This document shows, in pieces, positions 1 to 64,000 of a stretch of DNA of 64,000 nt. The translations under genes and the position numbers were made by a program. Under the pieces are notes generated by a model, which did not search any database, was not told where the DNA came from, and worked only from the letters and a program-made list of their open reading frames with translations. Each line of letters starts with the position of its first letter. Within the stretch, counting starts at the first letter, position 1. Origin of the DNA: Octopus vulgaris. Its lineage: Eukaryota. The stretch lies in assembly GCA_951406725.2 (NCBI GenBank), contig OX597834.1, positions 5,208,001 to 5,272,000 on the forward strand. Direction: 5' to 3'.

Positions 1-239
1 ATAAGTTGAATAATAAATGCAATATCCCTGGATAATAACCTTAGGTTTGAATATATTTGATTTGGGGTTTGGTTGGACAGAAATGATTTCAGGAACAAAC
101 AACAACAGCAACGATATTTTGGTGCCCCTATACTATACAAGCAACTGTAGTGCTCTTAGTTTTTGGTACTAGAATATCAATTCCATCTCGCCTCACATGA
201 CCCCACTATCCAGCTAGAAAAATCAGTGTTACTGTTATT

Positions 240-654
240 TATTTCTTTATTGCCCACAAGGGGCTAAACATAGAGGGGACAAGCAAGGACAGACAAAGAG
301 ATTAAGTCGATTATATCGACCCCAGTACGTAACTGGTACTTAATTTATCGACCCCGAAAGGATGAAAGGCAAAGTCAACCTTGGCGCAATTTGAATTCAG
401 AACGTAACGGCAGACGAAATGCCTATTTCTTTACTACCCACAATGGGCTAAACACAGAGAGGACAAACAAGGACAGACAAACGGATTAAGTCGATTATAT
501 CGACCCCAGTGCGTAACTGGTACTTATTTAATTGACCCTGAAAGGATGAAAGGCAAAGTCGACCTCGGCGGAATTTGAACTCAGAACGTAGCGGCAGACG
601 AAATACTGCTAAGCATTTAACCCGGTGTGCTAACGATTCTGCCAGCTCACCGCC
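240..654 (-). mobile_element. SINE family A (tRNA-derived, Deu/Nin-like central domain), tandem-dimer form
   Basis: Minus strand has A-box-like GAGCTGGCAGAATCG, B-box GAGTTCAAATTCC, then GGTCGACTTTGCCTTTCATCCTTTC resembling the Deu/Nin SINE domain. The 3' part is duplicated. Decayed 19-bp TSD at 221-239 / 658-676 (2 mismatches). Confidence 0.9.
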
Positions 655-1013
655 TTTAATCAGTCTTTCTGTTATTGGAGACAGATATATATATATTTTG
701 ATCATGCAATGTGCGTTTAAACAATGGATATTAATAATTGCATGGCAAGATGTTTTTATCATCCACTAACATAAATATTGCGTTATAGGAAGAAAAGAAA
801 AGTCTAACAGGCCACATATATTGTGTAACTTAGTGGAAGGCATGTTTTATGGAAGTAGTGAAATTGTCATAGAAATATCTATAAGACATTTGGGATTCTC
901 TCCATACTCAAAATTTTAGCTACAGCTATCTCCCTACAGGAGTCTGAGTCGGATATCAACCGCACCAATCTCAGAATCTTCGGAAGATCTGGAAATGTTA
1001 TTTTTGTCAAGCA

Positions 1014-1236
1014 TACTCTCTTTTACTCTTTTACTTGTTTCAGTCATTTGACTGCGGCCATGCTGGAGCACCGCCTTTAATCCAGCAACTCGACCCCGAA
1101 ACTTATTCTTTTCTAAGCCCAGTACTTATTCTATCAGTCTCTTTTGCCGAACTGTTAAGTAACGGCGACATAGACACACCAGCATCGGTTGTCAAGCAAT
1201 GCTAGGGGTACAAACACAGACACACAAACACACACA

Positions 1237-1274
<38 letters not shown>

Positions 1275-1438
1275 CATACGACGGGCTTCTTTCAGTTTCC
1301 GTCTACCAAATCCACTCACAAGGCTTTGGTCGGCTCGAGGCTATAGCAGAAGACACTTGCCCAAGGTGCCACGCAGTGGGACTGAACCCGGAACCTTGTG
1401 GTTGGTAAGAAAGCTACTTACCACACAGCCACTCCTGC
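1014..1438 (-). mobile_element. SINE family B (tRNA-derived, CORE-like, internal (TA)/(TG) tract)
   Basis: Head GCAGGAGTGGCTGTGTGG, B-box GGTTCAGTCCC, CORE-like ACCTTGGGCAAGT, tail GGCGGTGCTCCAGCATGGCCGCAGTCAAATGACTGAAAC. About 20 copies in the window. Confidence 0.92.
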
Positions 1439-1899
1439 ATGATCTTTTTTTTTTATATGTATTCCAGTTTTTCAACCAAATTCGAGATCTAGCCACAGAA
1501 TTTTACTGTGTTCAGTATTGAATATGCGACTTGAAATATAATTCTCAGGCCAGAAGCAGTATGATGTACCAATGCTAACTTTGAATTACAGTTACGCATA
1601 ATTTCCAAGTATCTAATTTTCCTGACACGAATATGGATCGCCCCGAGGTTTATGACAAAAGGTAACTTGCTCAAGATACCAAGTAGTTGAAGTGAACTCG
1701 ACACCTCGTGATTGCAAAGTTTGTTTCAAAAGCCATCGACTTTGCCTGTTCCATCTTTTGATTACATATAAACGCATACAATTTTATAAATACCTGCCTC
1801 TTTAAACGGAAACAAAAACTAATTATGAAGATAATCTGAGTCAAGAAGATAATTTATTTGAGAAACATCTGACACCTATAATATTTTTTCTGGAAGATC

Positions 1900-2090
1900 A
1901 ACAATTGAGTTGGTTCTTCTGTTTACAAGAATATATCAGTCAAATTTCCCTTACAGCTACAATCAGATATTGAGGAATCAGGTGTAGGTCTTCGAGTAAG
2001 GATGAGTGTTATGAAACTATTCAAATACTTTCTCTGGATGTAAACACTGTACCATGTAAATATGATAGGAAAAGGAACGTTTTGATAATA
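1900..2090 (-). mobile_element. possible very degenerate Penelope-like RT fragment
   Basis: Minus strand reads IFTW..VYIQ...LNSF..LILTRRPTPDSSI, loosely like the PLE RT motif-A region. Weak. Confidence 0.25.
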
Positions 2091-2153
2091 CTTTTTCAAT
2101 TCTTATTGTAAAAAATAACACTGAATCTGATAAAAGTATTAGCCTCACAAACA

Positions 2154-2156
<3 letters not shown>

Positions 2157-2231
<75 letters not shown>

Positions 2232-2254
2232 TGTGTGTGTGTGTGTGTTTGTGT
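2157..2254. repeat. compound (TG)n(AG)n(TG)n microsatellite
   Basis: Seen directly. Confidence 0.97.
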
Positions 2255-2324
2255 GCACTTCTAGGTGTGATCAATAAATTTTACGAGGAAATTGTGTTTT
2301 GTCGAATATAGGCCTGCCTGTGAT

Positions 2325-2530
2325 ATTGGTTTCAAATTTTGGTACAAGACCAGCAATTTCACGGTTGTGGTTAAGTCGATTACATCGACCCCACTGCTCA
2401 ACTGGTACTTATTTTATCGATACCGGGTGTGGTGGGGGATGAAAGTAAAAGTCGACCCTAACGTCATTTGAACTCAGAACGTAGAGACAGACGAAACTCG
2501 GCGTGCAAACGATTCTGCCACCCTGCCGTC
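2325..2530 (-). mobile_element. SINE family A, alternative-tail subtype (A2)
   Basis: A body, but the tail is AAATTGCTGGTCTTGTACCAAAATTTGAAACCAAT instead of the A1 tail. Confidence 0.85.
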
Positions 2531-2644
2531 TTACAAGCCTCCCATATTAAATAAAACTATTAAACAATTATAGCATGCAAATTAGCAGTTTCGGTTCTAT
2601 GAAACTATTAGGTTTAATGAGTTTATGTACGGATTGGCTACCTG

Positions 2645-2690
2645 TATCTCTGATAAGACCCTAACGAGAGTCGAAAACCTATTAAAGCTG
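2645..2690 (+). ncRNA. degenerate hammerhead-like motif (PLE relic)
   Basis: CTGATAA-GAC...GTC-GAAA-ACCTAT-TA. Stem II present; core has G8>A; stem I poor. Confidence 0.35.
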
Positions 2691-2818
2691 ATCATTATTC
2701 AATCAGTAGCGAAATAGGTAAATTTGTAGGTCGACTGCGTAGGCTCACATGCAACTAATTTTATATAAGATAACCGGAATCATGCGTTGAACTTCACCAA
2801 TCAGCGAATGGGAAAATA

Positions 2819-3017
2819 ATGGTTTCATATTTTGGCACAAGACCAGCAGTTCTGAGAGGGGTGGTTAAGTCGATTACATCGACTCCAGTGCATAACTGGT
2901 ACTTGTTTTATCGACACCGAATGGGATGAAAGGCAAATTCAACCTCGGCGGAATTTGAACGCAGAACGTAAAGAGGGGCGAAATGCCGCTTAGCTAACGG
3001 TTCTGCCAGCTAGCCAC
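2819..3017 (-). mobile_element. SINE family A (A2 tail)
   Basis: Homologous to the other A copies. Confidence 0.85.
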
Positions 3018-3018
3018 C

Positions 3019-3036
3019 ATAATAATAATAATGATG

Positions 3037-3106
<70 letters not shown>

Positions 3107-3113
3107 TAATAAA

Positions 3114-3178
<65 letters not shown>

Positions 3179-3213
3179 GAAGAAGAAGAAGAAGAAGAAG
3201 GAGAAGAAGAAGA
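3019..3213. repeat. (TAA)n followed by (GAA)n
   Basis: Seen directly; explains the poly-I and poly-Y ORFs. Confidence 0.97.
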
Positions 3214-3231
3214 AGCCTTTCTGGTAGTCTG

Positions 3232-3420
3232 AAATTGTTTGGGAGGGGACAAATTGATTACATTAACCCCCAGTGTTTCACTGGTACTTATTTTACCGAC
3301 TCCGAAGGGGACGAAAGGCAAATTCAACCTCGGCAGAATTTGAACTCAGAACGTAAAAACGGACAAAATGCCGCCAAGTATTATGCCCGGTGTGCTAACC
3401 ATTCTTCGAGCTGGCCGCCT
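3232..3420 (-). mobile_element. SINE family A, diverged
   Basis: Homologous to the other A copies. Confidence 0.8.
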
Positions 3421-4849
3421 TTTCAGCATATGTGGAAAATAATACAATGGGTTTTCATGATCTAAATAGTGTAGAATATTTGTTACTAGCGGAATTAATA
3501 GTAAACCTATTGAGTTATTCCTGAAAACTTTATCCATAAAAGCTGAAGGCGTGGCCTGTATTCTGTCTGTATCAAAAGATAGTCACTCATCTGTGAGTCA
3601 TTGAAAAGTGAAGGAAACTGGAATACGATAACTTAATGCATTTTATATATACTCTTTATATACTTTATGCGCACTATTATAGACTTAATACACAACACTC
3701 ATAGAATAAATATTCACTCTTATTTTTTCCATTTCCCCCATAAACAGGAAAAATTACGTTTTAAAATATACATGGTCACAATTTCATATCTAGAAAAACA
3801 AAAGTTTTAAGGTAAAAAATGATTTTATATGTAAAACGTAGGGTCACAATTTCACAGGGGTAAAAATTTAATGCAACATGGTATATTTTGAAAACAAATC
3901 GTTGGTAACTTATAAGCCAAGGCGATGCGTCAGGGCCGGTACACATTTCAATCTGCGTACACCTTACAGTACCGCCCCCATCATCACCACCATCGCTATC
4001 TCTCTCTCTTTTTCTCTTTTTATCTCTCTTTCTCCTCTCTCTCTCTCTCTCACTCCCTTTCTCTATACCTTTCTTTAATCTCACCATCAGAACATCATCC
4101 TTCTGCTAAAATTATATTCCTAAATCTCCTCTATATCACTACCTTCAACTAACTTTTCTAACCACGTAATAAATATTACGCTCCCCCTAGCACATGTCAT
4201 GGGTGCTTCTTTCCCCGTCTTTTCTATCTCTCTTTCTGCTGCACTCTTCACCTTATCCTCTTTTTCTTTCTCTCTCTTTTCCTTCTCCCTCTTTTTCTCT
4301 AATCACGTGAAAGTGTTACCGACGGGCTAAGTAACGTAATGCTAAGCAGAATTATTATAAGATACATTGAAGGGGAAAATTTTGAAATTCTCAATGAACA
4401 TTTAATTCAAATATCGGCAAGTTGATATTTGTTCTTTGGTTGTGTTTATGATTGGTGAATGATGCTGAGCTTCTCTGTGAAGAAGAGGCCGGAGGAATTT
4501 TAATTTGTTCTCAGATGCCTGTATCTTATAAGACACTGTCAGTAATGTTGACAGCCTTTCCTTTTTCTTGTGATTCAAAATGCTCTTTGAATGTGTGGCA
4601 GTAATAGCAACACCATTTCGGTAGGGATTGGTTTTCTTCTGGTATTAGTGATTGAGAAAGCACACACATATCAACAAGCACATTCACACCCATACATAGA
4701 CGCACATACATTTATCTACTCATATTAATGTACATAGTTATATCGTTGGATTCTCCATCACAAGTAACCCCCTCCATGCAGACGTGGAGATGGAAAAAGA
4801 TAGGTTTAGGGAAATAGAATAATAATTATAATTTTTATACACTAATCCA

Positions 4850-5172
4850 TCAGGAAAATGCCAATCTGACGCGGTGGTTACACCTTGGAATTTTCTGATC
4901 ATGTTTGTTTACCAGATTTTCATTACTCAGCAGTATACTCAATGCTTCCTCAGGGCAAAGGTCACATTTGTCAGATAGCGAATTACATGGGTGTTCCTTT
5001 TTTATTCGACTATTCCATTTGGTATCTAATTTTTGATTCTTTCAGTCTCCATATGATGTCTGCCAGTGAGGTCGCGTGTCATCTATTTATTTTTCGGAAT
5101 GACGAGATGTGGTTTCCATAACGGATTTCGAATTGGGTTTCTATGGCACCTATGTGCACGTATTTATGTGGG
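4850..5172 (-). mobile_element. Penelope-like element, GIY-YIG endonuclease C-terminal remnant
   Basis: Translates HIGAIETQFEIRYGNHISSFRK..*HATSLADIIWRLKE, then after a frameshift CNSLSDKCDLCPEEALSIL...LVNK...CNH. Matches the PLE pattern YIG-T-FK-RY-NH-SFR...CxLC-E-LNK-CRH. Confidence 0.8.
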
Positions 5173-5174
5173 GA

Positions 5175-5590
5175 TACTCTTTTTACTCTTTTACTTGTTT
5201 CAGTCATTTGACTGCGGCCATGCTGGAGCACCGCCTTTAGTCGAGCAAATCGACCCCGGGACTTATTCTTTGTAAGCCCAGTACTTATTCTATCGGTCTC
5301 TTTTGCCGAACCGCTAAGTGACGGGGACGTAAACACACCAGCATCGGTTGTCAAGCAATGCTTGGGGGACAAACACAGACACACAAACATATACACACAC
5401 ATACATACATAAATATATATACATATATACGACAGGCTTCTTTCAGTTTCCGTCTACCAAATCCACTCACAAGGCTTTGGTTGGCCCGAGGCTATAGCAG
5501 AAGACACTTGCCCAAGGTGCCACGCAGTGGGACTGAACCAGGAACCATGTGGTTAGTAAGCAAGCTACTTACCACACAGCCACTCCTGCC
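5175..5590 (-). mobile_element. SINE family B, full length
   Basis: All B modules present. Confidence 0.93.
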
Positions 5591-5749
5591 CCTGGGATGT
5601 GGAGATTATGCATTTATATACTGTTTGGGGGGTGAGGGTGGGGGGGACACATTGGTTCAAGAAACGTGCTCCACTGCCGTGCATTAAATAATCTTGTACA
5701 TCCTATGGAAGCTATAGCTTAACAGAACATGTCACTTGAATAAACTTCC

Positions 5750-6050
5750 TTTGAGGCTTGTCTTTGCAGCATATTAGTTTGCGTTGGATATTTCGGTTTT
5801 ATCACATCTTGCCACTTGTTATGTCATTTATCTGTTTCTACATTTTCCCTTGCTTTCTCCATTTCCTTCAACTTTTTTCTTCTACAGATTCTTTCCGTGT
5901 GCGTTATTTGACACTTCGTCAGCCAAATGTCATCATTCATAAGCATTACATGATGTACCAGCGCAAGCTTTTCTTTCAAATATATATTTTAAGCATTTAC
6001 CATAAACGTTTTCGTTGTCAAAACAACTTACATCAAGGAATTCTGTTGCC
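5750..6050 (-). mobile_element. old RTE-clade LINE 3' ORF fragment
   Basis: KLALVHHVMLMNDDIWLTKCQITHTERICRR resembles the RTE C-terminus (RLxWFGHVMRMxxDxxxKKC...GxCxRGR) seen better at 52.5-52.75 kb. Confidence 0.55.
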
Positions 6051-6340
6051 TACTACAATCGGTAATGCTTGCTTAGAGTTAAACACAAATGACAGATTTT
6101 GATTCTGTTACAACATAGAACAAATTTAATCAACAGAATCAGTGATGTAGCTAATAGGGAAGCAAAGACAGCGAGCAATCTACCCCAGCACATTCTTCAT
6201 AATTGGTGCCTTTTCAACATTGAGAAATGAGTTTGGTGAAATGTTTGGTGTGTGTCACTGCACCTTTTTTATGTTCTCGCTCCCCCCTAACTTTAGAACC
6301 TGGCTATACCCCTGAATACAACATTTAAGTAGTATTTTTT

Positions 6341-6731
6341 TTACTCTTTTACTCTTTTACTTGTTTCAGTCATTTGACTGCGGCCATGCTGGAGCACCGC
6401 CTTTAATCGAGCAATTCGACCCCGGGACTTATTCTTTTGTAAGCCCAGTACTTATTCTATCGGTCACTTTTGCCGAACCGCTAAGTGACGGGGACATAAG
6501 CACACCAACATCGGTTGTCAAGCAATGCTAGGGGGACAAACACACACGCATATATATATATATTTACATATATACGACGGGCTTCTTTCAGTTTCCTTCT
6601 ACCAAATCCACTCACAAGGCTTTGGTCGGCCCGAGGCTATAGTAGAAGACACTTGCCCAAGGTGCCACGCAGTGGGACTGAACCTGGAACCATGTGATTG
6701 GTAAACAAGCTACTTACCACACAGCCACTCC
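6341..6731 (-). mobile_element. SINE family B
   Basis: All B modules present. Confidence 0.92.
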
Positions 6732-6859
6732 ATATATGTATTAGTTATATAAAATATATAGATATAAGGATACTGAATGTACATAAACATTAATTGAAAT
6801 TGTATTCGTTGAATGAACATCTTGTGTAACCATGACAGACGTTCTACTGTTGGGTCATG

Positions 6860-7085
6860 GCAATCTTTCGAATTTCTCAATCCATTTTCAGAGGTTTGTT
6901 CTTTTCAGCGAGAATGGCATGATGTTTATTTTACAAGAATTCAGAAACTCTGAGAAATGAAAATATTTCGATCTTAAATGTAGAAGTCGAAGTAAATGAA
7001 GCCATAAATTATAACGTGTAAATATTGTGCTGAAAGAAACATGGATAGAAAAAGTTGAAGGCTGTCCGTGGGACTCGAACATCTA
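6860..7085 (-). mobile_element. possible degenerate PLE GIY-YIG C-terminus
   Basis: HGQ...HFSEFLNSCKINIMPF...*KWIEKF resembles the PLE endonuclease end. Confidence 0.35.
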
Positions 7086-7174
7086 TAAACACGACAGTTG
7101 TGAATGTGTGAGTGTATAAAAAGTATATACTTACTGTTTATAATTATACTATGTGTTACACATATATTATATCA

Positions 7175-7465
7175 TACCTTGATACCTTGTGGACTAACAT
7201 CCCCGTTGACAGGACGCTGGTATTTATAGAGTGTTAATCACTTTCGGTAGGCAAATTAGGGACTCCTTCCTAGAGTAACTGCTGCATTTGTTAAGTATAT
7301 AAACAGCTTGGCTGTTTGTTCGTTTTGAGACTATCAGAATACTGTAGATTCCTGTGATGGGGACCCAGTCAGGTTCGAAAATCGATTAAGGTTATTCATC
7401 ATTTTTTTTTCAGTCTACGGAGAAATGGCTAAAATTTGCCCTGTTTATAATTACATCATATGTTA
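7175..7465 (+). mobile_element. internally deleted Penelope-like element (RT remnant plus hammerhead-like terminal repeat)
   Basis: 7181-7231 translates DTLWTNIPVDRTLVFIE (PLE RT SLFTNIPV motif). 7351-7391 has hammerhead topology: cct/agg, GGACC/GGTTC, GAAA, palindromic AATCGATT. Ends at a (TA)n tract. Confidence 0.55.
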
Positions 7466-7697
7466 CATAAATATATATATATATATATACACGATGCGTA
7501 TAAAGAGTGAAATATAATCGATCCAAAGTAGACTGTGATTTCGTTGTCTTCCTTCTTTTTTACCATATACGGGTTACAAATACGGTTGTTTGTGGAGACT
7601 TATTTTTGTAGTAATAGTAATGGTAACCTATTTGGCTGCTATTTCTAATATTTTCGGTATGTGGTTTAAGCAACTTGTTGCAAATAACCCTTTATTA

Positions 7698-7755
<58 letters not shown>

Positions 7756-8569
7756 AAAGAAAGAGACAGACAGCCAAACAAACAAAGAGATAGATAGATC
7801 GTGCTTTGCTACAGCAGCGAGTTTAATATCAGCAGAAAACGAACGAAAGAAAAGCTATATTGTCTTTTTATGTGTTACTTTATTTTTTTAAGAATTGCTC
7901 CTAGTTAGAGAGAGACTATTAATTTTGCATCCAAGAAAGAAAAAAGTATTTGTTGACACATTTCTGTCCTGTTCTGATTCAGCTAAATGAAAAATAACAA
8001 TAAAATTTTTGAACAGCTGTAGCAGAAAATAAATAAATAATATTCCCTCATTAATCAACTGATAGTAAAAGAGTTTAGCACAATTCGGTGTTCACCAACA
8101 TCATTTTAACCTTTAACATAATAAAAAGAAAAGAATGGTTTCGTGAAATGGCAATACATAAATTTCAGAATTGTATGTCTGCTAATTTAGATATATATGG
8201 ATTGTTAATGAGCGCTATTTGGTTGAGATCGATGAAACACTGCTTCTAATTAAGTCACATATATTCACTTGCATGATTTGCTAATCTCATTAACCTGTGT
8301 TATGACATTTGCCAAACCACTGGGAAACTTTTTGAAGATTTTTATGAATTTCAGCTGATTAGAATTTTCTAAAAATAACTTCATTACCGAATTCCCTACG
8401 GTATGTGAGTGTGTCTGCGTCAGGTTTTGTATGTATGGCGATGTATAATGTAACAGATCTATACGAAGCACACATAAATATAAATTTAGGCCATCCACTA
8501 TAATCCTGTTCCTAATTAAATAAGGCTGCTTTGAATTTTGGAAATACATAATAATAAAAATCATTCTTT

Positions 8570-8700
8570 CTACTATAGGTAGAACACCTGAAATTTGTGG
8601 GGAGTGTATTATCAAATTGTATCAATCTCAGTGCTGAATTGGCACTCATTTTATCGACCCCGAAATGATAAAAGGCAAAGTTGACTTTGACGAAATTTGT
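8570..8700 (-). mobile_element. SINE family A, degenerate partial
   Basis: TTTATCGACCCCGAAATGATAAAAGGCAAAGTTGAC core. Confidence 0.7.
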
Positions 8701-8865
8701 TTAGATAAACAAGAATAATATAAGAATATACGTAAAGTATCATCTCACTTGAAACATGAATTCATCTTTTTTATACTGTTTAACTGACGTAACCCATGAA
8801 AATCTGGCCACTAAATAAATGACACAAAACATAAATTCATAAAATCATGGATGATTTCTTTATAT

Positions 8866-8975
8866 CAGTGGTTCTCAACGGGGGTCCAGATAGGATTTCG
8901 GCGTTAACATTCCTGTGAAATAAATTGGTTATACTGCTACAATACAGAAAATATTTTCACATATTTTGATACAAT
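8866..8975 (+). mobile_element. hAT-type MITE 5' end
   Basis: Starts CAGTGGTTCTCAAC, a typical hAT/Charlie terminus; matching 3' end not found. Confidence 0.4.
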
Positions 8976-8976
8976 A

Positions 8977-9388
8977 GGCGCAGGAGTGGCTGTGTGGAAA
9001 GTAGCTTGTTTACCAACCACATGGTTCCGGGTTCAGTCCCACTGCGTGGAACCTTGGGCAAGTGTCTTCTACTATAGCCTCGGGCCGACTAAAGCCTTGT
9101 AAGTGGATTTGGTAGACGGAAACTGAAAGAAGCCTGTCGTATATATGTATGTATATATATATATATGTGCGTGAGTGTGTTTGTGTGTCTGTGTTTGTCC
9201 CCTAGCATTACTTGACAACCGATGCTGGTGTGTTTATGTCCCCGTTACTTAGCGGTTCGGCAAAAGATACCGATAGAATAAGTACTGGGCTTAGAAAAGA
9301 ATAAGTCCCGGGGTCGATTTGCTTGATTAAAGGCGGTGCTCCAGCATGGCCGCAGTCAAATGACTGAAACAAGTAAAAGATTAAAGAT
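8977..9388 (+). mobile_element. SINE family B, full length
   Basis: All B modules present. Confidence 0.93.
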
Positions 9389-9447
9389 TAATTCCCAAGA
9401 ATATTTAAGACACTTCACTTGCACAGTATATCTGTGATGGACTCTGT

Positions 9448-9545
9448 CGGCCAAATCCACTCACATGGCTTTGGTCGGTCTGAGGCTATAGTAGAAGACA
9501 ATTTCCCCAGTTACCACGCAGTAGGACTGAACCCAGAACCATGCT
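9448..9545 (-). mobile_element. SINE family B fragment
   Basis: CCAAATCCACTCAC...GGACTGAACCCAGAACCATG. Confidence 0.75.
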
Positions 9546-10011
9546 CGTTATTAATAACAGCAATATGGCTAACGAGAACCACTTCACGGAAATGTTGTTC
9601 TACGTAGTAAATATAAATATACGCGTGACATTGATACTATAGTGATCAAGATAGATTATCCAAGCGATTAACAATCAAAAGCACCCACGACCAAGATTGA
9701 AAAATATACACAATACGATATCGAATGAATTTGGTGTTCAAAACCGCTTGTTGAATACAGCAGACATTTTTCAGCTTTGTTAGACCGTTTAACGAAACAT
9801 GTTTCACAATGTCGGCAACACTAAATCAAACTGCCCAAACATATTTTCTTTATTCTACAAGTATTACTATTGTTGCAAATACTGCGTCTAATGTATTTTA
9901 AAACTGTATATATATTTCCAATTAACGTATACAAAGCTTGTTCGACAGATAACTGAATACATTCACAAACGTGCATTGATACAAGTATATGTATGCGTGT
10001 TCATAAGAGTA

Positions 10012-10044
<33 letters not shown>

Positions 10045-10402
10045 GTAAAGTGTAACAGTGTATACTTACATACATACATACGTATATACATACATACATG
10101 TGTGTATCTATGTAGGTGGTACTTGCATCAAAGAATGTTTGCAGAGATTGCTATATACTTAGATTTTTGTCGTAAACTAAAATATCAACAATCAATTCAC
10201 ATCGTATTCAACCAAGATAGATCTGTTTATTTGCAGCATCATTTATGTAAATTGCATTCTTACACATATACTGCCAAGTGATTGCATCAGCACAGGTTAA
10301 TCACAAATCAATAACATTTTGCCATTTAAACTAAACAGTTAGTTAGAGAGCATATCAATATAGTTATCCCTCTCTTTCTCTCTCTCTCTCTCTATCTCTC
10401 TC

Positions 10403-10468
<66 letters not shown>

Positions 10469-10556
10469 AACATACATACACAAACATTTCGCTTTGAATA
10501 TGTATATAAGACCAAGTTTGTATATGTTTGTCTATCTCTCACTTTTGTATGTGGCT

Positions 10557-10635
10557 ACCACCACCTCCTCCACAGCCACCACCTCCTCCACAGCCACCAC
10601 CTCCTCCACAGCCACCACCTCCTCCACAGCCACCC
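10557..10635. repeat. 18-bp minisatellite (CACCTCCTCCACAGCCAC) x~4
   Basis: Seen directly. Confidence 0.9.
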
Positions 10636-10751
10636 CAGTTGTGACTCTTTGAGTCTTTCTATAATGCGCTCTCATCATTCTCCTCATTCAGTTTTGTTTC
10701 CTCAAGTCTTTGCCTTCCTACCTCTCTCTCACTCTCTCACAACTTTTCTCA

Positions 10752-10834
<83 letters not shown>

Positions 10835-11002
10835 CATCCATCCATCTATCTTTTTTGTTTCTTTTGTTTTTTGTTTTTTGTTTTTCTTCATCCCCCAAAA
10901 GAAAAGCTCTACCTTGTAACTTGTCCCATCTGTGTGCAGCCCTGTGTGGCCAATAAAGAAACTTATCTATCTATCTATCTATCAATCTATTCATCCATCT
11001 AC

Positions 11003-11075
<73 letters not shown>

Positions 11076-11138
11076 CATCCATCCATCTATCTTTCTGTCT
11101 ACCTATCTATCCATCTATCTATCTATCTTTCTGTCTAC

Positions 11139-11205
<67 letters not shown>

Positions 11206-11218
11206 CCTATCTATCTAT
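10752..11218. repeat. (ATCT)n arrays with a short interruption
   Basis: Seen directly; source of the YLSI ORFs. Confidence 0.95.
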
Positions 11219-11828
11219 TTGTGCATAGCACAATATGCAGTGAATGCAGAGCTGCTGCTGTTTATCTTATTTTAATTAATGAGGTAGAATGAAAGAATCT
11301 TGTGGATACGGGTTCAAACTACCTTCAGAACGAATATGCTACAATTTTTCTATAAATGTTGCTGCCATCACAAATGCTACAGAAAATGAGAGAATGCCAC
11401 ATAGAAACATTTTGATTTAAGCAATTCAATAATATTCAATCTATACTAATTGATTTCATCATATCTGTAGATTTTTAGGGCACTTATAGGACGGAAGAAC
11501 TTCCAGTGTAGTAAAAAGCGAGAAGTTTCATGGCTTCTGTATTGACCTCAACAGAAATTCTCCTTGAATGAAAATAACGAATGCACCAAACGATTTCTAA
11601 AGAGGTAAAACTGAGCATCAGTAATACTGAAAATGGACCTAAAATATAGGTTTACAGACGTTTTCTGAATTGCATGCAACTGACGACAAATAATGGAGAA
11701 TTTCTTACTGACCACCCCTAATGACAAAGACATTGAATGTAACTATCAATTTAGGTTTCTGTAATTCAATAAAATTCATTAGAAATGTCATTAAGGGATC
11801 TAACGTTGCAATCTTTTTTCTGACCAAA

Positions 11829-12041
11829 GCGGCGAGTTGTCAGAATCGATATCACGCCGGGCAAAATGCTTAGTGGCACTTTCCCCGTCTTTATGTTTTG
11901 AGTTCAAATTCCGTCGAGGTTGACTCTGCCTTTTATCTTTTCGGGGTCGATAAAATAAGCACTAGTCTAGCACTGGGATCAATATAATCGAATAATCCCT
12001 CCCGCGAATTTACAGGCCTTGTGCCAATATTTGAACCAATA
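11829..12041 (+). mobile_element. SINE family A (A2 tail)
   Basis: Head, B-box, central domain and A2 tail. Confidence 0.85.
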
Positions 12042-12729
12042 TTTGTTCTGGCGAAGGAAAGCAGCTGTCGTGAAGAAACTCAATTTCAGGACAACGTGTC
12101 TTGCAGTAATTATGATCTGAAGCACTTCCGTCTTTCACATTCTTAAAGGTAATTCAGATTTCACTATCTTTATGTCAACTAAGAAAACATTATACGGAGA
12201 TATTTCACTGGAGCATACGCTGACAGTAGGTACAAAGTCCAAATGAAACAACGGTTGCAGCCTTTTCAAAGCTGTTTCAATGTATATAAAATGTGTGTAT
12301 ATTATCTATGTGTATATTGTATTCACCTCAATAGACGTCATTGATTGGTTGAAATTGCCGAAATACGAGAAATTTAACAACAAATAGCTTACAAACTACA
12401 GAATTTTCTCAAGAATACCAAGAGAAAAAGATGTTTTATGTGACACATTCTACCACTAAACGAGGTTTAAAAGTGTTTAGCTACAAAAAATTATTTTTTA
12501 AATCTGCCGGTCAAAGTGAAAAGATCCAAAGTTTGTACTACTTATGTTTTATTCTTGTGTTGCTGAATAATAATGTCCAGTGAAATGAAATCTAATCAGA
12601 AGTTTCTATATCTCCCAAAAGCAAGATTCCCAGACTCCATTTCACCATGCTATCAAAAGAGTTGTGAAGCATCACAATCCCGCTATTTATGTCTCTCTTG
12701 GCTAAAGCACAACATTTTTTTTGTTTTTT

Positions 12730-12952
12730 TATAACCCACAGGGGGCTAAACATAGAGGGGACAAACAAGGACAGACAAAGAGATTAAGACGACTATATCG
12801 ACCCCAGTTCGTAACTGATACTTAATTTATCGACCCCGAAAGGATGAAAGGCAAAGTCGACCTCGGCGGAATTTGAACTCAGAACGTAACGGCAGACGAA
12901 ATACGGCTACGCATTTCGCCCGGCGTGCTAACGGTTCTGCCAGCTCGCCGCC
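12730..12952 (-). mobile_element. SINE family A (A1 tail), monomer
   Basis: Near-consensus copy. Confidence 0.92.
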
Positions 12953-13054
12953 TTCGCACAACATTGAATACTGAGTCCTGATATAACGATGTTCAGAAAG
13001 GTTTAGACTATGGACGGGTACAGATCTAATATATAAACTAAATAAACTATATAT

Positions 13055-13250
13055 TTTATTATTGTGATTAACCATCCAATATGATGGTGCGGATTGCTGA
13101 TGTTTTCTTCAAGTTTTCCATGAAGATTGCTTTCGTTTAGTAATTCCATTACGATGTACACAGCAGATTTCTCCTGATTTTTCTTTAATAGCGATAGCAG
13201 CTGTGTATATGATGGTATTAACATTCCAGTTATTAACATCACATGCTATA
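13055..13250 (-). mobile_element. R4/Dong-like LINE ORF N-terminal fragment
   Basis: NVNTIIYTAAIAIKEKSGEI...KRKQSSWK, frameshift, LEENISNPHHHIGWL. Resembles the R4 pattern N-LIYAAA...P-W--RLE--I--LR--IG-L. Confidence 0.6.
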
Positions 13251-13251
13251 A

Positions 13252-13327
13252 GGTCACTTGAATGGTACTGGTAACATGGAATCCAGTACAACCTGAAGTA
13301 TGGTTGGGTCGTTAGTGACTGAATCAG
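13252..13327 (+). ncRNA. candidate HDV-like ribozyme, degenerate copy
   Basis: Homologous to 48495-48572. P1 GGTCA/TGGTT, P3 AC/GT, L3 with CC, GG, P4, C at 13319. P2 3' strand mutated. Confidence 0.45.
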
Positions 13328-13911
13328 TACTTCCACAAAGCTTGCCTGATGAGGAGGGTTACAAGAAAAATCAGCAGGACCAAAATCAAGACCTGTCAAA
13401 GAACGGATAAACCTAGTGTAGCTTCAATGGTTATCTAACCATAGCAAGGGTCCGCAAAAATTCTGGTTTGGTGGTACCCAGCGCGCTGGAAGACTACTGG
13501 GAGTGAGATGCTCCTTAGCGTTTGTTAACGATTTCGCTAGAACCCGTCTCAAATCCCGGTTACGTCTGCTCAGATAATCGGCAGTGACGAGGTCAACGAA
13601 TCGTCTGCGACGGTCGTCATTCAACGGCAAGACGAGGTGCTACGAATCGCACTATCCCAAAGTGTATAAGCATTTGATCGGGGACGACTTGTTTTCCCGC
13701 TAAAACCCCGAACTTGACCTCTACACCTCAACAGCGAATGACAACTACGGCAACGACTTCAGCGCTACAGCCTCGACTGCAGCCGACCGTCAGTATTCAT
13801 GAAGGACTTGGTAAAATCGTTGGTCGGACCCGACTTAACACAAACCAGATGGGTGCCGCCGCAAGTACAAGTAGATCCGAGCTGCTTGAGAATTCGAAAA
13901 TAGAAATTTAG
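13252..13911 (+). mobile_element. 5' region of a non-LTR retrotransposon (CpG-rich 5'UTR, possible ORF start)
   Basis: First ~160 nt align with 48495 onward. The remainder is CpG-rich with a short T/A/S-rich ORF at 13714-13911; its membership in the element is inferred from contiguity. Confidence 0.5.
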
Positions 13912-14418
13912 ATAAATTTGGAAATACACCTACAAATACTGTCAACCACTACATTTGAATGTTCCAACAAAAATTTTAATATTTAGTCAAAATAAATTAA
14001 CGGATATAAAATTTATAATTTTGAAATATTTATTGTTATCATGTATTAATAATGGATATTAAGAGAGGACCAATTATTACACTTCTTGTTATCAATTTAT
14101 TTTCACAATAGCTCTTATGTATAAACTCAATTTATTGCCTTTTTGCTCGCGCCATAGCATCATTGAAGTAGTTTATATTAAATATAAAGATAAAGAAAGT
14201 TGCAATAAAATTAATTTTGTGCTCTTACCAATACTTGATGTCATACTTTACAGCATTTATATTAGAAAATAATTTCGTAAAAAGGTACAGTACCTAGTTG
14301 ATATTTAATTCATACTTGTATATATTCTAAATGCTGCATACAGTAGCTACAATTAATTCACGCGAAGTTTTTTCTACCTCTCAGCATATATACTTAGGAA
14401 TAGAATCAAGTGACTAAT

Positions 14419-14801
14419 GGAAGCACTCCGTCGGTTACGACGACGAGGGTTCCGGTTGATCCGATCAACGGAACAGCCTGCTCGTGAAATTAACGTGTAA
14501 GTGGCTGAGCACTCCACAGACACGTGTACCCTTAACGTAGTTCTCGGGGATATTCAGCGTGACACAGAGAGTGACAAGGCCGGCTCTTTGAAATACAGGT
14601 ACAACAGAAACAGGAAGTAAGAGTGAGAGAAAGTTGTGGTGAAAGAGTACAGCAGGGATCACCACCATCCCCTGCCGGAGCCTCGTGGAGCTTTAGGTGT
14701 TTTCGCTCAATAAACACTCACAACTCCCGGTCTGGGATTCGAAACCGCGATCCTACGACCGCGAGTCCGCTGCCCTAACCATTGGGCCATTGCGCCTCCA
14801 C
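14419..14801 (-). mobile_element. SINE family C (tRNA-Arg(TCG)-like head), full length
   Basis: Head GTGGAGGCGCAATGGCCCAATGGTTAGGGCAGCGGACTCGCGG...TTCGAATCCC. Perfect 13-bp TSD TCAAGTGACTAAT at 14406-14418 / 14802-14814. Confidence 0.95.
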
Positions 14802-14840
14802 TCAAGTGACTAATATTTGCATCACACGCACTAGTTTGTG

Positions 14841-14847
<7 letters not shown>

Positions 14848-14911
<64 letters not shown>
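14848..14911. repeat. (GA)n
   Basis: Seen directly. Confidence 0.97.
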
Positions 14912-14914
<3 letters not shown>

Positions 14915-15595
14915 CAGTGTGTTTCTTTGTATGTTTGTATGAGTGTCAACTTAAAGCCATATGCATTATTTGTCCTTGCAATGGCCAAATAAAATAAAAT
15001 CCATTTTCAAATATTGAGCAACATTGTATTTAAATTCAGATTTTAAAAATATTTATGCATTTATATATTTAAAAAAAAACAGTTGGTGAAAAGAGTTAAG
15101 GAGATAGGGGCAGATGTCATTTAAGAAAACATGAGACCTGAAAAATGTGGAATAGAAAGGGAATGAGAGATACACATAAAGGAAAAACATAAAATGCTGC
15201 ATGTCTTATGAAGTGAATCTAAAGAATACGTCACAAAATAAAATAAATTAAAAAACAAAAAACATTGCAGAGGTGGTATTAGGAAAAAAGGCGATTAGAT
15301 TAGCATCATTAATATTTAGTAAGGAAGTAGTGATACAAAAAGTAAGAGATTTAGTTAGTAATAAGAAATTTAATAAGTAATAAAAAAAAAATTAAATGGC
15401 ATCTCGAACGGCGTGCTTGCATGAAGTCTGCGATGTCAGGGCTAAGGTGCGTCCTCTAAAACGAAGGAATGGAAGCCGTTCGATGGTCCCGGGTAGTGGA
15501 CACATAACGGGGCAACAGAACCACGATTCGGTCATTGATGACCGATGATGAACACGAACTTCTTGATTCCAAGTTGACGCATGTGACTGAATCAT

Positions 15596-15790
15596 TAGAC
15601 CTCCAGAAAAACTCTTTGCAGTATTTCTTTCGACTCTCAACATTCTGTGTTGAAATACGAAGTCACTTTTGCATTTCATACTTTCTGTGGGGTCGATAAA
15701 ATAAAGGACCGGTCACGTATTGAGGTAGATGTAATCAACTCTTTCACCTCCTCTCAGAACCGCTGGCCTTGTACCAAAAGTCGAAAGAAC
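15596..15790 (+). mobile_element. SINE family A (A2), highly diverged
   Basis: GGGGTCGATAAAATAA core and GCTGGCCTTGTACCAAAA tail. Confidence 0.65.
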
Positions 15791-15849
15791 CTTTGTTATA
15801 ACAAGACAAAGTCACTTTGCTGCTAATTTTCTATGCATCATTTAGCACA

Positions 15850-17365
15850 GATTGGATGATTATATCTGTTTCCTTTAACAATTTTCAGTTTTCGCCATAA
15901 ATTTCACGATAGCAGACGTGAGATTTGTATAGATCAGTAATAATTGTTATATTTCGCCTAATATTGGAATCTTGGAACACAAAAAAGTAATCGGGGTTTC
16001 GATGCGAGAAAAGTATCGTCTAGCCCTTCAGAATAAAAGACAAACAGATATTCCTTTTGTTAAATCTTCAACTTTTTCCATAATGTTCCTCCATTCTAGT
16101 GAAATTCTCATTTCTGATATATTAGTAAAGTGACCGAAACAAATGATTAAGGATATTCCTACAAAAACCTAGGTGCTATCGATTAGCAATAACAATGATC
16201 CCTTCCCTTTATTTTTGCAATTTATATTTCTTCGAATCCCACAGCATTATCAATAAATTGAAGGCAGGATTCCAAACGTCTTTCATAGTTGCTTCCGTAA
16301 ATAATCCCACAGCCCTGTTATTAGTTTTACGCCACACAGACCATCGTATGGTTTTTTACATATTTCTCCTAGTCTTGGGTCCCATCTTTTATCAATAACG
16401 TTTCTTAACTGATCAAATGGATGTCAAAGATAAAATGTTTTAAACGATGCAATAATGCTTTGGTGCATTGTTTGCAGATATTATATTGTATTTGACAGCA
16501 TAAACATTAATCTAACATTTGGATGATAATGTTGCAGAGATTGTGGATGGCAAGTTGCATTATCTGTGATCAAAGGCGTATGAAATTAAATATTTTTATC
16601 TTCACATTATCTATAATTACTTCAGATACAAAGCGATGCAAAAAATCAATCTAAAGAATGACCGTATCGCAAACATCTTTTATTTGCCTAACATTATGAC
16701 TGCAAGTGTAGCATTTAGGAGGCCTTTAAGTGCCCTCGGCTTTTACCATAGTCTCCCGTCATATTGCTTCCAAACAAAGTAACCGATTTCATCGACTTTA
16801 ACATTGATGCTTTGTGTTTGCTTTTCATTTGCAAATATATCTTCTTGTTGGCATGCGCTAACATAAATAGCCCCATTACATCTTTATATATAAAAGTCAA
16901 GTTGTGTGTCTGTCTCCTACGATTTAGATTCCTAACTACTCCCACATTTTGCGTTGCAGTTTAACCAAAACCGGGTATCTTATAGTCGTGATTCATATCG
17001 ATCCTTTCTGGGTATTAGCGCGCGTCTACGATGAGTCTACGATTTAAAAAAAAATTACCATCATTTTTTCCATTTTAATGCATGTTTTCGCTATTATATA
17101 AGGGAAGTAACTCTCTAAAAATGTCTACGATGAGTCAACGGTTTAAAAAAAAAATTTACCATAATTTTTTTTCCATTTTTAATGCATTTTTTTGCTATTT
17201 TTGGGTATAACTCTCTAAAAATGCTTATATAGTTATTTCCCTTACAAACCCGAGCAACGCCGGGCGATACTACTAGTCTACATTAACAATTTGTGCACGT
17301 GAGTCGCCATAGTCTTTTCTTTCTAATATTTTTCAATTCATTACTTTGTTAATAATTTTTTAAAA
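15850..17365 (-). mobile_element. Tigger/pogo DDE transposase fossil interrupted by a Helitron
   Basis: With stops and frameshifts: QIVNVD|VMGLF (cf. QIFNVDETGLF), PRALK, LITDNATCHP...NVRLMFMLSNT (cf. LDNAPGHP...FLPPNT), MHQSIIASFKTFYL (cf. PMDQGIIATFK), CYREIY. Confidence 0.8.
16881..17276 (+). mobile_element. non-autonomous Helitron
   Basis: 5' TC after a host A, 3' CTAG before a host T, subterminal hairpin CCCG-AGCAACGC-CGGG, no TSD. Confidence 0.9.
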
Positions 17366-17379
17366 AATGTCTTTTAATC

Positions 17380-17466
17380 GACCACAACACGCAGCCCGGT
17401 CCGGGATTCGAGCTCACAACCTCACGATCGTAAGCTCGACGCTCTAACCACTGAGCCATGCGCCTT
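17380..17466 (-). mobile_element. SINE family E head (tRNA-derived), separated from its body
   Basis: GGCGCATGGCTCAGTGGTTAGAGCG (A box)...GAGCTCGAATCCC (B box), truncated after GGGCTGCGTGTTGTG. Confidence 0.8.
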
Positions 17467-17469
17467 CAT

Positions 17470-17639
<170 letters not shown>

Positions 17640-17785
17640 ACGGGAGCTTTTTGTACCAGTAGCCTTCTATCAGGTCTCTCCCAGGTGGTTTTCCATTCGT
17701 CAGTTTCATAATAATCGTCGGAAGTGTTTCACTGGTAAGAGACGTTTGCACAATAATCTCTTCATGCTTCGTTTAACCGTGCTGC
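17640..17785 (-). mobile_element. R4/Dong-like RT fragment
   Basis: [24 protein letters not shown] matches the pre-RT motif L-NWK-PG-D-I-GYW-KKL. Confidence 0.7.
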
Positions 17786-18222
17786 ATTGCAATAGTGTTT
17801 ATAGCAAAGGTGAGTAAATAAGGAAATGTGAAAATGATATACGACGTGAGATGAAAATGTTCAGGTAAGCTACGATTTATTCTCTGTTATAGAATACATG
17901 AAAGAAATTAATATAGCAGGTTACAACAAACATGTGTGAGAGACTTCGTGGTCAGACTGAACTGTTGATCTTGTAGACAAAGTTGACTTACTGTTTGGTG
18001 GTGTGTAGAGGCAGCCTTTGGTCTGTTGGTTGTGTGGTGCTCATACAGCAACGCTGTCGGCAGGCGTCTGGTGGAGATGAAAGCGGAGACTGGCTGGTGT
18101 CAGATACATCGTTGTCAGAGACGACTTGCGTGTGGTCAGTGGAGTGTACCAACGATGTAGTGCAGTCGAGAACTGCCGTTATTATTAATGAACGTAACGT
18201 AACAGTAGAAGGAAAAGCTGCA

Positions 18223-18636
18223 ACGAGCTGGCAGAATTGTTAGCACACCGGCCAAAATGCCTAGCGGTATTTCGTCTGCCGTTACGTTTCTGAGTTCAAA
18301 TTCCGCCGAGGTCGACTTTGCCTTTCATCCTTTCGGGGTCGATAAATTAAGTACCAGTTACTCACTGGGGTCGATATAATCGACTTAATACCTATGTCTG
18401 TCCTTGTTTGTCCTCTCTATGTTTAGCCCCTTGTGGGTAGTAAAGAAATAGGTATTTCGTCTGCCGTTACGTTTCTGAGTTCAAATTCCGCCGAGGTCGA
18501 CTTTGCCTTTCATCCTTTCGGGGTCGGTAAATTAAGTACCAGTTCCGCACTGGGGTCGATATAATCGACTGAAACACTTCGTCTGTCCTTGTTTGTCCGC
18601 TCTATGTTTAGCCCCCAGTGGTGGGCAATAAAGACA
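18223..18636 (+). mobile_element. SINE family A, tandem-dimer form
   Basis: Second unit restarts at GGTATTTCGTCTGCC (18451). Confidence 0.92.
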
Positions 18637-18805
18637 TTTTAAAAAAAAATTATTAACAAAGTAATGAATATGATCTTGAAAAATATTAGAAAGAAAAGAC
18701 TATGGCGACTCACGTGCACAAATTGTTAATGTAGACTAGCAGTATCGCCCGGCGTTGCTCGGGTTTGTAAGGGAAATAACTATATAAGCATTTTTAGAGA
18801 GTTAT

Positions 18806-18806
<1 letters not shown>
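18630..18806 (-). repeat. inverted duplicate of 17206-17374 (Helitron 3' end plus Tigger flank)
   Basis: Reverse complement aligns along the whole length, including the Helitron/Tigger junction. Confidence 0.92.
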
Positions 18807-19154
<348 letters not shown>

Positions 19155-19167
19155 ATATATATATAGG

Positions 19168-19332
19168 GCTGGCTGTGTGGTAAGTAGCTTGCTTACCAAC
19201 CACATGGTTCCGGGTTCAGTCTCACTGCGTGGCACCTTGGGCAAGTGTCTTCTACTATAGCCTCGGGCCGACCAAAGCTTCGTGAGTGGATTTGGTAGAT
19301 GGAAACTGAAAGAAGCCCGTTATATATATGTA

Positions 19333-19399
<67 letters not shown>

Positions 19400-19479
19400 C
19401 GGGAAGCTTTATGAAAATAAACAAAAGACGAAGGCAGGTGGAAAACAAACGAACAATTGTATTAGTATGGCGCTCAGGA

Positions 19480-19514
<35 letters not shown>

Positions 19515-19697
19515 GTGTGTGTGTCTGTGTTTGTCACCCCAACCGATGCTGGTGTGTTTACATCCCCGTAACTTAGCGGTTCGGCAAAAGAGACCAATAG
19601 AATAAGTACTAAGCTTACAAAGAATAAGTCCTGGGGTCGATTTGCTCGACTAAATGGTGGAGCACCGCCACAGTCAAATGACTGAAACAAGTAAAAG
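19168..19697 (+). mobile_element. SINE family B with a foreign insert in its (TA)n
   Basis: All B modules plus an insert at 19399-19481. Confidence 0.9.
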
Positions 19698-19923
19698 GGT
19701 GATATAGACACACTCACACACACACACACACATATATAGTATTGAAAATGGAAAGACTTCATAAACTGTTAGAGTAATTATAAGTATTTACAAGTATACT
19801 TATATATACTTATTAGCTTATTACATTGTTCTGAAATAGTTTGTCAAAGTCTTTTCAGCTGCAGTTAATTACTATTTTACTCTAGATTTGATATATAAGT
19901 ATATTTCCTCGACTTTGTTTTGC

Positions 19924-20131
19924 AGCACGCCGGGCGAAATGCGTAGCCGTATTTCGTCTGTCGTTACGTTCTGAGTTCAAATTCCGCCGAGGTTGACTTT
20001 GCCTTTCATCCTTTCGGGGTCGATAAATTAAGTACCAGTTACACACTGGGGTCGATGGAATCGACTTAATCCCTTTGTCTGTCCTTGTTTGTCCCCTCTG
20101 TGTTTAGCCCCTTGTGGGTAGTAAAGAAATA
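19924..20131 (+). mobile_element. SINE family A (A1), slightly 5'-truncated
   Basis: Near consensus. Confidence 0.9.
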
Positions 20132-20212
20132 TATATACTTCTCACGTGTCTGTACACACACATACATACGCATGCATGCACACATCGCGTGCGGTCTCCC
20201 ACCCCATATTTA

Positions 20213-20953
20213 CATGGGTTGGTCAAAATAATGGAACCATTTTCTTAACCGGAAGTTTTGTTAATTGATACAAATTTTGTCCATATTTGGCAATAGAGTT
20301 TAATTTGTCGAGAATTCACTCGTACAAGTTCTGAACAGTAGTCAGGGAAATTTTAAGCCCATCCGAATGTAAAATCTTTTTTAAGATCTTTCAAGGGTGA
20401 TGGCTGAGGGAAGATTCTCTCATTCGCTATTTCAAAAATTATTCTAATTGTTCGATTATATAGAGATTCGGTGATTGTAGGGTGTAATCCAAGCGGTCTA
20501 CTTTACTTTTGTGCACTTCGTATCAATTTTGAATAACACTGGTTGTGTGAATTGGTACATTTTCGTCCGTTTCAAATCCCACGGTCCCTCTCATTGAACG
20601 TTCACCAATGCAAAATTATGCTTCCCAGAGTTGATTTTCCCCATTGGTTTTGAAATACTAACATGATTTTATACACTGTACTTCTGAAACATTTAAAAAT
20701 TCAGCGGTTTTAGTGACTGAAATTGCAGCCAACAATTTGGTCTCTTTGGAAATCAGACGGGCCATGAATTATAGTTTATTCAAATAAAATATCTAAAAAA
20801 CTCAGAGTGAGATCATGAAATATAAGTCATACATAATGCACAGGAACACACATATGCAAGCTAGAACAATTCTGAATTTGTTATGTTGCCAATAGAACCA
20901 ACCGCCTGCAGTTAAATAAAATGTGGTATTTTCATAACTTTGTTCAACCTTTG
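20213..20953 (-). mobile_element. internally deleted Tc1-like transposon
   Basis: N-terminal remnant DFQRDQIVG...SVTKTAEFLNVS; C-terminal remnant LQSPNLYIIEQL...WLKISLTTVQNLYE (cf. WPPQSPDLN-IE). Degenerate TA-flanked TIRs CATGGGTTGGTCAAAATAATGGAACCA and TGGTATTTTCATAACTTTGTTCAACCTTTG. Confidence 0.7.
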
Positions 20954-20989
20954 TATAACATGTATATTCATTTATGCATATATGCATTT

Positions 20990-20995
20990 ATATAT

Positions 20996-21039
<44 letters not shown>

Positions 21040-21122
21040 CATATATATATATACATATATATATACATATATATATACATATATATATACATATATATAT
21101 ACATATATATACATATATATAC

Positions 21123-21189
<67 letters not shown>
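20990..21189. repeat. (TA)n with regularly spaced CA interruptions
   Basis: Seen directly. Confidence 0.97.
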
Positions 21190-21192
<3 letters not shown>

Positions 21193-21445
21193 ACCCACAG
21201 CGAAACAGAAAAATAAATGGAAATATGTATTTATTCCATTGCAGGAAAATGAAGTTTTCTCTGCACTTAAATAAATATATTAGTGTGTGTGTGTGTCTGT
21301 GTGTGAGTGTGTGTTTTAGAAAATAACATTATATATATGTGTGTGTGTGTATATACATATAATGGATATGCATGTATGCACAATTGGTTGAATAGGGACA
21401 GGTGCATAACAAAAAAATATAAAGTAATAAAGTATAGTCAGTAAA

Positions 21446-21503
21446 ATACTACTGTGTGTGTATGAGTGTGCGTATGTATGTGAGTGTGTGTATGTGTGTG
21501 TGC

Positions 21504-21555
<52 letters not shown>
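21446..21555. repeat. (TG)n then (GA)n
   Basis: Seen directly. Confidence 0.95.
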
Positions 21556-21558
<3 letters not shown>

Positions 21559-21989
21559 GGTAAGAGGTTCTTTTTAAAAGGAACACTTCTTTGGAAACTG
21601 CAGAAATTCTCTCCCACCGTCTTTGGAGATTAATCTCAATAATACTTGCTTAGTGCCATTGTTTTATAGAAATTACAACAAACACTCAATGGGCAAACAA
21701 CTGACACAATACAACTACAGTTATGAAGCAACAAAAAACGTCGATATTTACAGTAAGAACTCATTGTCAGAAAAACTAAGAAAAGTCCTTTCAAAGTTTT
21801 TTTGTTTGTTTGCTTGTTTGTTTAAGAACCAAACATCTTAACAAATGCCAGAAGCGTACACGTCCAGTAAATGGCAATGAAGTCACCAAGCAACAATGTG
21901 TGTTTATGTACGTCACCCGATATACGCACAAACTCATATGTATATATATATATACGCACAACACACATACAATTTACTTACTTATCATC

Positions 21990-22063
21990 TATCTATCTAT
22001 ATATATACACACACATATTCATACATACATACATACACACACATACGTACATACATACATACA

Positions 22064-22095
<32 letters not shown>

Positions 22096-22096
22096 C

Positions 22097-22143
<47 letters not shown>
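21990..22143. repeat. (CATA)n/(TA)n
   Basis: Seen directly. Confidence 0.95.
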
Positions 22144-22144
<1 letters not shown>

Positions 22145-22146
<2 letters not shown>

Positions 22147-22620
22147 GCATCAGCGACTGACATGGTGGAACAAACTTATTTTGATTAGTTCTCTTCGCTT
22201 GCTTCCGTTTCTCCCACACCTCTCCTCGTCCTTTCCTCTGATTCCATTGCCTTTCTTCCGTTCCTTACTCCTATCTAACCCGACATACAATAACTTCCAC
22301 CCCTTTTCTGACCCAATCGAACATAAAGCACATCATACTCCCAGCCATACCACCCTACCACCCTACCAACCTACAACCTCGCCATTAACATAAACCTTTT
22401 CTATTCTCAGTCATATAGAGTAAATAGTGTCTGATTTAAGAAGTAATGGTTTTTTTTCCCCCTGCGCTGATGAGGGCGCTTTTCCATTGTTATCTGTTAA
22501 TGGGCGCATGTTTCTATTTTCAATAAAGATTGCGAACCACTTAAGATTTAAATAAAATGTAACTGCTACAAGCACCGGCCAATAAATATCTTCAGTAAGA
22601 AACGCAGTTTTCAAATTTTT
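22145..22620 (+). mobile_element. possible PLE 3' end with broken hammerhead
   Basis: Starts at (TA)n, then a pyrimidine-rich tract. CTGCG-CTGATGA at 22462-22473 and GAAA-CGCAG at 22599-22607 (stem I complementary, stem III absent). Confidence 0.3.
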
Positions 22621-23369
22621 CTTCCATTCAAATGCAAATCAATAAAGAAGTTTTTGTGAGCGCAGCATTGAGTGGTTTCCAGTGTCTGCATGTACACGTG
22701 TTAAATATAGCCGTGCATAACTGTAAAGTGAACATCTATTTTAATATGTTTGCATGTGCGCAAACAAATTTATGGGAAATGCGTTGCGTACGTGCACATT
22801 GTGCATGTATGTGGAATGCACGCGTCTATACACGTTTATATGTATGCATATGTACGCATTTATATGAGGTAACGTGCATAGGTATGTGTCTGTGTGTGTG
22901 TACGTGTGGAATATGTCAGTATGTGTTACTCTTTCTCTGCGTGCGTGTGTGTCTGTGTGTCTACGTGTTTCTGTGCATACGGAATATGTTTGTAGAAGAG
23001 CATATTTATGTGTCTCGACGCACTGTGTATGTGCACGTGCACGTATCAGTGTTGCAATTGGCGATAAAATGCTGTTGAGTCTCAGACATTGTGTATACAA
23101 AAACGACATCATGCAAATATCTTTTCACTGTTTATTTTTTTTTAACGGTGCAGTGTGATTTGGTGAAGATTTAGCTGCTACTGGTCGAGTGGCCAGAAAA
23201 AATTAATGGCTAGTCTGGAAGCCAGTGCGAATGCGTGTGCAAGTATGTTCATTGGCGTGTGTGTGTGTGTGTGTGAGCGCCTGCATGCGAATTTTTGCGT
23301 GTGTGCGCTTGTGTAGTATTACTTATTAAAATATTTCGCTTTTGTGAGACATTTAAAAAAAATAATAAA

Positions 23370-23575
23370 CGCAGGCGTGGCTGTGTGGTAAGAAGCTTGC
23401 TTCCAAACCATATGGTTCCGGGTTCAATCCCACTGCGCGGCACCTCCGGTATTCAAATTCCGCCGAGGTCTCCTTTGCCGTTCATCCTTTCAATAAATTA
23501 ATCACCAATCAAGCACTAAGATCGATGTAATCGATTAGCCCCAACCTCGATATTCCAGGCCTTGTGCCTTTTGGT
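23370..23575 (+). mobile_element. SINE B head fused to a partial SINE A body
   Basis: B head up to CCACTGCGCGGCACCT, then TTCAAATTCCGCCGAGGTC and a diverged A2-type tail. Confidence 0.7.
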
Positions 23576-23584
23576 TGATTATTA

Positions 23585-23715
23585 TTGACCCTTTAGCATT
23601 CAAACCAGTCATACCAGGCTCAAATATCCTCCGTTTTACGTTCAAACTGACCGGATCAGGCCCCTCGCAGCTACCCCGATATGTCATTCTAAAAATAAGC
23701 AATCACATCATCGAA
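23585..23715 (+). mobile_element. piggyBac-type MITE, partial
   Basis: TTGA|CCCTTTAGCATTC terminus; homologous to 36022-36241 and 58333-58999. Confidence 0.6.
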
Positions 23716-23731
23716 ACCATGTGAATAAATA

Positions 23732-23911
23732 AGCGTAGGCGTGGCTGTTTTGCAAGAAGATTGCTTCTAAGCCACATGGTTCCAGGTTCAGTCTCACAGC
23801 GCGGCACTTTGGCCAAATGTCTTCTATTATAGCCTCCATCCGACCAAATCTTTGTGAATGGATCTGGTAGAGGGAAACTGAAAGAAGCTTGTCATCTGTT
23901 ATATAACACAC

Positions 23912-23942
<31 letters not shown>

Positions 23943-23960
23943 TACACACACACATATATA
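23732..23960 (+). mobile_element. SINE family B 5' half, diverged
   Basis: Head and CORE-like segment. Confidence 0.8.
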
Positions 23961-23994
23961 TATATATGTATATATACACACAAACATTATATGC

Positions 23995-24098
23995 GACGGA
24001 CCGGCGTCCCATTCAGGTGGGGAACCTATACACCAAGGAAACCGGGAAACCGGCCCTTATGAGCCAGGCATGGCTCGAGAAGGAACAAGAAGAAGAAG
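23995..24098 (+). mobile_element. 5'-truncated retroposon with (AGA)n tail
   Basis: Perfect 15-bp TSD ACAAACATTATATGC at 23980-23994 / 24099-24113. Confidence 0.85.
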
Positions 24099-24690
24099 AC
24101 AAACATTATATGCACACACGTTTTTGATGTATCTCTATTTCTTCTTCTCGTTCTCCCCACTTTCTCTACAAGTGTGTAAGTATTATTCGAAGGTTAAACA
24201 AATCATTTAGTACACACACACACTGTATAAAAGAACTCTCGGCTCTATTGTAGACCTGCATACATATTCGTAAACATATCTTTATCTAACTCCATACCTC
24301 TCAATGAAACCTACTGCATAGTATATTTCTGAATTATTAGTATATCACATTGTTTGATTTTCCATGTCCGTGTGAAGTCAATGACAGCAAACAGATCAGT
24401 GATGTAGGAACCCTTTATCATTCACATTTGCATTAAAATTATTAACTCCATACGGAGGCATTAAATAAAGTTTTATTAAATATTTGGAAATAGGCAATTA
24501 CGTTTACTGTGAATACATAATTATGGTAAGTAATGCAATGAATAAAAATGAAACCTGACATTTTAATGGCTCAATTAGCTTAATTATATGTCAGTGACTA
24601 TACATATTTATGTGTGTGTGTATGTCATGCTTCATATATATACGCACGTACATTATATATGTATATACACATACACAAATATTTATGTAT

Positions 24691-24905
24691 ATCTTTTATC
24701 TTTTTCTTGTTTCGCTCATGTGACTGTGGCCATGTTAGAGCACTACCTTGAAGGGTTTTAGTCGAACAAATTGTCCCCAAGATTCAGCTAAATCCTAGTA
24801 CTTATTCTATTGGTTCCCTTTTGCCAAACTGCCAAGATATGGGGATGTAAACACACCAACACCGGTTGTAAAGTGATGGTAGGGTAACAAGCACAGACAC
24901 AAAGA
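24691..24905 (-). mobile_element. SINE family B 3' half, diverged
   Basis: B tail and body. Confidence 0.8.
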
Positions 24906-24929
24906 TGCAATGACATAGTTCATAGTAGA

Positions 24930-25500
24930 CTCTGGGGAACCAGGACACCTTACTATACAATGGCATGTAATTGATTTCATCAAGGTTGCCAAATTCATGC
25001 TGACCAAACAAAGAACTGCAAGTGCAACATTTGGTGCAGAAAAACCAACGTGAAGGTCACTCTCGATAACATGGTGAGACTGCTTCCTCAGCAAAAGCAT
25101 CAAACAGAAGCAAGGTCAGTATGTTGCATGGGTAGCAAGCATATAATCTAAGTTGGGCTGAGATAAGCAATTTAGGGCATTCTAGGTAACATGCATTTGC
25201 AGAACACTGCGGATCATTCAGGTGGTTTGTCGAATGAAAGATTCATTTCTGGAAGAGACAGCACCGGAGCAAAAGTTGATGAGAATAAGCAAATGGCAAC
25301 AAACTGCAATATTTTGCCAAAGTTATCCAGGTTCAGAACTATTGTGATTGTATCTTCAGGAGCTACGGGGTTCAATAAATATGCTTGTGAGCCCAAATGG
25401 CTAATATTGAGCATTGCCATTAAAGATTGGATTCAGAAGACATGGGCATACATTACAAGACCCTATTGTCTGTGGAATATTGAAGGGTGTGTTTCAGGCC
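24930..25500 (+). mobile_element. possible degenerate RLE-type (R2/R4/NeSL-like) LINE C-terminus
   Basis: Traces IDFIKVAKF, CNIWCRK, IIQVV, AKVDE, IVIVSSGATG in the expected order. Weak. Confidence 0.3.
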
Positions 25501-25548
25501 TCCAACTATCATCTGTGAGGATGAATCTATTCATTTATTCATTAGTAT

Positions 25549-25972
25549 AGGCGCAGGAGTGGCTGTGTGGTAAGTAGCTTGCTAACCAACCACATGGTTC
25601 CAGGTTCATTCCCACTGCGTAGCATCTTGAGCAAGTGTCTTCTGCTATAGCCCCGGGCCAACCAATGCCTTGTGAGTGGATTTGGTAGATGGAAACTGAA
25701 AGAAGCCTGTCGTATATATGTATATATATAACTATGTGTATGTGTGTATGTGTTTGTGTGTCTGTGTTTGTCCCCCTAACATTGCTTGACAACCGATGCT
25801 GGTGTGTTTACGTCCCCGTCACTTAGCAGTTTGGCAAAAGAGACCGATAGAATAAGTACTGGGCTTGCAAAAGAATAAGTCCCGGGGTCGAGTTGCTCGA
25901 TTTAAGGCGGTGCTCCATCATGGCCGCAGTCAAATGACTGAAACAAGTAAAAGAGTAAATGAGTAAAAGAGT
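25549..25972 (+). mobile_element. SINE family B, full length
   Basis: All B modules present. Confidence 0.93.
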
Positions 25973-26338
25973 AATATGTATACATACCAGACTATACGGT
26001 GCCCCCAAATTCCATAGCTCCTCTGCTGCTCCATTGACCAAAATACTGGTACACAATTACAAAGGATTGCCCAAAGTGGTAGCATCTCACTATCAAAACT
26101 GGATGGAAAATAACAGAACTCAAGAGGCAGAAATCAAATGTAGAAGATGCAAAGAGTGTCTTGCACTTCCCTGTCCCTACCACCCATGATAAATACCCCC
26201 TGGCTCTTCTATATTTCCCTTGGCCTGAACGACTATCTCAGGCACTGGCACCCTTCGCACTTGTCAGGGTGAAGAGGCTCAATCACTCATTACAGATTAA
26301 CTACTTGGATATTAACTGATGTTGATGACAACAATATA

Positions 26339-26563
26339 TGAGGAAGTACAGAAAAATTTCTGGTTTTAAGGGTATCCTGGTAAGGTCTGGTTGGAGGCTC
26401 AACCTTCCCAGTTCTTTTACAGGGCTTAGAAAAACTGAAAGACCACTGCAATAAGTGTGTGAATCTGAGAGGGGAAGATGTTGAATAAAATCATAATTAA
26501 CTAATAAACTGATCCTCTTGTATTTTCTTCTACTCAAAGCCAGGAACTTTTCAGCACCCCTCA
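26339..26563 (+). mobile_element. mariner-derived MITE
   Basis: TA-flanked imperfect TIRs TGAGGAAGTACAGAAAAATTTCTGGTTTT / AAAGCCAGGAACTTTTCAGCACCCCTCA. Internal LKDHCNKCVNLRGEDVE* matches the mariner C-terminus. Confidence 0.8.
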
Positions 26564-26591
26564 TATGTATATAAATATGTATGTATGTATG

Positions 26592-26763
26592 TCTTCCCTT
26601 CCTTGGATCTTTCCTTTTCCTATGTTTCTGACGAAGCGCTCCACTTGAAATGTTAAATCCTCCTTCTTTCCTTCCTTTCCTGAGCGTCCAATAGCACTAT
26701 AGTTGTTCCACGTCCTCGTGTTGTTGTGTTTTCTCTTCATGTTTTCATGTTTGGCTTAACTAA

Positions 26764-26765
<2 letters not shown>
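26592..26765 (+). mobile_element. PLE terminal-repeat fragment with decayed hammerhead-like motif
   Basis: GTTT-CTGACGA-AGCGCTCCACTT-GAAATGTTA-AAT. Runs into (TA)n; TTTCCTGAGCG segment shared with the 19399-19481 insert. Confidence 0.5.

Positions 26766-26766
<1 letters not shown>

Positions 26767-26847
<81 letters not shown>
26767..26847. repeat. (TA)n
   Basis: Seen directly. Confidence 0.97.
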
Positions 26848-26849
<2 letters not shown>

Positions 26850-26899
26850 ACTGACAAAAGAACTTTTAAATGTCAGGCTCTTTTATTATTTATGTTTGT

Positions 26900-27100
26900 A
26901 AGGCAAGAAGCAGGCAGAATTATTAACACTCTGATAACTTTGTAGTATTTGTTCTGGCTCTTTATGCTTGGAGATCAAATACCACTTTACCCTTTCATCC
27001 TTCTGGGGTTCGATGAAATATGTACCAGCTGAGCCCTGGCATCAATGTAAATACCTTCCCCGTCACCTCACATTTGCTGGCCTTTTGCCAAAATTACAAA
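26900..27100 (+). mobile_element. SINE family A (A2), highly diverged
   Basis: CCTTTCATCCTTCTGGGGT core and TTGCTGGCCTTTTGCCAAAATT tail. Confidence 0.65.
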
Positions 27101-27314
27101 GAATTATTTATGCTTGTGAGATTAATGTGCTACTGGTCATATAAAATATTTAATAAAATCACTTTATGGCCAATAGGAAGGCATATATCTCTGTTAACTT
27201 CTGATAAAATTAAATTCTAATCCTGCTTTGCAATTCAGTGGTTAATATCAATATTAAGAGTGGAAGAATCATTTTCCACAGTGGGAAAAATTCTTAGTGG
27301 TGTTTTGTTTGGGA

Positions 27315-27408
27315 TTATGTTCTGAGTTTAACTTCTGCCAAAGTTGACTTTGTCTTGCATCCTTTTAGGGTCCATAAAATAAGTGCCAGATAAGCATCTG
27401 TGTGTGTA

Positions 27409-27446
<38 letters not shown>

Positions 27447-27700
27447 TCTCCTTGTTGTGATATTGTTAGATAGTTGCAAATGATTGTCTCCATTAAACAG
27501 ACAATATCGTTCCTTTCCAACATTCGGTGAAAACATAACTTTGTGACAGGAAATATTACCTGTCACACGGAAACAAGAGGAGGGTGGCAACAGGAAGAGC
27601 ATCCGGCTGTAGAAAATCTGCCTGAATAAACTCCATCTGATCCAAGCAAGCAAGAAAAGGTGGATGTTAAAAACAATGATGATGATGATGATGATGACAA
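27315..27700 (+). mobile_element. old SINE-like element: A-type core, (TG)n and RTE-type (GAT)n tail
   Basis: A-like core at 27315-27390; tail GGAAGAGCATCCGGCTGTAGAAA...(GAT)n shared with family D. Confidence 0.55.
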
Positions 27701-27832
27701 TGGCAGTGATGATGATGATGATGATGATGATGATGACAACGGCAGTGATGATGATGATGATGATGGTGACAGTGATGATTACAATAATGACAATGTTGAT
27801 GGTGATGGCAACAGCGATGATTTCGATGGTGA
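27676..27832. repeat. (GAT)n, decaying
   Basis: Seen directly. Confidence 0.93.
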
Positions 27833-28007
27833 TTTATTCCGCTTTACAGGTGTACAAACACTCATAATACTATGAAGAAGCAAAACCCCTTTTTCACTAA
27901 ACCAAAGAATATACTTTCCCTATACATATGTCTTATAATCACGTTCTTCATTTCAGTGATATAAACATATTTAGAGAAAGGTTGATATTTTCTATACTTT
28001 TGAGAAA

Positions 28008-28248
28008 TCATCATCATCATCATCATCATCATCGTTTAGTGTCCGCTTTCCATGTTAGCATGGGTTGGACGATTTTGACTGAGGGCTGGCAAACCAGATG
28101 GTTGTACCAGGCTCCCGTCTTGATTTGGCAGAGTTTCTGGATGCCCTTCCTAACGCCAACCACTCCGAGAGTGTAGTGGATGCTTTTTATGTGCCACCGG
28201 CACGGGGGCCAGTCAGGTGGTACTGGCAATGACCTCGTTCGAATCTTT
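28008..28248 (-). mobile_element. family D: RTE LINE 3'UTR fragment with (GAT)n tail
   Basis: Homologous to the 3'UTR of the RTE at 52090-53306. Confidence 0.85.
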
Positions 28249-28913
28249 ATGAACATATATCAATTATGAATCTTTATGAATATTTATTTATATGAGCATT
28301 ATTTTTCTTAAGACATATAAGAATATAAACCACCAATATGCCATTTGCCTCACCAATGTGATTCAGAAGATACCTTAATAATTCACCTTTATATTCCTTA
28401 TCACTATTCGTCAGTGATATTTATTTTATCATCTTGAGTGGTTGAGAAATAAATCCATTTGGATTGGATGTTGGTCTATAACAGTTGGAATTTCCAGTTG
28501 ATATAATACCCATTTCCTACAGCTTAGTAATCTAAGTGATGTAAAATTAAGTATACTTCTGAAATATCCAATGAAATGCCTGCAGCAGAATTTAACCTGA
28601 CCCATCAGTCAATAATTCCACATCATATTGGTTGAACCATTCTGCTTCTAAACTAGTGGAGCTTCCAGTTGTGAATTTTGTCTGTTCAGCCAGTTTGCTC
28701 TTTAAAACTCATTGCATATCTTATTGTAATCAGAAGCATTTGTCAGCCGGTGATTATTTCTACTTTCTTTATTTGAATTCAGGTAAACTAGGAAGTTGTG
28801 GCATTAATTCATTTCCTAATAACATTAAGGATATATGTGAGCCAATGACTGGGCACATCTACAGGGTCAGCTTGTTCAAAATACCAACCAAATCTCCATC
28901 AATTCATACCCTG

Positions 28914-29205
28914 CATCATCATCATCATCATCATCATCGTTGTCGTTGTAGTCATCGTCATCTTCATCATCATCATCAACATCATCATCATCATCATCAC
29001 CATCGTCATCTTCATCATCACCATTATCATCATCACCATCACTATCATCTTCATCATCTTCATCATCATCATCGTCCTCGTCATCGTCATCTTCATCATC
29101 ACCATAATCATCGTCTTCATCACCATCATCATCACCATCACCACCACCACCACCACCACCGCCACTGCCGCCGCCGCCTCCACCGCCACCACCACCACCA
29201 CCACC

Positions 29206-29236
<31 letters not shown>
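28914..29236. repeat. (CAT)n/(CAC)n, expanded tail of the adjacent RTE
   Basis: Seen directly; abuts the family D 3' end. Confidence 0.95.
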
Positions 29237-29237
<1 letters not shown>

Positions 29238-29866
29238 TTAATGTCTATTTTCTATGCTGGCATGGGTTGGACTGCTTGACAGGAACTGGCAAGGCCAGGG
29301 GCTCACACCAGGTTTCGTAGTCTGTTTGGGGGTTAGTTTCTACAGCTGGATGCCCTTCCTAATGCCCACCACTTTACAAAATGTACTGGGTGCCTTTTAA
29401 GTGGCACCATCACCAGTGCTCTCTACATGGCACCAGCACCCACATCAATTTTCTTTTCTTTCTTTTATGTGGCATTTTGGTTTTAGGATCTCAATTCTAT
29501 TTTAATGCTTAAGGCTTCTTGAGTACAGCAATGTGCCAAATGCCTCGCCCCTCTGTCATCTCTTATTATGGTCAGCATTTTGAGGTCAGCCTCCAGTACT
29601 TTTAGGGGTCAGGTCTTTTAGGGGTCAGATTGTTTCAGATTTCACTAATCGGTCTTTTAGATGTTTCTGTGGAAAAGTTTAGGTTTTTGTTCAACATTAG
29701 TTGCGTAGGAGTGGCTGTGTGGTAAGTAGCTTGCTAACCAACCACATGGTTCCGGGTTCAGTCCCACTGCATGGCACCTTGGGCAAGTGTCTTCTACTAT
29801 AGCCTCGGGCCGACCAATGCCTTGTGAGTGGATTTGGTAGACGGAAACTGAAAGAAGCCTGTCGTA

Positions 29867-29903
<37 letters not shown>

Positions 29904-30420
29904 ATGTGTGTGTTTGTCCCCTTAGCATTGCTTGACAACCGATGCTGGTGTGTTTACGTCCCCGTCACTTAGCAGTTCGGCAAAAGAAACCGATTGAATA
30001 AGTACTGGGCTTACAAAGAATAAGTCCCTGGGTTGATTTGCTCGACTAAAGGCGGTGCTCCAGCATGGCCGCAGTCAAATGACTGAAACAAGTAAAAAGA
30101 GAAAAAAAAAAGAGAAAGAGATTAGTGTCATAATATCTATACACACACATATTGATTGGATGAACTTTCCTTCGCTGTTATGTCTGCTTATTTCCACACA
30201 TTCACAGATACACACACACACATACACACACACACACATTGTTACACATTCACAGACGCATAGTTTAAATGATCAACACTTCTTTACACAGCTGTCCTCA
30301 TCCACCTGCATCACATGACCAAACCAATGCAGTCTCCTCTCTTGCACATTGCCCAATAATTCTTCTTGTACCCAACTTCTCAATAAATCCATGCTCTGTT
30401 GTAGATGCACACTTAAAGTA
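29237..30420 (-). mobile_element. old RTE (family D) copy split by an insertion at 29599-30271
   Basis: 3'UTR and ORF end at 29237-29598; resumes at 30272 with VQERRLHWFGHVMQVDEDSCVKKC. Confidence 0.75.
29702..30120 (+). mobile_element. SINE family B, full length
   Basis: TSD ATTAGT at 29696-29701 / 30121-30126. Confidence 0.93.
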
Positions 30421-30732
30421 TAAAGGATATGTAGAATAAGGCAGTCCTTGATAGATTATCTAAAAAAAAGGGATTAAAATAGATAGTCATGACTGGAATG
30501 TCTTCGATCATAGAGCTCAATCAAGGTTGGTTCAGAGCTGAATAATAACAATACAATCTGAGAGAAATTAACCAAGAATTGAAATTCAGATCCAAACTTG
30601 GTCTTTTAGAATTTCAACTTTTGCTCTGTAATATTTTCTGAAGATGCATTAATTCGAGATTAATTTTGTGTATTTACAAAAGTAAAATTATGAATAAACA
30701 TTTAAACTATGCGTCTGTGAATGTGTGACAAT

Positions 30733-31026
30733 GTGTGTGTGTGTGTGTGTGTGCATGTGTGTGTGTTTGTGTGTGTGTGTGTGCATGTGCGTGTGTGTGT
30801 GTGTGTGTGCGTGTGTGAGTGTGTGTGTGTGTGTGTGCGTGTGTGAGTGTGTGTGTATGTGTGTGCGTTTGTGTGTGTGTGTGTGTGTGTGTGTGCGTTT
30901 GTGTGTGTGCGTGTGTGTCTTTGTGTGTGTGTGCGTTTGTGTGTGTGCGTTTGTGTGTGTGTGTGCGTTTGTGTGTGTGTGTGTATGTGCGTTTGTGTGT
31001 GTGTGTACGTTTGTGTGTGTGTGTGT

Positions 31027-31073
<47 letters not shown>

Positions 31074-31167
31074 TGTGTGTGCGTTTGTGCGTTTGTGTGT
31101 GTGTGTGTGGGTGTGCGTTTGTGTGTGAGTGTGTGAGTGTGTGTATGTGTGTGCATGTGTGTGTGTG
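30733..31167. repeat. long imperfect (TG)n
   Basis: Seen directly. Confidence 0.97.
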
Positions 31168-31913
31168 GAAATAAGCAGACATAACAGCGTAGGAAAGTTC
31201 ACCCAATCAATATGCGTGTGTATAGATATTATGATACAAATGTCGAACAAAACCTAAAGTTTTCCACTGAAACATCTAAAAGAGCGATTAGTGAAATCTG
31301 AAACAATAAATTATTGAAAAACATTTTGATGGTCATATTAATAGTGAGGTTAAATTTCTATGTTATCATTACAGTTTTTGTATTCTGTTCATAACAACGT
31401 GAATGGTAATAACATTGTCTTGTTGATTACCAACTTAGACAGGAGTAGAGAAGTTCGCTGCCATGTCAGCTGGGTAGCCAAGATGTTGAGTAGGATAATG
31501 TGTTCGTGTCGGGTGGTTTGGGTGGAAAGAAAATGCTTTAGAAATGGCATGATACTAGCAGGAATGATAAAACTCAAAAAAAATAAAATCCGATATGTGT
31601 ATTTTCACTCGTGAAAATGCTTTCATGTAAATAGATTCTTTCATCTCGCTAAGATTCTTCTCTTAATGGCTTACTATAAACCAACTAAATGATTATGGTC
31701 ATTTGTACATTCAAATTGCTATCATGTCTAGCCAGAAGTGAGATGAAGGTAATTAAAGTATGTCGATGTATATAAAGGGAAACTGTGATAGCGAGATGAA
31801 TATTTGTAAACGTTAGTCTTATGTGGCAGTTTCTTTGACTATCAACTTCTACTCTGGTTTTCAATAGCCATATCGATTTCCAGTTCCATAGATTACTTAT
31901 TTTAAAGGTTTCT

Positions 31914-31971
31914 GCTGCTGTTGTTGCTATTGTTGTTGTTGTTGTTGTTGTTGTTGCTGTTGTTGTTATTC

Positions 31972-32029
<58 letters not shown>

Positions 32030-32079
32030 CGATGGTGGTGGTGATGATGATGACGATGATGATGACGATGACGATGATG

Positions 32080-32142
<63 letters not shown>

Positions 32143-32158
32143 GTGATGGTGATGATGG

Positions 32159-32193
<35 letters not shown>

Positions 32194-32205
32194 GTGGTGA
32201 TGATC

Positions 32206-32261
<56 letters not shown>

Positions 32262-32352
32262 GATGGTGGTGATGATGATGATGATGATGATGATTGATGA
32301 ATGAATGAATGAATGAATGAATGTGGTGTTGGTGTTGGTGGTGGTGGTGGTA
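31914..32352. repeat. (TTG)n, long (ATG)n, (GAAT)n, (GGT)n
   Basis: Seen directly. Confidence 0.97.
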
Positions 32353-32646
32353 GGATGACGATATTGGCAGCAAAATTTGTAATTGAGCAAAATCTAGTAC
32401 CAGAAGCAACGGGTGAGGGTCTAGATTGACAAAACCAAATAAAAAAAATGAAAATAAAATTTTTGGTGAAATATCCATAAAAGTAGACCAAATGCCATGA
32501 GGAGTAAAAAAAAAAAAAGCTCGTGTATCAGGCAGTGGCTTTTCAACAGAATGCAAAAGGAATATAAAAGAGTTCTAGCTGGTCAGGGTACGAGAAGTGA
32601 ACAGAAATTAACACACAGAGACAACCAGATTTATTTATGTAGAGGT

Positions 32647-33032
32647 GTGGAAGCACTCCATCGGTTACGAAGACGAGGGTTCCGGTTGATCCGAATCAAC
32701 GGAACAGCCTGCTCGTGAAATTAACATGTAAGTGGCTGAGCACTCCACAGACACGTGTACCCTTAATGTAGTTCTCGGGGATATTCAGCGTGACACAGAG
32801 AGTGACAAGGCCGGCCCTTTGAAAAACAGGTACAACAGAAACAGGAAGTAAGAGTGAGAGAAAGTTGTGGTGAAAGAGTACAGCAGGGATCACCACAATC
32901 CCCTGCCGGAACCTCGTGGAGCTTTAGGTGTTTTCGCTCAATAAACACTCACAACGCCCGGTCTGGGAATCGAAACCGCGATCCTATGACCGCGAGTCCG
33001 CTGCCCTAACCACTGGGTCATTGCGCCTCCAC
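32647..33032 (-). mobile_element. SINE family C, full length
   Basis: 12-bp TSD TTATGTAGAGGT at 32635-32646 / 33033-33044. Confidence 0.95.
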
Positions 33033-33058
33033 TTATGTAGAGGTAATATATAAACAAA

Positions 33059-33470
33059 GGCGGTGAGCTGGCAGAAACGTTAGCGCGCCGGCCAAAATGC
33101 TTAGCGGTATTTCGTCTGCGTTACGTTGTCAGTTCAAATTCTGCCGTGGTCGACTTTGCCTTTCATCCTTTCGGGGTCGATAAATTAAGTACCAGTTACG
33201 CACTGGGGTCGATGTAATCGACTTAATACCTATGTCTGTCCTTGTTTGTCCCCTCTGTGTTTAGCCCCTTGTGGGTAATAAAGAAATAGGTATTTCGTCT
33301 GCGTTACATTGTGAGTTCAAATTCCGCCGAGGTCGACTTTGCCTTTCATCCTTTCGGGGTCGATAAATTAAGTACCAGTTACGCACTGGGGTCGATGTAA
33401 TCGACTTAATACCTATGTCTGTCCTTGTTTGTCCCCTCTGTGTTTAGCCCCTTGTGGGTAATAAAGAAAT
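33059..33470 (+). mobile_element. SINE family A, tandem-dimer form
   Basis: 17-bp TSD AGGTAATATATAAACAA at 33041-33057 / 33471-33487. Confidence 0.95.
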
Positions 33471-33549
33471 AGGTAATATATAAACAACTCTCCAAGTAAT
33501 GCCATAAGATGTACTGAAATTAATGGAAATTAAAACAAATATTTGCCCT

Positions 33550-33758
33550 TGAGAGAAGCTGGTTGGATATTTCCAGGTTAAATATGAATTGTTTCTGTAA
33601 GTTGTTATATCGCCCAATTGCCGTTGTAGAATATGCATATGTCTTGGAAGGAAAGGAGGTTGGAATAGGGGTAGATGAATTTGAAAAAGGATGCTGCAAG
33701 TTTGAGAAGGTTCGGGGTCTTGTTTCAGCCATTTAAAAGATGTTCCTGGATGTAATTA
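33550..33758 (-). mobile_element. possible degenerate PLE GIY-YIG C-terminus
   Basis: Traces IQEHL...AASFF...LSFQDICI...LQKQFIFNL. Confidence 0.3.
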
Positions 33759-33765
33759 TTAATAT

Positions 33766-34182
33766 AGACGCAGGAGTGGCTGTGTGGTAAGTAGCTTGCT
33801 TACCAACCACATGGTTCCGGGTTCAGTCCCACTGTGTGGCATCTTGGGCAAGTGTCGTCTGCTATAGCCCTGGGCCGACCAATGCCTTGTGAGTGGATTT
33901 GGTAGACGGAAACTGAAAGAAGCCTGTCTTATATATGTATATATATATATATGTATGTGTGTGTGTTTGTGTGTCTGTGTTTGTCCCCCTAGCATTACTT
34001 GACAACCGATACTGGTGTGTTTACATCCCCGTCACTTAGCGGTTTGGCAAAAGAGACTGATAGAATAAGTACTGGGCTTACAAAGAATAAGTCCTGGGGT
34101 CGAATTGCTCGTCTAAAGTCGGTGCTCCAGCATGGCCGCAGTCAAATGACTGAAACAAGTAAAAGAGAGAAAAAGAAAGAGA
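33766..34182 (+). mobile_element. SINE family B, full length
   Basis: All B modules present. Confidence 0.93.
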
Positions 34183-34399
34183 GTATAGAGGTCAGGCAGT
34201 GAATTGACAGAGTTGGTAGAGCATCAGTTGGTATTTGATTTTTCTTTTTCTAGTTTCTTTCATTTTGAGTTCAAATCTTGCCATCATCTGCTTCATCTTT
34301 CATCCTTCTATGATTGCAAAATAAAGCACCAGTCTCCATGGTAAACTGATAGAATTATTAAAGCATTGGATGTTATGCATGCATCAGCAATATTTGTTT

Positions 34400-34797
34400 C
34401 ATCATCATCATCATCATCATTTAACGTCCGTTTCATTTGACTGCGGCCATGCTGGAGCACCGCCTTTAGTCGAGCAAATCGACACCGGGACTTATTCTTT
34501 TGTAAGCCCAGTACTTATTCTCTTTTGCCAAACCGCTAAAGTGACGGGGACGTAAACACACCAGCATCGGTTGTCAAGCGATGTTGGGGGGACAAACACA
34601 GACACACAAACACATACACACATACATATATATATATATATATACATATATACGACAGGCTTCTTTCAGTTTCCGTCTACCAAATCCACTCACAAGGCAT
34701 TGGTTGGCCCGGGGCTATAGCAGAAGACACTTGCCTAAGATGCCACGCAGTGGGACTGAACCCGGAACCATGTGGTTGGTTAGCCACTCCTGCACCT
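34400..34797 (-). mobile_element. SINE family B joined at its 3' end to a family D (GAT)n terminus
   Basis: B body at 34432-34797; (CAT)nTTAACGTCCGTTT at 34400-34433. Confidence 0.85.
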
Positions 34798-35049
34798 ATG
34801 CCCTTCCTGTAGATATTGGTGCAAGCATAGCTGTGGCGTTAAGGAGCTTGCTGTTTCATAACTATAATGGTTGATGTACTTGACTCAATAGGTCTCCTCA
34901 AGCACAGCAGGTCACCCTATCTGGGTCCACAAATGTTAAGAATGAATCTGGGTCCACACGCAACACATTAGATAATGTAGTCAGTGGTACACTATGCTTC
35001 AAAATATTATGGGATGGTTATTGCTTTAAGACCCTATTTCTACTGTCGT

Positions 35050-35870
35050 AGGTCCTAACTACAATAATGATAATAACATAGAGTGAAGGAAAAGCAATCC
35101 CTGATAAGTTCAAATGATGATAACATAACGAAGATAAAAAAAAACTAGAAAATATACAAGAAATAGCAATAAAAATAGAAATAATGACTAGAGTATAGAA
35201 AGCTGGACAAGAGAATATATTTACTCAAAATAGTATTTGCAAATGAGGACAAAGGGAGAAATAAACAGCAGAGATAAAACAATATACTGATTTTCTTCTA
35301 AGTCAAGTAGAAAAAATAGATATTATCTATGTAAATCACATATACTATGTAAGAGCCAGCATAATATATAAACAGCCAGGACAGGAAACATAGACTTTAG
35401 ATAATGAAAGAAATAACCAGTTACTCTCTCAGAAAAAAACAAAATTGGTATAAAAACAGATTCACCAAAATAGAACTGACTTATCAATATGAACAGAAAC
35501 ACACAATCAGCATCACCAAATGAATACAAAGGATATAAAAAGAGTATATAATAAGAGACAAAAACAAATTTAAATAAGGCAAAAATACCCAGAATTAAGG
35601 AAATTCTGGACAAAAAAATAGGTGATTCAAATGAAAGTTCCAGAGAAAAGAAATGGAGAAAAAAGAAAACTTATAGAAAGTAAAATGGTGTGTGGAAATA
35701 GAAAGAAGTTCTATAGGAGTTAAATCAGATCTAAGAAATTCTCTTAAGGAAAAGTACCAAAGTATTCTTGGCAAGAATGTGAGAGAAAATAATTACTAAA
35801 ACACAAAGATACGTGTTCATGCTGCAATACATAAAACAAAATCTTCCTGGAGATATCCCATATGTGATCA
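35050..35870 (+). mobile_element. degenerate R4/Dong-like ORF region
   Basis: Very A-rich plus strand; traces YYVRASIIYKQPG, KKTNWYK, YRK*N...NRKKFY(R)ELN (cf. R4 N-KKFY-EL). Confidence 0.4.
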
Positions 35871-36021
35871 TTTGTACTGCTAGATATAGAAGCTAAATTT
35901 CCTTTCAAGTAACTGTATCATCTTGAAAAGGGACAGATATAGTGAATAAAAGGGTCCTTTATTGTCAATGCCAGGTAAAGGATGAGGTTGCCAGGTTTAG
36001 AATGTTTTTGATCACTGTTAA

Positions 36022-36241
36022 CTCTTTAGAATTCACATTATTCTGTCAGAATTAATGTAATTCTATTTGCATTGTTTTGACTGAATCATACTTTATCTTG
36101 AAGCTTTGAGATTTTGATGAGGTACCTGTTAATGTTTTGAAAGACAGTGTAGAGTTGGTCTGAGAGGCCAGATCTGGCCGCTTTAAGCATAAAACAGGCA
36201 GAATACTTTGGCTGGATATGGCATATTTAAATGCTAATGGC
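36022..36241. mobile_element. piggyBac-type MITE
   Basis: TTAA at 36018-21 and 36242-45 flanking imperfect TIRs CTCTTTAGAATT / AATGCTAATGGC. Confidence 0.7.
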
Positions 36242-36331
36242 TTAAAATTGAATATGGACTAAACAACAACAGCCACAATAAGTAGTTTCTCAAACCAGAT
36301 GCTGGGTACCATTACATGTTCATTTGATTTG

Positions 36332-36746
36332 CTCTTTTACTCTTTTACTTGTTTCAGTCATTTGACTGTGGGTGGCCATGCTGGAGTACCGCCTTTAGTT
36401 GAGCAAAACGACCCCAGGACTTATTCTTTGTAAGCCTAGTACATATTCTATCGGTCTCTTTTACCGAACCGCTAAGTTATGGGGATGTAAACACACCAGC
36501 ATCGGTTGTCAAGCGATGTTGGTGAGACAAACACAGACACACAAACGTATACACACACACATACATATGTATATACATATATACGACGGGCTTCTTTCAG
36601 TTTCCATCTACCAAATCCACTCACAAGGGTTTGGTCAGCCCGAGGCTTTTGTAGAAGACACTTGCCCAAGTTGCCACACAGTGGGACTGAACACGGAACC
36701 ATGTGGTTTGTAAGCAATCTACTTACCACACAGCTACTTCTACGCA
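36332..36746 (-). mobile_element. SINE family B
   Basis: All B modules present. Confidence 0.92.
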
Positions 36747-37274
36747 TATTTGCTAAATATATCAGAAAAATCTACTTCATATCCATTTTAAAATAGAAAT
36801 GACATGTGGGGAATGCATTTCTCTGTAGTCTGCCCAGCATCAATGTTAGCTTTGATCTAATAAACAACATTTACTAGAATTTCCTGAGCTATAAACCAGT
36901 TGATCACATCTGGTCATTCCACTGTTAGTCTGCATGCAATAATGCGGCTCAATCAGAGATGAGCTAGAGCTAGATGACTACAGCAATAATAACAACAGCT
37001 CTCTCAACAATTGATAGCAAACAACTGAAAAATATCAGAATATATCTTAATAAGAAAGGATTGTGGGGAAAATCACAGCAGTTGAAGAGATCTGAAGCAG
37101 TGATGGGCAAACTGCAGGCAATAAGAATTTCTGAATGACATATCATCAAGAAATTACCTTGAAATTTTGTAATAGTGTGATCTTTCACCTGAGGATGAGC
37201 TATGTCTTATATGGCCTGCCTCTTAGAAATTTTGTCCATGCCTGATCTGAAGCAATTACATAAAAATAAATACT

Positions 37275-37775
37275 TCATCATCACCATCATCATCGTTCAA
37301 CGTTCATTTTCCATGCTAGCATGGGTTAGATGGTTCAACCGGGGTCTAGGAAGCCAGGAGGCTGCACCAGGCTCCAGTCTGATCTGGCAGTGTTTCTACA
37401 GCTGGATGCCTTTCCTAACACCAACCACTCCATGAGTGTAGTGGGTGTCTTTTACGAGCCACTGGCACAGGTGCTAGGGGAGGCTGGCAATGGCCATGAT
37501 CGGTTGGTGTTTTTTACGTGTCACTGACACAGATGCCAGTCAAAGCAGTGCTGGCATCGGCCACATTTGGACGGTGCTTTTTACGTGTCACCGGCTCGGG
37601 TATCTTAACTACAATGTCCATTTGATTTTCATTTTGATGTTGGTGTTGACGTACTTGACTCAATAGGTCTCTCCGAGAACAGCGGGTCACTCTACGATCC
37701 AAGGTTAGCACAGCAGGCCGTCCTGCAAGGCATGAACTCACTTCATTTGTCGGGTCTTCACAGTCACAGCAATCT
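37275..37775 (-). mobile_element. family D RTE 3'UTR variant
   Basis: (CAT)n tail and homology to 52090-52540. Confidence 0.8.
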
Positions 37776-38247
37776 CACTGTGTCACTACAAACTGAATAG
37801 AAGTACATACAAAACTGTCTCTACTTTATGAATAACTTTGAACTCAGAACATAAAGATATGTAAATAAATACGTAAAGTTTGGCTAGTTCTGCTACTGCT
37901 CATACTATATTTGGTTAATGATAATAATGTAGAATGGTTTTCTTGTGTAATTTGCTTTAGGCTTCAAATTCATTTGATTCCAAGGAAAGTAAACAATATT
38001 GTAATGGACAAAATCTGAGAACTTCAGAAATGGATGCTTAATTTCTTATCCACTTAGACTTTCTGCCAATCATAATAACAATTTCCTAATTATACAAATC
38101 CTAAGAGCTGTAAGGTAGAAGAAATTATTAGCTGTGAGGTTCACACCTTTTCAAATAGATGTGAAGCAGTAAGTATTCTGGTTCTCAACTAAAATCAAAA
38201 CAGGTGTGAGAATATTGACGAAAAGGTGGAATTAAAATAGCCATGCA

Positions 38248-38412
38248 GGCTTAGGTATGGCTCTGGTTTATAAGTTCACTTTTCAACCATGTGATTCTGG
38301 GTTCAATCCCACTCTGAAACACCTTATACAGGTAGCTGTTACCATAGATTCAGTTTACCCAAGCCTTATGAAATATGATAAGCAGAATCTGTGCTGAAGC
38401 TCATGTATAGAT

Positions 38413-38462
<50 letters not shown>

Positions 38463-38882
38463 ATGTGTGCGTATTTCTTTTACCATTTATTTGTTTCAGT
38501 CATTGGACTGTGACCATGCTAGGGCACTACCTTAGAGGGTTCTAGTTAAGAAAAATCTACCCCAGTACTTATTTTTAAAATCAGATATTTACTTTATCTG
38601 TCTCTTTTGCTGAACCACTAAGTTACGAGAATGTAAACAAACCAATATCAGTTGTCAGGCTTTGAGGTCTCACACACACATGCACACATACACACACATG
38701 CACACTCCCACATATAAATATAACAGGCTTTCACCTAGTTTCTGCTTATCAAATTCACTGACCAAGACATTGGTCAACTCAGGGGTTTAGTAGAAGACAA
38801 AGACACTAGTTCAAAGGGCTGCATATTGGGCCTGAACTCCAAATCACATGTTTGCAAAGTGAGCTTCTTTCCAACACAGCCA
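38248..38882. mobile_element. two old SINE B relics, tail to tail (+ 38248-38460; - 38484-38882)
   Basis: Diverged B head and modules on opposite strands. Confidence 0.65.
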
Positions 38883-39237
38883 GGGAAGCGATGTAACGCA
38901 AGGGGAATAAACAGCAAAACTGTTGTTTATAAATTGAAATCCCTTGTGTGGCATTCATTTAGGAAATTAAACAATTGCTAATCAGTTTCGGCATCAGAAA
39001 TGCAGTGAACCAGTAAATGGTGAATGAGAAACCTGCAACCATTAGCAATAAATACAGTGGTTTATGAATAGCAAAATAAAACATACTTAAAAATAAATAG
39101 GCAGACAAGGTTGAGTGATTAAAAGGTTCCTTTTGCAAGTGTGAGGTTTTGGGTTCACTTTCACCGTGTGGCACCTTGGCAATTGCTTTTGACTATAGCT
39201 TTTGTTTTGTCATTATACCAATATTGTTGAGAGTTAA

Positions 39238-39632
39238 GTGGAGGTGCAATGGCCCAGTGGTTAGGGCAGCGGACTCGCGGTCATAGGATCGCGGTTTCGA
39301 TTCCCAGACCGGGCGTTGTGAGTGTTTATTGAGCGAAAACACCTAAAAGCTCCACGAGGCTCCGGCAGGGGATGGTGGTGATCCCTGCTGTACTCTTTCA
39401 CCACAACTTTCTCTCACTCTTACTTCCTGTTTCTGTTGTACCTGTATTTCAAGGGGCCGGCCTTGTCACTCTCTGTGTCATGCTGAACATCCCCGAGAAC
39501 TATGTTAAGGGTATACGTGTCTGTGGAGTGCTCAGCCACTTACACGTTAATTTCACGAGCAGGCAGTTCCGTTGATTCAGATCAACCGGAACCCTCGTCA
39601 TCGTAACCGACGGAGTGCTTCCATCCATCATC
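39238..39632 (+). mobile_element. SINE family C, full length
   Basis: TSD ATTGTTGAGAGT at 39223-39234 / 39633-39644. Confidence 0.95.
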
Positions 39633-39711
39633 ATTGTTGAGAGTCATTATACAAATATTGTTGACACATGCAATGGTTCAATTTCACTTCTTTATTATTA
39701 GTCAATTGGTT

Positions 39712-40079
39712 CATCATCATGGCTCGGCTTCGCAAACGAAGATCAGGAAGGCTGTCCATGCACGCTCATGACTGACAAGTCCGATATGGGAAAGGCAGGT
39801 CCGTGAGCAGTGTCCACAGATGAAGGTAACATCCGGTGTGGTGTCAGAGGCGGCTCGTGACTTCCTCCTGCGTCTTTTGTCTTTTGTTCCTCAAACTTGC
39901 TGACTGCGTTGAAGATTGTGTGGCGCCAGACATCACGGTCTGCAACCAGGTCTGACCAGCATTGGTGGTTAATATGACATGCTGTTAGAGACTTCTTGAG
40001 GCAGTCTCTGTTGCTCTTCCTCGGAGCTCCTCTTACTCAGTGGCCAGTGGAGAGTTAGCCAAACAAGGCAATCTTAGGA
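39712..40079 (-). mobile_element. RTE/BovB-like LINE, 5'-truncated
   Basis: PKIALFG*LSTGH*VRGAPRKSNRDCLKKSL...WSDLVADRDVWRHTI; (ATG)n tail; 12-bp TSD AGTCAATTGGTT at 39700-39711 / 40080-40091. Confidence 0.9.
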
Positions 40080-40591
40080 AGTCAATTGGTTAATATCCTA
40101 CTAACTAATCAGTTGTTCGTTTTTCTTAATTTGGTTAAACAAAAAGTCATTTGTTTTGATTTTGTTTGTCAAAGCTCCTTTGTTAATTACATACATACCT
40201 ATGTGTGCACACTGGCACAGGTACACACACACAACAAGGTCTTAAGCAGACAAACATAGCTGCCATAATGGACCAAGTCAAAAGTCATTGAAAAGGTTGC
40301 CAGTAGCAACGAAAGAGCTTTGACAAGCAAAAACAAAACAAATGATTAGAGCTAGTTTGATATTTAATCAATTGACTAATAATAAAGGAGTAGAACTGAA
40401 CCAGTGCATTTATTAATTATATTGGCATTATGAACCTCCCTAGAGGCAACAAAATTTGTTTCAACACATTAATTCACATAAAGAATCTTGCACACCAGAT
40501 ACAAAAACGATATAGTTTTTGTCTTTTACTGATATCTTGTAAGTGAATACGTAAATGGAAACTGTGTGGAAGCTTCTCATATTATGTATAT

Positions 40592-41003
40592 ATACTCTTT
40601 TACTTGTTTTAGTCATTTGACTGTGGCCATGCTGCAGCACCATCTTATAGTCGAGCAAATCGACCCCAGGACTTATTCTTTGTAAGCCTAGTACTTATTC
40701 TATCGGTCTCTTTTGCCGAATTGCTCAGTTACGGGGACGTAAACACACCAGCATCGGTTGTCAAGCGATGCTGGGGGAACAAACACAGATGCACAAACAT
40801 ATACACATACACATACATATATATATATATACATATATACGACGGGCTTCTTTCAGTTTCCGTCTACCAAATCCACTCACAAGGCTTTGGTCAGCCCGAG
40901 GCTATAGTAGAAGACACTTGTCCAAGGTGCCATGCAGTGGGACTGAACCCGGAACCATGTGGTTGGTAAGCAAGCTACTTACCACACAGCCACACCTACG
41001 CCT
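40592..41003 (-). mobile_element. SINE family B, full length
   Basis: All B modules present. Confidence 0.93.
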
Positions 41004-41014
41004 ACATATACATA

Positions 41015-41230
41015 CATCGTTGTTGTTTAATGTTCATTTTCCATGTTGGACTGGGTTGAATGGCTTGACAGGGTCCAGTAAGCTGCAAGGCTGTACCAAG
41101 CTCCTGCATCAGTTTTGACATGGTTGCTATGGTTGGATGCCCTTCCTAACATCAACCCCTTTACAGTGTGTACTGGGTGCTTCTTTCATACCACTGGCAC
41201 CAGTGAGGCTGCCTTGTAACTTGCAAGACA
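41015..41230 (-). mobile_element. family D-related RTE 3'UTR, diverged
   Basis: GGATGCCCTTCCTAAC motif and terminus. Confidence 0.7.
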
Positions 41231-41275
41231 GGGAAGAACCAACAAAGGGGTAATGGGAAATATATATATGCATGT

Positions 41276-41836
41276 TTATTTATTCATTTATTTTTATTTT
41301 ATCTAGGTTCAGCTCACGAGCTGTGGCCATGCTGGGGCACCGCCATTTGGTGTTGCTACATGATTTTACTTCACGAATGCTTTTTAGCAATTGCCATTTG
41401 GTGCATGAGAGAGTTTGATGCAGCTGCACTCATCTGCACCTCCTGTCGTGAAGTTGGTTTATCTGGGATACCTGACAAGAAGAGATCCAGTTTCATTTTA
41501 AAGACATCTGCATCCACCCCATGCAGGTCTCTTAGGTTCTTCGGGAGGATATTGAAGAGCTGTGGGCCTCTGAAGCCCAGGCTATCACAGTATCTTGTCC
41601 TACATCTTGATGGCAAATTTGGAGCCCTTGGCAATATGCAGTGGCACCCAGTTCTAGTATTTGTGTAACTCTCGATGCCAAAGTTTGGGACAAGTCCTTC
41701 TAGGATCTTCCAGATGTATATTATGGCATATCTTTCTCGCCTACGTTCTAAGGAATAGAGTCTTAATCTCTTGAGTCTTTCCCAGTAGTTTATATGCTGC
41801 ACAGAGGCTATCTTCTTCGTGTAGCTTCGTTGGATC
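41276..41836 (-). mobile_element. CR1/L2-group LINE, 5'-truncated (ORF2 C-terminus plus 3' tail)
   Basis: Open ORF 41371-41802: YWERLKRLRLYSLERRRERYAIIYIWKIL...GPQLFNILP...FKMKLDLFLSGIPD; A-rich tail. Confidence 0.9.
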
Positions 41837-41945
41837 TATATACACTCATATGAGTGTGTGTGTGTGTATGAATCTGGCTATTTGTATATTTGTATGCCTC
41901 CATGTTTCTTTTGTTTATATAACATAACTTAGCAGTTCAACAAAT

Positions 41946-42156
41946 ATTAGTTTCAAATTTTGGCTCAAGACTAGCAATTTCAGGGAGGGATAAGTTGATT
42001 ACATCGGCCCCCAGTGCTCAACTGGTATTTATTTTACCAACTCTGAAATGATGAAAAGCAAAGTGAAACGCAGTGGAATTTGAACTCAGAATGTAAAGAT
42101 GAAAAGCCACTAAGCGTCTTGTCTGGTATGCTAAGGATTCTGCCAGCTCAGTGCCC
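41946..42156 (-). mobile_element. SINE family A (A2) nested in an old SINE B 3' relic
   Basis: A2 modules; B-like CTTAGCAGTTC before and CAGTGCCCCA...CAGTTCAGTAACTGAA after. Confidence 0.75.
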
Positions 42157-43322
42157 TAACCATTCAGCAGATATTGATTGAGAAGTACCAAATTAAAAAA
42201 TAAGTATTTAGATTGATACAGTCAACTAAACCCTTTATGGCAGTGCCCCATGGTGGTCACAGTTCAGTAACTGAAGAATGGGTATGGCATTAGCTACATT
42301 TATTCTTACAATCATTTTCTGTGCATGTGGTGAGTTCATGTTGCTGACTAAAGGGAGGAATTAGATCCACAGAGAATTCATCTAAAGAGAAATCTCTCTT
42401 CCATTGAATATCATTATACAGGAACTAAGTACCGGCTCTTAAAAGTTCCCTAAGGATTAGAATCACTATATATTACGTTGCAACATTGATGAGAATCCAA
42501 AGAAAAAAAACAAAACACCTATAGAACTTTTATACCAAAAAAACACAAAAAAAGAGATATGAAATTAAATTGTGCATAAATGCATTTTAAGCATTATCAA
42601 TGCTTGACTTTACCCATTTAATGAAAATTGCATGAAACCACTAATTAATTAATATTAATGCTTAATAATCACTTCAATATTCCTTTGATCCTGTTGTTAC
42701 AGAACTTTTTAGTTTACTCTTGGGTGTGGTGTTAGGCATTAATGATGACGATGATAGTTATGTCATGATGGTAACGGTAATAATATGATCATGATAATGA
42801 TAATAATGTAACGATGACGTTAACAATAGCGAGGGGATAATAATAATGTATTGACAATAATGATTTAAATCTCGCAATAATCATTTTTTTCCAATCTTCA
42901 ATTAAACAATAAAAAATGCAAACTTGTTGATCATCCTCAAATACTTAGTAAATCATTCCCTCTCTTCATACATTCATTATTTACACAGTTAATGAGATTT
43001 CTTCAGCAAAATCATCTGAAATAGCATTGACCATCATAGTGGTCGCAGCGGTGAAGGCAGTGGGGGTGGTGGGGGTGGGGAAATTGATTATGGCAACAGC
43101 GGTGGTGGTGGTGGTAGTTGTGCTTATATCACTAATTGTTGATATGCATTCATACTTTCTCAGCGTTATATTCTCTTGTCTATGTTTCTTACCTGTGGCT
43201 ACTGTTTACCTGATTTGTTATTTATTTATTTATTTATTTATTGCTAAAAGTCAATATCTCAGAAAAAGTAAATATATAAATTCTTGCCAGAGAGGAAATA
43301 AGAAAATATTAGGCAAGTCAAC

Positions 43323-43353
<31 letters not shown>

Positions 43354-43648
43354 AGAAGAAATAGAAAACCTAAAATTCCTATTAAAATGATAATAAATGA
43401 GCAAACACCAAAGATTTGATGATTTGATGGTTTATATTGGCAGAAGCAGAGAAATTTGTTGGGGAAAAGCTATCGTAAATGGTTAATTGAATTGACTCAG
43501 TACTTGGCCTGATGGTTATTTTACAGACACTAAAGCAAGGATTGGCAATTTTGACCTGGATAAAATTTGAACTAACAATAAAGAGATTTGAATCTAAATA
43601 CATTTAGGTATTTATCTTGTCATCCTGTTATTTTTGCCACTGATTTAG

Positions 43649-44010
43649 ACCACATGGTTCCGGGTTCAGTCCCACTGCATGGCATCTTGGGCAAGTGTCT
43701 TCTGCTATAGCCCCGGGCCGACCAATGCCTTGTGAGTGGATTTGGTAGACGGAAACTGAAAGAAGCCTGTCATATGTATATATATATATGTGTGTGTGTT
43801 TGTGTGTTTGTCCCCCTAGCATTGCTTGACAACCGATGCTGGTGTGTTTACGTCCCCGTCACTTAGCGGTTCGGCAAAAGAGACTGATAGAATAAGTACT
43901 GGGCTTACAAAGAATAAGTCCCAGGGTCGATTTGCTCGACTAAAGGCGGTGCTCCAGCATGGCTGCAGTCAAATGACTGAAACAAGTAAAAGAGAGAAAG
44001 AGAAAGAGAT
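43649..44010 (+). mobile_element. SINE family B, A-box missing
   Basis: Starts at ACCACATGGTTCCGGG. Confidence 0.92.
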
Positions 44011-44348
44011 AGACAGAAACAAAGAGATGTAGGAGTTTTATGTAGTCCCTTGACCTTTGCAGGATGTAGACACATCCCTCTCAGCTGACAAGTTATCCTT
44101 TTAAAAAGTGGCAATATATGTATATATTACACATTAACCAGAAGCATGTTGTCCACTGATGTAATGTCTTTGATTATAGATCTGCTAAGTTAGAGCTGAC
44201 ACACTGTATTTCATGTCAATGTAGAATAAACTGTAAATATGTGATGTAACCATCCCAGTATCATTACTATCTTAGCAAATCCCGATGCATTTAACATGAA
44301 ATTTTTTGTCCTTCAAAGTCATCAGGGTTGACCCTCTTATTTTGACTA

Positions 44349-45835
44349 GCCACCAAGCAACTAAAAGCCTCGAAAGCATTTGGTCCCGACAACATTCCGG
44401 CTGTGATTTGGAAGGATGATAGATTTCACACACTTTTGCTTAACCTCTGCAACCACACACTTTCCACCTTTGTCGCTCCAAAGATTTGGCACCAATCTCA
44501 AATCATTCCAATACCCATAAAAGGCGATTTGTCCCTCGTCACCAACTACAGGGGCATATCTCTAATGTCAATTGCTGCAAAACTGTACAACAAACTGATC
44601 CTAAATCATCTTGTCCTTTTTGTTGAACCTTTGCTCCGAAAGAACCAAAATGGATTCAGACATGGGCGCTCAACGCTGAGTCAGATACTATGCCTGCGCA
44701 GACTTATTGAAGAATCAAAAGCATTTAATCGCGATCTTGCAATGGTATTTGTAGACTTTTCTAAAGCGTTCGATTCTGTAGATAGGTACAAGATGTTTGA
44801 AATCCTTAAGCTCTATGGGATACCAGACAAAATTATTTCTGCCATCAAGGTCCTCTACACAGATACGTCTTCAACCATCTTAACCCCTGATGGAGAAACA
44901 TCATCTTTCTCGATCGAGGCCGGAATACTGCAGGGAGACACACTCGCCCCATTTCTTTTCATCATTGTTGTTGATTATGTGCTACGTATGTCAGTTGATA
45001 CCATCTCTGGCAAGGGCTTTGAAATAAAACCAAGAAGAAGTTCCAGACACCCAGCTGAGTACTTGACAGACACTGACTTTGCTGACGACATCGCTCTTAT
45101 CAGTGATTCTCTCTCCAATGCCCAGTCTCTTTTACAATCTCTTGAACAAGCCTCAAATTGTGTAGGTCTTTACCTCAATGAGACCAAAACTGAATACATA
45201 AACAAGTGCCTGTCCAACAGTGATTGCATCATCCACACTCTCAACAGTGCACCTTTAAATATGGTTTCTGATTAAATATCTTAGGTCATACATATCATCA
45301 TCTGGAAAAGACTTTCTAACTAGAAAGGGTATGGCCTGGTCAGCCTGTAATGACATGCATAAGATCTGGTCATCAAATCTAAGTAGAGACTTCAAACTTG
45401 AAATATTCAAAGCCACAGTCGAACCAATCCTACTATATGGCTCAGAAACCTGGACGTTATCAAAGAAGCTTGAGAGGTGGTTGGATGGAACCTACACTCG
45501 CCTCCTTATGAGAGCTCAAAATCTCTCGTGGAGGCGCCATCCAACTAAAATGCAAATATATGGGAAATTACCACCTGTGTCATCTGTTGTGAAAGGTAGG
45601 AGAGTCCAGTTTGCTGGACATTGTTGTAGAGCTGAAAAAGAAGTAATTTCTACTCTTCTCCTCTGGAAGCCATCTACTCGCAACACCAGAGGGCGCACAC
45701 TTCTCCTACCCTGATGTAATCTCCAGGGATACAGGCATCCAGCAACAGGACCTCCGTAATGCTATGATGGACCGTGAAGTCTGGCGCAACATGGTAAATT
45801 CCATTGTCTCGACCACGGTCGAACAATGATGATGA
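44349..45835 (+). mobile_element. RTE-clade LINE, 5'-truncated, reverse transcriptase pseudogene
   Basis: ORF 44403-45275: NYRGISL, QNGFR, FVDFSKAFDSV, GILQGDTLAPFLF, FADD. ORF 45331-45714: LLYGSETW, FAGHC. (GAT)n tail; 8-bp TSD TTTGACTA at 44341-48 / 45836-43. Confidence 0.95.
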
Positions 45836-45933
45836 TTTGACTATAAATTTTGGTCCCCAAAATTTGACTTATTGGTTGGGAAAAACAGTAGGTGTAAACA
45901 CCTACTGATCTGAAAAGATGATGTGCACATGAC

Positions 45934-46396
45934 TGATTTCAAATTTTGTCACAAGGCCAGCAATTTCAGGGAGGGGATAAATTGCTTACACTGACCCCAG
46001 TGTTTAACTGGTACCTGTTTTATTAAACCTGAAAGGATGAAAGGCTAAGTCAACCATGGCAAAATCTGAACTCAGCACACAGAGACAGATGAATACATAT
46101 TTCTTTACTACCCACAAGGGGCTAAACACAGAGAGGGGACAAACAAGGACAGACAAATGGATTCAGTCGATTATATCGATGCCAGTGCATAACTGGTACT
46201 TATTTAATCGACCCCGAAAGGATGAAAGGCAAAGTTGACCTCGGCGGAATTTGAACTCAGAACGTAATGGCAGACGAAATACCGCTAAGCATTTCGCCCA
46301 GCATGCTAACGTTTCTGCCAGTTCGCCACCTCAGACAGATGAAATACCATGAAGCATTTTACCTGGTATGTTTATGATTCTGCCAGCTTGCTACCT
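45934..46396 (-). mobile_element. SINE A2 containing a nested SINE A1 (46098-46331)
   Basis: TSD AGACAGATGAA at 46083-46093 / 46333-46343. Confidence 0.88.
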
Positions 46397-46547
46397 TAAT
46401 GACATGCACATTATTAACCGACCATTTGGTAGTGGACAGCTTCTTAGATGCTGAATAATAAAATTATTATAAACTGCAAATTTCTTAAAAAGTTGTTAAC
46501 ATTTTGTCATTCTCATTTCAAAGACTTTCCTCAGTACAAAATTATAT

Positions 46548-47220
46548 AGGCACAGGAGTGGTTGTGTGGTAAGAAGCTTGCTTCCCAACCACATAGGTAC
46601 GGGTTCATTCCCACTGGGTTTCACTTTGGGTAAGTGTTGTCTACTGATCAAAGCCTTGTGAGTGGATTTAGTAGATGGAAACTGAAAGAAACCCAACATA
46701 TTTATATATATTTGTGTGTGTGTATGTATATATATGTATATATGTACATATATATCTATGTGTATGCATCTTATTTCTTTACTATCCACAAGGGGCTAAA
46801 CAGAGAGGGAACAAACAAGGACAGACAAAGGGATTAAGTCGATTATTTCGACCCCAGTGCGTAACTGGTACTTATTTAATCGACCCCGAAAGGATGAAAG
46901 GCAAAGTCGACCTCGGCAGAATTTGAACGCAGAACGTAACGGCAGATGAAATACCGCTAAGCATTTCGCCGGGTGTGCTATCGGTTCTGCCAGCTATGTT
47001 TGTACCCCCTTACCACTTGACAGCTGGTGTTGGTATGTTTATGTCCCTATTACTTAGCAGTTCAGCAGAATGAGACTGATAGAATAATACTGATAGAATA
47101 AGTATGACTTTAAAAAAACTAAATACTGGGGCTTATTCATTCGACTACAATTCTTCAAGGCAGTGCCCCAGCATGGCCGCAGTCTAATGACTGAAACAAG
47201 TAAAAAATAAAAAGATAAAA
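46548..47220 (+). mobile_element. SINE B with an antisense SINE A1 (46772-46996) in its microsatellite
   Basis: B 5' half, then A on the minus strand, then B 3' half. Confidence 0.88.
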
Positions 47221-47630
47221 TATACAAAAGTTGTCAGAAAGATTGAAAACGTATTGTTTTTGTTTGTCTCTGGTCATAAAATTAAAGCAACAACAGATTT
47301 ATTGTGTTCAAAATTGTGCTTTTGATTCTACTTTACCATTGCAGGATTAGTTCCGATTCCACAAACACAATCTAAATATGACCCAGGTCACTCTGTGAAC
47401 AGATAACAAATGATTTGCAGATAAACAAGCCAGAACAATACTGTTGTCTGTTTTTTACAATATCATATTTGGAAAATAGATTCAAGTTTGGTAGTTAAAG
47501 AAGAAAAATTCCTCAGTAGAATTTAAGACATGTAAATATAATACTTCCACTTAACTATATTCTTAAAACTGCTGTCAGCCAAATTGTAATTCAACACTAT
47601 TTGATGTAATCTTGTGTAGTGGTTCTACAT

Positions 47631-47852
47631 ATTGGCTTTAAATTTTGGCACAAAGCCAGCATGTTTGGGTGTGGGGGGGATAAGTCAGAGACATCAACCT
47701 CAATGCTTAGCCAGTGCTGTTTATTTTATTGACCCTGAAAGGGTAAAAGACAAAGTTGATCTGAGCAGCATTTGAACCCTGAATCTAAAGATGGATAAAA
47801 TGCTGCTAAGCATTTTGTCCAGTGTGCTAACGATTCTGCCAGCTGGCCACCT
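47631..47852 (-). mobile_element. SINE family A (A2), diverged
   Basis: A modules. Confidence 0.8.
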
Positions 47853-48494
47853 TAAGTTGTCCCTACATATTAACACTAATTATTGCATGGGCAAAAGATC
47901 TCATTTACAATAAACACCTTAACACTACCCATCAAAAAAAAATTTAGCAACAAAATCTTATGTGGACTCCACCCCACCCCCAGGGTCAGATGGATCCCAT
48001 GTGGGAACCACTTCTCTAGCTACACCATTGGGTAGGCTTTGGTGTGGGATAAACTTGACTACCAGGCCCTCATGTTCGTTTCGATTGGACCCTTAACCTC
48101 ATGATATCCCATAGATGGTCTGAAACCAAGGATTGTTGTTGATGTGGATATAAAGTTGTACTGCTTTCAGATTATTGTCTGTTGTTCTGGTTGTTTAATC
48201 CCAAACTGTGCCTATCTCACCTGTTTTATTTTCTCTCTCTCTAGGTACAATGGACCTAGCAGTTTCAGCAACAACACACAAGCTTCCTCATTGACCTTCC
48301 CTGCTGTAATGCTCTGCAAGTGTGATCATACTTACACATACTTATAAACACATGCGCGCGCACACACACACACACACACACATACAAGGGAGGTATATAT
48401 ATGTGTGTATGTAAGTATGTATGTATGTATGTATGTGTGTATGTATGTATGTATGTGTGTGTGCATGCATGCATGTATGTATGTATGTATGTCA

Positions 48495-48572
48495 GGTCAC
48501 TTTCGAGTGCCACTGGTAACATGTAACCCAGTACAACCTGTTGCATGGTCGGGTCGTTGGCGACTAAACCGG
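48495..48572 (+). ncRNA. candidate HDV-like self-cleaving ribozyme
   Basis: Nested double-pseudoknot order: P1 GGTCA (48495-99)/TGGTC (48546-50), P2 CCAGT (48528-32)/ACCGG (48568-72), L3 CC with GG (48551-52), P4 TCG-TTGG-CGA, C48564-TAA. P1 is short; P2 and P3 each have a mismatch. Confidence 0.55.
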
Positions 48573-49042
48573 CAACCCTACCAAGCTTGCTTGGTGAGGA
48601 GGGTGTTTATTGGACACCCCGCGGGATGAAAAACAAATCCCGTCAAAGGGCGGAGGAACTCTTGAGAGTCAACGGCCATCCAATAAATGTCTTAAGGATG
48701 TATCATGCGCGGGGACATAGAAATAATCGGACTGAATACCCGCTCGAGTGGTTAAACTATTGGAAGTGAAGGACTCCTAGCCTTTGTTAGGGCATCCTTC
48801 TAGGAGATGGTAACTCAGGTAACTGGGATAACTCCGACATAAAACCTGCGTCTCAGTGGTTACCGATAATGTTGACTTGTTCTTCTTTTTGGATTATGGC
48901 TGCCGTTGCTTAGTGAGTGGTATTGACTCAGTGCACAGCCTTTCCTCACTTTAAAAAAATCTTCTTGCACAGGCATTGCACGATAACAACATTGATTAAG
49001 CTTCGTGCAATGACCATACTCGATAATGAGGGGGCAGCCACC
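48495..49042 (+). mobile_element. non-coding retroelement derived from a LINE 5'UTR, in a (TATG)n tract
   Basis: CpG-rich block in CpG-poor surroundings; homologous to 13252 onward; carries GGGCATCCTTCTAGGAGATGGTAACTC, like RTE/R4 5'UTR motifs; no recognisable ORF. 3' end inferred. Confidence 0.6.
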
Positions 49043-49249
49043 ATGCATATGTGTGTTTGTGTGTGAGTCTTCCTTTGTGATGAACAGCAGGAAAGCCACC
49101 TACCCCCTCTCTCCTTAAAGCTACACCTTTCTACATATGTTGTATCTATGTATTTACAAAAGTATACATGCAGTGTCATATATGACAGCTTTATTAACAT
49201 TACCATCCCATTTACACCACTGTTCTCACCTTCACTGATATAAGTCAAC

Positions 49250-49500
49250 CTCTCTCTCTTACTACCTCTGACTTATACTTTTTGAAACCTTCTCATTTTA
49301 TCATATAAATCGCCCAATGCATCTGGGAGTACATTATAAATTTTTATTGAAATACAATTAGCCTATTATTGAACTGGATGTTAGTGTCACATGTATGCAA
49401 AGTTTCATGAATATTGGTTTGGTGCTTTAGGCACTAAGTTGGTAACCATCAGATGGAAAGAGAGATAGACAGACAGGAATTGTCATTTATATATATATAT
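49250..49500 (-). mobile_element. non-autonomous Helitron 5' part, diverged
   Basis: Minus strand TATATATAAAATG...CTGTCTGTCT...ACCAATATTCATGAAACTTTGCATAC parallels 61144 onward. Confidence 0.45.
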
Positions 49501-49756
49501 ATATATATTATTTTTCCTTCCCTTACAAGAGGAATGAACCCAACCGGAATCTACCCAGTATTCGCTCTATATTGAGTGAGAAAACAGTATGGACAGATTT
49601 TTGGAGTCCAATAATACCCTGTACACCTATTTGATTATGAAGATTTACAAACATACTTTCTCAGTGATACTCAGTTTACCTACCATTATAAACAATACCA
49701 AATGTTCTTTCTCAACCCTTTCATAATGTGATACAGGTCTTTGGTGTAGCAATTGC

Positions 49757-49853
49757 ATGCGGCTGAAGAGGGCTTTTAAACTATCTGTTATGTCGATTAT
49801 ACATTGATGTAAGAATAAGTTGTTCTATAAAGCTCGAAACATGTATACCACGA
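49757..49853 (+). ncRNA. type I hammerhead-like motif in a PLE terminal repeat
   Basis: CTGAAGA (49763-69), stem II GGGCTTT/AAAGCTC, GAAAC-AT-GTA (49836-45) with palindromic ACATGT. Stem I imperfect. Confidence 0.6.
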
Positions 49854-49978
49854 CATCTTTTGTGTCCTGTATTTTATTTTATTTCATTTGATACATATAT
49901 ATATTATGTATATATATATATATATATATATATTGATGCCCTGTATCTCTAAGCAATCTTTCAGGCACTGTTTTTGCA

Positions 49979-50135
49979 TTTTTTTTTTCTAGTTTCAGCT
50001 CAGAGCTGCGGCCATGCTGATGCACCGCCGTTAGGCAAAGCCAACCGCGGCAGAACTTGAACTCAGGTCGTGCTGACAGACAAAATGTCACTAGGCATTT
50101 TTCTCTGCATGCTAACGATTCTGCCAGCTCGCTGT
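49979..50135 (-). mobile_element. short chimera: SINE A head plus CR1/L2-type tail
   Basis: A head to GGTTGGCTTTGCCT, then GGCGGTGCATCAGCATGGCCGCAGCTCTGAGCTGAAACTAG and poly-A. Confidence 0.75.
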
Positions 50136-50229
50136 TTTTTTTTTTTTATATATATTTAAAAAAAAATTATATATTTATATTATATATATATATATTTTAA
50201 AAACAAGGACGCTGGCCAATGAGAAAATA

Positions 50230-50445
50230 AGAAAAACAAGATATCCATTGCACGCAATTTTCAACTTTCTCCAGAAGCATCCCAAGATGTGGCTTATTTC
50301 TTGATGTAGGTATATTTTCCTTGGAGTAATCCATATGATATAAATCCATAATAGCGGGCATAAATATTTGAAGAAGCTTTAAGTCACTCAGCTTTATATG
50401 GCTGTGTGCAAGCAATGTAGAAATTGAATTTGCAGTAGAAACCCA
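50230..50445 (-). mobile_element. possible Mutator-like transposase relic
   Basis: MPAIMDLYHMDYSKEN...TSW(fs)CFWRK resembles M--AI-A--YH--S--E-P-H--C...SWC-W. Confidence 0.25.
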
Positions 50446-50459
50446 CGTATTTGGAAGTG

Positions 50460-50605
<146 letters not shown>

Positions 50606-51225
50606 CTGTATGTATATGCACACACAAAGAGAATAAATTTAATATTTTATATTAAATATGTATTTAAAGAATAAATCTTCAGGTTAATGACAATAATATC
50701 TTGTACCATCTCGCTAATTATGGTCGGTACCATCGCCCCCACCTTTATCTTCATGGTTCTTCAGTTCAGCTGGCACGGGCAAGATATTTCTGCCTGGTTT
50801 TCGTTTGGCATGATCACAAATGTGCACAATATCTGTTGACCCTTATCTCATAATGACTGTGGCAACATGTTCTGCTTCAGGAAACGTGTAAATTGAAGTA
50901 GAGCCGTCATGCCTCAGTGCCCTTCATGGCACCGACCATTAAATAGAGAATCTGTTATTGTTGTCATAAGTTTTCAGACAAATTTCTCAATCGTAATAAA
51001 ACAACCTTTGCTATTTTTCCAGGCATCAGTGCAATTACCAATATTAGAATCACAACTAAATTTTCTTTCATTAGAATCAACACCAATGCCAACACCTCAA
51101 TCACCAAATATCTTTATAAATTTCTTTCCTTACATTCACCAGATCTCCACCACTACTATCACCAATTGTCCCTTCAAACCAATGAGAATGCCTCTATGTG
51201 GTCCCACAGTCTGATAGAAATAATA

Positions 51226-51458
51226 GCGGCGAGCTGGCAGAATCGTTAGCACGCCAGGTAAAATGCTTTGCGGTATTTCGTCTGCCGCTATGCTCTGAGT
51301 TCAAATTTCGCCGAGGTCGACTTTGGCTTTCATCCTTTCGGGGGGTCGATTAAATAAGTACCAGTTATGCACTGGGGATCGATATAATTGACTTAATCCG
51401 TTTGTCTGTCCTTGTTTGTTCTCTCTATGTTTAGCCCCTTGTGGGCATTAAAGAAATA
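51226..51458 (+). mobile_element. SINE family A (A1)
   Basis: Flanked by the direct repeat AGAAATAATAGC. Confidence 0.92.
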
Positions 51459-52089
51459 AGAAATAATAGCCAAGTTCACTCAAATACACAAATACAGAAA
51501 AGAAATAAGACATTTACTGTTTTTGATTCCATATTTCTGGCAGAATACATCGTCATTCTTTCGGTTTATTTCGAAAATAGTGAAGAATGTAGTAAAATAA
51601 CTTTGGTGTTATTAAACTAGTGTTTGGAACATAAATTTACAGGAAATTTTGGTGGAAAGTTTCAATTTAAATCACCAGAAAACAGTAAATCTGTATCATA
51701 GAATCTGGGGTGGTTTGGGGCAGGTTTTGGCATCAAAAGGGTGCAAAAAGACAATTTTTAATTAAGTTTGGAATGCCTCTGATCACAGTCTTCATGATTA
51801 GAGCTGACTTGTGAACTAAATAATGACAACTGCTACTAACACCACCTCCACTACATTCCTCACCTTCCATCTGCTGCTGACCCCACCACCACCACCACCA
51901 ACACCACCACTACCACTGCTACCACCACCATGGCCACAACCATGTCAGCTAATATCTCAGTTCCTATTGCCACAGTTCCACTGAATCAGAAAGAGAGCTG
52001 ATCATCAGTATGCATACCAGTAAAAAAAATTCTATATTGTTACTCACTCTGCTAGAAATAACAGCTAAACATCTCTCATATTACAGCCT

Positions 52090-53306
52090 ATCATCATCAT
52101 CATCATCATCGTCGGCTAACGTCCGCTTTCCCTGCTGGCATGGGTTGGACGGTTTGACTGAGGGCTGGCAAACCAGAAGGCTGCACCAGCTCCAATCTGA
52201 TCTGGCAAAGTTTCTACAGCTGGATGCCCTTCCTAATGCCAACCACTCCGTGAGTGTAGTGGGTGCTTTTTATGTGCCACCGGCATGCAGGCCAGTCAGG
52301 CAGTACTGGTATCGACCATGTTCAGATGGTGCATTCTATGTGCCACTGGCACAAGTGCCAATCAGGCAGTACTGTTATCAGCCACAACAATGACTTCACT
52401 TACCTCAACAGGTCTTTGCAAGTGCAGTTTATTGCCCAATGTTTGAAAGGTGCACTTAAATGGGCTGATTATGCTGCACTGGCATAGGCCACAGTTACGG
52501 TCTCACTTGGCTTGCCGGGTTTTCTCAAGCACAGCATATCTCCAAAGGTCTCGGTCACTTGTCATAGCCTCAGTGAGGCCCAATGTTCGATGGTCGTGCT
52601 TCACCACCTCATCCCAGGTCTTCCTGGGTCTACCTCTTCCACAGGTTCCCTCTGCTGCTAGAGTGTGACATTTCTTCACACAGCTGTCCTCAACCATATA
52701 CAATGCATGACAATACCAGTGCAGTCATCTCTCTTGCACACCACATCTGATGCTTCTCATGTCCAGCTTTTCTCTCAAGGTACTTACACTCTGTCCTATA
52801 TGCACACTGACATTACACATCCATCAGAGCATACTAGCTTCATTCCTTGCAAGGTTAAGCATGTTCTCAGCTGTCACGGCCCAAGTTTCACTGCCATGTA
52901 GCATGGCTGTTCGTACACATGTGTCACACAGTCTACCTTTCACTCTGAGTAAGGAGCCCTTTGTCATCAGCAGAGGTAGGAGCTCTCTGAACTTTGCCCA
53001 GGCTATTCCTATTCTAGCAGCTACACCTTCAGAGCACCCTCCCCAACTACTGACTTGGTCACCTAGGTAATGGAAGCTATCAACTACTTCTAGTTTTTCT
53101 CCCTGGAATATGAGGGAAGATGTTTTCTGTACATTTTCAGTGTTTATTGCCCCTGAGCATTTGCCACACACAAAAACTATCTTCCCAGTTAGCCTTCCTT
53201 TGATATTGCTGCACATCTTAAGTGTTCATAGCTTACACCAGGTACATTTTATGGAGTTTCTACCAACGCCTTTTCTACAGATCGAGCAGGGCCATCTACC
53301 TGAAGG
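52090..53306 (-). mobile_element. RTE-clade LINE, 5'-truncated; parent of family D
   Basis: WPCSICRKGVG...CTWC...C...CGKC finger, VDSFHYLGD, AWAKFREL, MLHGSETW, GRGRPRKTW, DRDLWR; ~400-nt 3'UTR; (GAT)n tail. Confidence 0.92.
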
Positions 53307-53539
53307 GAATTGTGGTTCATCTGATACCAGAAGAGAACAGAAAGAAATCAAACAACAGGAGTGAAAGGCTTGACAAAATCAAGCTTGTCCTCAACCAACA
53401 TTACTATGAAGAGAATGACATCAACTCTTCTATGAAAGAATGGGTCTATATTGTCACCAACACGTCACCATGAAGGAAGCATTCAGCATGGAGGAAACTA
53501 AAGTTTTAGACATGAGATGAAGTCAATAACTGATGCAGA

Positions 53540-53607
53540 CAGATAGATGGAGGAATAAATAGATAGATGGAGAGATAGACAGACAGACAGACAACCAGAT
53601 AGATAGG

Positions 53608-53698
<91 letters not shown>

Positions 53699-53702
53699 TT
53701 AG

Positions 53703-53739
<37 letters not shown>

Positions 53740-53790
53740 TAGATAGTTAGATAGATAGATAAAGAGAGAGATAGATAGAGAGATAGATAG

Positions 53791-53821
<31 letters not shown>

Positions 53822-53835
53822 GATAGATGGGTAGG

Positions 53836-53868
<33 letters not shown>

Positions 53869-53982
53869 GATAGGTAGATAGATAGATAGATAGATAGATG
53901 ATAGATAGATAGATGATAGATAGATAGATAGATGGATGAATAGACAGACAGATAGTCAGACAGACAGATAGATAGATAAACA
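53540..53982. repeat. (GATA)n
   Basis: Seen directly. Confidence 0.97.
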
Positions 53983-54858
53983 GACACTTACATGCTTGGC
54001 ACACATACACACCTACACAAATCATGCCCAGTTTCTACTCGGGAACATTCCCTTACAACAACAAATCTAAGGTAGAAGCTGGTTGGTAAAAACCAAGCAG
54101 AAGGCATTTGCCCAAGGATTTACACAGTTGAACCAGACAGATGGTTTGGAAGATGAACTTCTTAACCGTGCAACCTTTTTGTCCACTTGTCTGGTCAAAA
54201 TAAATATTTATTATGTTTAGTCTCTCTTTTCTTTTAATCTTTTTCCAATTCATCTTGGCTGCTAAGTTTGTAACAATAGTCAACACCTGTTGTTTGTCTG
54301 GTGTAGGTAACTGGCCTTTCTATAGATTGTTATTGCAATATTTAGCCTGGCTTGCTGCCTTCTTGGCTCAAGAGATGTTTATTAAATGTCCAAAAATAAT
54401 CAATTCGAGCACTGTACAGAATCTTTAGAATAATGGTAATTGTTAGTTAAAGATTAGTGAATGATAATTGACATAGTAAGAGGAAATTAACTTAACTATC
54501 AGCGAACAACAAAAGCTTCATCGGTAACAGTCAAATCCCCAAGTAAGTCTTTTGATAAAGTTTTGTTTTCACTTGGATGAGTCAAAAGATAAAATTATTC
54601 AAGTCATGTCAGATAGAAAAAAGAAAAAATATCTTAGAGCTGTGCATTGTAATACATTCATGACAACGACATAGCTTTAGGGCTGGGGATTTCACTTCTC
54701 AACCAAATGGTTCTAGGTTCAATTCCACTTATTATGAACTTAGAAAAATGTCTGTACCATAGCTTCATGATTTTATGATTTTTGAGTGAAATTTATTTGG
54801 TAGAAATTGAGTAGAAGCCCTTTAGACACACACACACACACACACACATACACACATA

Positions 54859-55131
54859 CATCATCATCATCATCATCGTTTAACATCTGCTTTCCTTGCT
54901 AGCATGAGTTGGACGGTTCGACTGGGGTCTGAGAAGCCAGGAGGGTGCACCAGGCTCCAGTCTGATCTAGCAGTGTTTCTACAGCTGGATGCCCTTCCTA
55001 ACACCAACCACTCCGTGAGTGTAGTGGGTGCTTTTTATGTGCCAGGCGAGGCTGGCAATTGCCACGATCGGTTGGTGCTTTTTATGTGTCACCGGCACGG
55101 AGGCCAGATGAGGTGGCACTGGCAATGGCCA
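54859..55131 (-). mobile_element. family D RTE 3'UTR fragment
   Basis: (CAT)n plus D consensus. Confidence 0.85.
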
Positions 55132-55715
55132 ATATAAATATATATATTTACTGAACCACTAGATTACTGGGACATAAACGGACCAACACCGGTTCTCAAG
55201 TAATATGTTTTGTTGTCAAATTATACTGAAGTTGACTCTACAAAAATGTAAGCAACAGAAGTAAAATCCATTAATTAATTTCAGAATATATATTTTTTAT
55301 ATAATTAGATTCAATCGATTACATATGATAGTATTTATAACTACAGAAACTATCTAATTAATTAATCTTATGAATTAAAATATAAACTACTAAATTAGTT
55401 ACAACATTAATACTGATTTGGTCAAAAAGTTGATTTGGTTTTTGTCAAAATTTAATTTCTTTTTACTCTAATAAGTAACTAATTTCAGTCTGTGCCTTGT
55501 ACATGTACACCAATTTGATACTTGACACTTAAATATACGAGAGATTTGGAGCTTTGGAGACTTAGTATTTCTCACTTAAATATAGTTTGACTTGAACTTG
55601 TGAAGAAACAGGTTTTGTTTTATATGCTTGGAATTGCCCTGAAAATGGAGAACCAAAACAAACATTATCGACACCTCGTGTTATTTTATTTTAAAAAAAG
55701 GCAAGAAAGTGACAT

Positions 55716-56140
55716 AGGCACAGGAGAGGCTGTGTGGTAAGTAGCTTGCTAACCAACCACATGGTTCCGAGTTCAGTCCCACTGCGTGGCATCTTGGGCA
55801 AGTGTCTTCTGCTATAGCCTCAAGCCGACCAAAGCCTTGTGAGTGGATTTGGTAGACGGAAACTGAAAGAAGCCTGTCGTATATATGTGTATATATATAT
55901 ATATGTGTGTGTGTGTATGTGTTTGTGTGTCTGTGTTTGTCCCTCTAGCATTGCTTGATAACCGATGCTAGTGTGTTTACATCGTCGTCACTTAGCGGTT
56001 CGGCAAAAGAGGCGGATAGAATAAGTACTGGGCTTACAAAGAATGAGTCCCGGGGTCGATTTGCTTGACTAAAGGCGGTGCTCCAGCATGGCCGCAGTCA
56101 AATGACTGAAATAAGTAAAAGAAAAAGAGAAAGAGAGAGT
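55716..56140 (+). mobile_element. SINE family B, full length
   Basis: All B modules present. Confidence 0.93.
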
Positions 56141-56194
56141 GAAGTGAAGATATGTGACCCTCTTGGTGCAAATGTCACATAAAATCATTCATTT

Positions 56195-56709
56195 CACACT
56201 GTGAAGTGGTTGGCATTTGGAAGAGCATCCAGTTGTAGAAACCTATTTCATTACTACCCACAAGGGGCTAAATATAGAGGGGACAAACAAGGAAAGATGC
56301 ATGGATTAAGTCGATTATATCGACCCCAGTGCGTAACTGGTACTTATTTAATCAATCCTGAAAGGATGAAAGGCAAAGTCGACCTTGGCAGAATTTGAAC
56401 TCAGAATGTAGTGGTAGACGAAATACCTCTAAGCATTTCGTCCGCTGTGCTAACGTTTCTGCCAGCTCGCCGCCTTAACCAGTTGTAGAAACCATTCCCA
56501 AACTGACCTCACCTGTGCTGGTACCATGTAAAAAACATTTACTCCACTCTGCGCGGAGTGGTTGGTATTAGGAAGGGCATCCACCCATAAAAATCATACC
56601 AAAGCAGACCAACACAGTAATCTGGTGTCGTCTTCTACCTGGCTGGCTCCTGTCAAACATTCCAACCTATGTCAGCATGGAACGCAGCTGTTTGATGACG
56701 ATGATGATG
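56195..56709 (+). mobile_element. family D-related tail containing an antisense SINE A1 (56244-56475)
   Basis: 15-bp TSD CCAGTTGTAGAAACC at 56229-43 / 56479-93; D motif occurs twice; (GAT)n end. Confidence 0.85.
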
Positions 56710-56814
56710 TATGGAGAGGATGTTGGTATGAAATGTGTGTGCCAATAGTGGTTTTCAAAATTTCAAATAGGAAACTTTTCAAGGTGCACCTCACTCTGGC
56801 TGGCCATTTGTGAT

Positions 56815-57717
56815 AAACGCCTTCAAAATGTCAACAGTAACCCCATTATACAACCACCATGATCACAGATATTCTTCAAATATTGAAATTGAGTGTTGGA
56901 AACCATCTGCATCAATTTGATTGCATCAACTGGCTCAATAATTGGGTCAATTGAATGAAGCCAGCCTCACCCAATGGATTTCCTTCTGAATAGATTTCAT
57001 TCTGCAAATGAATGAAGAACAGAATCTTTCATTGAAGAGAATGGTAACAAGGAATGAAAAATGGATTGTCTCTAACAATTTGAAGTGTAAAGAAACAAGG
57101 AGATGGTGGGGGAAGTATGGCAAACCACCACAAACAATCTGCAAAGCAGAACTTTACCTGAAGATGGTTATGCTTTTAGTTTGGAAGGCTTGTAAGGATG
57201 TTGTCTTTGGAAGGAGTTTCTTTGCACAGACAGGACCATCAGGACCATCAGGACCATCCTACTGTGACTAACTGGACAGTGATTTATAAACAGCATTCAG
57301 TACTTGCTAATTATAAGGATGCTGTCTTTCATAATGGCAATGCCAAACAGCACAGTCTTTTAAAAATTCAGAAGTTACTTGCGCTTGGCTGGGATGCTTT
57401 GCCACAGCCTTTGTACTTGGCCACCCTTGTTGTGCCTTAAAGACTTCCACCTGTTTTGGTCCCTTCAAAATTCATTGACTGGACAGATCTTCAACTCTGA
57501 ATAGGATCTAAAAATTCTCCTGGTGGAAGAGTTTTCCACCAGTAAAACTTGAACGTCTTTGAGTAGGAAATAATGGATCTTTCTAGAAGATGGCAGGAAA
57601 TACTGGAATGAAAGAGCAGTTGTATCACTGATTGAAAAAAAAATCACTTAGTTTTTTAAATCTTGTGTCTTGTTTTGCTTAAAAAAAAACTAAATGGACT
57701 TTTTTTGTCCAACCCAA
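56815..57717 (+). mobile_element. mariner transposase pseudogene with 3' TIR
   Basis: LKRMVTRNEKWI (cf. RIVTGDEKW), VMLLVW, VFHNGNAKQH (cf. HDNARPH), LGWDALPQPLY, DFHLFWSLQNSL; ends TTTTGTCCAACCCAA|TA. Confidence 0.88.
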
Positions 57718-57988
57718 TACATTGTACTAGATAAACTGCACCGATATCTTATTGACTGGTACTTATGTTACTAATAGGTAATGAAGACAAAGAGCAAATT
57801 CATTCATACGGCAAACAACATTGATTAAAATACCACAAGTATTTTTGATACGAAAGTTTTTACATTCTCAAGCACAGCTACACTGACAAACATAAATATA
57901 TGCACGTATACACGTGCGTGCACATGCACACAAGCACACACACACAAGAACAAGAGATGACACAAGTACAACAATGGTTATGTCATAA

Positions 57989-58175
57989 AGGTGGCGAGCT
58001 GGCAGAATCGTTAGCACGCTGGGCAAAATGCTTAGCAGTATTTCATCTGCTGTTACGTTCTGTGTTCAAATTCTGCCAAGGTTGACTTTGCCTTTCATCC
58101 TTTCGGGGTCGATAAATTAAGTACCAGTTACGCACTGGGGTTGATATAATCGATTTAATCCATTTGTCTGTCCTT
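57989..58175 (+). mobile_element. SINE family A, 3'-truncated
   Basis: Near consensus. Confidence 0.9.
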
Positions 58176-58332
58176 TTTTTTGCAAACTGCCCAGATCTTG
58201 GCCTCTTACACTTGTCCTACAATGTTACTTCATCAAAATCTCAAAGCTTTGAGCTAATGCCTGATTAATACAAAATAATGTGAATTAATAAGCATTATAT
58301 TTGAGAGGGTAACCTTTAAAGTTTAAGGTTAA

Positions 58333-58690
58333 CCTTAAGCTTTAAACCAGTCATATCAGGTCCAAATATTTTACCTGTTTTATGTTCAAAGTGGCCAGGT
58401 CCAGCCTCTCATACCAACCGAACATTGTCATTGTAAATGTATGCAGCCACATCATCAAAATCTCAAAGTTATGAGATACTCTTTTACTTTTTACTTGTTT
58501 CAGTCATGTGACTGTGGCCATGCTGGAGCACCGCCTTTAGTCGAGCAAATCGACCCCAGGACTTATTCTTAGTAAGCCTAGTACTTATCCTATCGGTCTC
58601 TTTTGCCGAACCGCTTAGTTACGGGGATGTAAACACACCAGCATAGGTTGTCAAGCGATGCTGGGGATACAAACACAGACACAAAAACAT

Positions 58691-58721
<31 letters not shown>

Positions 58722-58724
58722 TAT

Positions 58725-58769
<45 letters not shown>

Positions 58770-58999
58770 AGGCTTCTTTCAGTTTCCGTCTACCAAATCC
58801 ACTCACAAGGCTTTGGTTGGCCCAAGGCTATAGTAGAAGACACTTGCCCAAGGTGCCATGCAGTGGGACTGAACCCAGAACTGTGTGGTTGGTAAGCAAG
58901 CTACTTACCACACAGCCACTCCTATGCCTATAATGTATGATTAATTCAAGGCAATATGAATTAATAAACATTTGACAGAATTATCTGAATATTTAAGGG
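58333..58999. mobile_element. piggyBac-type MITE interrupted by a SINE B (58478-58929, minus); second partial MITE copy at ~58183-58312
   Basis: TTAA at 58329-32 and 59000-03; body is the reverse complement of 36022-36241. Confidence 0.75.
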
Positions 59000-59004
59000 T
59001 TAAA

Positions 59005-59362
59005 CATGAAGAGAAACAGGGTTACTCCCTGAAATTCAGATTATTTGTAAGAAGGACCTGCTATTCTAGATTTCACTCCTGACTCCTCCCAAAATAATTA
59101 ATAGTTTGTAGAATGTATAATAAACTGTCTTGATCTGGAGAAAGTTTAATATTTCAGGTATTTGCTAGACTTTCTTTCTTCCGCCCATGGCCATTGATTT
59201 TATTCACCATTTCACGAACTCTCTTTGTTGATTTATTGTTTCAAAGTAGACCATTGCTAGATTCCTGCTATTCCAGGTTTCACCTTGTTCTAAGACCTGT
59301 GTTACATATTCCAAACGTCAAAGTATGTAGAAAAGTCTGTAGATCATTTATTCACCCATTCA

Positions 59363-59413
<51 letters not shown>

Positions 59414-59519
59414 GTGTACACATCAGACAGCACATTACAGTATAAACACTCAAACGTGCACACACACAACTAACAATCCTGCACAACAAATGTACACTAC
59501 TGTAATAAGTACAAATCGA

Positions 59520-59556
<37 letters not shown>

Positions 59557-59973
59557 TTTACTCCTTCACAAGCAAGAAACATGAAAAGGGGTAAATAGGG
59601 TTAACTCAAGATAAAGTGAGCATGGGGAAGAGAGTGAATAAATCATATGTATATATATATATATAGTTCTATATATATATATATATATATTACGGAGATG
59701 TACTCGCATAGCAAGTAATTTGATCTAAGATCGTGTGCTGGAACGAAAACAATTGCAGGGTGGACGGTGTTTGTAAGCCATTTAAGAAACACACAAAAGC
59801 CGTTCGATTCACTTCAACATTTAAGTTTAATTTGTCAAAATATTTTCGTCGCTAAAATCCGCGACATTCTACAAACTATTAATTATTTTGGGAGGGGTTA
59901 GGAGTGAAATTTAGAATAGCAGGTCCTTAGGAAATAATCTGAATTTCAGGTAGGAACTCTGTTTCTCTTCATG
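59005..59973. repeat. inverted duplication, arms 59005-59116 and 59864-59973
   Basis: Arms are reverse complements with scattered mismatches. Confidence 0.92.
59691..59865 (-). mobile_element. PLE-type terminal fragment beside (TA)n
   Basis: Minus strand GTCGC-GGATTTTA-GCGAC-GAAA-ATAT-TT looks like a hammerhead 3' half; the 5' core is cut off by the inverted arm. Confidence 0.5.
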
Positions 59974-60003
59974 CATATATATATATATATATATTTACAT
60001 ATA

Positions 60004-60273
60004 TCGCCTTGACTGGCTTCTGTGCCGGTGGCACATAAAAAGTACCAACCAATCGTGGCTGTTGGCAGCCTTGCCTGGCACCTGTGCAGGTGGCACGTAA
60101 AAAGCACCCACTACCCTCACGGAGTGGTTGGCATTAGGAGGGCATCCAACTGTAGAAACACTGCCAGACCAGACTGGAGCCTGGTGCAGCCTTCTGGCCT
60201 CCCAGACCCCGGTCGTACCGTCCAACCCATGCTGGTACAGAAAACGGACGTTAAACGATGATGATGATGATGA
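60004..60273 (+). mobile_element. family D RTE 3'UTR fragment
   Basis: D consensus ending in (GAT)n. Confidence 0.85.
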
Positions 60274-60505
60274 TATATATATATATATATATATACACAC
60301 AAGCAAGCAGGATCCCATATATACACACATATCTGTTGATTTGTCCATTACAAGGAAGTGACTGGTGTGAATAGAAGAGAGTCAGTGAGACTGACATACC
60401 AATTATCCAATTCTATTAGTATAAGCTAAAATATTGTACTTGATGTGCTGCTATCTGGCATGTTCAATTTATGGAATTTATTTGATTTAGTAATAGCGGT
60501 ACTTG

Positions 60506-60752
60506 TTGGTGGTGCTGGTGGTGGTGGTGATGGTGCTGGTAGCAGTGATGGTGTTGTTAGTGGTTGTGGTGGTGGTGTATGTAGTGGAGATTATGGTGGA
60601 AGTGGCAGTGATGGGTTTATGGTGGCAGTGGTGGTGGTGGTGGCAGTGTTGGTGATGTTGGTGGTGATAGTGGTGATGTTAATTCCATTGCTAGTGTTAG
60701 TGATGGTGGTGATGATGGTGTGTGTAGTGGTGGTGCTGGTGGTGGTGTGATG
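60506..60752. repeat. degenerate (GGT)n
   Basis: Seen directly. Confidence 0.9.
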
Positions 60753-61143
60753 ATTAATGTTGTTGCTTCTGGTGTTTAAGTCCAGGTCAAACCTTGCTCA
60801 CATAAACCTATAATCAGAGGCATTTCAGGCATACCTTTTCTGTCTTTTCAAGAGCATCAGGGATCAACTGAGCCAATGTATTGCTTCTTTTAAGATCACG
60901 TCGGTGGGGATTTGATTGGTTACCATTTCTAGCAAGGTTCAGTGAACACACTCACAAGATTGATAACAACAGTGGACTGACTTGGGAGTAGCAAAGCTTG
61001 AAGAAAGTAAAGCAACCAGAGAAATATTTAATTATTCAATGATTTAAATAATGTAAGTAGCAAAGGGAACAAGCACAGTCCTTTTGGGTAAAGTTTGAAC
61101 AATGCCTTGTTAATTATTTTGGCGTTCTAATTTACATCAATCA

Positions 61144-61502
61144 TCTCTCTATATATAAACGGCAGTTTATCTGTGTGTCTGTCAGGTTGTACCCTCACCC
61201 TGACCACGGCTTTCAACCGATTCTGATGAAACTTGACACACACATAGCCCAATGTCATAATTCAAAACTAACGCAGCGAAAATTTTGAAAAGTTCCCCCA
61301 GTTCTGAAAAAAATCGATAAATTCGACATGGGGTCGAGAATCAGAAACACAAACCACAGACTGTCTAGGGGACGCAACTCGACCTTTTTAACTAAAAAAA
61401 AATTTAACATCATTTTTTTTCCATTTTTTGGCTATAACTCGCTAAAAATGCTTTATAGTTATTTCCCTTACAAACCCGAGCAACGCCGGGGGATACTGCT
61501 AG
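61144..61502 (+). mobile_element. non-autonomous Helitron
   Basis: A|TC...CTAG|T ends; same 3' hairpin as 16881-17276. Confidence 0.9.
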
Positions 61503-61894
61503 TCTTTGTATAAATGGACAATCGAATGAATCTGTCTAATTGCAGCAGCACTGCCTGTTCTGGTATTATTATTCTATAAATCACCGATGAGGAGATGGAT
61601 AGTTGCTATCTCTAGCGGCCGAGTGTCCATCATTGACAAAACCAAGGAGGGTCAAAATCATGTGACCTAGTGCTCTTGGCTCTGGGTGTGGGGGGTGGGG
61701 ATTTATCTCTCCGCTAGTGACAGAAGCAAGAGTGCATTTTGCACCGAAAGACAATATGGGAGTTTCTCTCCCTCATGGTAACTATTGCAGTATAGTTTGT
61801 TCAGAACACTTAATTTTTATGTGGGGTATGCATATATACTTATGTATGCATGCATGTATGTATGTATGTGTGCGTGCGTGTGTATATATATATA

Positions 61895-61971
<77 letters not shown>

Positions 61972-61974
<3 letters not shown>

Positions 61975-62134
61975 GGAGTAAACACATAAATGTGAGACAA
62001 GGTGGAATAAAAGAGTACTCAAATACCAGGTGTGGAGTAATATGCTTTATTTAAAAGCAGCAGAAATTCAACAAAACCTGTTACACGGAGTTTCAGGTTT
62101 TGTTGAATTTCTGCTGCTTTTTAAATAAAGTATA
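61972..62134. mobile_element. PLE-type fragment with fold-back end, embedded in (TA)n
   Basis: ~40-bp arms at 62041-62080 / 62094-62134 with a 13-nt loop. Confidence 0.65.
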
Positions 62135-62482
62135 TATATATAAAGATATATATATATATATAAATATATTCAAAAAGCAATAAAGATTCAAGTTAATTTA
62201 AATGAATTTACTTGAATATGGTACCTAACTTAGATGCACCAAAAAAAAACTATACTGATTTAACAATACAGTAATGTGGGGTGATTATAAGCGAGAATGA
62301 AGCAACAAGAATGGATAGGTTTTTAGTACAATCGTTTCATACAAGGACAGGTTTTATTAAAAGTTGCAAAAATTACAGCATATAAACGTATCCCGTACTA
62401 TATATATATATGAATAAAAAATGGAGTTTTTGCTGCCCTGGTAACTATTCATTTATTTTTCCGTGTTATTGAAAATACACTC

Positions 62483-62521
<39 letters not shown>

Positions 62522-63089
62522 ATATATATACATATATATATATATATATGTGTGTGTATATATATATAGAGAGACAGAGAGTGTTCATATATATATGTGT
62601 GATATATATATATATATATATATATATGATTTTTGTATGATCATAACTTTCAGAAATATGGATATTTTTTTATGAAGTTTTCTATGAATATGTATTATAT
62701 CATGTAGATTCTGAACATACAATTTTTGGGCGGGTCGAGGGTGGGGTAAGTGTTTTAGGAGATGTGGGGTGGGGAATTTCTGAATATTCACCGGAGTCCT
62801 ATTTGTCTTAACTTTCAAGAAAATCGATATTTTTTAACGAAATTCTCAAGAAATATACCCTCAACTATGTAGATTCCGAGTACATAGAAGTTTTGGGGGA
62901 AAATAATCGGAGGTCATTTTTGAGAACTGTACCCATTCGGGGCTGTTTCAGAACAAGTCGTTCATATTTGTTTCATTTTCTCTGTTTTGTGCGTTTGTGC
63001 ATCCATAGATTTCTTCTGAAGCAACAAACAGGCAATGGAAGGCAAATGAAGCCCTCACCAGAAAACTCGTTATGCTAAAAATAACAGCT

Positions 63090-64000
63090 AAATGCCTGGT
63101 ACCAAGAGTGATGCTCTATACAAACAGAATCTAAATTTGTTGTCTCAGCTTCCAGAACCTGGAAGGGTTGGCGAAAGCCATGTGGTGGACAATGAAAAAC
63201 CTTGCTGATGACAGTCAAGGCTGATCTGGAACCCAACCTAGGCCCCCTTATCTACGGCATTCGTGGCTGGAATAGGAAATGGTTGGAGATCACGCAGTCG
63301 TTAGCCTCAAATCGCCAGGCCTGGTCGGCGTTTGTGAGAGATGCAGCATTGAGGATGAATGAAGCCAGCTCAACCCACCCCGGGTAGGCACCCATATCTA
63401 TGGCATTCACCGCTGGAATAAGGAGTGGTTGGAGATCACACGGTCGTTAGCCTCAAATCACCAGGCCTGGTCGGTGTTTGTGAGAGATGCAGCATTGAGG
63501 ATGAATGAAGCCAGCTCAACCAACCCTGGGTGAATGCTGTCAAGTCAAGTCAAGTCAAGTCAGTTTTCCAGAACCTGAATGTTCATACAGATCAATTTAC
63601 TGTGTCGCTGATCAAGAACAGGCAACGCATTTCCCAGTGGAGTTCCTCAAATCACTTCAGCTACCAGGATTTCCCCCACACACTCTGATCATGAAAACAG
63701 GTGCTCCCATAATGCTATTAAGAATCCTTGATGCACCCAGACTCTGCAACGGAACAAGGTTGCACCCAGACTCTCCAGTGGAACAGCCATGCCCCATGTG
63801 TTGGAAGCAACAATAATTACAGGCAACATGATGGGTGAGAATGTCTTCATTCCAAAGATACCTCTCATCTCAAATTATCTCCCCTTCCAGTTCAAGAGAC
63901 TGCAGTTTCCTGTCAAACGTAGCTTTGCAATGTCTATCAACTAAGCATAAGATCAATCTCGAAAGATGGTGGACTTAACCTCCTTCGACCTTGCTTCTCA
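63090..64000 (+). pseudogene. Helitron Rep-Hel PIF1-family helicase C-terminal remnant (runs off the window)
   Basis: NLNLLSQLPEP|ECSYRS...FPVEFLKSL...PPH.L.MKTGAPIMLLRILD.PRLCNGTRL, then VLEATIITG...VFIPKIPL...FKRLQFPV..SFAMSIN*A*DQS; contains stops and frameshifts. Confidence 0.9.
63162..63565 (+). mobile_element. RTE-type LINE 3' end with tandem duplication and (CAAGT)n tail
   Basis: GWRKPCGGQ*KTLLMTVKADLE...LASNRQAWSAFVRDA; TSD TTCCAGAACCTG at 63150-61 / 63566-77. Confidence 0.88.

Follow-up and report, generated by a model that had tools for sequence, protein, structure and literature searches.

A predicted exonuclease-resistant RNA fold at the head of an internally deleted RTE-type retroposon in Octopus vulgaris

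A short repeat with no evident coding capacity lies directly behind a (TATG)n tract in the genome of Octopus vulgaris, and the question that this locus raises is how the RNA of such an element would obtain its 5' end. The stretch analyzed here, referred to as the window, is 64,000 nucleotides of contig OX597834.1 (positions 5,208,001 to 5,272,000, forward strand; assembly GCA_951406725.2). A first-pass annotation of the window had proposed that an HDV-like ribozyme heads the element, starting at G48495. Our analysis leads us to favor a different answer, at a probability of roughly 0.62, in which the element arose from an RTE-type LINE by internal deletion and its first 60 bases would fold into a knot that likely stops 5'-to-3' exonucleases, thereby setting and protecting the RNA's 5' end with neither a ribozyme nor a promoter of its own.

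An internally deleted LINE copy in microsatellite DNA

The interval 48490–49042 (plus strand) is one copy of a high-copy, young, non-autonomous retroposon of ≈550 bp, here termed family A. A whole-element search of the 2.8-Gb genome (query 48495–49042) returned 2689 first-look candidates, of which 40 were scored and 30 fetched; these 30 loci align nearly end to end with 94 to 96% identity (100% for the window copy). The mean divergence from consensus is 2.0% over 43 full family A copies, a sample skewed to query-like copies. When the 3' 144 nt were used as query, all 30 loci retrieved had one common 3' end and 13 of them were cut at varying 5' positions, while L068 harbors a 12-bp target duplication in a non-repeat flank. 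The common 3' end, the variable 5' cuts, and this duplication are marks of target-primed reverse transcription, with the element on the plus strand. A tRNA head was looked for in the element and none was found, and the only ORF within it is the last 15 codons of the parental ORF (see below). A solo LTR, considered because of the TG..CA ends, is ruled out by the 13 of 30 loci that are 5'-truncated with a fixed 3' end and by the existence of a LINE parent. In four contig sets from sequencing runs, the family is seen under four organism labels.

The parent is represented by L291, a 4.2-kb element flanked by (TATG)n tracts that carries a single broken ORF encoding an endonuclease, a reverse transcriptase (RT), and zinc fingers. 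Family A consists of the first 505 nt of L291 (94.9% identity) fused to its last 45 nt (100%). In the window, the 5' part spans 48490–48994 (plus strand; L291:151-677) and the 3' part spans 48996–49042 (plus strand; 100% over 45 nt to L291:4270-4314), the latter including the end of the parental ORF and presumably serving as the RT recognition site. A decayed (ATGT)n tail or target repeat follows at 49043–49065 (plus strand), and (ATGT)n is intact in most sister copies. The parent family gave 1892 first-look candidates, and 27 of 30 fetched copies retain this 3' end, behind which ATGT or AT repeats stand in most cases; L306 is a second autonomous copy. The protein relatives of the parent are single endonuclease-RT proteins of 1000 to 1200 residues, and the RTE clade is described as having a single endonuclease-RT ORF and a very short 3' UTR that ends in simple repeats (PMC2887409, PMC1291365). 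The architecture of the parent, as judged from its sequence, fits this clade. The labels RTE, BovB-like, and SR2-like are provisional ones, based on architecture and on motifs. The first-pass description of a discrete ≈550-bp, SINE-like, non-autonomous element is upheld by the end at 49042, the full-length sister copies with both ends in common, the lack of a tRNA head, and the parent L291, which shows derivation from a LINE by internal deletion; its statement that the element has no recognizable ORF also stands, save for the 15 parental codons.

The element thus belongs with the bipartite non-autonomous LINEs that PMC5786205 reviews. In common with the bipartite RTE LINEs (RTESINE, Bov-A type) described there and with R2 SIDEs (PMC6765202), it retains the 5' and extreme 3' ends of one LINE, lacks an ORF and a small-RNA head, and ends in a simple-repeat tail; it differs in that the 5' module it keeps is a predicted nuclease block in place of a ribozyme, and in its strong preference for (TATG)n or (TA)n tracts. 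Subfamily A2 (L152-L187, ≈670 nt) also arose from this parent by deletion, but its junction is a different one. The autonomous family R1 is 95 to 97% identical to family A over the first ≈201 nt and was rejected as the parent, given that only this segment is common and the tail differs. Family B is 97% identical to family A in nucleotides 1 to 60, the best-kept part, and 48 to 75% identical beyond nucleotide 120; an alignment of the two consensus sequences also delineates a chain of hairpins behind the head (48547–48690, plus strand) that is common to several RTE-type families and includes the formerly proposed P4 and C48564. L057 was considered as an autonomous family B copy and rejected, as it is a complete short copy adjoining an unrelated ORF, and an exclusion pattern on the 3' end returned deleted or truncated copies only. 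Long variants (L154:1030-1235 on the minus strand, L155, and L156) carry an AT-rich insert of ≈190 nt at the position equivalent to 48690/48691; the insert is bounded by GT..AG in L154, is exactly absent from family A, has an intact acceptor in one locus only, and is possibly a 5' UTR intron. Loci L143-L151, a second subfamily with an R1 body, have a different, C-rich 5' end that can be paired with a run of G close by. This end can be drawn in an HDV-like form, but a permissive HDV descriptor found no match there.

The (TATG)n tract at 48396–48487 (TRF span 48396–48492) is target DNA outside the element RNA. Since truncated copies also adjoin such tracts, the tract is to be assigned to the target and not to the element. 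Against a background of 4.5 to 4.8%, the upstream flank is repeat-like in 19 of 23 full family A copies taken in genome order. For the copies retrieved with the 3' query, the counts are 9 of 16 among full ones and 11 of 13 among truncated ones; for A2, they are 14 of 15 among full ones and 6 of 15 among truncated ones. These counts, well over background, agree with the earlier suggestion of microsatellite targeting and indicate that insertion strongly favors (TATG)n/(TA)n tracts. The likely cause would be base pairing between the RNA tail and the nicked target. The 5' truncation points gather at nucleotides 44 to 64 (7 of 27); we do not take this cluster as evidence because target microhomology explains it as well.

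The predicted fold of the head

Where the element begins bears directly on how its 5' end might be made. At least the sequence TGTCA upstream of G48495 is common to 29 of 30 full copies, family A copies begin at or upstream of T48490, and in family B, which does not reside in microsatellites, T, G, and T precede C48493 in 11, 10, and 12 of 13 rows (these rows include L107, a mis-assigned match). G48495 is thus not the first base of the element, as common sequence extends at least 5 nt further upstream; the base instead sits within a five-pair helix with 48536–48540. The diverged homologue at 13252, cited in the first-pass annotation as starting at the same G, is real (78% identity over 111 nt), and the coincident start is only apparent, its first bases being damaged. 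It is part of an older family B copy at 13245–13874 (plus strand; 39.3 bits on model R1, which was built from retroposon heads only) with a damaged head (13245–13305), an internal deletion, and an end composed of an RTE-type ORF tail and a CAAGTA repeat.

From an alignment to Rfam RF01415 and from pair counts, we predict that the head (48488–48550, plus strand) is a flavivirus-type exonuclease-resistant RNA (xrRNA) of subclass 1a, with a three-way junction, a U.A-U triple, and both pseudoknots. PK1 pairs 48490–48491 with 48534–48535; the triple is formed by T48492 with A48512-T48532; P1 (48493–48497/48536–48540), P2 (48498–48501/48506–48509), and P3 (48511–48516/48528–48533) surround the junction residue C48510; and PK2, the L3-S4 pseudoknot, pairs 48520–48523 with 48544–48547. 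The pair G48491-C48534 corresponds to G3:C44 of the Zika xrRNA, and T48492 with A48512-T48532 corresponds to its U4.A24:U42 triple; loss of G3:C44 or of the triple is reported to abolish resistance of the Zika xrRNA (PMC11929477). The window copy scores 70.2 bits on model R1, a value to be read with the near-identical copy in the training set in mind. It carries C48511 in place of the T of its relatives, which breaks the first P3 pair, a junction pair, and its knot is predicted to be weaker than that of intact copies.

The sole Rfam match on the head is RF01415 (flavivirus 3' UTR stem-loop IV), with 18.8 and 21.7 bits (E values of 0.97 and 0.2) for two copies; these scores are under the gathering score of 54.5, and L343 has no match. 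Three of five flavivirus loci retrieved from a viral collection (see below) score just 27 to 30 bits on the same model, and because these true flavivirus loci also fall short, the low score of the head is not disqualifying. Where the head differs from RF01415, the differences fall on bases that are paired. A search pattern drawn from the junction bases matched 1697 genome loci, versus one for the reversed control; the first 30 pattern loci comprised 20 family A and three A2 copies, and exclusion patterns yielded further families with different P2, P3, and loop sequences, several of which precede endonuclease ORFs. A pattern for the C-G form of the junction gave a single match, probably by chance.

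Natural variation among these heads follows the predicted pairs. Across 19 heads, 93.2% of cells are paired, with 34 double-changed cells, a result reached by none of 500 shuffles and by slid controls only to 27 to 45%; the 19 to 20 alignment rows used here and below were chosen by eye from >100 loci, one or a few per family. The percentages are 100% for P1, 91% for P2, 96.5% for P3, and 86.8% for PK2, and both-side changes are found in four of four PK2, three of six P3, and two of three P2 pairs. Because the search pattern fixes P1 and the junction, invariance there is by construction, and only P2, distal P3, and PK2, which lie outside the pattern, count as tests. PK2 takes the forms CATG/CATG, AATG/CATT, ACTG/CAGT, GCTG/CAGC, CCTG/CAGG, and CTATG/CATAG in different families, and it fails or shifts register in L364, L399, and L401 (≈3 of 19). 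The G3:C44 pair, the bases of the U4.A24-U42 triple, and the junction C occur in 19 of 19 rows, again by construction; all three are also present in families A, B, and R1, which were found before the pattern was used. The other PK1 pair can form in 12 of the 19 rows. At the position of the ring-closing A37:U51 pair, a U follows P1 in 13 of 19, and C is found there in L235 and L279 of the viral collection as well. In all 19 rows, U-A takes two of the junction pairs, one of them also in the viral contigs L228 and L230. Single-sequence folding of the head, a method blind to pseudoknots, was not significant (z of –0.5 to –1.9).

Related heads in retroelements, viruses, and metagenomes

The head precedes endonuclease-type ORFs in at least five families and has been swapped onto different RTE bodies. 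In family C (L298, L299, L203, L204, and L207), an A-like head at the 5' end is accompanied by a divergent head 400 to 840 nt downstream, and in family D (L206 and L209) several heads stand in tandem. These layouts recall the tandem xrRNAs of flaviviruses and suggest capture of heads at the 5' end.

The same pattern retrieved 79 loci from the viral collection, six of which pass the pairing rules, and five of these six are near the end of genomes of 10.7 to 11.1 kb and carry Rfam flavivirus elements. The eight best matches of model R1 (25 to 37 bits) are five flavivirus-like 3' UTR loci together with the contigs L228 and L230, whereas the best of the other 72 pattern-matched viral loci reaches 21.7 bits; among these matches is a further site in L242, which had escaped the pattern. 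The motifs in L228 (296-369) and L230 (298-374 and 645-701) are subclass 1a-like with the retroposon-type U-A P3 pair. Both are viral-collection contigs of 3.7 to 4.3 kb, below the length of a whole flavivirus genome, and the L228 motif directly follows the end of an ORF near the end of the contig.

Compared with the subclass 1a xrRNAs of RF01415, the retroposon heads share the order and spacing of P1, P2, and P3, the junction C, the triple bases, PK1, an L3-S4 pseudoknot three bases after P1, a variable P2, and tandem copies in some families; the retroposon RNA may likewise begin shortly 5' of the knot. The dimensions of subclass 1a, with a P1 of 5 bp, a P3 of 4 to 8 bp, and an L3-S4 pseudoknot of 3 to 8 bp, also hold for the heads. 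Conservation of the L3-S4 pseudoknot and of the junction C is reported for subclass 1a (PMC5760640), and mosquito-borne flavivirus xrRNAs are described as having C-G pairs only around the junction (PMC13161572), in contrast to the two U-A pairs of the retroposon heads. The flavivirus xrRNAs lie in a viral 3' UTR and protect a decay product, whereas the head studied here lies at the 5' end of chromosomal retroposons, where the RNA protected by its predicted resistance would be the transposition template.

A metagenome scan added 122 loci (L332-L453), including a repeat with 68 heads and several smaller groups. The 68-head cluster is a repeat of ≈240 nt that starts with the same head, ends in CAA repeats, and is probably another bipartite element; its PK2 strands are GCTG (50 copies) and CAGC (48 copies) in place of CATG/CATG. 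This repeat starts 4 nt before P1. GT precedes its first G in 19 of 68 copies (6% expected), with the next base random, and AG does so in 16 of 68, often running into a short duplication of the start of the head. This pattern is consistent with trimming to the knot and also with a start site there. In L378, the head stands before an endonuclease-type ORF.

How the 5' end may be set

A host read-through transcript opened upstream by decapping or cleavage would be digested by Xrn1 or Xrn2 to 5 to 6 nt before P1, where the enzyme would stop at the knot. The endonuclease-RT of the parent would bind the common 3' end, and base pairing of the (AUGU)n tail with a nicked (CATA)n target would prime reverse transcription. 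The knot would yield from its 3' side, as the xrRNAs of viruses yield to the viral polymerase. Viral xrRNAs are reported to resist from the 5' side and to open from the 3' side (PMC12397905), a property that would suit a template for reverse transcription. That the head resists exonucleases we consider quite likely, and that this resistance serves to fix where the element's RNA begins within read-through transcripts we favor, with less assurance. Xrn1 is reported to stop 5 to 6 nt before P1 (PMC5760640), and a stop two positions before PK1 is also described (PMC13161572). The extra bases before C48493 number five in L009, L172, and L190 and six in L016, L081, L084, L153, L170, and L173, and these copies would fit the Xrn1 stop site; overall the number, as read from DNA copies, ranges from 0 to 8, and most flanks are repeats in which the boundary is unreadable. 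The internal or tandem heads of families C and D, away from any 5' end, count against an explanation in which the head sets the 5' end. If the parent RNA is likewise uncapped, it would need cap-independent translation.

HDV-like ribozymes are reported for RTE elements, R2 elements, and R2 SIDEs (PMC6765202, PMC5786205), and an HDV-like fold cutting 5' of G48495 by means of C48564 can be drawn on this head; we nevertheless regard it as very improbable. With P3 as interpreted here, its pairs hold in 70.4% of cells over 20 related heads, a value reached by two of 500 shuffles, in part as two of the HDV pairs are PK2 pairs, and their covariation score is reached by 39 of 500, whereas on the same alignment the xrRNA fold pairs 90.7% of cells and is matched by none of 500. 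The five P1 pairs include two G.U and are paired in 74.7% of cells, and the drawing implies an L3 of 18 nt. In HDV-like ribozymes, L3 is short, about 8 nt. P1 is described in PMC3774820 as ≈7 bp, with its 3' strand directly after P3/L3. P2, P1.1, and P4 are paired in 69, 64, and 68% of cells (20 heads), one P4 pair is broken in families R1 and A2, and the column of the supposed catalytic base C48564 holds C in 13 of 20 rows. Copies also run upstream of the presumed cleavage site. The caveat, raised with the original proposal, that an ACTGG/CCAGT hairpin competes with P2 was well placed: that hairpin is the conserved one. Searches with the head of two copies found no Rfam ribozyme family at E values up to 10, and the permissive HDV descriptor, run without a positive control, found no match in four of five copies, the window copy included, and matched 19 of 100 shuffles. 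Other ribozymes fared no better. The twister of the Perere-3 type has the layout P1-L1-P2-P4-L4 with two pseudoknots (PMC8501958), of which P1, P2, or T1 could not be mapped by hand in family A or B, and Rfam gave no match; hammerhead, pistol, and hatchet layouts likewise gave no match, whether sought by eye or with Rfam.

Two further explanations retain the fold and change its use. In one, which we judge unlikely, the knot only stabilizes the RNA after decapping, and an internal Pol II promoter with its start at ≈48488 determines the 5' end. The 5' ends do vary by a few bases, the head is swapped among RTE bodies as promoters are, and the GT..AG insert of L154 points to Pol II transcription and splicing; such a start site would, however, have to coincide by chance with the Xrn1 stop position, and the two-base GT of the 68-copy repeat differs from the TAT of family A, so that carry-over of flanking bases from different source loci fits better than a conserved initiator. 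In the other, which we hold to be more doubtful still, the three-way junction is specific to retroposons, for example as a site bound by the RT protein or as an element acting in translation, and blocks no nuclease. The weaker U-A junction pairs, the AU-rich PK2, and the subthreshold Rfam scores speak for such a look-alike. The resistance-critical G3:C44 pair and triple bases in families A, B, and R1 speak against it, as does the recognition of viral xrRNAs by a model built from retroposon heads.

In the reading that we prefer, with the knot as an exonuclease stop, close parallels are the RTE and R2 elements headed by ribozymes (HDV-like, PMC3774820; twister at Perere-3, PMC8501958), where a structured RNA at the extreme 5' end would likewise release a LINE lacking a promoter from a longer transcript. 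Self-cleavage leaves a 5' hydroxyl, whereas an exonuclease stop would leave a 5' phosphate and a few flanking bases. We lean slightly toward the broader proposition that RTE-type LINEs of several animals, together with their short parasites, set their 5' ends by this route, a third one besides promoters and ribozymes, with a working subclass 1a xrRNA, a module common to flaviviruses and other small RNA viruses that has moved between viruses and chromosomal retroelements. According to a 2021 review, viruses were the only source of characterized xrRNAs, and whether they also occur in eukaryotic genomes is a question it raises (PMC8374639); the part of PMC12222951 that deals with an xrRNA cites it for use in prime editing only, and ribozyme-headed RTE elements are already described (PMC8501958, PMC6765202, PMC3774820). 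The titles and abstract openings that we surveyed report no xrRNA from a retrotransposon found in nature; either the family or the fold may already have a name in Repbase, in subscription journals, or in supplements. The head is a concrete, high-copy eukaryotic xrRNA candidate with natural covariation. If the proposition is true, promoter-less LINEs gain a new way of defining a 5' end, the swapping of heads among RTE families is explained, and the question arises whether the virus or the retroelement had the fold first.

The window harbors other repeats besides. A decayed fragment of a non-LTR RT lies at 44346–45714 (plus strand; RVT_1, E value of 4e-30), and LINE remnants are found at 17640–17772, 41371–41835, and 52824–53225 (all minus strand) and at 63239–63531, the last of which is made up of two tandem copies similar to the 3' end of the R1 body. 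The clades that we assign to these remnants are presumptive, coming from motifs. Two very abundant short repeats, of ≈185 and ≈420 bp, are each present in more than 10 copies in the window (e.g., 235–660 and 1013–1438).
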